Shown: piece by piece, positions 1 to 24,000 of the stretch
How the letters are laid out: each line of letters opens with the position of its first letter
How positions within the stretch are numbered: position 1 is the stretch's first letter
NCBI RefSeq assembly: GCF_019669925.1
Contig: NZ_AP019779.1
Coordinates: 1,877,292-1,901,291, forward strand
DNA from: Methanobrevibacter arboriphilus
Lineage (GTDB): Archaea; Methanobacteriota; Methanobacteria; Methanobacteriales; Methanobacteriaceae
Length of the DNA: 24,000 bases
Direction of reading: 5' to 3'
Position numbers and translations under genes: made by a program
The notes under the pieces: model-generated
Database searches by the model: none
The model's input: the letters and a program-made list of their open reading frames with translations, nothing else
Told to the model about the DNA's origin: nothing

Positions 1-254
1 TGAATATGCTTAATTTTTCCTTCCATCGAGTGATATTTATTTTTGATGTATCTCCCAATTAAAATAATAAAAATAATTAAAGAAGCGAAAATAATAATAA
101 TTACAATAAGTGTATAGAAATAATTCTCTATAACACCGAATAATGTTAGTATTTCAGTAACTAATATTCCTATAAAAGCTTGAAACCATCCTTTTTGTTT
201 ATTATATACAAAACGGAGTTTATATGATAAATCTTTAAAACACATGATAATCAT
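1..254 (-). CDS. Small membrane protein (two predicted TM helices), 3'-truncated by the window edge; last visible gene of the minus-strand cassette
   Basis: Hand translation of the minus strand from the ATG at 254-252 gives MIIMCFKDLSYKLRFVYNKQKGWFQAFIGILVTEILTLFGVIENYFYTLIVIIIIFASLIIFIILIGRYIKNKYHSMEGKIKHI..., open to position 1. There are two hydrophobic stretches of about 20 aa. The ATG shares its A with the TGA stop (256-254) of the upstream gene (TGATG overlap). It is missing from the ORF track only because it has no stop inside the window. Confidence 0.5.
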   Translation of the reverse strand, partial: MIIMCFKDLSYKLRFVYNKQKGWFQAFIGILVTEILTLFGVIENYFYTLIVIIIIFASLIIFIILIGRYIKNKYHSMEGKIKHI

Positions 255-868
255 CAAATCATAGCATGTTCAAATGTTTGAAGCACTGTTTCTTTTGAGT
301 TTTCATCATATTCATCAGGAATCATTATAGATTTTCTATAATAATAAAAAGAAATATCATCAGTTAATTGAATATCTGCTTCAATTAGTCTGTAATCTTT
401 TCCTAATTCTTTTTGACGATATTTATCTTCAAGTTCATCATCAATGTCGCCATCAACAATAGTGCCATTGTGCACAAATTTTAAATCAAAATCTTCAGCA
501 TTAAAAAGCATTTTATGTTCATTATATGAATTAGGTGAAAAATTTTCTAGTTCCTCATCCATTTTTGACTTAAAAAAAAGTTCTAATTTTTCAAATGCAT
601 CATCTTTTAATTTTTGATTTAAAGATTCAATTAATAATAACTTTGAGCTTAATCGAATTTCAAAGAATATTTTTTTATTTAAACCTTGTAAAACTACATG
701 TCCATTGATTTTTGACTTAATTTGCGAGTTTTCTTCGTCATTTTCCTTCAGTATATGTCTGTTATCAAAAAAAACATCATCTGCGTTTTTTTCTTTAAGT
801 TTATTAATATCAGTATTTTCTAATTTTTCTGATAATTCTTCACTTATTTTGTAAAGATAATAAAACAT
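254..868 (-). CDS. Hypothetical acidic protein, 204 aa, no recognisable domain
   Basis: ORF track. A GGTGGA Shine-Dalgarno (879-874) lies 5 nt upstream of the ATG at 868 and sits inside the 3' end of the upstream gene, giving a 29-nt overlap (840-868). My hand count is about 46 D/E against about 28 K/R. Confidence 0.7.
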   Translation of the reverse strand: MFYYLYKISEELSEKLENTDINKLKEKNADDVFFDNRHILKENDEENSQIKSKINGHVVLQGLNKKIFFEIRLSSKLLLIESLNQKLKDDAFEKLELFFKSKMDEELENFSPNSYNEHKMLFNAEDFDLKFVHNGTIVDGDIDDELEDKYRQKELGKDYRLIEADIQLTDDISFYYYRKSIMIPDEYDENSKETVLQTFEHAMI

Positions 869-2087
869 TTTTATCCACCAAATATTTTATATTCTCTTCT
901 ATTTTCTTTTTCACTTTTTCAGGGTATTCTTCAGTAACACAATTATTATCAAACAAATAAATTGGAGGTATCTTAGGACATTTTTCTTCTAATTTTTTGC
1001 AATGGTTTTCTCTATATCCAATAAAGTTATAAATAGTGTTTGAATATTCATCAAAAAGTTTATCTTTCAATTCATCGATAAAAGTTATGTCAGGTATTTT
1101 TTCAGAGGATTTTAATTTATTCCATTTAAAATATTCAATTAACAAATTGTTTAAAAATGGCAAAGATAGTTTGATTTTTTGACTATAATCTTTCTTTCGA
1201 ATACTATTGGCTGAATGTATTCTTATAAGTGATTCATCTTTTTTGATATCTACTTTGAATCCAATAGTGAATCTTGCTTTCCGATAAATAAATTTCCCTT
1301 TTAATTCAGATATTATTAATTTATTTATAATTCCATAAATAATGGGGAATGATAAATCTTTTCGATTATTATCAACAGTTAATATATTTTCAGATACATT
1401 ATCTTCATCTTCATCTTCAGGTTTTTCAGTTTCAAATTTCTTAAAATCTTGCAATTTTAGATTTTCATTAATATTTCCGCTAGGATTTAATTTTTTCTTA
1501 TATACTAACCATAGTAAGAAACTAGGGTTAATGTTTATTGTCTCCCAATCAAATGCTAATTTTTTATCTTTTTTATAAATATTGAGTTTATTTTCCAACA
1601 ACTTTATTGGTTTTTTACTGTGAGATTCGGCACCACATACAAATATTAAATCAAATGAAGGCACTAAAAAAATATCCACAAAAATGGATTTATCATCTGC
1701 TATATTAGTTTTAATATAACATAATTTGTCTAATTTAGCATGATTTTCATTACCTGATTCATAATTTTTTGAAATTTTAAAGTCTTGTGGTTTTCCTGTC
1801 CAAAATTCATTTTCAATGCCTAAAAAACTAAAATCAGATTGTACTGATTTTTTATAAATGAATTTGTCATAAAAACCATTTTTTTGATTAATATTATCTT
1901 CATCCGGTTTATATAGTTCTTCAGATTCTAAATCTGCAACTAATTTACTTGATAACTTTTCTGAAAGATTTTTTGTTTTAATTATTTTGGTAAAATATAA
2001 AGTTAGTTGCTCCGGTCTTTTAGGGGTATTATTATCTTTATCTGTCATCATTTTTCTCCTAATTTCAGAAACTTTAATATTAATCAT
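840..2087 (-). CDS. Hypothetical protein, 415 aa as the maximal ORF (403 aa from the alternative start at 2051); no recognisable domain
   Basis: This is the longest ORF on the strand. The internal ATGATG at 2051-2046 is preceded by AGGAG (2060-2056) and may be the true start. The ORF is K/N/E-rich with an acidic linker, EKPEDEDEDN. Several Cys lie near the C-terminus (HCKKLEEKCP...NNC). Confidence 0.75.
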   Translation of the reverse strand: MINIKVSEIRRKMMTDKDNNTPKRPEQLTLYFTKIIKTKNLSEKLSSKLVADLESEELYKPDEDNINQKNGFYDKFIYKKSVQSDFSFLGIENEFWTGKPQDFKISKNYESGNENHAKLDKLCYIKTNIADDKSIFVDIFLVPSFDLIFVCGAESHSKKPIKLLENKLNIYKKDKKLAFDWETININPSFLLWLVYKKKLNPSGNINENLKLQDFKKFETEKPEDEDEDNVSENILTVDNNRKDLSFPIIYGIINKLIISELKGKFIYRKARFTIGFKVDIKKDESLIRIHSANSIRKKDYSQKIKLSLPFLNNLLIEYFKWNKLKSSEKIPDITFIDELKDKLFDEYSNTIYNFIGYRENHCKKLEEKCPKIPPIYLFDNNCVTEEYPEKVKKKIEENIKYLVDKNVLLSLQNK

Positions 2088-2103
2088 TCACAATTTAATT
2101 TTT

Positions 2104-2430
2104 TCATTTTTCTTTTATATAATCTTCATATTTTTTCAGGAATTCACTTTCTAGTGATTCCCAATCATCATCAAGTTTTTCTCTTCCATCTTTCTTCGAT
2201 TTATATGAATCATGGAGAAAATTCAATAGATTATCTAAATCTTCAATCATTTCTATTGTTCCATCTTCTATAAATTTTTCCTGTGCTGCAGAACTCCAAT
2301 TAAGATATCTATCTTTATCCAAAAGTTTCATTATATCTAAACTTAATTTTATTCGAAATCTGTATATTTCAATTTTATTAGATTCTAGTGCTATTTTTCT
2401 TATTTCTGTTTTATCCTCTTCACTTAACAT
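2104..2430 (-). CDS. Small hypothetical protein, 108 aa, probably helical; first gene of the cassette
   Basis: ORF track. The downstream gene starts 16 nt after its stop, or 52 nt if the 2051 start is used. A TATA-like box lies about 25 nt upstream of the ATG and there is no SD, which suggests a leaderless first cistron. Confidence 0.65.
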   Translation of the reverse strand: MLSEEDKTEIRKIALESNKIEIYRFRIKLSLDIMKLLDKDRYLNWSSAAQEKFIEDGTIEMIEDLDNLLNFLHDSYKSKKDGREKLDDDWESLESEFLKKYEDYIKEK

Positions 2431-2450
2431 AATATCATATTTAATCGATA

Positions 2451-2460
2451 CATATAAAAA
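2451..2460 (-). promoter_or_regulatory. Candidate archaeal TATA box for the minus-strand cassette (leaderless transcript)
   Basis: The minus strand reads TTTTTATATG, centred about 25 nt upstream of the ATG at 2430. No SD lies between them. Archaeal TATA boxes sit at about -26/-27 from the TSS. Confidence 0.35.
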
Positions 2461-2892
2461 CTTAATTATTTATCATAAGATTTTTACCTGTATATATTTA
2501 AATAAATATATATCTATTAAAATTCAATTTTAAATATAACAACTAAAAAAATAATTTTACTTAAAAATTAGTATTATAATTTTCAATTTTCACAATTGAT
2601 AAAATTAATGGTCATTTATAAGAGATTATTGGATATTTTTTGATGGGTCTGGATGGAAGCATAATCCATGGGGTATTTTAGATTCAAATAACATATTTAG
2701 ATTCTAATGCTTATGGAAAGAATACATATAATATTTGTATAGTCCTTATTTTTTTATTTAATTAGTTACTGATAAAAAATTAAAAAAAATAAAAACAAAC
2801 TTTGATAAGAAACTAATACGGCACATATTAAGACATAATTTCACAATATATTTATTAAATCATGTAAAATTATTATTTTGAGGATTGGGCGT

Positions 2893-4047
2893 ATGTTATT
2901 TCATAAAAAGATAGACGAAATTTCAGAAAAGGATATAAATAATATAGTTGGAAATGAAGTTTTTGAAGATAAATATTTGGAGTATAAATCTGAGTATAAT
3001 CATTCAGATAAAATAAAATTCAAGTTAATAAAAACTGTTTGTGGATTTGCAAACTCAGATGGTGGTTTATTAATCTATGGGATAACAGAAGACGAAAACC
3101 ATACTCCTTCAGAAGTTACAGGGGTTAAATTAGATAGTAGTTTTGATAATGAAGTTAATTGGATTGAAAGTATAGTTTCTTCAAATTCGGAGCCAAGTAT
3201 TTCGAATATAGAAATAAGACAAATAGAAATTAAAGAATCTGATAGGATTATCTTGATTATTAAAGTTCCAAAAAGCTGGAACCTTCCACATAGAGTTGTG
3301 CAAGGAAAACCTAATAAAAAAAGTGAATCTAAAAGAGAATTTTTTGTCAGACGACAATCGAAAACAGTTCCATTGGAGATTGACGAATTGAAAAATCTAT
3401 TTAGTTTTGCAGGAGATGTTCATGATAAGATTCATTTATTTAGAGATAATCAAATAGCTAAAGTCGTTTCTGACAATGTATTTATATGCACTGACTCTCA
3501 AATAGCATTACTCATTGATTTAATTCCTTTTAACAGTTTTAATAATGTTGAATTTGATATTAGAGAAACAAAAGATCAAGTTCCAACTTTTGGCCAAGGA
3601 GATTCTAGATATGGGGAATATAATTTTGAGGGAGTTATAAGTAAATCAATGATTCACTATTCTCAAATCTATAGAAATGGGATTATTGAAGGTTTAGTGT
3701 CTTCGAACAGATTTTTAAAGGTTCCTCTTAAAGAATTTTTTGAATATACACTAAATTTTATAAATGATTCTATAAAATTATATGAAAAGATAAATTTTTC
3801 ACCACCCTTCGCTATTTTTATATCACTTATAAATATCGAAAATCGTAATCTTGAAACTTTGTTTTTTGATAAGGAAGCTATTAGTGATAGAAATGTTTTA
3901 CCTGGTCATGAAATCATGATTGAAAAGTATTTATCTAAAAATGAGATAGCATTTAAACTCAAAACTGTTTTTGATTCATTTTATAATCATTTTGGGATTG
4001 AAAATTCTCCTTTTTACGATGAAGAAGGCAATTGGAAGAAAAAATGA
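2893..4047 (+). CDS. AlbA_2 (Schlafen-like, 'divergent AAA'/putative DNA-binding) domain protein with an uncharacterised C-terminal half
   Basis: The N-terminal ~180 aa match AlbA_2 hallmarks in order: EDKYLEYKSE, then VCGFANSDGGLLIYGITED, then IILIIKVPKSWNLPHRV, then EFFVRRQSKTVPLEIDELKNLF. The ATG at 2893 is preferred over the TTG at 2878 because GAGGA lies about 9 nt upstream of it. Confidence 0.8.
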   Translation: MLFHKKIDEISEKDINNIVGNEVFEDKYLEYKSEYNHSDKIKFKLIKTVCGFANSDGGLLIYGITEDENHTPSEVTGVKLDSSFDNEVNWIESIVSSNSEPSISNIEIRQIEIKESDRIILIIKVPKSWNLPHRVVQGKPNKKSESKREFFVRRQSKTVPLEIDELKNLFSFAGDVHDKIHLFRDNQIAKVVSDNVFICTDSQIALLIDLIPFNSFNNVEFDIRETKDQVPTFGQGDSRYGEYNFEGVISKSMIHYSQIYRNGIIEGLVSSNRFLKVPLKEFFEYTLNFINDSIKLYEKINFSPPFAIFISLINIENRNLETLFFDKEAISDRNVLPGHEIMIEKYLSKNEIAFKLKTVFDSFYNHFGIENSPFYDEEGNWKKK

Positions 4048-4070
4048 ATTTTTATAATGCATAATTAGAA

Positions 4071-4078
4071 TTTATATA
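4071..4078 (+). promoter_or_regulatory. Candidate TATA box (TTTATATA) upstream of the HEPN-protein gene
   Basis: An exact TTTATATA is centred about 31 nt upstream of the ATG at 4106. This implies a very short leader or none. It is only a sequence match. Confidence 0.3.
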
Positions 4079-4105
4079 AACTTTTAGTTGTTTTCAGTGG
4101 ATACA

Positions 4106-5659
4106 ATGTCATTAAAAAATCTTAAAATCCCCCATATTCCATATTTAAATTTTAATCAGGATAAAGATAAAAATATCATTTTTCAAGCTATCTCAGGTGT
4201 TATTAAATCCACCTCAGAAGATAAAAAAGATGATATATTTGATATTAAATTAGTGATTTCAAATGATATAAAGATATATTTTTCTATTAGTCTTTTTAGT
4301 ACTTATTTTTTTAAAAAATATGGCGAATATGAAGAAGATAAAAAAAATATTGTAGATGGAACTCCTGATATAAGTTTTTATTCAAACATCTATTTTGTTG
4401 ACTCAAAAAACCGATATGATGTGAAAATAAAAAATTTTTTCGTAGATAGTTACAAATTTAACTTTTCAGGAGATTATTCAACACTCAAAGCATATATAGT
4501 GGGAGTCTGTGAAGAAATAGTTGTTTATGATAATGATTTTTCAGATAATGAAACTGTCGAATCATGGGAAATAATAGAAAATACTATTTTTAGTCAACCC
4601 AAAGGCTTTGGATTTAAAAATATCCAGATTGAAAAACTATTCTTAAAAGGTTTGGACACTAATGAATTTAATAGTGTCAATTTGAATAAAAAATGTATTA
4701 ACCAGTTTAAATATGCTACAGGATACTTTTATTATAAAGATAAGTTTAAAAATTTGAATAAATGGGATAAACGATTAGATAATATTTATTATTTGTTAGC
4801 TTTCTATAATTCTGATTTTAATAATCGTAGAATTACTTTAATTGAAGGAGAAAACAAAACAAAAATGATTTTCAGAGATAGGTATTTAGGAGAATCAAAT
4901 GGCAAAAATATATTTGAAAAAAATGGATATAATTTATTTAATCTTATTGATTCTACTTATTCTCCTCTAACTAATTTAGAACTTAAAGAGATAGATTTTA
5001 AGTTACTTATTGAATATTTTATTTATATAGAAAATGCATATAATATTAAAAATGAAATTCTGTTCTCTTCAATATTTTTAGAAATATTAAAAAATCAATA
5101 TAAAACAAACAATGATTCAACATTGTTAGATAATCTTAAAAATGCACTAAATGTGCATGAATTAAATTCTAACAAATTGTTTGAAATTCTTCATGCTAAT
5201 TATGGAATTGATTTTAAAAAGATAGAGAAAAATATTTTAAATGAATACAAGAATTCTAAAGATAGAAAAAATATTCTTAAAATGTTTGCTATGTTTAAAT
5301 CTAATTATTTCTTAAATAAATTAAAACTATATAGAAACAATATAGTGCATACTGGAAAAATGAATATTTCTGTGGAGGAAAATATTGAAATCATTGATGA
5401 AATTTCTAAATATTTGAAAAAAAGTTTCAATGGTAATAAAAACGAAGAAATTTTAGATAAAATTTCTAATAGTCTTAATGATGAGATAAATTCTGGAAAT
5501 TTTAGAGAGGATTTTGATTTGCAACAAAATTTTCTTAAAGAATTTATAATAATTATATTATTAGCTATTTTTGATGTGAATTGCAACATAAAAAGAAACA
5601 CTATAATGGGTAATAACATTAGTAGAAATTCTATAGACTATCTCAATCAATTTAAGTAA
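4106..5659 (+). CDS. Large protein with a C-terminal HEPN-type Rx4H motif (ApeA-like architecture); putative RNase effector
   Basis: YRNNIVH is encoded at 5333-5350 (R-N-x3-H) in a helical C-terminal region, preceded by a ~400-aa unassigned N-terminal region. The ATG at 4106 is preferred over the TTG at 4088. The gene starts 58 nt after the AlbA_2 gene on the same strand. Confidence 0.7.
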   Translation: MSLKNLKIPHIPYLNFNQDKDKNIIFQAISGVIKSTSEDKKDDIFDIKLVISNDIKIYFSISLFSTYFFKKYGEYEEDKKNIVDGTPDISFYSNIYFVDSKNRYDVKIKNFFVDSYKFNFSGDYSTLKAYIVGVCEEIVVYDNDFSDNETVESWEIIENTIFSQPKGFGFKNIQIEKLFLKGLDTNEFNSVNLNKKCINQFKYATGYFYYKDKFKNLNKWDKRLDNIYYLLAFYNSDFNNRRITLIEGENKTKMIFRDRYLGESNGKNIFEKNGYNLFNLIDSTYSPLTNLELKEIDFKLLIEYFIYIENAYNIKNEILFSSIFLEILKNQYKTNNDSTLLDNLKNALNVHELNSNKLFEILHANYGIDFKKIEKNILNEYKNSKDRKNILKMFAMFKSNYFLNKLKLYRNNIVHTGKMNISVEENIEIIDEISKYLKKSFNGNKNEEILDKISNSLNDEINSGNFREDFDLQQNFLKEFIIIILLAIFDVNCNIKRNTIMGNNISRNSIDYLNQFK

Positions 5660-5851
5660 ATTTATTTAAAAGAGAATTTATGCAAAAAAATTAACGCTCG
5701 TTTTCCAATCACAGCTTCTTTTTTAGAAGATAGCTCAATGTATTATGAGATTCAAGCTAGAAGAGAAGATGAAGAAGCTGAAATAATGGATTTAGAATAT
5801 TATTTTATTCAAAAATTTAGTAAATTGAAACTTCATTATCCATGAAAAAGA

Positions 5852-7000
5852 CTAATTATTACTACAATAGTTGTTATTATCCATTTCTAAAATAGAATTT
5901 TTCATATCTATCATGAAAAATTCAAGTGTTTGCTGATAAATTATACTGTCCATACTAGGTTTATATGTCAATAGCCAAGTTGTGGCTTGACAAATAGAAA
6001 TAGCTGTGTTTTGGATTGTTTCTCCAAGCCCATAGTTACTCGCCCCCCAATGTAAAATTTTTTCCTGTTTTTCACTAGGTAAACTTGTATTATATAATCC
6101 TCTTGAAAGGCCATGAATTGAAGCTGATGAAAGATTATAATAGGGTATCAGATGGTCAACATTAACAAATTTAGCCAAAGCTTTAAAATATGGTTTACAA
6201 ATTTCTTTAGGAATCCAACCCCAATCATAATCAAATTCTTTACCATATTTTTCAATTAATTCATCCCTTTGCTCTTTAATTTTTTCAAAATTATCAGTAT
6301 TTGGGATGTAATCATCATCAGGATGTAATCTTTCATAATAATTTTGATATTCTTTAATGTCTTTGTATGTTCTAATAATTTCATGTTCCATATATCTTTT
6401 TGTAACATAAAACTCATTTTTTGATAAGAAAGCTGAAATGACAGATAATTCATATAAAGTTCTCCATCTTGAATTAGCACCATCCCCATAACCTGTCTTT
6501 AAAAGAGTTAATATCTCATTAGATACACGGAGTGCTCTTGCATGAAGTTGCATTAAAACATTTAATTTACAATCATCACTATCTTTATTATAAATATCTC
6601 TAGAATGAAGATTGACTGACTCGAAGCACATAATAATCAAGACTTCAAGGTTACCAAGTATTTCTCCCCATTGGTCATGCACCAAATTTTCAAATTCATT
6701 TCTTTCATCAGCATATTCTTCTAGCATTGAATTCATATTTTCTTTTATAAATTTTACTAACTCATTAGAACCTGTAGATGTTGCATCTGTTAGTAATTTG
6801 GGGAGTTTGTCATTAATAAATTCATCATTAGGAAAATATCCTTTAACACTGATATATTTTTCTACAATAAATGATAAAATTTTTTCTCCAGTATTAGGCT
6901 TTTCAATCCCATAATTATTTATTTTCCTTTTTTTATAGTTTGTATTAATTATTATTAGATGTGAATGTTTAATGGAATGCTGTTTTCTATTGTATCTCAT
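5852..7000 (-). CDS. Hypothetical helical protein, 382 aa, possibly DUF5677-like
   Basis: Long ORF with non-repetitive composition. The segment LHARALRVSNEILTLLKTGYGDGANSRWRTLYELSVISAFL resembles, from memory, the conserved core of DUF5677-type proteins. That assignment is unverified. Confidence 0.65.
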   Translation of the reverse strand: MRYNRKQHSIKHSHLIIINTNYKKRKINNYGIEKPNTGEKILSFIVEKYISVKGYFPNDEFINDKLPKLLTDATSTGSNELVKFIKENMNSMLEEYADERNEFENLVHDQWGEILGNLEVLIIMCFESVNLHSRDIYNKDSDDCKLNVLMQLHARALRVSNEILTLLKTGYGDGANSRWRTLYELSVISAFLSKNEFYVTKRYMEHEIIRTYKDIKEYQNYYERLHPDDDYIPNTDNFEKIKEQRDELIEKYGKEFDYDWGWIPKEICKPYFKALAKFVNVDHLIPYYNLSSASIHGLSRGLYNTSLPSEKQEKILHWGASNYGLGETIQNTAISICQATTWLLTYKPSMDSIIYQQTLEFFMIDMKNSILEMDNNNYCSNN

Positions 7001-7070
7001 TTTTTTATTATTTTTTGTAGATGGGGTTTTTTTTGAAAGATTTTTGTGTGTTTTTTTCTTTGTTTGTTGT

Positions 7071-7908
7071 AGCTTGCTGTATGCATACAGATAAACACCT
7101 TGGTAGTATGTTCCTGTGATATTGTATGGTTTTGGTTTATTGGTATTGTTATCGCTGTCTGCATACAGATCAACACCATATGTTCCTGTGATATTGTATG
7201 GTTTTGGTTATATGTGGCGTTGTTATCGCTGTATGCAGCCAGAGCAACACCATAGTCTGTTCCTGTGATATCGTTAGGCTTTGGTTATATGTGGTATTTT
7301 TGCTGCTGTATGCAGCCAGATAAACACCTCGTGATGTTCCTGTGATGCTGCATTGTCTTGTTTATATGATGTGTTGTTATCGCTGTCTGCATACAGAGAA
7401 ACACCATTGCCTGATGTTCCTGTGAATTGTTGTGTAATCTTGGTTATATGTGGTATTTTTGCTGCTGGATGCAGACAGAGAAACACCATCGTAGTATGTT
7501 CCTGTGTTTGTTATTTTTGGCTTTGGTTTATTGGTATTGTTATCGCTGTATGCATACAGCTCAACACCATAGTCTGTTCCTGTGGATTGTTGTGTAGTTT
7601 CGGTTATATGTGGTATTTTTGCTGCTGGATGCAGACAGATAAACACCATATGTTCCTGTGATGTTGTTGTGTAGTCTTGTTTATATGGGATGTTGTTATC
7701 GCTGTATGCATACAGATAAACACCATCGTATGTTCCTGTGATATTTTATTGGCTTTGGTTTATATGTGGCGTTGTTGCTGCTGGATGCATCCAGATAAAC
7801 ACCTAGTGATGTTCCTGTGAATTGTTGTATTGTCTTGTTTATATGGTTGTGTTGTTATCGCTTTATGCATCCAGATAAACACCATTGTATGTTCCTGTGA
7901 TGTTGTTG
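7071..7908 (-). pseudogene. Decayed, inverted copy of the adhesin-like gene's NNITGT...GVYL.AYSSNNTNITFA repeat cassette (about 11 units of ~72-80 bp)
   Basis: The reverse complement matches 9346-10143. Exact inverted matches are 7219-7269 with 9511-9561 (51 bp), 7832-7861 with 9551-9580 (30 bp) and 7785-7820 with 9593-9628 (36 bp). Only short, frame-hopping ORFs are present (6997..7179, 7274..7489, 7377..7649). Confidence 0.85.
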
Positions 7909-8560
7909 AGCTATTTTTTTGGGTTTTTTTTTCTTTTTTTATTAGTTGTTTTTTTATTGTTTGGGTGGTTTGTTGTTCTTTGTTTGGTGTTTTAGTTGTT
8001 TTGGTTGTTTTTTGTTTTTTTATTAGTTGTTTTTTGCTTTGTAGATGTTATATTGTTCTTTGTTTTAGTGTTTTGTTTTATTTTTATTCTTTTTTATTAT
8101 TATTAATCGTTTTTGTTCTTTTGTGGTGGTTTATTTTTGTTGTAGTTTTTTTGAATATTTTTTTGTTTTATATATGGTTGTGCTTGATAACAGCTATTTT
8201 GTTTTTGATGATATTGTAATTTTATTTTTTTTATTTTTGTTTTTTTATATTCTGTATGTTTATGTTGTTTAGCTGTTATTTTTTAGATTTTCTTATTATT
8301 TTTTTATTTTATATTACTTGTTTTTTATTTTTTTTAGTGTTTATTTTTTATTTAGCTTTATTATATTATTATAATAGGTTTGTATTGTTTTAAAGCTTTT
8401 ATATTTGTTATATTTCAGTTTAGAGTTTTTTATTTATTTTTTTTAGTTGTTATTTTTTTATTTTGTTTTTTGTTCTTATTTTTGTCTTATTCTTGTTTTT
8501 CTTCTTTTTTTATTTTTTAAACAGCTATTTCACTATTTTTGCGGGGGGGGGGGTGGCTAT
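7909..8560. repeat. Low-complexity tract made almost entirely of T and G on the plus strand
   Basis: By direct reading there are dozens of T5-T10 runs interspersed with G/GT, and very few A or C. TTTTTATTAGTTGTTTTTT recurs near 7945 and near 8015. Confidence 0.8.
8543..8553. repeat. Homopolymeric G11 tract upstream of the adhesin-like gene
   Basis: gcGGGGGGGGGGGtgg read directly from the sequence. It lies 163 nt upstream of the ATG at 8716. Confidence 0.9.
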
Positions 8561-8630
8561 TGTTTTTTCACTTTTTTTTGTAGTAGTAAGGTTTTTATAG
8601 TAGTTTTTTTATATTTATTATAAAAAGTGC

Positions 8631-8666
8631 ATAGTGAGTGTTCATTTAATAGTGAGTGTTTATTTA
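8631..8666 (+). repeat. Tandem 18-bp direct repeat in the adhesin-gene upstream region (possible operator or leader element)
   Basis: ATAGTGAGTGTTCATTTA (8631-8648) is followed immediately by ATAGTGAGTGTTTATTTA (8649-8666), with one mismatch. Confidence 0.8.
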
Positions 8667-8715
8667 TTGTTGTGCTTTTTTTTTGTTTATAATTTTATAG
8701 GAGTGAGAATTATTT

Positions 8716-9573
8716 ATGTTTAAGAATAAGTTTTTTGTTTCGTTTGTGTTAGTACTAGCTTTTTTATTTTTGTTTAGTTTGTCTAGTGTTAGTGCAGGTG
8801 AGTATGATTTTACTAGTAGTAATACTACTGAACAGTTTCAGAATGTTATTGATACTGATGTGGGGGATGAGTTGATTATTAATTTGGATGATGATGGTAA
8901 TTATTCTCTGGGTCAGATTAATGTGACTCGTAATGCTACTATAGTTGGTAAGAATCATAATGTTAATATTACTGGATCAGGGTCTGGTGTTTTGTTTAAT
9001 ATTACGAATAGTAGTGTTCGTATTATTAATTTAACTATCACTGGTTATACTAGTGCTATTGTTGGTAATAGTAGTGATTTAACGGTTACTGGTAATAATA
9101 TTACTACTAGTGGTATTAGTATTAATATTAGTAGTAGTGGTGATAATTTAACGAATATAATTATTGAGGATAATGTTATTGTTTCTTCTGTTAGTAATAT
9201 TTATTATGGTGCTGTTTTTGTTAATGGTAATGGTATGGCTATTTCTTTTGTTTCTTTTATTAATAATAGTATACGTGGTAATGGTACTAGTAATTCTAAT
9301 GGTGTTCGTATTAATTCTAAGGGTATTAATAATTTGACTTTTGATGGAAACAACATCACAGGAACATACGATGGTGTTTATCTGGATGCATCCAGCAGCA
9401 ACAACACCAATATAACCTTTGCCAACAACAACATCACAGGAACATACAATGGTGTTTATCTGGCTGCATACAGCAGCAACAACACCAATATAACCTTTGC
9501 CAACAACAACATCACAGGAACAGACTATGGTGTTGCTCTGGCTGCATACAGCGATAACAACACAACCATATAA
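8716..9573 (+). CDS. Asn/Thr-rich adhesin-like surface protein, N-terminal part (signal peptide plus parallel beta-helix repeats), ending at an in-frame TAA
   Basis: AGGAGTGA SD upstream of the ATG. The signal peptide is MFKNKFFVSFVLVLAFLFLFSLSSVSA|GE. The body carries 26-27-aa NNITG-type coils. The stop at 9571-9573 is in the same frame as the next ORF. Confidence 0.8.
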   Translation: MFKNKFFVSFVLVLAFLFLFSLSSVSAGEYDFTSSNTTEQFQNVIDTDVGDELIINLDDDGNYSLGQINVTRNATIVGKNHNVNITGSGSGVLFNITNSSVRIINLTITGYTSAIVGNSSDLTVTGNNITTSGISINISSSGDNLTNIIIEDNVIVSSVSNIYYGAVFVNGNGMAISFVSFINNSIRGNGTSNSNGVRINSKGINNLTFDGNNITGTYDGVYLDASSSNNTNITFANNNITGTYNGVYLAAYSSNNTNITFANNNITGTDYGVALAAYSDNNTTI

Positions 9574-9759
9574 ACAAGACTACACAACAACATCACAGGA
9601 ACATCACTAGGTGTTTATCTGGATGCATACAATAGTAATAACTCACAATTTACATTCGACCACAACAATATCACAGGAACAATACGCGATGGTGTTTATC
9701 TGGAGGCATACAATAGTAATAACTCACAATTTACATTCGACCACAACAATATCACAGGA

Positions 9760-12204
9760 ATGAATTATGGTGGTGTTTATCTGAGGGCATACAATAGTAA
9801 TAACTCACAATTTACATTCGACCACAACAACATCACAGGAACATCAAGCTGTGGTGTTTATCTGGAGGCATACAATAGTAGCAATACCAATATATCCTTT
9901 GCCAACAATAACATCACAGGAACAGACTATGGTGTTTATCTGTATGCATACATGAGTAACAATACCAATGTATCTTTCATTGGTAACAATATCTTAGGAG
10001 CACGTGGTGTTACTCTGTATGCAGACAGCAGCAACAACACCAATATAACCTTCGCCAACAACAACATCACAGGAACATCATACTATGGTGTTTTTCTGAG
10101 GGTATACAGCAGCAACAACACCAATATAACCTTCGCCAACAACAACATTACTGGTGTTAGTTATGGTGTGAATTTTTATTCTAATAATGGTAATATTAGT
10201 AGTGTTATGTTTTTGAATAATACTATAAATGCTACTGGTGGTAGTGGTTTTTATTTTGTTAATGGTGGTAGTGGTGCTATTAATGTGACTGATTTTATTA
10301 TCAAGGGTAATAATATCTTTGCTACTAATGCTGGTTTGAATTTCAGTGGTCTTAAGGTTGGTTCTCTTGTTAATGTTACTGTTGAGTATAATAGGATTAT
10401 TGCTCCTGTTGGTGTGAATATTACTGGTTTTTATAATGGTAGTAGTTTTGATTTTAATTGGTGGGGTGTTAATGATATAACTGGTAAAACTTTAGGTGTT
10501 GATACGGTTAATCATTTTATTTTGAATGTTACTAATCTTAATAGTTTGGATAATCTTCATCCTGGCGATGATGTTAGTTTTGCGTTTTTAGTGCTGAATA
10601 CTACTCTTGTTAATGATGGTGTTGAGTATTTGCCTTATTTTGTGGTGAATGGTACTTATAACAATCAGACTTTTTATGTTAATAATTCTAGTAATTTTAC
10701 TGGTAATTGGACTGTGTCTAACGTTGGAGATAATGTTTTTGTTGCGACTTTGGATAGTCAGGATGTGGATTTCAGATTTTCTGAAAGTAAGTTGGATACT
10801 AATTCTACTATTAGTGTGGATGATGTTCATGTTGGTACTATTGCTAGTATTAGTGGTCAGTTGGATAATTATGCTGGTAATGGTTCTGATTTGTTGAATG
10901 TTACTGTGGATGGTAACCTTTATGAAAATGTTGTTATTAATAGTACTGGTGGTTGGAATTTAACTTATTTGACTAATCGTACAGGAAACATCACAGTAAC
11001 TGTTGATTATTCTGGTAATGATAATTATACAAGTTTTAGTAATAGTACAAGTTTTGATGTGCTTAAAAATAGTACTAACTCTACTATTGATGTTTTTGGT
11101 GATTTTAGGGTTGGTGAAAATATTACTATTAGTGGTATTTTGGTTGATGTTAATAGTGATCCTATAGATAATGCTCAAATGACAATTATTATTGGTAATG
11201 AGTCTTTTAATGTGACAACTAATAGTAGTGGTGTTTGGAGTCTTGTTTATGCTCCGCTTCATGGTAGTGAGTTCTTTACTTGGGTTAACTGGGCTGGTAA
11301 TGATAATTACACAGGTTTTAATAATAGTACTAGTTTTAATGTTAGTAAGTTAGCTAGTAATTCTAGTATTGTTATTCCTGTTGATATTAAGGTTAATGAA
11401 ACAGTTTTAATTTCTGGTGTTTTATCTGATGAGAATAATAATACAATATCTGGTGCTAATTTAGAAGTTATTATTGATGGTGAAACCTTTAATGTGATTA
11501 CTGATTCTGTTGGTTTTTGGGGTTTAAATTATACTTCTGAACATTCTGGTGTTTTTAATTTATCTCTCTTTTATCAGGGTGATAGTCGGTATGTTGGTTT
11601 TGTTGAAAATAAGGTTTTTAATGTTAGTAAGTTAGCTACTACTTCTAGTATTAATATTCCAAGTAATGTTAAAGTAGGAAAACCATTTAGTGTTTCTGGT
11701 GTTTTGACTAGTGGTGGTAAACCATTGGCTAATGCTAGTGTTCTTGTTATTGTTGATGGTAAAACTTATAAGGTTACTACTAATGGTCTTGGTGTTTGGA
11801 AACTGTCTTATACTCCGAAAATAGCTGGAAAATCTACTATTAAGGTTTATTTTGCTGGTAATAATGATTATATTGGTTTTAATGTTAGTAAGACTTTTAA
11901 AATTGCCGGGAAAGTTAATATAAGGATTGTTAAGATTTCTAAGCTTGTTAAAGTGGGTAAGTATAATGGTTTTAATCTTTATAGTAAAGTTTACACTATT
12001 AAAAATGTGGGATCTGCTTTAGGTTCTAAGGATTATGTTAAGTATTTTAAGAATTGGTATTTGGAGAAATTGTCTAAGACTAGTAAAATTGTTAAGTATC
12101 AGTTTAGTGCTAAGTCTAGGGTTTTAAAGGTTCAAGTTAAGAATTTAGGTGTTGGAAAACAAGTTAAGTTGAAAATACTAGTAACACATAGAAAAAGACT
12201 ATAA
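9760..12204 (+). CDS. Asn/Thr-rich adhesin-like surface protein, C-terminal part (beta-helix repeats, four ~93-aa Ig-like repeats, K-rich tail)
   Basis: Same frame as 8716..9573. Codons 9574-9759 are open and continue the repeat (TRLHNNITGTSLGVYLDAYNSNNSQFTFDHNNITG...). The four tandem modules span about 10780-11910, for example SKLASNSSIVIPVDIKVNETVLISGVL...FNV. Together the two parts form one 8716..12204 gene of 1161 sense codons with a single internal TAA. Confidence 0.8.
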   Translation: MNYGGVYLRAYNSNNSQFTFDHNNITGTSSCGVYLEAYNSSNTNISFANNNITGTDYGVYLYAYMSNNTNVSFIGNNILGARGVTLYADSSNNTNITFANNNITGTSYYGVFLRVYSSNNTNITFANNNITGVSYGVNFYSNNGNISSVMFLNNTINATGGSGFYFVNGGSGAINVTDFIIKGNNIFATNAGLNFSGLKVGSLVNVTVEYNRIIAPVGVNITGFYNGSSFDFNWWGVNDITGKTLGVDTVNHFILNVTNLNSLDNLHPGDDVSFAFLVLNTTLVNDGVEYLPYFVVNGTYNNQTFYVNNSSNFTGNWTVSNVGDNVFVATLDSQDVDFRFSESKLDTNSTISVDDVHVGTIASISGQLDNYAGNGSDLLNVTVDGNLYENVVINSTGGWNLTYLTNRTGNITVTVDYSGNDNYTSFSNSTSFDVLKNSTNSTIDVFGDFRVGENITISGILVDVNSDPIDNAQMTIIIGNESFNVTTNSSGVWSLVYAPLHGSEFFTWVNWAGNDNYTGFNNSTSFNVSKLASNSSIVIPVDIKVNETVLISGVLSDENNNTISGANLEVIIDGETFNVITDSVGFWGLNYTSEHSGVFNLSLFYQGDSRYVGFVENKVFNVSKLATTSSINIPSNVKVGKPFSVSGVLTSGGKPLANASVLVIVDGKTYKVTTNGLGVWKLSYTPKIAGKSTIKVYFAGNNDYIGFNVSKTFKIAGKVNIRIVKISKLVKVGKYNGFNLYSKVYTIKNVGSALGSKDYVKYFKNWYLEKLSKTSKIVKYQFSAKSRVLKVQVKNLGVGKQVKLKILVTHRKRL

Positions 12205-12217
12205 AAAATTGTAATTC

Positions 12218-12226
12218 TTTTTTTTT
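12218..12226 (+). terminator. Oligo-T (T9) candidate archaeal terminator after the adhesin-like gene
   Basis: A T9 run begins 14 nt after the stop at 12204. Oligo-T tracts act as archaeal termination signals. Confidence 0.45.
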
Positions 12227-12730
12227 ATGGGGGGAAGGAGGAGTATGAAATTAATATAAAGTATTTATTATCCCTAAACCTTTATTCCTTTTTCCCCCTT
12301 ATTTTTTTTGACTATTTTTAAATAATCTCTTTTTTAAATTATTTAGATTTAATAACATATTCAATTATATTGCTATATAAAATAATGCTGATTTTAATTA
12401 AAAATCTTATTAAAGATTATTAATTAACAATTTAAGCTATATAAAATTATTATTATTTTTATTATTTTAAAAGATTGGATCAAAGTTAACATAATAAATC
12501 TAATAAGGTATTATCATATAGTATTATTATATATTATTTTATTATTATCAAAATAAAATATAAAATTATATAAACCAATAAAATTAATTTAAATTATTAA
12601 ACTATATTGATTATTAATTTAGATATATTTAATTAATTTAGACTTAGTTAATTTCAATTCAAACCTATTTAATTAATATAAATCTATTTCATTAAGTTTA
12701 AAAATATAGATAAATAAAAAGGTTATTAAT

Positions 12731-13627
12731 TTGATCGCGATATTATCTGGTGGAACAGGAACTCCAAAATTAATTCAAGGAATTAAAAATATTTATAATC
12801 CTTCTGATTTGAATATAATTGTTAATACTGTTGAAAATGATTACTTTTCTGGCGTATATGTAGCAGCAGATATTGATACAGTTCTTTATACTTTAGCTGA
12901 TATTATAAATGATGAAACTTGGTATGGGATTGAAGGAGATACATTTTTTACAAATGAATCTCTTGAAAAATTAGATTGTCCAGAGCTTCTAAGAATAGGG
13001 GATCAGGATAGAGCTACCAAGATCCAAAAGACAATTCTCATGGAAAAATATGGACTTAGTAAAGCTGTGGATATTCAAAGAAAAAAGATGGGAATAGAAT
13101 CAAAAGTAATTCCAATGAGTGATGAACACTCTGAAATAATTGTAAAAACAGATATAGGTCACCTTAAGTTTCATGAATTCTTAATAAAGCATCAAACCAA
13201 ACCAAAAGTATTTGAAATAGAATATACTGATGTAAATCCTAGTTCAAATATTATAGAGACAATAGAAAACTCAGAAATGGTTATTATTGGACCTTCAAAT
13301 CCTATAACTTCAATCCTCCCAATAGTTAATCTTGAAGGGGTTGAAAAAGCACTGAAAAATAGTTATGTAGTTGCTGTTTCTCCTATAATAGGAAATAATC
13401 CTGTTAGTGGACCTGCTGGAAAATTTATGGAGTCTATGGGTTATGAAGTTTCTTCCTTTGGTGTTGCATCAATTTATAAGAGCTTTTTAGACAAATTTGT
13501 AATTGATGTTGTCGATACAAAGCTAAAGAATAATATAGAGAATATAATTGAAGAAGTTCTTGTAACTAATACTAATATGAAAACTATTTCTGATAAAGAA
13601 GAGTTAGCTAGAATATTGTTAGAATGA
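12731..13627 (+). CDS. cofD: 2-phospho-L-lactate transferase (LPPG:FO transferase, coenzyme F420 biosynthesis)
   Basis: The N-terminus MIAILSGGTGTPKLIQGI and the later VIIGPSNPITSILPI motif are typical of the CofD/YvcK family. Length 298 aa, TTG start. Confidence 0.9.
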   Translation: MIAILSGGTGTPKLIQGIKNIYNPSDLNIIVNTVENDYFSGVYVAADIDTVLYTLADIINDETWYGIEGDTFFTNESLEKLDCPELLRIGDQDRATKIQKTILMEKYGLSKAVDIQRKKMGIESKVIPMSDEHSEIIVKTDIGHLKFHEFLIKHQTKPKVFEIEYTDVNPSSNIIETIENSEMVIIGPSNPITSILPIVNLEGVEKALKNSYVVAVSPIIGNNPVSGPAGKFMESMGYEVSSFGVASIYKSFLDKFVIDVVDTKLKNNIENIIEEVLVTNTNMKTISDKEELARILLE

Positions 13628-13742
13628 TTAAAATATATAAAAATATATTTAAGTAACAATAATAAAAAGGATAAATGTGATGAAAAGGTTCTAGTGTAAA
13701 AATCTATATGTGATATTTACTTAATATTAAGGTGAGATTAAT

Positions 13743-14504
13743 ATGATACAAATGACATTAATTCAGATTGATAATTATGGCCCATGGACAGTTACTCCAA
13801 ACCCTCGAAACGAATCAGATCTTCAAATTTTACAAGCAGAATTATTTGCAGATGTTCAAAGACAGATAGCTATGAAAAAAGGACTTGTATTTTATACTAG
13901 ATTTGATAATATGTTGGCAGTAACAAATGGTCTTAATGAAGAAGACCATATGAGAATTCAAAGGTCAATAAGAAACAGATACCCTATTACTATTAGTATG
14001 GGTGTTGGAACTGCAAAAACACCATATGAAGCTCAAAAAATAGCTACTGAAGTTCTTCAAAAAAATGGAGGGGCTCAATCTGAAGATAGAACTGAAATTT
14101 TAGCTATTGATTCACTTGTAAAACCTGAAGATAGCTTTGTTCAAATGGCACATATAGATATAAATGGAATTACAGAATCTTTAACCGATATTATACCAGC
14201 ATTTGATACTAATTTCCTCGTAAATAAAGCTCAACATTATCTTATGACAAAATTAATTGAAAAAGGCGCTCTATTATTCTTTATAGGTGGAGATAATTTC
14301 ATGTCTCCGTGTAATGAATTAACTACCAAAGATTTAATGGAAATAATTGAAGAAATCGATGAAGAAATCGATATACCTTTAAAAGCTGGTGTTGGAAGAA
14401 GTGATAATGCTGAAGATGCTGCTTATATGGCAGACTTGGGTCTTGAAGAAATAAGAGAAAGAAACAATGAAGAATTGGTTTATGTTTTAGAAAAAACAAA
14501 CTAA
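13743..14504 (+). CDS. arfA: GTP cyclohydrolase III (archaeal riboflavin/F420 pathway, MJ0145 type)
   Basis: [38 protein letters not shown] is the characteristic N-terminus of GCH III. An AGGTGA SD precedes the ATG. Length 253 aa. Confidence 0.85.
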
Positions 14505-14542
14505 AAATCATACTATAATAAAATATAAATTATAAAAGTTAT

Positions 14543-14678
14543 AGATTATAATAAAGTAGGTATATGAATTATATTTATAATAAATTTAGATTTTATTAAA
14601 TTGTAGATTTAGATTATAATAAATTAGGTATATAAACTATATTTATAATAAAATTAGATTTTATTAAATTATAAATTT
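14543..14678. repeat. Tandem 68-bp repeat, two copies plus a partial third, in an AT-rich spacer
   Basis: 14543-14610 and 14611-14678 align throughout with a handful of mismatches (agattataataaagtaggtatatgaatt... against agattataataaattaggtatataaact...). Confidence 0.8.
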
Positions 14679-14703
14679 AGATTAGATTATATATTTATGT
14701 TAT

Positions 14704-14787
14704 ATTACAACTTTTATTAGATTATATCTTATTAAATTACAACTTTTATTAGATTATATCTTATTAAATTACAGTTTTTATTAGATT
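14704..14787. repeat. Tandem 32-bp repeat (about 2.6 copies)
   Basis: attacaacttttattagattatatcttattaa occurs at 14704-14735 and identically at 14736-14767. A diverged partial copy starts at 14768. Confidence 0.85.
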
Positions 14788-15288
14788 TATGTTTAATAAT
14801 TATTTAAAATTAATATTTAATAAAATTAATATTTAATGATTATTTAAAATTATATATCTAATATTATTTCATAATTTTATTAATAGGAAAATCATTTTAT
14901 TAAATGATTTTTATTTTGGAATATTATTTTTTAGATTCATTATTAAAACCATATAAATTTATCCAGATTGTAGAATAGATTATATAGTAAATAATTGATT
15001 ATAATTAATTAGATGATAATATTAGCTGGATAATAATTAGATTGATAATAATTAGCTGGATAATTAATTTGTAATTAATAAAAATTTTAAAAGTATTATA
15101 ATTTTTCATTATAAAAAGTATAATTAATATTATAATTAATATTATTAAAATATTTCATTATTAAAATTATTACATCATTAAAACTATTAATATAATTAAT
15201 ATTATTAAGGTTGCATAAGATTGCTAAATTTTACAAAAATCATTTTATTAAATTATTCAAAACATTGAAATTTAAATATAGGGATACT

Positions 15289-16029
15289 ATGATTAAAGTA
15301 CTTGCTCCAATGGCAGGAATATCCAACAGTAGTTTTGCATTGAAACTTATTCCTTATGGATTTGATGTTATTACTCTTGGAGGTTATAATACAGATAATA
15401 AAACAATAAATGCTGGGGAAAAAATTCTAAAAAGAGGAAGAGCCGAGTTTAATATATCTGAAGAAGATTTGATTTCTCATATTGAAAGTGAAGTAAACAT
15501 AATAAAAGATAAACACTCTAAAATTGATGTTTCGGTTAATCTTCGTGCTATTTCTCCAGATCCAATTATAGAAATTAGTAAAATTAATAATTTGGATATT
15601 ATAGAGATTAATGCACATTGCAGACAGAAAGAATTTTTAGAAATTGGCTGTGGACAGGAAATGCTTACTAACCCTAACAAATTAAATGATTTTGTTAGTG
15701 AGGTTGTTAAGAAGTTAAAATCAAAACAAAAAGTTTCTGTTAAAGTTAGAGCAAATGTTCAAGGTGTTGATAGTGTAAATATAGCTAAAACGGTGGAAAA
15801 AGCTGGTGCAGACTATCTTCATATTGATGCGATGAAACCAGGGTTTCCTACTGCAGATTTTGATATAATAAAGAAAATAGCTAATGAAACAAATATTTTT
15901 ATCATTGGAAATAATTCTATTACTGATATTGAAAGTGGACAAAAGATGATTAATTCTGGTGCATCTGGAATATCAATTGGGAGAGCTGCAATTAATGGAA
16001 AATTAAATTTTGATATTTCTAAAATATGA
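15289..16029 (+). CDS. Archaeal NifR3/Dus-related TIM-barrel (probable flavin-dependent) protein
   Basis: MIKVLAPMAGISNSSF resembles the Dus/NifR3 N-terminal motif. EINAHCRQ and IGRAAINGK fit a beta/alpha-barrel flavoenzyme. The ATG at 15289 is preferred because the 26-codon TTG extension is AT-rich spacer sequence. Confidence 0.75.
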   Translation: MIKVLAPMAGISNSSFALKLIPYGFDVITLGGYNTDNKTINAGEKILKRGRAEFNISEEDLISHIESEVNIIKDKHSKIDVSVNLRAISPDPIIEISKINNLDIIEINAHCRQKEFLEIGCGQEMLTNPNKLNDFVSEVVKKLKSKQKVSVKVRANVQGVDSVNIAKTVEKAGADYLHIDAMKPGFPTADFDIIKKIANETNIFIIGNNSITDIESGQKMINSGASGISIGRAAINGKLNFDISKI

Positions 16030-16586
16030 AATTATTATATTATATGTCAATATTAATTAGATATCAATTATAATATATATCATAATGTATTAATTCATAT
16101 TTGTTAATTCATAATGTATTAATTATATTCATAGAATTAATTATAGTAACAGTATTAATTATAATAGTATTAATTATAGTATATTATCATAGTATATATT
16201 AATCATAATAATAGGATATTTATTATTATAATATATTAGATTATAATAAAACAGTTTATAATATAATAAAATATTTAAATATAATGGTAGAAAAGTAAAG
16301 TATTATGGTATTATATTAAATTATTATGATTGAAATAACATGGTATTATAATTATATATTGAATTACATATTGAATTATTACAATTAAATATTAAAGTAT
16401 TATAAAAATTATAAATAAACATTAATTTTAAATGTTATAAGCGTGAATATTATAATACTGAGAGTGTATTTTAATAATCAAATAAATATAACGATAATTA
16501 TATTATTAAATCGTTTAATATTTTATTATGAATATTTAATCAAGATATTATTGATATACAATCAATTAATTTTTAAAGGTGGAGAT

Positions 16587-18176
16587 ATGTCTTTTATAGA
16601 ACTTAAAAATATTACAAAAACATTCAATGGAGTTGCTGTTTTAAAAAATTTGAATGTTGAAATCGAAGAAGGAAATGTTCTTGGAATTCTTGGTAGAAGT
16701 GGCTGTGGAAAATCTGTTCTAATAAATATGTTAAGGGGAACTAAAGAATATAAGCCAGATAGTGGGCAGATGATTTTCAACATAGCTATATGTAATAAAT
16801 GTTCTCATGTAGAGCCTCCATCAAAAGTAGGGGAAACTTGTAAATGTGGGGGTGAATTAAAAGCTAAGACTGTTGATTTTTGGAATTCTGATAGAAAAGA
16901 TTTTGCAGAAATCAGAAAAAGAATAGCAATAATGCTTCAAAGGAACTTTGCTCTTTATGAAAGAGAAACTGTAATAGAAAATGTTTTAAGAGCAATGGAA
17001 GAGGGCGAATATGAAGATAACCTTTATAAAGCTTTAGATCTTCTTGATATGGTTCAGATGAGTCATAGAATTACTCATGTTGCCCGTGATTTAAGTGGTG
17101 GGGAAAAACAGAGAGTCGTTCTTGCAAGACAGATGGCTAAAGAACCTATGTTATTTTTAGCTGATGAGCCAACTGGAACTTTAGATCCACAAACTGCAGA
17201 ATATCTCCATCAAACATTAATTAATGGTGTTAAAAATAAGGGAATAACCATGGTAATCACTTCTCATTGGCCAGAAGTAATGAATAAACTTGCAGATCAA
17301 GTTATATGGTTAGATAATGGAGAAATTATTGAAAAAGGACATTCAAATGAAGTTGTAGAGCATTTCTTAGAAACTGTGCCTTTACCTAAAAAAGTTGATG
17401 AAGTTGAGTATGGTGGACCAGTAATTGATGTAAAAGATGCTAAAAAACATTATTATTCTATTGAAAGGGGAGTTATTAAAGCTGTTGATGGTGTTGACCT
17501 AAATATTAATAAAAATGAAATATTTGGAATTGTTGGTCTTAGTGGGTCTGGAAAAACTACATTATCACGAATGCTGATTGGTTTAACTGAACCTAGTAGT
17601 GGGGAAATAAAAGTTAAATTAGGAGATGAATGGATTGATATGACTAAGCCAGGTCCTTTAGGTAGAGGTAGAGTTATACCTTATATTGGATTGCTTCATC
17701 AAGAATATTCATTATATCCTTATAGGTCTGTTCTTGAAAACTTAACTGATTCTATAAGCTTAGAACTTCCTGCAGAGTTTGCTAAGATGAAAGCTATTCA
17801 CACATTAAATGCAGTAGGCTTTGATAATGAATATTCTAACACTATATTAAATAAAGAACCTAATGAATTAAGTGGTGGAGAACGTCATAGAGTAGCGATT
17901 GCCCAAGTATTAATTAAAGAGCCTAATATAATAATATTGGATGAACCAACTGGAACAATGGACCCTATTACAAGAGTTCAAGTTACAGATTCTATATTAA
18001 AAGCTAGGGAAGAGTTAGAACAAAGTTTTATTATTATTTCTCATGATATGGATTTTGTAATCGATGTTTGTGATAGGACTGCTTTAATGAGAGGAGGAAA
18101 AATCCTTAAAATAGGAGATCCTAAAGACATAGTAAAAGAATTGACTCCTGAGGAAGAAGAAAAAATGCTAAATTAA
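16587..18176 (+). CDS. atwA: Methyl-coenzyme M reductase system component A2 (double ABC ATPase)
   Basis: Two ABC cassettes are present: GRSGCGKS...LSGGEKQR...LADEPTG and GLSGSGKT...LSGGERHR...ILDEPTG. The first domain carries a Cys4 insertion, CNKCSHV...CKCGG. Length is 529 aa from the ATG at 16587, which is preceded by GGTGGA. The upstream 48 codons of the ORF are I/L/N/Y spacer translation. Confidence 0.9.
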
Positions 18177-18797
18177 TTATAAATTAATTTTAGCTAAATT
18201 ATTTTTATAATTTAAGAAATATAGAAAAATTATTAATATTTATAAAATTATTGATATTTATTTAATTTATATTAAAAATAGTATTATTTTTATTATATAT
18301 TATAATTTTATTAGTATATTTTTTATTAATAAATTTTTTATTATTTTTATTAATATATCTTTTATTATTTTATTAACATATTTTTATTAATTAAATTTAT
18401 TTTTATTATCTTTCTGAAATCTAACATTAATTGCAACAATTTAAATATATGTCTAATCAATATATTACTTAAAATTAGAAATTTAATATATATAAATTTA
18501 ATATATATAAATTCGCTATAACTGATTGTTACTTCTTTAATAACTATATTTTATATAATAAATAATAGTTTATAATAAAAAAATTTTATACTATTTTTCA
18601 TATTGTTTATAAATTACTAAGTTAAATAATAAGTTATATATATTTTAATTAGATATAGTAAGTCATTGTTGACTTATATTTTAAAATTAGTTAAGAAAAA
18701 TGATTAATATTATAGTAAAAATAATATTATATTAAATAATAAATATTATTATTAAATAATTACAATTAAATATATAAATTTTATCGGAGGATTATTA

Positions 18798-19280
18798 ATG
18801 GTATGGGATGATGCACCATCACATGTATGTAGGGGTGGAGACAGTAGGGCATTGGCTTTTTGTTGCCCTCCAGTAAAACCTTGTCCAATATTACATGCTC
18901 TTGATGATGTAAATTTAACTCCTCAAGAATACATGGATATTAAGGAGGATTTTGCAAAAAAAACTAGGCTTGGTGAAGGAGCAGGAACTTGTTTTGGATC
19001 TTTAGTTTGGTGTTGTAAGACATCAAAACCTTGCCCATTAAGGGATATGGTTTTAAGAAATATTGATATGGATGTAGATGAGTATTTAACTCTAAAAAAA
19101 CAATTATCAGAAGCTTTAGTAGGGAATGATATTAGTAATAGTGATGATAATGTTAATGCTCTAGCTGATGCTTTTTCAATTAGTGATGAAGAGGCATTTA
19201 AGGTTCTTCATGATTGTGATAATGATTTAAGGACTGCTATGAAATTACTTAGGATGAAGGCTTTAGAAAATTCAGAATAA
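18798..19280 (+). CDS. Cys-rich methanogen-conserved protein with a duplicated CC-x4-PCP module and a UBA-like C-terminus (possibly the methanogenesis marker 9 type)
   Basis: GGAGGA SD. Two homologous modules: [43 protein letters not shown] and [40 protein letters not shown]. The C-terminal [23 protein letters not shown] looks like a NAC/EF-Ts-type UBA helix bundle. The family name is from memory and unverified. Confidence 0.75.
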
Positions 19281-19629
19281 TATTTTTTTCATGATATCAT
19301 GATATAATAAATCTTATTAATAATATAAGCTTTATAATTAAATATAGTTTATAATTAAATAAAATTCATAGTTAAATAAATTCATAAATAAAATTTATAA
19401 ATAAAAATTATAATTAAAATAAATAGATTCATAAATAAAGCTTATAATTAAATTTATAACCAGTATAATTTATAGTTAAAATTATTTAATTATATTTTAT
19501 AATTAATTAATAGAATATAATCGGATGGTTTATCTTATATTTTAAATGTACTTTGTATTTCTATCTTTATTTAAATTTTATTATATTTTACATTTTTATT
19601 AATTAATTTATATTTCTAGAGGGCTTTTT

Positions 19630-20313
19630 ATGGGATGGACTTCACTTTTTTTAGATGTTAATGGAAAAAATGTATTTATATTAGGTACTGGTGAAGTTGC
19701 ACATCGAAGAGCAGATAGATTTCTTGAAAATGGCTCAAAAGTTATATTGTCTGGTAATAAAATATCAAAAGATCTATCTGATAAAGGAGCAATTTTAGAA
19801 GAAGATGGATCTAAAGAAACCTATAAAAAATTAGTTGAATGGGCAGATATTGTAGTGGTAGCTAGTGGAGATAAAACTAACAATGATTATGTTTCACTTA
19901 TTAGTAAAGATAAATTGTTAAATAGGGCAGACTTCCCTGAAAAAGGAAATCTTGCTGTTCCAACCAGTTTTTACATTGATGATGTTCAAATATCGATATT
20001 TACTAATGGAAAAAGTCCTTTAATGGCTCGTGAGCTTCGAAAAAAAATTCAAAACATAGTTTCTGATGAAGATATACTTCAAATTAAGCTTCAGGATTTC
20101 TCAAGAAAAATTTTAAAGGAAAAATTTGATAATCAAAAAGTTAGAAAAGAATACCTCTATAAAATTCTTAATAATTCTAATATTTCCAAACTTTTAAAAG
20201 AAGGAAAGTTAAAAGAAGCTAAAAATTATGTTGAGAAAATTATAAACAATAACGATAACGATAACAGTAATGACCATAATAATGACCATAATAATGATAA
20301 CAATAATGATTAA
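19630..20313 (+). CDS. sirC: Precorrin-2 dehydrogenase / sirohydrochlorin ferrochelatase-type protein (siroheme synthase N-terminal domain)
   Basis: Rossmann motif KNVFILGTGEVAHRRADRFLENGSKVILSG and FPEKGNLAVPTSF...ISIFTNGKSPLMAREL fit CysG-N/Met8/SirC. It sits directly upstream of hemA. Confidence 0.8.
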   Translation: MGWTSLFLDVNGKNVFILGTGEVAHRRADRFLENGSKVILSGNKISKDLSDKGAILEEDGSKETYKKLVEWADIVVVASGDKTNNDYVSLISKDKLLNRADFPEKGNLAVPTSFYIDDVQISIFTNGKSPLMARELRKKIQNIVSDEDILQIKLQDFSRKILKEKFDNQKVRKEYLYKILNNSNISKLLKEGKLKEAKNYVEKIINNNDNDNSNDHNNDHNNDNNND

Positions 20314-20347
20314 TATGATAGTAATGATAGATAGTAATGGGGGATAG

Positions 20348-21556
20348 TTGTTGATAATCAATCTGAGAGTGGATCATAAAGTTGCAAGTATTGAAACAAT
20401 GGAAAAAACAGCAAAAGATTTGGAAGTAATATTTCATAATCTTAAAGAAGAGTTGGATGTTCAAGAATATATTGAAATAAGTACTTGTAATAGAGTTGAG
20501 TATTATATAAATACTGATATTGTTAGCTATGAAAATGATTGTTTAAAAACAGATAATGAAAATATAATCATTCATTATGATGATATAGCTATAATTCATC
20601 TTTTCAGAATGACTTCTGGGTTGGAATCAATGATAATTGGTGAAGATCAGATATTGGGTCAAATTAAAAGTGCTAAAAAAAGAAGTATCGATGAAAATCA
20701 TTGTGGTAAGGTACTTGATGCTCTTTTTACAAAAGCTATTCATGTTGGGCAAGTTGTAAGACAAAAAACTAATATAAATAGGGGCTCTGTTTCTATTGGA
20801 TCTGCAGCTGTGGATTTGGCAGAGGAAAATATTGGGAATTTGGAAGGTAAACATGTTTTAGTAATTGGCGCTGGAAAAATGGGGAAATTAGTGGCTAAAG
20901 CTCTCGCTGAAAAGAATTTAAAAGCTATTTTTGTTGCAAATAGGACTTATTATAGGGCTGTTAGATTAGCTGAAGAACTCAATGGAAAAGCTATTCTTCT
21001 CGATGAACTAAGTCAATGTTTACCAACAGCAGATGTTATAATAAGTGCTACTGGAGCACCACATACTATTTTAAACAAAGAAAGAATTGAGAATTTTATA
21101 GATCCTAGTAAATCTTCTTCAATAATTATGATTGATATAGCTAACCCAAGAGATATTGATGAAGATGTTGAAAATATTGGTGTTAAACTTTTCAATATTG
21201 ATGATTTAAGGGGAATAGCTTACAAAAATAAAGAATTAAGAGAAAATGAAGTTAAAGAAGCAGAAAAAATAATAGACTCTGAATTCACATTACTTAAAAA
21301 TTCTTTTAAATTAATGGAAGTGGAAGATATTTTAGCTGATATTCGCCTATCAATGGAGAATATTCGAACAAGAGAAGCTTTAAAAGCCACTTCTAAGCTT
21401 TCAGATATTGAAGGTAGTGCTAAAATAATTGACAATATGTCTAGATCTATTGTTAATAAAATATTTCATGATATGTCTTCAAATATTAAAAAAGTTGCAG
21501 AAGAAGAGAATCATGATGTTATAGAAACACTAAAATGCATATTTAAAGAAAATTAA
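20348..21556 (+). CDS. hemA: Glutamyl-tRNA reductase
   Basis: STCNRVEYY (catalytic Cys), GLESMIIGEDQILGQIK and the NAD(P) site VLVIGAGKMGKLVAKAL are HemA hallmarks. TTG start after GGGGGA. Confidence 0.9.
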   Translation: MLIINLRVDHKVASIETMEKTAKDLEVIFHNLKEELDVQEYIEISTCNRVEYYINTDIVSYENDCLKTDNENIIIHYDDIAIIHLFRMTSGLESMIIGEDQILGQIKSAKKRSIDENHCGKVLDALFTKAIHVGQVVRQKTNINRGSVSIGSAAVDLAEENIGNLEGKHVLVIGAGKMGKLVAKALAEKNLKAIFVANRTYYRAVRLAEELNGKAILLDELSQCLPTADVIISATGAPHTILNKERIENFIDPSKSSSIIMIDIANPRDIDEDVENIGVKLFNIDDLRGIAYKNKELRENEVKEAEKIIDSEFTLLKNSFKLMEVEDILADIRLSMENIRTREALKATSKLSDIEGSAKIIDNMSRSIVNKIFHDMSSNIKKVAEEENHDVIETLKCIFKEN

Positions 21557-21588
21557 TTGTATAAATAATTAAAAACAAAAAGAAAAAA

Positions 21589-21708
21589 TAATCAGAAAAA
21601 CTATCAAAGATATAATCAAAAACATAATCAGAAAAATAATCAGAAAAATTATCAAAAATATAAACAAAGATATATCAAAAAATACTTAGAAAAATACTTA
21701 GAAAAATA
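21589..21708. repeat. Degenerate tandem ~11-13-bp A-rich repeats (ataatcagaaaaa-type; aatacttagaaa twice) between convergent genes
   Basis: Direct reading. On the minus strand these appear as repeated T-runs immediately downstream of the DUF4013 gene, which is compatible with oligo-T termination. Confidence 0.55.
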
Positions 21709-21722
21709 ATTATATTATAAGG

Positions 21723-22445
21723 TTAATCTTCTTTAAAATGATATCTTCCGATTAATCCCGTGAATCGTGCTGAAAATACTGCTAAAAATGGCAGTATAGT
21801 AAAATTCATAATTATTGAGATTAATGGGTGCATATTTTCAGAAATATCGGATAAAGTAGGTTGAATAATTAATGTAAATAATAACACTAATGAAAATGAG
21901 CTTATTAAATTACTAAAACCCATGTTTTTCAATTTTTTCAATATTGTTTTAATTTCAAATGCTGTTCTTAATTTTGAATGTTTATATTCATAATGTATAA
22001 TTGCACTTTGCATGATCACTAATGAGAAAAATAATGAGAAAATAAACATTATTAATAGGATTAAAGTTGAAATATCATCTGAAAATATTATAATTTCAAA
22101 AATTGCTATTATTAATACTATAATTGGTATTGTGGAATAAACTAGCAATATTAAAAGTTCTTTTATTCCTCTCCAGATTAAATCTTTGATATTTTTGAAT
22201 TCAGGATGAGTATCTGAACCAAATAAAGTACTTTCAATTATTGTAGCAATATACCCTCCTTCTATAAATAGAAAAATTGATATTGGGATAAACAATAGAA
22301 TACCTAATATTGAATATTCATTAGTAATATATATAATAAAACTTATAGACCATAGAAGAAATCCAAAAAAAATGAAATCTTTTTTTCCGTTTAGAGAGTA
22401 TTTTACAGAGTCTATAATCATTTCTTTTGTATTCATTGTTTTCAT
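21723..22445 (-). CDS. DUF4013-type multi-pass membrane protein
   Basis: Several TM segments are present. The motif EGGYIATIIESTLFGSDTHPEFKNIKDLIWRGIK is typical of the archaeal DUF4013 family, recognised from memory. Confidence 0.7.
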   Translation of the reverse strand: MKTMNTKEMIIDSVKYSLNGKKDFIFFGFLLWSISFIIYITNEYSILGILLFIPISIFLFIEGGYIATIIESTLFGSDTHPEFKNIKDLIWRGIKELLILLVYSTIPIIVLIIAIFEIIIFSDDISTLILLIMFIFSLFFSLVIMQSAIIHYEYKHSKLRTAFEIKTILKKLKNMGFSNLISSFSLVLLFTLIIQPTLSDISENMHPLISIIMNFTILPFLAVFSARFTGLIGRYHFKED

Positions 22446-22845
22446 AATATAATTATATATTCCATATTAATATTTATATTTAATATATTATCTTATTCTT
22501 TCTTTAACAGTTTTCTTTAAATATCAATTATTTATTTAATTATTTAACTTTAGAATGTTCCCACTATTTTTTTATATACTAACTTTCATATTAATAATAG
22601 TATTTTAAATTATTTTTATTACATTTTACATAATATTTATATATTTTTATACACATAATATATATAAAAAAATATTTTTAAAATATTAAGATTTTCGTAA
22701 ATTATTATCTAGTTTATTATTTAGATTAATATTTAATTTAATATTTAACTTGATATTAATTCATATTTAATATAATATAATATTTGGTATTATTTTCAGT
22801 ATCATTTTCAATATAATCTTTAATATTTTTATAGGGGCTGTTATA

Positions 22846-23334
22846 ATGGAAAATTTCAAAAAAGAAGATATTATTAAGTTGGGAATTTCGTTATTAATTG
22901 TTTATATAATTGCGCTAATAGGATCTTTTGTCACATATCCTGAAATATCTACATGGTATGCTTCTCTTGCAAAACCAAGTTGGACACCTGCAGGCTGGGT
23001 TTTTCCAATTGTGTGGAATATTCTTTATATTTTAATGAGTATTGGCCTATTTTTTGTTTGGAAAGATGGAATTAAAGATAAAAAAGTTAAAATAGCATTA
23101 TATGTTTTTGCTGTACAGTTGGGTTTAAATTTACTATGGTCTATAGTTTTCTTTGGATTTCACTCTTTAAATGGTGGTCTTGGGATCATTATTTTATTAT
23201 GGTTATTTATACTTCTAAACATCATTGTTTTTTATAGAGTATATAAATTAGCAGGAATATTATTAATACCTTATATAATATGGGTCACTATAGCTATGTA
23301 TTTAAATTATACTGTTTATATTTTAAACTTTTAA
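22846..23334 (+). CDS. tspO: TspO/MBR family tryptophan-rich sensory protein
   Basis: WYASLAKPSWTPAGWVFPIVWNILYILM and five TM segments in a 162-aa protein are the classic TspO signature. Confidence 0.9.
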   Translation: MENFKKEDIIKLGISLLIVYIIALIGSFVTYPEISTWYASLAKPSWTPAGWVFPIVWNILYILMSIGLFFVWKDGIKDKKVKIALYVFAVQLGLNLLWSIVFFGFHSLNGGLGIIILLWLFILLNIIVFYRVYKLAGILLIPYIIWVTIAMYLNYTVYILNF

Positions 23335-23616
23335 TATTTTAATTTCATTATTTTTCTTTTTATATAAATGTGTCAAGGCTTTATAAATGAAAAAGCTAAA
23401 ATAAAAAGTTAAAATAAAAATATTAAAATAAAATGATTAAATAGATATTAATGTCTAATAAAAATTGTAATAACACAATAATATTAAAAATAGTGATAAA
23501 TACAATACTGTTATTAAAAATATTAATAAATACAATAATAATGAAAATAATAAAAATAATAGTAATTATAATTTAAAATGATAAAAGCTGAGAAAAACTC
23601 ACATCTTTATGACTGG

Positions 23617-23640
23617 AAACTGACCGTTCCCGTTCAGTTT
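23617..23640. other. GC-richer imperfect hairpin (also a tandem CCGTTC x2) followed by a T-run, just upstream of the integrase gene; candidate att/regulatory site or terminator
   Basis: aaactgaccg-ttcc-cgttcagttt forms a 10-bp stem with one mismatch, followed by ttttat. It stands out in a spacer that is otherwise almost pure A/T. Confidence 0.3.
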
Positions 23641-23668
23641 TTATAGTAGAAATTACATATATTATACT

Positions 23669-24000
23669 ATGAAAATTGAGGAAGACCCGAAAATCAAACA
23701 AATAGTAATAAGAAAGAACTTATCAAAATCTCGATTGAATATATATAAAATAGTATTAACAGATATTTGCACAATAACAGGATTAACACCAACAGAATTA
23801 TTAAAAGAAGCCAAAGAAGAAGAACAACCATTTATAAAGGACAATAAAATAATTTTTCCAGATATAGAAGATAGAAAAGTAACACAATATATCTATCAAT
23901 ATTACGAATTTTTAAAAAATAAAAAATTAACAATAAACACAATAGATAGCTACCTGAAAACATTGAGGTCGTTCTATAATGAATACAATATACAACTACC
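23669..24000 (+). CDS. Tyrosine recombinase/phage-type integrase, N-terminal SAM-like domain (3'-truncated by the window edge)
   Basis: Hand translation from the ATG at 23669 gives MKIEEDPKIKQIVIRKNLSKSRLNIYKIVLTDICTITGLTPTELLKEAKEEEQPFIKDNKIIFPDIEDRKVTQYIYQYYEFLKNKKLTINTIDSYLKTLRSFYNEYNIQL..., open to position 24000. The pattern (TINTIDSYLKTLRSFYNEY) is typical of integrase N-terminal core-binding domains. The listed minus ORF 23662..23844 is its shadow. Confidence 0.7.
   Translation, partial: MKIEEDPKIKQIVIRKNLSKSRLNIYKIVLTDICTITGLTPTELLKEAKEEEQPFIKDNKIIFPDIEDRKVTQYIYQYYEFLKNKKLTINTIDSYLKTLRSFYNEYNIQL

What the first reader, a model, noticed from the sequence alone, without database searches (positions are those of the whole stretch)
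1..2460. Tightly coupled four-gene cassette of unrecognisable proteins ending in a 2-TM protein: candidate novel (defence or toxin-type) system
Seen in the sequence: four consecutive minus-strand genes of 108 aa, 415 aa, 204 aa and a 2-TM protein of at least 84 aa that runs off the window.
- They appear to be driven by one TATA-like box (2451-2460) with a leaderless first cistron.
- The junctions are a 16-nt gap (or 52 nt if the AGGAG-preceded ATG at 2051 is used), a 29-nt overlap with a GGTGGA SD embedded in the upstream gene, and a TGATG stop/start overlap at 254-256.
- This degree of coupling implies stoichiometric co-expression.
- None of the four translations shows a motif I can place in a known family: no Walker A, no HTH, no nuclease or PD-(D/E)xK signature.
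- The third protein is strongly acidic (about 46 D/E against 28 K/R).
- The last protein is a small membrane protein, a common effector type in abortive-infection systems.

Inference: the cassette lies next to an AlbA_2/HEPN pair, so a defence-island context is plausible.
Basis: partly seen in the sequence, partly recalled or inferred. Interest (0 to 1): 0.72.

Follow-up and report, generated by a model that had tools for sequence, protein, structure and literature searches.

The report
Archaeal three-gene Rex-like exclusion candidate
The cassette is real, but its conserved core is three genes (two soluble proteins, one probably with an RdgC-type DNA-clamp fold, plus a membrane-anchored protein) that travel on methanogen viruses, integrated plasmids and defence islands, so it is most likely an undescribed archaeal virus-exclusion module that may work like phage lambda's RexAB.

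Summary
The organism is Methanobrevibacter arboriphilus.

- **Core module:** only three genes are conserved together: B (415 aa, probably starting at the ATG at 2051 or 2048), C (204 aa) and D. D is 277 aa in full, with two N-terminal TM helices and a tail of about 200 aa that is probably cytoplasmic. The 108-aa gene A was found only in this species' loci.
- **Distribution:** the B-C-D order recurs in 10 independent contexts. These include a replaced 2.8-kb cargo slot between the prohead protease and capsid genes of a Methanobacteriales provirus. Another is a gut-methanogen integrated plasmid, between a restriction-modification pair and the integrase. Others lie beside R-M, BREX remnants, AbiTii and AlbA_2 genes. 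The B family is rare: 75 representatives among 1.84 billion.
- **Annotation:** there are no Pfam, PADLOC, PHROG, NCBIfam or PDB sequence hits.
- **Fold:** an AlphaFold model of B (pLDDT 81) matches phage RdgC-annotated models (Foldseek probability 1.0, TM about 0.4). RdgC is the published structural relative of lambda RexA.

Best reading: a Rex-like sensor plus membrane-effector exclusion system. This is a new variant and is unproven. Sequence-level membership in RexAB fails.

The parts
840..2087 (-). Gene B. The longest ORF gives 415 aa, but the probable true start is ATG 2051 or 2048 (about 402 aa). It is a soluble protein and the founding member of an unannotated family, with a predicted RdgC-like fold of two alpha/beta domains plus C-terminal helices.
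   Evidence: - ORF. Start inference.
- Family: 75 representatives at E<1e-3. None of 60 members has a Pfam or PADLOC hit.
- AF2 model: pLDDT 81, pTM 0.77.
- Foldseek against BFVD: RdgC-annotated phage proteins at E 7e-6 to 7e-4, probability 0.98-1.0, TM 0.30-0.43.
- Foldseek against PDB: nothing significant.
254..868 (-). Gene C, 204 aa, acidic (pI 4.7) and soluble. It always follows B. Its start overlaps the end of B by 29 nt.
   Evidence: - ORF. Composition.
- A positional partner of 177-258 aa is present in all contexts.
- A BLAST chain links distant C proteins.
- AF2: N-terminal half pLDDT about 85, C-terminal half poor.
- The top PDB fold hit is RdgC, but it is not significant.
1..254 (-). 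The first 84 codons of gene D (in frame 254 down to 3). The full protein is 277 aa: two N-terminal TM helices (about residues 23-72), then a tail of about 200 aa that is probably cytoplasmic, because K/R-rich stretches flank the hairpin on both sides. It is the candidate membrane effector or anchor.
   Evidence: - Translation.
- Full length from identical contigs.
- NCBI name 'hypothetical protein MARBORIA2_17850 [Methanobrevibacter arboriphilus]'.
- Hydropathy.
- No Pfam or PADLOC hit for full-length D or its counterparts.
2104..2430 (-). Gene A, 108 aa, acidic. It lies upstream on the same strand. It is lineage-specific and not part of the conserved module. It is possibly co-transcribed and its role is unknown.
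   Evidence: - ORF.
- tblastn finds it only in the M. arboriphilus-type loci L001-L005 and in none of L006-L011.
- No family hits.
2451..2460 (-). TATA-like box TTTTTATATG, about 25 nt upstream of A's ATG. It is a candidate promoter for a leaderless A(-B-C-D) transcript.
   Evidence: Read from the sequence. Similar octamers occur about 55 times per 48 kb of both strands, so the support is weak.
2056..2060 (-). AGGAG Shine-Dalgarno-like motif, 4 nt upstream of ATG 2051, the probable true start of B.
   Evidence: Sequence. Homologue alignment starts.
874..879 (-). GGTGGA Shine-Dalgarno-like motif inside the end of B, 5 nt upstream of C's ATG at 868. This suggests translational coupling.
   Evidence: Sequence. 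The conserved MFYY(L/I)YK N-terminus of C homologues supports this start.

Best explanation
B-C-D is a mobile, accessory three-gene module of archaea, found mainly in Methanobacteriales with distant relatives in other uncultured lineages. It most likely acts as a virus-exclusion (abortive-infection or superinfection-exclusion) system with the logic of lambda RexAB.

**Shown here**
- The three genes are translationally coupled.
- They are conserved in order and size across very divergent sequences.
- They are carried as cargo by a provirus, an integrated plasmid and defence-type islands.
- B's predicted fold resembles RdgC-type DNA clamps.
- D is membrane-anchored by an N-terminal hairpin.

**Inferred**
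- B, possibly paired with C, binds or senses invading or replicating viral DNA or DNA-protein complexes. The secondary-structure order of C mirrors B's two alpha/beta domains.
- B then signals to D. D's cytoplasmic domain and TM hairpin then compromise the membrane or block a membrane-linked step of infection.
- Gene A is a species-specific addition, not a core component.
For: **Co-occurrence.** A B-like gene is followed by a C-like gene (177-258 aa) and then, wherever the contig continues, a 203-277 aa protein with 1-2 N-terminal TM segments. This holds in 10 independent contexts, although B identity falls to about 20% (TM scans).

**Accessory and mobile status.**
- L006 is collinear at 78% nucleotide identity with the Methanobacteriales virus vir323 on both sides of the slot. 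B-C-D occupies the non-homologous 2.8 kb between the prohead protease and the capsid-like gene.
- In the human-gut-metagenome element (L037-40) the module sits between an N6_N4 MTase/RE_CfrBI pair and the integrase.
- In L008 it follows a gene that looks like a tyrosine recombinase by its motifs.
- In the window it lies among AlbA_2, DUF5677, AbiTii and an integrase fragment.
- L011 has PglZ, BrxL and nSTAND genes nearby, and L017 has an MmeI-type R-M.

**Rarity and patchiness.** There are 4 clusters among 5.8 billion proteins and 75 representatives among 1.84 billion. A scan of the species-representative genomes found one hit.

**Fold.** The B model has pLDDT 81. Seven of its top ten BFVD hits are RdgC-annotated or 'exonuclease recombination-associated' proteins, at probability 0.98-1.0. 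C's best PDB hit is RdgC. Faint profile matches of both B and C land on the same RdgC strand-helix element.

**Literature.** RexA is a structural relative of RdgC and a dimeric non-specific DNA binder that works with a membrane effector (PMC11077077). RexA-like proteins of 337-372 aa exist in actinophages. [quoted passage not shown]
Against: - There is no sequence-level link to RexA, RexB or RdgC: Pfam, PADLOC and hhalign give E values of 0.009 or weaker.
- RexA (8TWQ) and RdgC (2OWL) are not among B's top 50 Foldseek hits in PDB.
- The TM-scores of the BFVD hits are only 0.3-0.43.
- D is unlike RexB. It has 2 TM helices plus a soluble domain rather than 4 TM helices, and its sequence is barely conserved outside Methanobacteriales.
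- The B family is mostly acidic (median pI 4.7), and no conserved catalytic or basic motif was seen.
- C's homology to B is not supported by profiles.
- Two IMG/VR scans found no further viral copies.
- No transcript, toxicity or protection data exist.
Confidence: 0.45

Rival explanations
1. B-C-D serves the mobile element itself rather than host defence. It could be a maintenance or addiction module, or a lysogeny and life-cycle modulator. This would resemble RexA's RexB-independent role at the lambda switch, with B/C binding element DNA and D tethering or regulating it at the membrane.
For: - The module always sits on or next to MGEs: a provirus slot, next to integrases, and an integrated plasmid with primase and Rep genes.
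- RexA modulates the lambda bistable switch independently of exclusion (PMC11077077).
- The RdgC-like fold implies DNA binding rather than an enzymatic effector.
Against: - It occurs in very different element types (a tailed virus, a plasmid-like element, and islands without obvious replication genes). This fits portable cargo better than a core element function.
- The related virus vir323 does without it.
- In L011 B is split and decaying while the surrounding remnant persists.
Confidence: 0.2
2. B, and perhaps C, is a genuine RdgC-type recombination modulator that inhibits RadA or RecA-like strand exchange. MGEs would use it to protect or control their DNA. D would be an unrelated co-transcribed membrane protein, so this is not an immune system.
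For: - The fold hits are to phage RdgC-annotated or 'exonuclease recombination-associated' proteins, which are common in lytic phage replication modules.
- No toxin-like domain is present.
Against: - Phage RdgC genes sit in replication or recombination modules without a membrane partner. Here the TM partner and C are strictly conserved and translationally coupled.
- There is no Pfam RdgC match for any of 60 family members.
- The neighbours are R-M and Abi-type genes, not replication genes.
Confidence: 0.12
3. One reading: a stoichiometric four-protein system in which the 108-aa protein A is an integral first component, for example an antitoxin or regulator.
For: - A lies on the same strand with a gap of 16-52 nt.
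- A single TATA-like box lies upstream of A.
Against: - A is absent from every other B-C-D locus examined. There B is preceded by 500-600 nt of non-coding DNA or by an R-M gene.
- A has no detectable family.
Confidence: 0.1
4. B-C-D is a viral lysis or holin-like cassette, or a virion-assembly accessory, given its place in the late region of a provirus and its N-terminal 2-TM protein.
For: - In L006 it lies between the prohead protease and the capsid gene.
- D has a TM hairpin.
Against: - It is present in non-viral contexts and is missing from the collinear virus vir323.
- D is 203-277 aa with a large soluble domain, unlike holins.
- No PHROG match was found for B, C or the N-terminal 84 residues of D. 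Full-length D was not scanned against PHROGs.
Confidence: 0.04

Closest known systems
RexAB exclusion system of phage lambda and RexAB-like systems (Sbash gp30/31, CarolAnn gp44/43, Butters, P. putida RexABpp)
   Same: - Adjacent, co-expressed genes for a soluble protein with an RdgC-related fold plus a membrane protein.
- Carried by temperate viruses or other MGEs as lysogen-expressed cargo.
- No enzymatic domains.
- RexA-like proteins of actinophages are 337-372 aa, similar to the 310-370 aa B family (PMC11077077, PMC12894663).
   Different: - No sequence similarity to RexA or RexB.
- Three conserved genes instead of two.
- The membrane partner has 2 TM helices plus a soluble domain of about 130-200 aa, not 4 TM helices.
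- It is archaeal.
- It is not located next to an immunity repressor.
- RexA's structure was not retrieved by Foldseek.
RdgC (recombination-associated, ring-shaped DNA-binding dimer; Pfam PF04381) and phage RdgC-like 'exonuclease recombination-associated' proteins
   Same: - These are the best structural matches of the B model: BFVD probability 0.98-1.0, with alignments of 346-434 columns.
- RdgC is also the top, though non-significant, PDB hit for C.
- Faint but register-consistent profile matches were found.
   Different: - No Pfam RdgC hit for any family member.
- RdgC genes are stand-alone, without C-like or membrane partners.
- TM-scores are only 0.3-0.43.
- PDB RdgC is not in B's top 50 hits.
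Abortive-infection systems with N-terminal 2-TM effectors (for example CBASS Cap15, Pycsar TM effectors). This comparison rests on my own knowledge.
   Same: D has the same architecture: an N-terminal TM hairpin followed by a compact soluble domain, encoded last in a defence-type operon.
   Different: - There is no cyclase or other signal-generating enzyme.
- No PADLOC model matches D or its counterparts.
- The fold of D's domain was not determined.
RnlA-type toxins (TBP-like NTD/NRD domains plus HEPN)
   Same: Weak Foldseek hits of both the B and C models fall on the alpha/beta domains of RnlA. BFVD hits to TBP at probability about 0.5 suggest that B contains TBP-like alpha/beta modules.
   Different: - All these hits are non-significant (E>0.1, TM about 0.1-0.2).
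- No conserved Rx4-6H motif or HEPN domain appears in the B family alignment.

Membership tests
RexAB (lambda-type exclusion system) | RexA-family sensor recognisable by sequence (Pfam or PADLOC RexA model, or HHpred-level similarity to lambda RexA) | tested here: not met
   - No Pfam or PADLOC hit for B, C or 60 B-family members.
- hhalign of the B and C profiles against lambda RexA gives E 0.33 and 0.77.
RexAB (lambda-type exclusion system) | Sensor with the RexA/RdgC-type two-domain fold | tested here: inconclusive
   - The B model matches phage RdgC-annotated models at probability 0.98-1.0, TM 0.30-0.43.
- RexA (8TWQ) and RdgC (2OWL) are absent from its top 50 PDB Foldseek hits.
RexAB (lambda-type exclusion system) | Adjacent RexB-type polytopic (4-TM) membrane effector | tested here: not met
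   - D is adjacent and membrane-anchored, but it has 2 TM helices plus a soluble tail of about 200 aa.
- It has no RexB or other family hit.
RexAB (lambda-type exclusion system) | Carried by a temperate virus or prophage and expressed as lysogen cargo | tested here: inconclusive
   - One lineage sits in a replaced cargo slot of a provirus collinear with virus vir323.
- The window copy and others are in islands or integrated plasmids.
- Expression was not tested.
RexAB (lambda-type exclusion system) | Exclusion of superinfecting viruses through membrane damage that depends on both partners | not testable with these tools
   This needs infection and toxicity assays.
RdgC family (PF04381) | Match to the RdgC sequence profile | tested here: not met
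   - No PF04381 hit in 60 members.
- hhalign against an 11-sequence RdgC alignment gives E 0.04 for B and 0.009 for C, over 32-40 columns only.
RdgC family (PF04381) | Ring-shaped dimer that binds DNA non-specifically | not testable with these tools
   No multimer or DNA-complex prediction was available. The overall pI of the B family is acidic (median 4.7), which neither supports nor excludes a basic pore.
Any defence system catalogued in PADLOC-DB v2.0 | At least one component matching a system HMM | tested here: not met
   There were no hits at E<=0.001 for A-D, for 60 B homologues or for distant C and D counterparts. The best were isolated hits at E 0.004-0.012.
CBASS/Pycsar-type signalling systems with 2-TM effectors | Nucleotide cyclase plus a TM effector that matches Cap15- or PycTM-type models | tested here: not met
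   There is no cyclase domain in the cassette or its neighbours and no PADLOC hit for D.

The most novel reading that the evidence does not exclude
B-C-D is the first Rex-like abortive-infection or exclusion system of Archaea, and a three-component version of that logic. A hetero-oligomeric RdgC/RexA-fold DNA clamp (B with its shorter partner C) would sense viral DNA and switch on a new type of 2-TM membrane effector (D). The module would be exchanged among methanogen viruses, plasmids and defence islands, including elements found in human-gut metagenomes.
Probability: 0.3. Interest if true: 0.75.

Novelty: new variant of a known kind. Interest (0 to 1): 0.6.

Why it matters
- **Archaeal immunity.** Antiviral systems beyond CRISPR and R-M are poorly charted in archaea, and almost nothing is known for Methanobrevibacter, the dominant gut and rumen methanogens. 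This would be a three-gene module with no catalogued domain, carried by a Methanobrevibacter-type provirus and by an integrated plasmid present in many human-gut assemblies. It would be a concrete, testable candidate for virus-virus and virus-host competition in these organisms.
- **The Rex paradigm.** If the RdgC/RexA-type fold is confirmed, the 70-year-old Rex paradigm would extend to Archaea. It would also show a new effector architecture and a possible heterodimeric sensor, which could help explain how RexA-like clamps signal to membrane partners.

Tried and rejected
- **Sequence libraries.** Pfam, PADLOC, PHROGs and NCBIfam on A-D, on full-length D, on distant C and D counterparts and on 60 B homologues gave nothing at or near curated cut-offs.
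- **PDB sequence search with the B profile.** Nothing was found.
- **Foldseek of B and C against PDB.** There were only non-significant hits: longin-domain RabGEF subunits, RnlA, CYTH and, for C, RdgC. I considered a longin/roadblock or RnlA/HEPN reading and dropped it. The scores are negligible and no Rx4-6H motif is conserved.
- **Structure prediction of C with a deeper alignment.** The 6-sequence model is confident only for residues 1-104.
- **C as a paralogue of B.** Only the secondary-structure order agrees. Profile comparisons are not significant.
- **An RNA component upstream of B.** The GC-rich element upstream of B in L006 is conserved in virus vir323, which lacks B-C-D. It therefore belongs to the virus, not the module.
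- **Rfam and tRNA scans of the window.** Both were empty.
- **Collection scans.**
  - IMG/VR scans gave no true relatives.
  - The scan of species-representative genomes found one short MAG contig.
- **HEPN identity of the 523-aa neighbour.** It could not be confirmed.
Full report
**Observation**

The window's first 2.46 kb carries four consecutive minus-strand ORFs:
- A: 2104-2430, 108 aa.
- B: 840-2087, 415 aa.
- C: 254-868, 204 aa.
- D: starts at ATG 254-252 and leaves the window after 84 codons.

The A/B gap is 16 nt, or 52 nt if B starts at the ATG at 2051 that follows AGGAG at 2060-2056. B and C overlap by 29 nt, with GGTGGA at 879-874. The C stop TGA (256-254) shares base 254 with the D start ATG, giving TGATG. 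C has 46 D/E against 28 K/R.

TTTTTATATG at 2460-2451 sits about 25 nt upstream of A's ATG, as a leaderless archaeal promoter would. Comparable octamers occur about 55 times in both strands of this 22-24% GC window, so this is plausible but not strong evidence.

**Extending the locus**

Identical copies on longer contigs show that D is 277 aa. It has two hydrophobic helices at about residues 23-72, flanked by K/R-rich segments on both sides, and then a tail of about 200 aa. NCBI holds it as a hypothetical protein of Methanobrevibacter arboriphilus on a 2.39-Mb contig.

Beyond the window edge lie a convergent AbiTii gene and an integrase fragment. On the other side lie an AlbA_2 protein (E 2e-18), a 523-aa protein with no family, and a DUF5677 protein. 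From about 12.7 kb onward the window holds housekeeping genes such as CofD, GTP cyclohydrolase III and HemA. The cassette therefore sits in an accessory island of a methanogen chromosome.

**What is conserved**

A search of 5.8 billion proteins found only four clusters related to B. An exhaustive profile search of 1.84 billion representatives found 75 at E<1e-3, mostly 310-370 aa.

tblastn shows that A exists only in the M. arboriphilus-type loci. B, C and D recur together wherever the contig continues:

| Locus | B / C / D (aa) |
|---|---|
| window | 415 / 204 / 277 |
| L008 | 402 / 205 / 272 |
| L006 | 384 / 191 / 232 |
| L037 | 344 / 177 / 246 |
| L013 | 338 / 211 / 207 |
| L017 | 343 / 215 / 203 |
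| L023 | 362 / 211 / 209 |
| L024 | 348 / 258 / 214 |
| L012 | 344 / 116+ (contig ends) / not seen |
| L021 | 332 / 201 / 50+ (contig ends) |

- C proteins are linked by a chain of BLAST hits: window to L021 at 6e-11, L021 to L013 at 1e-3, and L013 to L023 at 1e-21.
- D keeps its architecture of 1-2 N-terminal TM segments plus a soluble tail. Its sequence is not conserved outside Methanobacteriales.
- Homologue alignments make M14 invariant and the closest homologue starts there, so B probably begins at 2051 or 2048.
- The conserved unit is therefore a three-gene module, and A is a local addition.

**Contexts**

- L006/L007 are collinear, at 78% nucleotide identity, with the complete Methanobacteriales virus vir323 on both sides of a slot between the prohead protease and the capsid-like gene. 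B-C-D fills the non-homologous 2.8 kb, where vir323 carries 1.5 kb of unrelated small ORFs. In L011 the same remnant has a split B and is followed by PglZ, BrxL and an nSTAND gene.
- In L037-40 the module lies between an N6_N4 methylase/RE_CfrBI pair and the integrase of an integrated plasmid-like element with primase and Rep genes. These loci come from human-gut and other assemblies. The B protein there is indexed in 73 blocks of the collection, and one close relative comes from a cultured Methanobrevibacter.
- In L008 it follows a gene that looks like a tyrosine recombinase by its motifs, next to housekeeping genes.
- Distant members neighbour an MmeI-type R-M and Nmad3. One is followed by a 298-aa protein with an HKD (PLD-type) motif seen by eye.
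- A scan of one genome per species found a single short MAG contig. This suggests that the species-representative genome of M. arboriphilus lacks the cassette.
- Together this is the signature of portable accessory cargo, typical of defence or exclusion genes. That reading is an inference from context.

**What the proteins are**

No Pfam, PADLOC, PHROG or NCBIfam model and no PDB sequence matches any component or any of 60 B homologues. The invariant B positions are hydrophobic or structural (F190, W193, W322, G152), and no catalytic motif is seen.

*B.* AlphaFold2 with the 60-sequence alignment gave a confident model (pLDDT 81, pTM 0.77). It has two alpha/beta domains followed by long helices.
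- Foldseek against PDB gave nothing significant.
- Against predicted viral structures, seven of the top ten hits are phage proteins annotated RdgC or 'exonuclease recombination-associated'. They score E 7e-6 to 2e-3, probability 0.98-1.0 and TM 0.30-0.43, over 346-434 aligned columns.

*C.* The model is confident only for residues 1-104.
- Its top PDB hit is RdgC, but it is not significant.
- Its strand and helix order mirrors B residues 29-324. Profile comparisons do not support paralogy.

*Profile comparison with RdgC.* I assembled an 11-sequence RdgC alignment. Comparisons gave only faint matches, E 0.04 for B and 0.009 for C. Both fall on the same RdgC strand-helix element.

**Link to known systems**

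- A 2026 study of a Pseudomonas putida prophage counts only five RexAB-like systems, and those it names are from phages or prophages of bacteria. It shows that the membrane partner is the growth-arresting effector, triggered by the RexA-like protein (PMC12894663).
- B-C-D shares this logic: a soluble RdgC-fold protein plus an adjacent membrane protein, no enzymes, and MGE cargo.
- It fails the membership tests. There is no sequence similarity to RexA or RexB. It has a third conserved gene. Its effector is a 2-TM hairpin with a soluble domain. It has no association with an immunity repressor.

**Verdict**

The interpretation as a novel defence or toxin-type system is partly supported. The accessory, mobile and defence-neighbourhood character is well supported. 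The unit is three genes rather than four. The proteins are not entirely unrecognisable, because B probably has an RdgC/RexA-type fold.

The best-supported mechanism is a Rex-like sensor plus membrane-effector exclusion module (confidence about 0.45). The rivals are:
- an MGE maintenance or life-cycle function;
- a plain RdgC-type recombination modulator;
- a lysis cassette.

I rate it a new variant of a known kind, with interest 0.6. It is a concrete, experimentally tractable candidate for antiviral immunity in Methanobrevibacter, but it currently rests on genomic context and a medium-strength fold match.

Noticed in passing
L006 9441-9900 (also L007 and L011); virus vir323 L020 2474-2907: There is a GC-rich non-coding stretch of about 450 nt with obvious hairpins, immediately downstream of the prohead protease gene of a Methanobacteriales provirus. 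It is conserved at 73-74% in the related virus vir323. It has no Rfam match. It could be a structured viral RNA or a DNA site.
   Followed up: partly
window 7076-7907 and 9349-9760: About 10.6 tandem copies of a 77-78-nt unit at 7076-7907 are the reverse complement of the 78-nt repeats at 9349-9760, most of which lie inside the beta-helix gene 8716-9573. The two arrays form a large inverted pair flanking 7.9-9.3 kb. This could be a decayed inverted gene copy or a substrate for inversion or recombination of adhesin-like genes.
   Followed up: no
window 7900-8560: This stretch is extremely T-rich on the + strand (AT skew down to -0.56), with many short T-rich tandem repeats and a G-rich run (GCGGGGGGGGGGTGG) at about 8543-8557. 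It contains no long ORF and is unexplained.
   Followed up: no
window 2878-5659 (+): An AlbA_2 protein (389 aa, Pfam E 2e-18; it also matches phrog_12156 'DNA helicase' N-terminal region) is followed 40 nt later by a 523-aa protein. That protein has no Pfam, PADLOC or PDB match and carries an RNNIVH (Rx4H) motif near its C-terminus. The pair is conserved next to the cassette in L001-L003 and L005. It may be a separate two-gene defence candidate. The HEPN identity is not verified.
   Followed up: partly
window 5852-7000 (-): A DUF5677 protein (382 aa, Pfam E 2e-28) also matches a phage protein family of unknown function (phrog_27456, E 2e-48). It is another accessory gene of the same island.
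   Followed up: no
L011 13654-17024 compared with L006 13888 onward: In L011 the provirus remnant is cut off after the capsid-like gene. It is followed by PglZ and BrxL (BREX parts) and a 1554-aa nSTAND protein. In L006 the full virus structural module continues. This suggests that defence genes replaced the distal part of a decaying provirus.
   Followed up: no
L013 5065-5961: A 298-aa protein directly downstream of a distant B-C-D triad carries an HKD motif (HGKLYLID, PLD-type nuclease or phospholipase) and Cys-rich segments. It may be an added effector in that lineage.
   Followed up: no

Follow-up and report, generated by a model that had tools for sequence, protein, structure and literature searches.

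Antiviral systems have, to our knowledge, been characterised in methanogens in very few cases so far. Anticodon nucleases of the PrrC/RloC type are linked to type I restriction-modification (R-M) systems. The anticodon nuclease ApeA acts on tRNA as a single protein, whose HEPN domain carries insertions, one of them between H3 and H4; E. coli ApeA, for which Ec1-Ec4ApeA have been described, is predominantly helical (bioRxiv 10.64898/2026.01.26.701840). CbCash has been shown experimentally to be a tRNase, and the same study describes many further Schlafens that lie close to R-M systems and have C-terminal domains of unknown nature, a large group named Cluster 4 (PMC13462974).

Here we compare these systems with two adjacent genes in a window of 24,000 nucleotides, the whole stretch of DNA that was analysed. 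The host is a low-GC methanogen, and both genes lie in a defence island. In window coordinates, the features discussed below are:

2893..4047, plus strand: gene 1, encoding a 384-aa prokaryotic Schlafen-family protein with an N-terminal nuclease domain and a conserved C-terminal domain
2965..3375, plus strand: Schlafen/AlbA_2 nuclease domain of gene 1 (residues 25-161; Pfam PF04326), with the putative catalytic triad E25, E30, K32
3400..4044, plus strand: C-terminal domain of gene 1 (~residues 170-384), a presumed sensor or regulatory module
4048..4105, plus strand: spacer of 58 nt, with a T5 run at 4049-4053 shortly after the gene 1 stop codon and the TATA-like TTTATATA at 4071-4078
4106..5659, plus strand: gene 2 (517 aa), from a small family that lacks annotation; its N-terminal half is beta-rich and is followed by a putative C-terminal HEPN-type RNase domain
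4106..4885, plus strand: N-terminal beta-rich domain (~residues 1-160) and alpha/beta middle (~residues 170-260) of gene 2, from DSSP on the model; presumed sensor
4904..5605, plus strand: HEPN-type domain of gene 2 (~residues 267-500), distantly ApeA-like by hhalign
5333..5350, plus strand: RNNIVH, the putative HEPN catalytic motif (R410, N411, H415, with G417 next)

We favour the view, at a probability of roughly 70%, that gene 1 and gene 2 are independent, self-contained candidates for RNA-targeting immunity that are neighbours in a variable defence island of the methanogen chromosome.

Gene 1 reads from an ATG at 2893 to a TGA at 4045-4047, with a GAGGA Shine-Dalgarno-like site 8 nt 5′ of the ATG; its start position is shared with homologues, the full-length members of which measure ~390 aa. 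A preliminary description of this DNA had assigned the protein to the Schlafen/AlbA_2 group on the basis of four motifs, EDKYLEYK, GFANSDGGLLIYG, VPKSWNLPH and FVRRQS, all of which are present in the translation, and the profile search that it proposed bears the assignment out: residues 25-161 score 67.3 bits for Pfam SLFN_AlbA_2 (E=2.2e-18), where the cut-off is 25.3. When compared with PDB sequences, the family profile matched CbCash (9ylu, E=9e-11) as well as SLFN8, 14, 11, 5 and 12. The profile alignment to 9ylu places E17, D22 and K24 of CbCash on E25, E30 and K32 of gene 1, so that the two proteins share the same nuclease domain with an aligned E-[E/D]-K triad; across the gene 1 family K32 never varies, E25 shows a conservation of at least 90%, and position 30 is occupied by either E or D. 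Judged from these alignments the Schlafen catalytic triad is kept, and with the triad intact gene 1 is more likely to act itself as an effector nuclease than to serve as a sensor.

As in other prokaryotic Schlafens, the nuclease domain of gene 1 is joined to a separate domain that is presumed to act as a sensor. In contrast to Cash, however, the PDB match to CbCash ends at residue 161 and gene 1 carries no Csx15/CARF-like domain. Since such a domain is absent and type III CRISPR genes are not found nearby, we do not consider gene 1 to be a Cash protein; no cas genes were detected among the longer ORFs of the window or in the 17 kb upstream of it. The C-terminal domain has no recognisable relative. 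No model in Pfam, NCBIfam or PADLOC matched its ~220 aa, nor was there a credible match among PDB sequences, in keeping with the earlier decision to leave this half unassigned. The domain is conserved across the family, with invariant residues Q258, R261, G263, E266, P305, K357 and N365.

The start of gene 2 was set at the ATG at 4106 in preference to a TTG at 4088 because its homologues align from residue 1-5, and R410-H415 of the resulting 517-aa protein correspond to R416-H421 of the 523-aa ORF used previously. The RNNIVH sequence is found in the translation at the position reported for it, and represents the Rx4-6H motif of the HEPN superfamily in the form R-N-x3-H. Alignment A1 comprises 28 sequences, whose members are ~23-32% identical to the window protein, and only four of its columns, R410, N411, H415 and G417, are at least 90% conserved. 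This argues that the motif is not a chance match, and the loss among homologues that had been named as a possible objection to it is not observed. The family is small and patchily distributed: 35 homologues were found in 1.8 billion proteins. Members were found in a single archaeal family, apparently the Methanobacteriaceae, to which the window genome belongs; 12 out of 313 genomes of this family carry one, and none of five genomes of the same genus does. Word-indexed homologue searches with the gene 2 protein and with its alignment returned only the protein itself, and gene 2 was absent from viral contigs in a search that reaches close relatives only. Neither a Pfam, PADLOC (at E<=0.1) or NCBIfam model nor any PDB sequence matched the protein.

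An AlphaFold2 model of gene 2 built with the alignment reached a pLDDT of 87 and a pTM of 0.86; a single-sequence model (pLDDT 35) was of no use. In the former, residues 276-488 are predicted to be all-helical and to follow a beta-rich N-terminal half, and the motif lies at the end of a helix spanning residues 387-416, in agreement with the helical C-terminal region behind a large unassigned N-terminal region that had been proposed for this protein. Profile comparison by hhalign of A1 with 13 canonical archaeal ApeA proteins gave P=7.7e-5 (score 46, 171 columns) with the RNxxxH motifs aligned, and a rerun with the tool's own alignment gave P=1e-4, the comparison linking ~residues 267-497 of gene 2 to ApeA-like HEPN; 22 controls were negative, all scoring <=19. 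Pfam HEPN_Apea (PF18739) did not match the window protein at its cut-off of 24.4 bits, and relatives of gene 2 scored 16-20.5 bits over the motif region, also below that cut-off. The A1 profile had no matches among PDB sequences, where canonical archaeal ApeA likewise had none, whether the query was one protein or a profile. Foldseek searches of the model against PDB and BFVD returned no HEPN structure among the best 50 matches in either.

The resemblance of gene 2 to ApeA extends beyond this alignment. Both consist of one polypeptide of ~450-580 aa in which a large N-terminal module precedes a C-terminal HEPN domain, the layout that the preliminary description had called ApeA-like. In ApeA and, as modelled, in gene 2, RNxxxH lies on a catalytic helix and a conserved Glu on an earlier one, and additional residues are inserted ahead of the final core helix, behind the catalytic one; in gene 2 this insertion amounts to ~50 aa (417-469). 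Members of the gene 2 family, like ApeA, are located in R-M and defence islands. In contrast, the model of gene 2 has a beta-rich front half whereas E. coli ApeA is predominantly helical, and gene 2 lacks matches to HEPN_Apea, ApeA_NTD1 and PADLOC and belongs to a family found in one archaeal family only. The label of ApeA-like HEPN protein given to gene 2 at the outset therefore stands for a HEPN-type R-N-x3-H domain whose nearest recognisable relative is ApeA-like HEPN, but not for a match to any of these ApeA models, and by sequence criteria gene 2 would not count as a member of ApeA in the strict sense.

Two other groups were also compared with gene 2. Several of its relatives give matches to HEPN_RiboL-PSP (PF18735) over the RNxxxH region at ~20 bits, below the cut-off of 28.4, and one relative reached 33 bits, above the cut-off, in a six-frame search. 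We rejected an assignment to this group: the 33-bit match was not reproduced by hmmscan of that ORF, and hhalign covered only 26 columns surrounding the motif (P=0.002). The archaeal proteins that score highest for HEPN_RiboL-PSP (7 aligned, only 3 of them above the Pfam cut-off) differ from gene 2 in measuring ~210-245 aa and lacking a large N-terminal module. A relative of gene 2 at another locus (L024) adjoins type I R-M genes and recalls PrrC/RloC as a HEPN-type RNase in that setting; gene 2 has, however, no ABC-ATPase domain, and the copy in the window has no R-M neighbour.

The genomic settings of both families were sampled in representative genomes and short metagenome contigs. The gene 1 family is widespread, with 91 loci in bacteria and archaea. 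We kept 80 of these with 6 kb flanks, which yielded 137 immediate neighbours; each Pfam family accounts for at most 3 of the 137, the commonest being HsdS (the type I R-M specificity subunit), HNH, Mrr and methylases. Some members lie within type I R-M operons or beside a ThaI R-M pair, a likeness to the Cluster 4 Schlafens as they are described, and the closest homologue (66% identity) is flanked by a TIR/SEFIR gene and a KAP NTPase gene. Homologues of gene 2 have as neighbours type I R-M genes, type I-B cas genes with an OLD-like TOPRIM gene, a KAP NTPase gene with an AbiJ-like gene, a type III restriction (ResIII)/Mrr helicase gene and a gene for a SEC-C protein. Members of the gene 2 family are thus consistently found among defence genes, and R-M, Cas, KAP, Abi and TIR genes recur as neighbours of gene 1 and gene 2 homologues alike.

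The preliminary description had proposed that the two genes form a dedicated module, with the Schlafen/AlbA_2 protein as nucleic-acid sensor or as regulator and the HEPN protein as effector; in a variant of this proposal one protein would restrain the other, as in a toxin-antitoxin pair. Their arrangement on the same strand, 58 nt apart as originally measured, and the RNA-related immunity domains found in both are what speaks for it. Two RNase-type immunity genes that are adjacent in a defence island do not by themselves constitute evidence for a two-component system, however, and the families show no tendency to travel together. An AlbA_2 gene was found within 8 kb of gene 2 family members at none of 10 loci, and 8 of the 10 genomes are devoid of any AlbA_2 domain. 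Conversely, none of 80 gene 1 loci has a member of the gene 2 family or an ApeA relative within 6 kb, and there is no HEPN family among the Pfam families matched by at least two of the 137 immediate neighbours; the neighbours of the 66%-identical gene 1 homologue are different ones. The recurrent association that a functional pair was expected to show was therefore missing from every sample in which it could be sought. The full catalytic triad of gene 1, which is effector-like, the T5 run and TATA-like box in the spacer, and a difference of 5.7 points in G+C between gene 1 (27.3%) and gene 2 (21.6%) also weigh against a module, which we consider very unlikely. We rejected the toxin-antitoxin variant, as neither a small partner gene, nor an MNT (nucleotidyltransferase antitoxin) gene, nor a conserved neighbour was found. 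The TATA-like octamer, which had been noted as a possible promoter element of gene 2, is indeed present ~28 nt 5′ of its ATG but is common in this AT-rich window (24 observed vs 14 expected), and we therefore attach little weight to it on its own. Because the genes share a strand and are only 58 nt apart, they may yet be co-transcribed and may cooperate in a lineage-specific manner.

Gene 2 could be a true but very divergent ApeA, in which ApeA_NTD1 and HEPN_Apea have both eroded past recognition by sequence, rather than an ApeA-like HEPN domain joined to some other N-terminal module. Its domains are similar in size to those of a canonical archaeal ApeA (NTD1 6-278 and HEPN 307-444 of 464 aa), the hhalign match opens at the NTD1/HEPN junction, and canonical ApeA genes exist in the archaeal family to which the window genome belongs. 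ApeA-NTD1 has moreover been described as a poorly conserved domain of ~300 aa made mostly of beta strands (PMC3710099), with which the beta-rich front half of gene 2 would be consistent. Yet ApeA_NTD1 (PF18862), for which a canonical archaeal ApeA scores 191 bits, has no match at E<=1 in any of the 28 gene 2 family members, hhalign detected no similarity between the N-terminal halves of the two families (P=0.72), HMM-to-sequence searches between the A1 family and ApeA were negative in both directions, and PADLOC did not match the window protein. We regard such an origin as possible, though doubtful. It is considerably less probable that gene 2 is something other than an active defence RNase, namely a HEPN-like housekeeping protein for RNA processing or a non-catalytic binding protein. 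HEPN domains do occur in non-defence proteins as well (PMC3710099), and the lack of a direct Pfam or PADLOC match would fit such a role; however, no residues of the family are better conserved than the catalytic R, N and H, its distribution is patchy even among close relatives, and its neighbours are consistently defence genes.

If gene 1 and gene 2 are independent immunity genes, each would combine recognition and cleavage in one protein, and we infer nuclease activity, a tRNA target, infection-related triggers and an antiviral role for both. Gene 1 would be a prokaryotic Schlafen nuclease, with the metal-dependent E-E/D-K active site preserved in the AlbA_2 domain at its N-terminus. If Cash and mammalian SLFN11/13 are a guide, its target is probably tRNA, and cleavage may begin when the conserved C-terminal domain detects a sign of infection or promotes oligomerisation. 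Gene 2 would be a single-polypeptide abortive-infection RNase in the style of ApeA. Its beta-rich N-terminal domain and middle module may serve as the infection sensor, and its C-terminal HEPN domains could dimerise to create a composite R-N-H active site for metal-independent RNA cleavage. If the analogy with ApeA holds, the targets would be tRNA anticodon loops, and translation would stop as a result. Cleavage by HEPN domains yields RNA with 2',3'-cyclic phosphate ends, and cleavage by Schlafens yields 3'-OH ends. It is conceivable, although we think the chance slim, that the N-terminal domain of gene 2 is a tail-tube/Hcp-like beta-barrel, acting as a sensor of or a decoy for viral tail-tube or tail-assembly proteins in a new kind of HEPN abortive infection. 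Foldseek matches to the modelled N-terminal barrel are weak (E 3e-3 to 1e-1, target-normalised TM ~0.4-0.6), and all are to Hcp or tail-tube proteins. Such a protein would couple the recognition of a structural virion component directly to RNA cleavage.

Gene 2 is missed entirely by current PADLOC, Pfam and NCBIfam models, and our analysis defines a small, unannotated HEPN family that is remotely ApeA-like and has an N-terminal module of no recognised kind. Its remote likeness to ApeA and its place among defence genes make gene 2 a candidate for an abortive-infection RNase of the ApeA style that acts as a single protein in an archaeon. Gene 1 can be assigned to a group of prokaryotic Schlafens that is widespread and as yet uncharacterised, with an intact triad and a C-terminal domain of no recognised kind; what triggers Schlafens of this type is a question posed by the Cash study.

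With respect to the wider surroundings, a scan of the window for bacterial promoters and terminators was uninformative for this archaeal host, and an Rfam scan of the window gave no matches. An AbiTii gene lies ~1 kb before the window.

Genes 1 and 2, which encode a Schlafen/AlbA_2 protein and a HEPN-motif protein, are best read as two independent single-gene RNase immunity candidates rather than a two-component module, and we put the probability of this reading at about 0.7. As judged from sequence, the gene 1 candidate is a putative Schlafen-type nuclease and the gene 2 candidate a probable HEPN protein with remote likeness to ApeA, belonging to a small archaeal family without annotation. 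By analogy with Cash/SLFN proteins and ApeA, both products would act as nucleases, with tRNA targets, triggers and an antiviral role of the kinds found in those systems. The features concerned are:

2893-4047, plus strand, gene 1 (ATG 2893 to TGA 4045-4047; 384 aa)
4048-4105, spacer between genes 1 and 2 (58 nt)
4106-5659, plus strand, gene 2 (ATG at 4106; 517 aa)
5333-5350, plus strand, RNNIVH motif of gene 2
5852-7000, minus strand, DUF5677 protein gene (382 aa), convergent with gene 2

Every element observed in the preliminary description was borne out, namely the open reading frames, the 58-nt spacer, the AlbA_2 motifs and RNNIVH, and homologues starting at the corresponding position back the start codons of both genes. 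The two genes lie 5.7 points apart in G+C. Directly after the gene 1 stop codon the spacer holds a T5 run, and it also contains a TATA-like box; features of either kind are common in the DNA of the window.

The same description had proposed that the two proteins form a two-component RNA-targeting defence module, and every test went against it. Relatives of gene 1 are absent from the surroundings of the 10 best gene 2 family loci, taken to 8 kb in either direction where the contigs reached that far. Eight of the 10 whole genomes that carry these loci lack any AlbA_2 domain in a Pfam search, and in the other two the AlbA_2 copies lie on contigs different from that of the gene 2 homologue. The flanks of 80 gene 1 family loci, taken up to 6 kb, gave no match to either the gene 2 family HMM or the ApeA HMM. 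The association of the two families is therefore missing from both directions (0/10 and 0/80 loci with the partner family). When gene 1 family neighbours were clustered, only type I restriction-modification (R-M) subunits recurred, in 3-5 of 77 loci; among 137 immediate neighbours searched with Pfam, no family occurred more than three times, and none of those present at least twice was a HEPN family. Gene 2 family members instead neighbour a type I R-M operon, a KAP NTPase with an AbiJ-like protein, type I-B cas genes with an OLD-like TOPRIM protein, a type III restriction (ResIII)/Mrr helicase plus methylase, or a large protein carrying a SEC-C motif.

In three genomes (loci L031:4276-9596, L032:4242-9563 and L033:7647-14164), a divergent gene 2 sub-branch lies directly 3′ of a same-strand gene for a 1231-1249-aa protein, ~0-40 nt away; the L032 copy, the only one scanned, has an N-terminal SEC-C motif as its sole Pfam match, and L033 carries two tandem HEPN-family paralogues. 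In that sub-branch, the large protein and its partner may form a genuine two-gene system. At L027:6076-9656, the gene for a 635-aa OLD-like TOPRIM protein starts 12 nt after a gene 2 family member; a cas6-cas8-cas7-cas5-cas3 (type I-B-like) operon, its genes named from their sequences alone, lies divergent to this member.

The gene 2 protein had no match in Pfam, PADLOC, NCBIfam or PDB sequences. Searched exhaustively with phmmer, 1.84 billion representative proteins yielded 35 homologues, mostly 26-36% identical and many full length (~490-550 aa). Within the same archaeal family, 12 of 313 genomes carry a member, and the five genomes from the same genus carry none. In a 28-sequence alignment, R410, N411, H415 and G417 are the only columns conserved at 90% or more, and the Glu of the FLEILKN helix is kept in all sequences that include this region. 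A HEPN RNase would be expected to show such a pattern, which, on sequence conservation, cannot be a chance match. A confident AlphaFold2 model built with this alignment (pLDDT 87, pTM 0.86) places beta strands between residues 24 and 158 and mixed alpha/beta structure at 179-257, and is entirely helical from 276 to 488; the motif closes helix 387-416. Behind the motif comes a helical insertion of ~50 residues (417-469), which a shorter sub-branch of the family lacks; members of this sub-branch give sub-threshold Pfam matches over the motif region (HEPN_RiboL-PSP ~20 bits, HEPN_Apea 16-20.5 bits).

As a comparison set we used 13 canonical ApeA proteins encoded by genomes of the same archaeal family; two of the proteins were scanned against Pfam (ApeA_NTD1 up to 191 bits, HEPN_Apea up to 119 bits). 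In profile-profile comparison, gene 2 residues 267-497 align to the ApeA HEPN region (P=7.7e-5, score 46; P=1e-4 on repetition with the tool's own alignment), with the conserved Glu, RNxxxH and the last helix all in register. An unrelated family, the ApeA alignment in reverse and 20 versions of it with shuffled columns served as controls and never scored above 19; as a yardstick, ApeA and RiboL-PSP HEPN proteins of the same organisms showed no similarity (P=0.62). Because of this match, its register and the clean controls, the C-terminal domain is assigned as a predicted HEPN domain with the ApeA type as its closest recognisable relative. Since no HEPN structure was among the Foldseek matches listed for the model, the fold call rests on sequence profiles and the model's secondary structure.

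The N-terminal half of gene 2 shows no similarity to that of ApeA (P=0.72); ApeA_NTD1 matched none of the 28 family members scanned, and HMM-to-sequence searches between the families were negative. These results weigh against gene 2 being a true ApeA fully eroded beyond sequence recognition. ApeA, a single-protein abortive-infection tRNA anticodon nuclease, has a HEPN domain split by insertions, one between H3 and H4 (bioRxiv 10.64898/2026.01.26.701840), and ApeA-NTD1 was first described as ~300 aa and mostly beta (PMC3710099); an eroded ApeA is for these reasons a live alternative, if a less likely one. The best Foldseek matches to residues 1-160 (4106-4585) in both PDB and a viral library were mostly Hcp (T6SS tube), phage tail-tube and related tail proteins, weak but consistent (E 3e-3 to 1e-1, target-normalised TM ~0.4-0.6), and they suggest that this HEPN protein begins with a tube-like beta-barrel.

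In the phylum, HEPN_Apea matches exceeded Pfam's cut-off in 17 of 329 genomes searched. One genome (G029:C1:1112978-1115851, locus L035) has two canonical ApeA genes (HEPN_Apea 118 and 123 bits) on opposite strands, separated by ~2 kb. The gene 2 family member at L029:8601-8993 (G274:C1:9685-10077) reached 33.0 bits with HEPN_RiboL-PSP in a six-frame genome search, above cut-off; with hmmscan, the complete ORF gave HEPN_Apea (20.5 bits) as the sole family listed.

For gene 1, the AlbA_2 assignment was confirmed by a Pfam SLFN_AlbA_2 match over residues 25-161 (E=2.2e-18), and the quoted motifs were all found. Both halves recur in full-length homologues of ~390 aa. A scan of species-representative genomes found the family at 91 loci, spread over many phyla of bacteria and archaea, and six loci were seen on viral contigs. 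The family profile matches the CRISPR-associated Schlafen CbCash (PDB 9ylu) at E=9e-11, as well as mammalian SLFN8, 14, 11, 5 and 12. It aligns catalytic E17/D22/K24 of CbCash, an experimentally demonstrated tRNase (PMC13462974), to E25/E30/K32; across the family E25 hardly varies, position 30 holds only E or D, and K32 never changes. Family members also share a conserved C-terminal domain (e.g. QIxRNGIIE), which could not be assigned; gene 1 fits a large group of prokaryotic Schlafens described as having C-terminal domains of unknown kind and lying near R-M systems (PMC13462974). The nearest homologue (66% identity, metagenome; L001:302-3875) follows a gene for a 486-aa TIR/SEFIR protein after 33 nt and precedes a KAP-family NTPase gene, and a 28%-identical member in a same-genus genome is near a KAP NTPase, without a gene 2 relative.

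The window is chromosomal DNA of a methanogenic archaeon, since core methanogen genes (CofD, GTP cyclohydrolase III, glutamyl-tRNA reductase and a sirohaem-synthase-like protein) are present from ~12.7 kb on; the host genome is a single 2.39-Mb contig, and the window is very AT-rich, with ~20-28% G+C across most of its length. The block with genes 1 and 2 is a defence island. An AbiTii abortive-infection gene (L050:15261-16124, G000:C1; Pfam E=9e-40) lies ~1 kb before the window start, with an AAA_14/DUF4143 ATPase gene further upstream and surface-polysaccharide genes beginning beyond; the AbiTii/ATPase stretch marks the left part of the island. A minus-strand cassette at 1-2460 had no known domain in Pfam, PADLOC or NCBIfam. 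On the other side, the DUF5677 protein (Pfam E=2e-28) belongs to a family with no known function that a preprint on antiphage defence systems mentions, and beyond its gene lie decayed adhesin repeats, then adhesin-like genes. The former, degenerate 77-81-nt tandem repeats at 7071-7930, encode on the minus strand the same NNITGT-type beta-helix repeat that the adhesin-like genes at 8716-12204 carry, and therefore represent a decayed inverted adhesin copy.

Follow-up and report, generated by a model that had tools for sequence, protein, structure and literature searches.

In gut and environmental Methanobacteriales no gene families are larger or less well understood than those of the adhesin-like proteins (ALPs), which are thought to mediate contact with syntrophic partners and hosts. 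To our knowledge, the cassette-type systems of surface variation on record so far come from bacteria and eukaryotic parasites. Among the closest of these is the vls locus of Borrelia burgdorferi, where a promoter-bearing surface gene lies beside partial copies that form an unbroken, promoterless array in inverted orientation. Short mosaics of the array appear in the expressed gene, the variable segments are bounded by conserved sequence, and it is the expressed copy that changes, the array remaining stable. Short patches are also donated by non-functional copies in the chicken Ig psi-V, Anaplasma msp2, Neisseria pilS and Treponema tprK systems. Campylobacter fetus sap-type systems operate by segment inversion.

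The locus described here, from the culturable, non-pathogenic methanogen Methanobrevibacter arboriphilus, shares the vls features listed above. A full-text literature search for Methanobrevibacter adhesin-like proteins combined with phase variation returned no paper, and no report of such swapping between an array and a gene was found for archaea. A term search of one ALP paper (PMC13658579) for "pseudogene", "recombination", "gene conversion", "inverted" and "stop codon" was negative.

Gene A and its premature stop codon

The window is the whole 24,000-nt stretch of DNA that was analysed. Translated in one frame, 8716-12204 (gene A) gave 285 sense codons, a TAA at 9571-9573, 876 sense codons and a terminal stop. 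The original prediction had placed 8716..9573 and 9760..12204 in one frame, with 62 open codons between them and a single TAA among 1161 sense codons, and the translation agreed on every point. The part of the gene after the TAA carries R4-R10, the remaining beta-helix, Ig-like modules and, at the C-terminus, a K-rich domain. The translation shows an N-terminus that resembles a signal peptide. Pfam matches to Beta_helix/NosD in the upstream part were close to threshold; PF13229 scored 24.9 bits there and 29.2 bits in the downstream part (cut-off 25.9). PF13620 scored 47.3 bits, and Big_3_5 and Filamin also matched. Homologs carry the name "adhesin-like protein [M. arboriphilus DSM 1125]". With its signal peptide, PbH1/Beta_helix repeats, Ig-like modules and ALP-named homologs, gene A is classed among the Methanobacteriales adhesin-like proteins. 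At least 11 genes of this adhesin-like family (right-handed beta-helix plus Ig-like) are present in the genome. The exact 285-aa product had no match in the protein collection searched.

Inverted arrays around the promoter

In three family members of the genome (genes A, B and C) the promoter and 5' coding region are bracketed by inverted arms (Table 1). Arm R is the gene's own array of 78-81-nt repeats; arm L lies upstream and consists of 11-13 related units without a promoter. This layout recurs in orthologs of other strains and of a sister species. Loci B and C, strain ANOR1 and the sister species (G004) have all conserved the spacer of 7909..8715 along with the two arms, and the layout is seen on metagenome contigs as well. 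The L arrays of this genome contain no start codon, N-terminal region or long ORF. Rfam gave no match within 6800-10300.

Table 1. Coordinates of features at the gene A locus (positions in the window).
Feature	Position	Strand	Remarks
Left inverted array LA1-LA11	7026..7901	-	Heads intact and in frame; ends in a K-rich remnant
LA9 head	7219..7269	-	51-nt exact match to 9511-9561
LA3 tail and LA4 start	7650..7688	-	39-nt exact match to 9566-9604
LA2 head	7785..7820	-	36-nt exact match to 9593-9628
LA1 segment with CATATAAAC	7832..7862	-	31-nt exact match to 9550-9580
Spacer and promoter region between the arms	7909..8715	.	T/G-rich; G11 run at 8543-8553
Gene A, 5' part	8716..9573	+	Signal peptide, beta-helix N-terminal region, R1-R3; 285 codons and premature TAA
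Tract of 1,789 bp, 100% identical to paralog D	9023..10811	+	D at genome 814905-816693, minus strand
Coding repeat array R1-R10, units of 75-81 nt	9355..10156	+	R1-R4 tileable from the same-locus left array, R5-R10 not
Unit R3, 81 nt, hybrid of left-array type	9511..9591	+	Head as LA9, tail of LA1/LA3 type
Premature in-frame TAA	9571..9573	+	From translation
Gene A, downstream part	9574..12204	+	Open, 876 codons and stop
Start of unit R4	9592..9628	+	9593-9628 an exact copy of the LA2 head (36 nt); extends the left-array-derived patch

Each unit is made up of a head of ~48 nt (NITGT-loop-GVxLxAxS), homologous in both arms, and a tail of ~30 nt that differs between them. R tails encode NNTNITFANN. 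L tails are A/C-rich and originally read ..NNT-TYKQ(A/D)N.., now with indels. The loop length was divisible by three in 96 of 96 L heads, and the L tail lengths were spread 28/31/29 over the three mod-3 classes. The LA tails are of this divergent type with frame-breaking lengths, and LA1-LA11 contain neither a start codon nor a long ORF. The left array had been described as decayed, which fits its frame-scrambled tails but not its pristine heads, so decay is not uniform. Copying from R to L could maintain these heads. Going only by the alternating GVxLxAxS pattern, the variable head positions are probably surface-exposed.

Unit R3 and its matches to the left array

The premature TAA lies in unit R3, which is fully covered by four overlapping exact left-array matches of 51, 31, 39 and 36 nt. 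The stop-bearing 30-mer, which the original prediction had placed in the inverted array also, has just two exact occurrences in the window, at 9551-9580 (+) and 7832-7861 (-), and was matched in none of 100 shuffles. The CATATAAACAAGAC variants expected near 7354 and 7672 were located in LA7 and LA3. The flanks 9511-9561 and 9593-9628 are exact copies of the LA9 and LA2 heads, as proposed. R3 is separated from the canonical unit by the two compensating indels that had been described and by about ten further substitutions, all of which can be templated by left-array sequence. The tail of R3 is read one base off its original frame between the two indels. Its "stop" thus arises when a variant that was formerly coding (..NNT-TYKQ(A/D)N-NITGT..) is read out of frame, a point that the first reading had passed over.

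Exact matches of 24-39 nt between any family coding array and any left array are common background, because there are few variants per head segment. The 30- and 36-nt matches are therefore unremarkable as lengths, and some "mosaic" matching is expected by chance. What is exceptional in R3 is the left-type tail within a coding array and a 51-nt match confined to the same-locus array. Outside LA9 itself, the 51-nt LA9 head is present in this genome only in the TAA-bearing units of genes A and D. No single present-day L unit is collinear with R3, which has the head of LA9, the middle of LA1 and the end of LA3, so either several events were needed or the donor has since been lost.

About 100 units carry the left-type tail in upstream inverted arrays, at three loci of this genome, in the sister species and on metagenome contigs. 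Among the coding arrays of this genome it is found only in R3 and in the copy of R3 in paralog D. A genome scan located the CATATAA[AC]C... and CACATATAACC motifs in the three inverted arrays, R3 and the D copy; a looser tail motif has five additional matches scattered elsewhere in the genome. Among 121 family genomes the tail motif was present only in this genome and in G004, where it again lies upstream of, and inverted to, a family gene. A metagenome scan for the left-type motif identified four contigs with the same architecture, none of which extends to R3.

Orthologous loci and a second hybrid unit

A comparison of orthologous loci had been suggested with the original prediction. The syntenic ortholog of strain ANOR1 (GCA_000513315.1, locus L037) adjoins CofD, with a flank that is 95.9% identical. 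This gene is intact at 1199 aa, has eight canonical units with no premature stop and no R3-type unit, and is accompanied by an upstream inverted array of 14 units. The intact ortholog indicates that the TAA of gene A is derived. The lesion is recent, since 876 downstream codons are still open in a genome of 25% G+C. With a domain-removing in-frame stop and an intact syntenic ortholog, gene A appears to be a recently inactivated gene, and the truncated form has probably lost its function.

A second hybrid unit, RM5, is present in the ortholog of gene B in a near-clonal assembly (L038). It joins 46 nt of L type, identical to LM6 and including the extra C, to an R tail. This causes a +1 frameshift, which leaves two ORFs of 515 aa and 856 aa in place of one gene. 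RM5 appears to be a second, independent import of left-type sequence into a coding unit. Locus B has 11 units and the frameshift in the near-clonal assembly compared to one unit and an intact frame here, a difference that would be expected from deletion between identical tails. The OFF state of gene A may likewise be reversible, by such a deletion or by re-conversion, and the difference in unit number and frame at locus B lends this some support.

Same-locus matches and probable exchange between the arms

Coding heads were scored as matching an array when exact over at least 40 of 45 nt. Thirteen of 31 coding heads matched the array of their own locus, compared to 1 of 351 control comparisons (Fisher p ~6e-15, with units that are not independent). 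The controls were 39 units of five family genes without an array; family loci P0041 and P0027, which have no upstream array, were used as controls only. The matches per locus were 5/8 for ANOR1, 6/11 for the B-ortholog, 1/10 for gene A, 1/1 for locus B and 0/1 for locus C. No coding head with a full-length match to its own array was found at locus C or at the sister-species locus G004-C1. Most of the other coding heads could be tiled by two archive segments.

At orthologous loci in two strains each gene matches its own array. The matched heads of the B-ortholog are mirror-collinear with the array (L units 2-3-4-5 and 9-10-11). The direction from L to R is indicated by the donor heads, which have their native place at the corresponding position of paralogous L arrays (LN10~LB9~LC7b, LN12~LB11~LC8, LN5~LA5~LB5 and LA9~LB10). 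Between near-clonal assemblies the L arrays are 100% identical and the R arrays differ. One reverse case was seen, the L unit LC7b (genome ~78360), which has an R-type tail; exchange is therefore not strictly one-way.

The tract shared with paralog D

The tract identical between gene A and paralog D is flanked on both sides by sequence of roughly 60-85% identity, and D lies 1.07 Mb away. The tract includes the TAA and so places it in a second gene; two genes thus appear truncated. The copy in D had gone unnoticed in the first reading. The junction between D-specific sequence and the left end of the tract was reproduced in a contig of an independent assembly (P0140). The identity of the tract to other paralogs does not separate A from D as donor. 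Transfer from A to D is most likely, because R3 and R4 match the array of A itself.

Proposed origin of the stop codon and alternatives

The reading preferred here, with a probability of roughly 0.7, is that short-tract conversion from the left arm to the gene imported the stop and that a 1.79-kb ectopic conversion with D came later. The inverted arms would swap sequence by short-tract homologous gene conversion, in tracts that would usually end at the non-homologous tails. The R heads would in this way be turned into copies of, or mosaics from, the L heads of their own locus. A single tract, or a short succession of them, would have overrun an L-type tail and left the L-type unit R3 in gene A, in whose frame CA-TAT-AAA would be read as ..ATA-TAA.., a stop. 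The second, ectopic conversion would then have copied the tract between genes A and D. Both would now encode ~285-aa fragments that bear a signal peptide but have no Ig-like or C-terminal domains. Import from the inverted array by recombination or conversion, in place of a point mutation, had been proposed from the start. It is supported by five results: the confinement of the tail, the intact ANOR1 ortholog, the same-locus heads, the second import and the templated complex change.

An artefact of assembly or polishing is unlikely but is the strongest of the alternatives. R3 or the 1.79-kb A/D identity would come from collapsed or cross-polished repeats, and at least one gene would be intact. 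The TAA unit rests on a single assembly because every other one of the species is broken at the coding array or short of it: in 10 assemblies the CofD-anchored contigs end within or just past the 3' end of the adhesin gene, DUF5677-anchored contigs end inside the left array, and the D-locus contig of an independent assembly ends just short of the coding array. All poly-G runs here are exactly G11 compared to G12, G13 or G15 in related assemblies, a hint of consensus smoothing. The single unit of locus B, compared to 11 in the near-clonal assembly, is also in favour of an artefact. The exact A/D identity could also hide such an artefact, with the stop then in only one gene. However, two indels and about ten substitutions would have to be accounted for, and an assembler cannot invent novel L-type/R-type junctions that share only ~8 nt. 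The genome is a single 2.39-Mb contig in which arrays of 10-13 units are resolved at many loci. The hybrid unit RM5 comes from an independent assembly and another locus, and an independent contig repeats the left-hand boundary that the A/D tract has at D.

A block of units could also have been exchanged between the arms if the segment with the promoter and 5' gene part had been inverted twice, by crossing-over between the arms at different breakpoints. The geometry permits this, as inverted arms of ~0.8 kb flank 1.45 kb; the R-type tail of LC7b is of the kind expected, and the sap-type systems are a precedent. The predicted reciprocal R-type unit is nevertheless absent from LA1-LA11, and locus C has an R-type tail in its L array but no L-type unit in the gene. 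The orientation is the same at every locus and assembly examined. In three independent assemblies the 431 to 761 nt leading from the DUF5677 side into LA are 100% identical to this genome, with no alternative junction. With no reciprocal product, double inversion was rejected as very improbable. Within this limited sample of loci and assemblies, neither the opposite orientation nor the alternative junctions of an invertible-segment switch were found.

There is very little to recommend a local origin, in which indels and substitutions of its own gave rise to R3, or R3 is an ancestral coding unit that resembles the left array through common descent. The arrays clearly share ancestry, and the low diversity of variants makes short exact matches common. 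Even so, about a dozen coincident changes would be needed that match the L array exactly over 31-51 nt. The 51-nt head is confined to the same-locus array, such a tail is absent from every other coding array of the genome, the ANOR1 ortholog has no such unit, and the lesion is recent.

Equally hard to credit is a gene that still functions, either because recoding or frameshifting carries translation past the stop or because the downstream part is expressed from an internal start, the ATG at 9760. The frame after the stop is intact, and its 814-aa ORF is carried in public annotation; however, the recency of the lesion explains this. Alternative frames around R3 run into stops or nonsense, and a product from 9760 would lack the signal peptide. 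We know of no TAA recoding in Methanobacteriales, and stop-codon recoding was rejected. A diversity-generating retroelement was rejected as well, as no reverse transcriptase was found in the five ORFs around the locus (Pfam) or in the gene calls of the orthologous loci and there is no A-specific pattern, the L/R differences including indels and all base classes.

Significance and comparison with known systems

Under conversion from the left arm, the locus would provide a concrete sequence-level route by which ALP genes are rewritten and switched off, with a promoterless inverted array giving ~48-nt modules, and sometimes a lethal one, to the neighbouring gene. ALP counts and "pseudogene" calls in methanogens depend on the assembly of such arrays. 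That the array acts as a selected donor library or as an on/off switch is conjecture; should the arrays serve as selected donors, archaea would have cassette-type surface variation. One hint that frequent switching might occur within a clonal population comes from locus B, where the near-clonal pair of assemblies differs. A fuller version is possible but doubtful, in which the upstream arrays are maintained head libraries of an archaeal cassette system. Same-locus conversion would then continually rewrite exposed loop and strand residues of the beta-helix coils, and tail overshoot, unit deletion between identical tails and a variable poly-G run upstream would give reversible OFF/ON states. If true, this would be the first recombinational surface or phase variation described in Archaea.

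As a protein, gene A is like the ALP families of Methanobrevibacter and Methanosphaera, with a signal peptide, PbH1-type repeats, Ig-like or CarboxypepD_reg modules and membership of a large paralogous family. The inverted arms also resemble human Y-chromosome palindromes and plastid inverted repeats, where arms on one molecule are kept alike non-reciprocally, and quasi-palindrome template-switch mutation, where complex multi-base changes are templated by the other arm. Unlike palindrome arms they are not homogenised as a whole; the tails differ across species and only alternate modules are exchanged.

The likeness to systems of pseudogene-templated conversion lies in the non-functional donor. 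As in the human CYP21A2/CYP21A1P pair, donor defects would inactivate the recipient, here through R3 and RM5. The difference is that donor and recipient are the arms of one inverted repeat around a promoter, and exchange is limited to ~48-nt modules between heterologous spacers. As in the vls, pilS and msp2 archives, promoterless contiguous partial copies adjoin a single expression site, and the mosaics of such archives have their counterpart in the coding heads that match their own array. Unlike vls, the host is archaeal and the system is not driven by host immunity. The donors are single repeat coils in a tandem array and not whole cassettes, their tails are frame-broken and can kill the gene, and transfer is not strictly one-way, as LC7b illustrates. 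There are three such loci per genome and not one.

Structure of the interrupted gene

The genome is a single contig of 2.39 Mb with a G+C content of 25.4%. The interrupted gene (gene A), which has the CofD gene as its downstream neighbour, encodes a typical adhesin-like protein (ALP) with a signal-peptide-like N-terminus, a right-handed beta-helix (PF13229), Ig-like/CarboxypepD_reg modules and a lysine-rich C-terminal domain. Translation confirmed one frame broken by a single TAA. The 876 codons downstream are still open in an AT-rich genome, which points to a recent lesion. The truncated product would be a secreted fragment of 285 aa without the Ig-like and C-terminal domains. The repeat units of gene A (R1-R10) face an inverted, promoterless left array (LA1-LA11), and the two arms, together a long imperfect inverted repeat, enclose a segment of 1.45 kb. 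Left-array unit lengths are mostly frame-breaking, with stops in all three frames.

Coordinates of the features discussed (window positions, or contig or locus positions where an identifier is given)
Feature	Position	Strand	Description
Gene A (locus A)	8716-12204	+	285 codons, TAA, 876 codons, terminal stop
Premature TAA	9571-9573		in R3
Coding array R1-R10	9355-10156	+	ten units, 75-81 nt each
Unit R3	9511-9591		stop-bearing unit
Units R4-R6	9592-9831		three successive units with the NSQFTFDHNN tail subtype
Left array LA1-LA11	7901 down to 7026	-	eleven units, 72-82 nt; reverse complement of the coding array
Head TAA in LA1	7862-7870		copy of GCATAAAGC
Poly-G run	8543-8553		G11
LA end and DUF5677 ORF	5852-7200	-	ORF 7000..5852
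Defence island	1-7000; L041; L037:1-7200		left of the array
Tract identical in A and D	9023-10811		1,789 bp
Locus B	2244690		gene start
Locus C	79779		gene start
Unit LC7b	G000:C1 ~78336-78416		left array of locus C
Paralog D	816994	-	gene start; 283 codons, TAA, 838 codons
Paralog G	G000:C1:2122697-2126336		pseudogene
Locus B unit difference	G000:C1:2245316-2245409; L038:5661-6537		this genome and near-clonal assembly
Open left-array half	L032 1282-2135		G004 contig C39, units 7-15

Heads, tails and the reading of the stop

Each unit consists of a head, homologous in both arms, and a tail that differs between them. The head is ATCACAGGAACA, a loop of 3, 6 or 9 nt and then GGTGTT-NNN-CTG-NNN-GCA-NNN-AGC, translating to NITGT-loop-GVxLxAxS. 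The coding-array tail is ..AACAACACCAATATAACCTT(T/C)GCCAACAACAAC (NNTNITFANN), and the left-array tail is an A/C-rich variant such as ..AATACCACATATAACCAAGAT.. or ..CCATATAAACAAGAC... In its own frame the left-type motif CATATAAAC reads aCA-TAT-AAA-C. An additional base upstream in R3 shifts the frame so that the motif reads ATA-TAA, and a compensating length difference restores the frame before R4. In the sister species G004, left-array units 7-15 of contig C39 (L032) all have lengths that are multiples of 3 nt, read ..NNTTYKQANDITGT.. and terminate in a K-rich tail and stop. These units are in frame and open, so the left-type tail is a once-coding variant. This half array is open for 258-268 codons and has no start and no N-terminal region.

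The left array had been described as decayed. This holds for the tails but not for the heads: over eight left arrays the loop length was divisible by three in all 96 parsed heads, with variation codon by codon, while tail lengths between heads fell 28/31/29 into the three mod-3 classes. All four left arrays of the species (LA, LB and LC at loci A, B and C, and LN in strain ANOR1) have a first unit whose head is intact apart from an in-frame TAA (GCATAAAGC). G004 has this motif in unit 4 on C39 but not in its C1 array.

Distribution across loci and strains

Gene A is one of at least eleven paralogous family members in this genome. Three of them (A, B and C) lie in a collinear block made up of left array, T/G-rich spacer, promoter and gene, which is 86-91% identical between loci. 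The same layout was present at the ANOR1 syntenic locus, at the B-ortholog (L038) of the near-clonal assembly GCA_027925065.1, at two loci of G004 and in metagenome contigs. Among 121 family genomes the left-type motif was found only in this genome and G004, but draft assemblies often break at such repeats, so failure to find it does not show absence.

Many family members carry a poly-G run ~155-195 nt 5' of the start codon. This genome has G11 at all five carrying loci (A, B, C, D and F), against G12 for the ANOR1 ortholog, G13 for the sister species and G15 for the near-clonal B-ortholog (L037, L038, L031 and L032 compared). Either a hypermutable homopolymer or an artefact of this assembly's consensus could lie behind this. 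The last LA units and a K-rich remnant share an open frame, with no intervening stop, with a DUF5677 ORF; this is probably coincidence because other loci have different neighbours. The defence island beyond is strain-variable, comprising AlbA_2/SLFN, DUF5677, AbiTii and integrase in this window and SMODS plus SLATT, PIN_8, GmrSD and HEPN proteins in ANOR1.

Evidence on the probable import of the stop

The original prediction, that the stop was imported from the inverted array, is probably correct on the agreement of tail distribution, an intact ortholog, same-locus matches and a second hybrid unit. The stop-bearing 30-mer occurs exactly twice in the window and in no shuffles. Across the whole genome, left-type tails are found in the three left arrays; the only coding units that have one are R3 and its identical copy in paralog D. 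R3 is wholly tiled by four overlapping exact left-array matches of 51, 31, 39 and 36 nt, the last two extending into R4, although exact matches of 24-39 nt are common between any family coding array and any left array because each head segment has few variants. The heads of R4-R6 could not be tiled from any left array, which confines array-derived sequence to the promoter-proximal units R1-R4.

The syntenic ortholog in ANOR1 (L037, GCA_000513315.1), where the CofD-side flank is 95.9% identical, is intact at 1199 aa. Its eight units all have canonical tails and the TAA unit is therefore the derived state. An independent hybrid is unit RM5 of the B-ortholog, in which 46 nt match LM6, a unit of that locus's left array, exactly and a canonical tail follows. 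It carries the left-type extra C, giving a 79-nt unit and a +1 frameshift that divides the gene into ORFs of 515 and 856 aa. Paralog G is a multiply frameshifted pseudogene without left-type sequence, so ordinary indels also kill genes in this family.

Same-locus head matching

The first 45-48 nt of each coding unit were searched for the longest exact match against each left array, with 39 units of five family genes lacking an upstream array as controls. Matches to the own-locus array over at least 40/45 nt were found for 5 of 8 units in ANOR1, 6 of 11 in the B-ortholog, 1 of 10 in gene A, the single unit of B and not the single unit of C. The total was 13/31 units compared to 1/351 control unit-by-array comparisons (Fisher p ~6e-15, counting related units as if independent). 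Most remaining heads at these loci could be tiled by two exact own-array segments. The two strains have different coding heads at their orthologous loci, and in each strain these heads match the array of their own locus, so the exchange post-dates strain divergence and is within-locus.

Several donor heads have native counterparts at the matching position of paralogous left arrays (LN10~LB9~LC7b, LN12~LB11~LC8, LN5~LA5~LB5 and LA9~LB10). The left arrays are 100% identical between this genome and the near-clonal assembly, and the locus B coding array differs by ten units. By these comparisons the left arrays appear to be the stable partner in the exchange. LC7b has a canonical coding-type tail (AGCAGCAACAACACCAATATAACCTTCGCCAACAATAAC), a transfer from gene to array, so exchange was not strictly one-way.

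Paralog D and locus B

Genes A and D are 100% identical over the shared tract, with roughly 60-85% identity on either side. Paralog D has no left array. Because it is the locus A array that R3 and R4 match, the data are explained most simply if the unit was imported at A and an ectopic conversion later copied it from A to D. Reversal of the TAA through deletion between identical canonical tails is conceivable. R2 and R9/R10 have long exact stretches in common. At locus B the two assemblies are 99.8-99.9% identical over 14 kb and ten repeat units apart. The near-clonal assembly has 11 units with the frameshift in unit 5, while this genome has one unit, exactly the RM1 head and tail followed by the post-RM11 sequence, in an intact 917-aa frame. 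Judged from the two assemblies, locus B may illustrate such a reversal, or the difference may be assembly collapse in this genome.

Mechanism and alternatives

These data could be accounted for if the arms undergo short-tract homologous gene conversion, through strand invasion or pairing within the molecule. Homologous heads would allow heteroduplex to form, and the heterologous tails would normally halt it. Such conversion would explain exchanged heads with tails kept distinct across species, and the mirror-collinear matched heads in the B-ortholog (L units 2-3-4-5 and 9-10-11). Rare overshoot would explain import of a frame-breaking tail in R3 and RM5. Ordinary arm-to-arm concerted evolution is the default reading because of the two-way exchange seen in LC7b. 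It would be more novel, though it is doubtful, if the left arrays were a dedicated donor library.

The R3 TAA unit is known from a single assembly. An assembly or polishing artefact has to be taken seriously where the presence of the unit in both A and D is concerned, but is unlikely for the hybrid unit itself, and overall this explanation has a small chance of being right. The junction of D-specific sequence with the left part of the A/D tract recurs in a contig of an independent assembly (P0140), and at the RM5 junction left- and coding-type sequences share only ~8 nt, so an assembler could not have created RM5. Double inversion is less probable still: neither the reciprocal products nor the alternative orientations expected from it were seen in the loci and assemblies examined. 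The data agree poorly with a local or ancestral origin of R3 and with functional bypass of the stop, both very improbable.

Import by conversion between arms was also set against the literature. No description was found for methanogen ALPs of such an arrangement or of phase variation, and a full-text search on adhesin-like proteins, Methanobrevibacter and phase variation gave no match. In a term search of one ALP comparison (PMC13658579), pseudogene, recombination, gene conversion, inverted and stop codon did not occur. No archaeal cassette-type surface variation was found, the archaeal matches listed being only Haloferax gene conversion for genome-copy equalisation. The nearest parallels include the Borrelia vls locus, where the silent cassettes are inverted and conversion proceeds by segments, and pseudogene-templated conversion of the kind known from chicken psi-V, Anaplasma msp2 and Neisseria pilS. 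Also in this group are arm-to-arm conversion in palindromes and the inactivation of CYP21A2 through conversion by its pseudogene.
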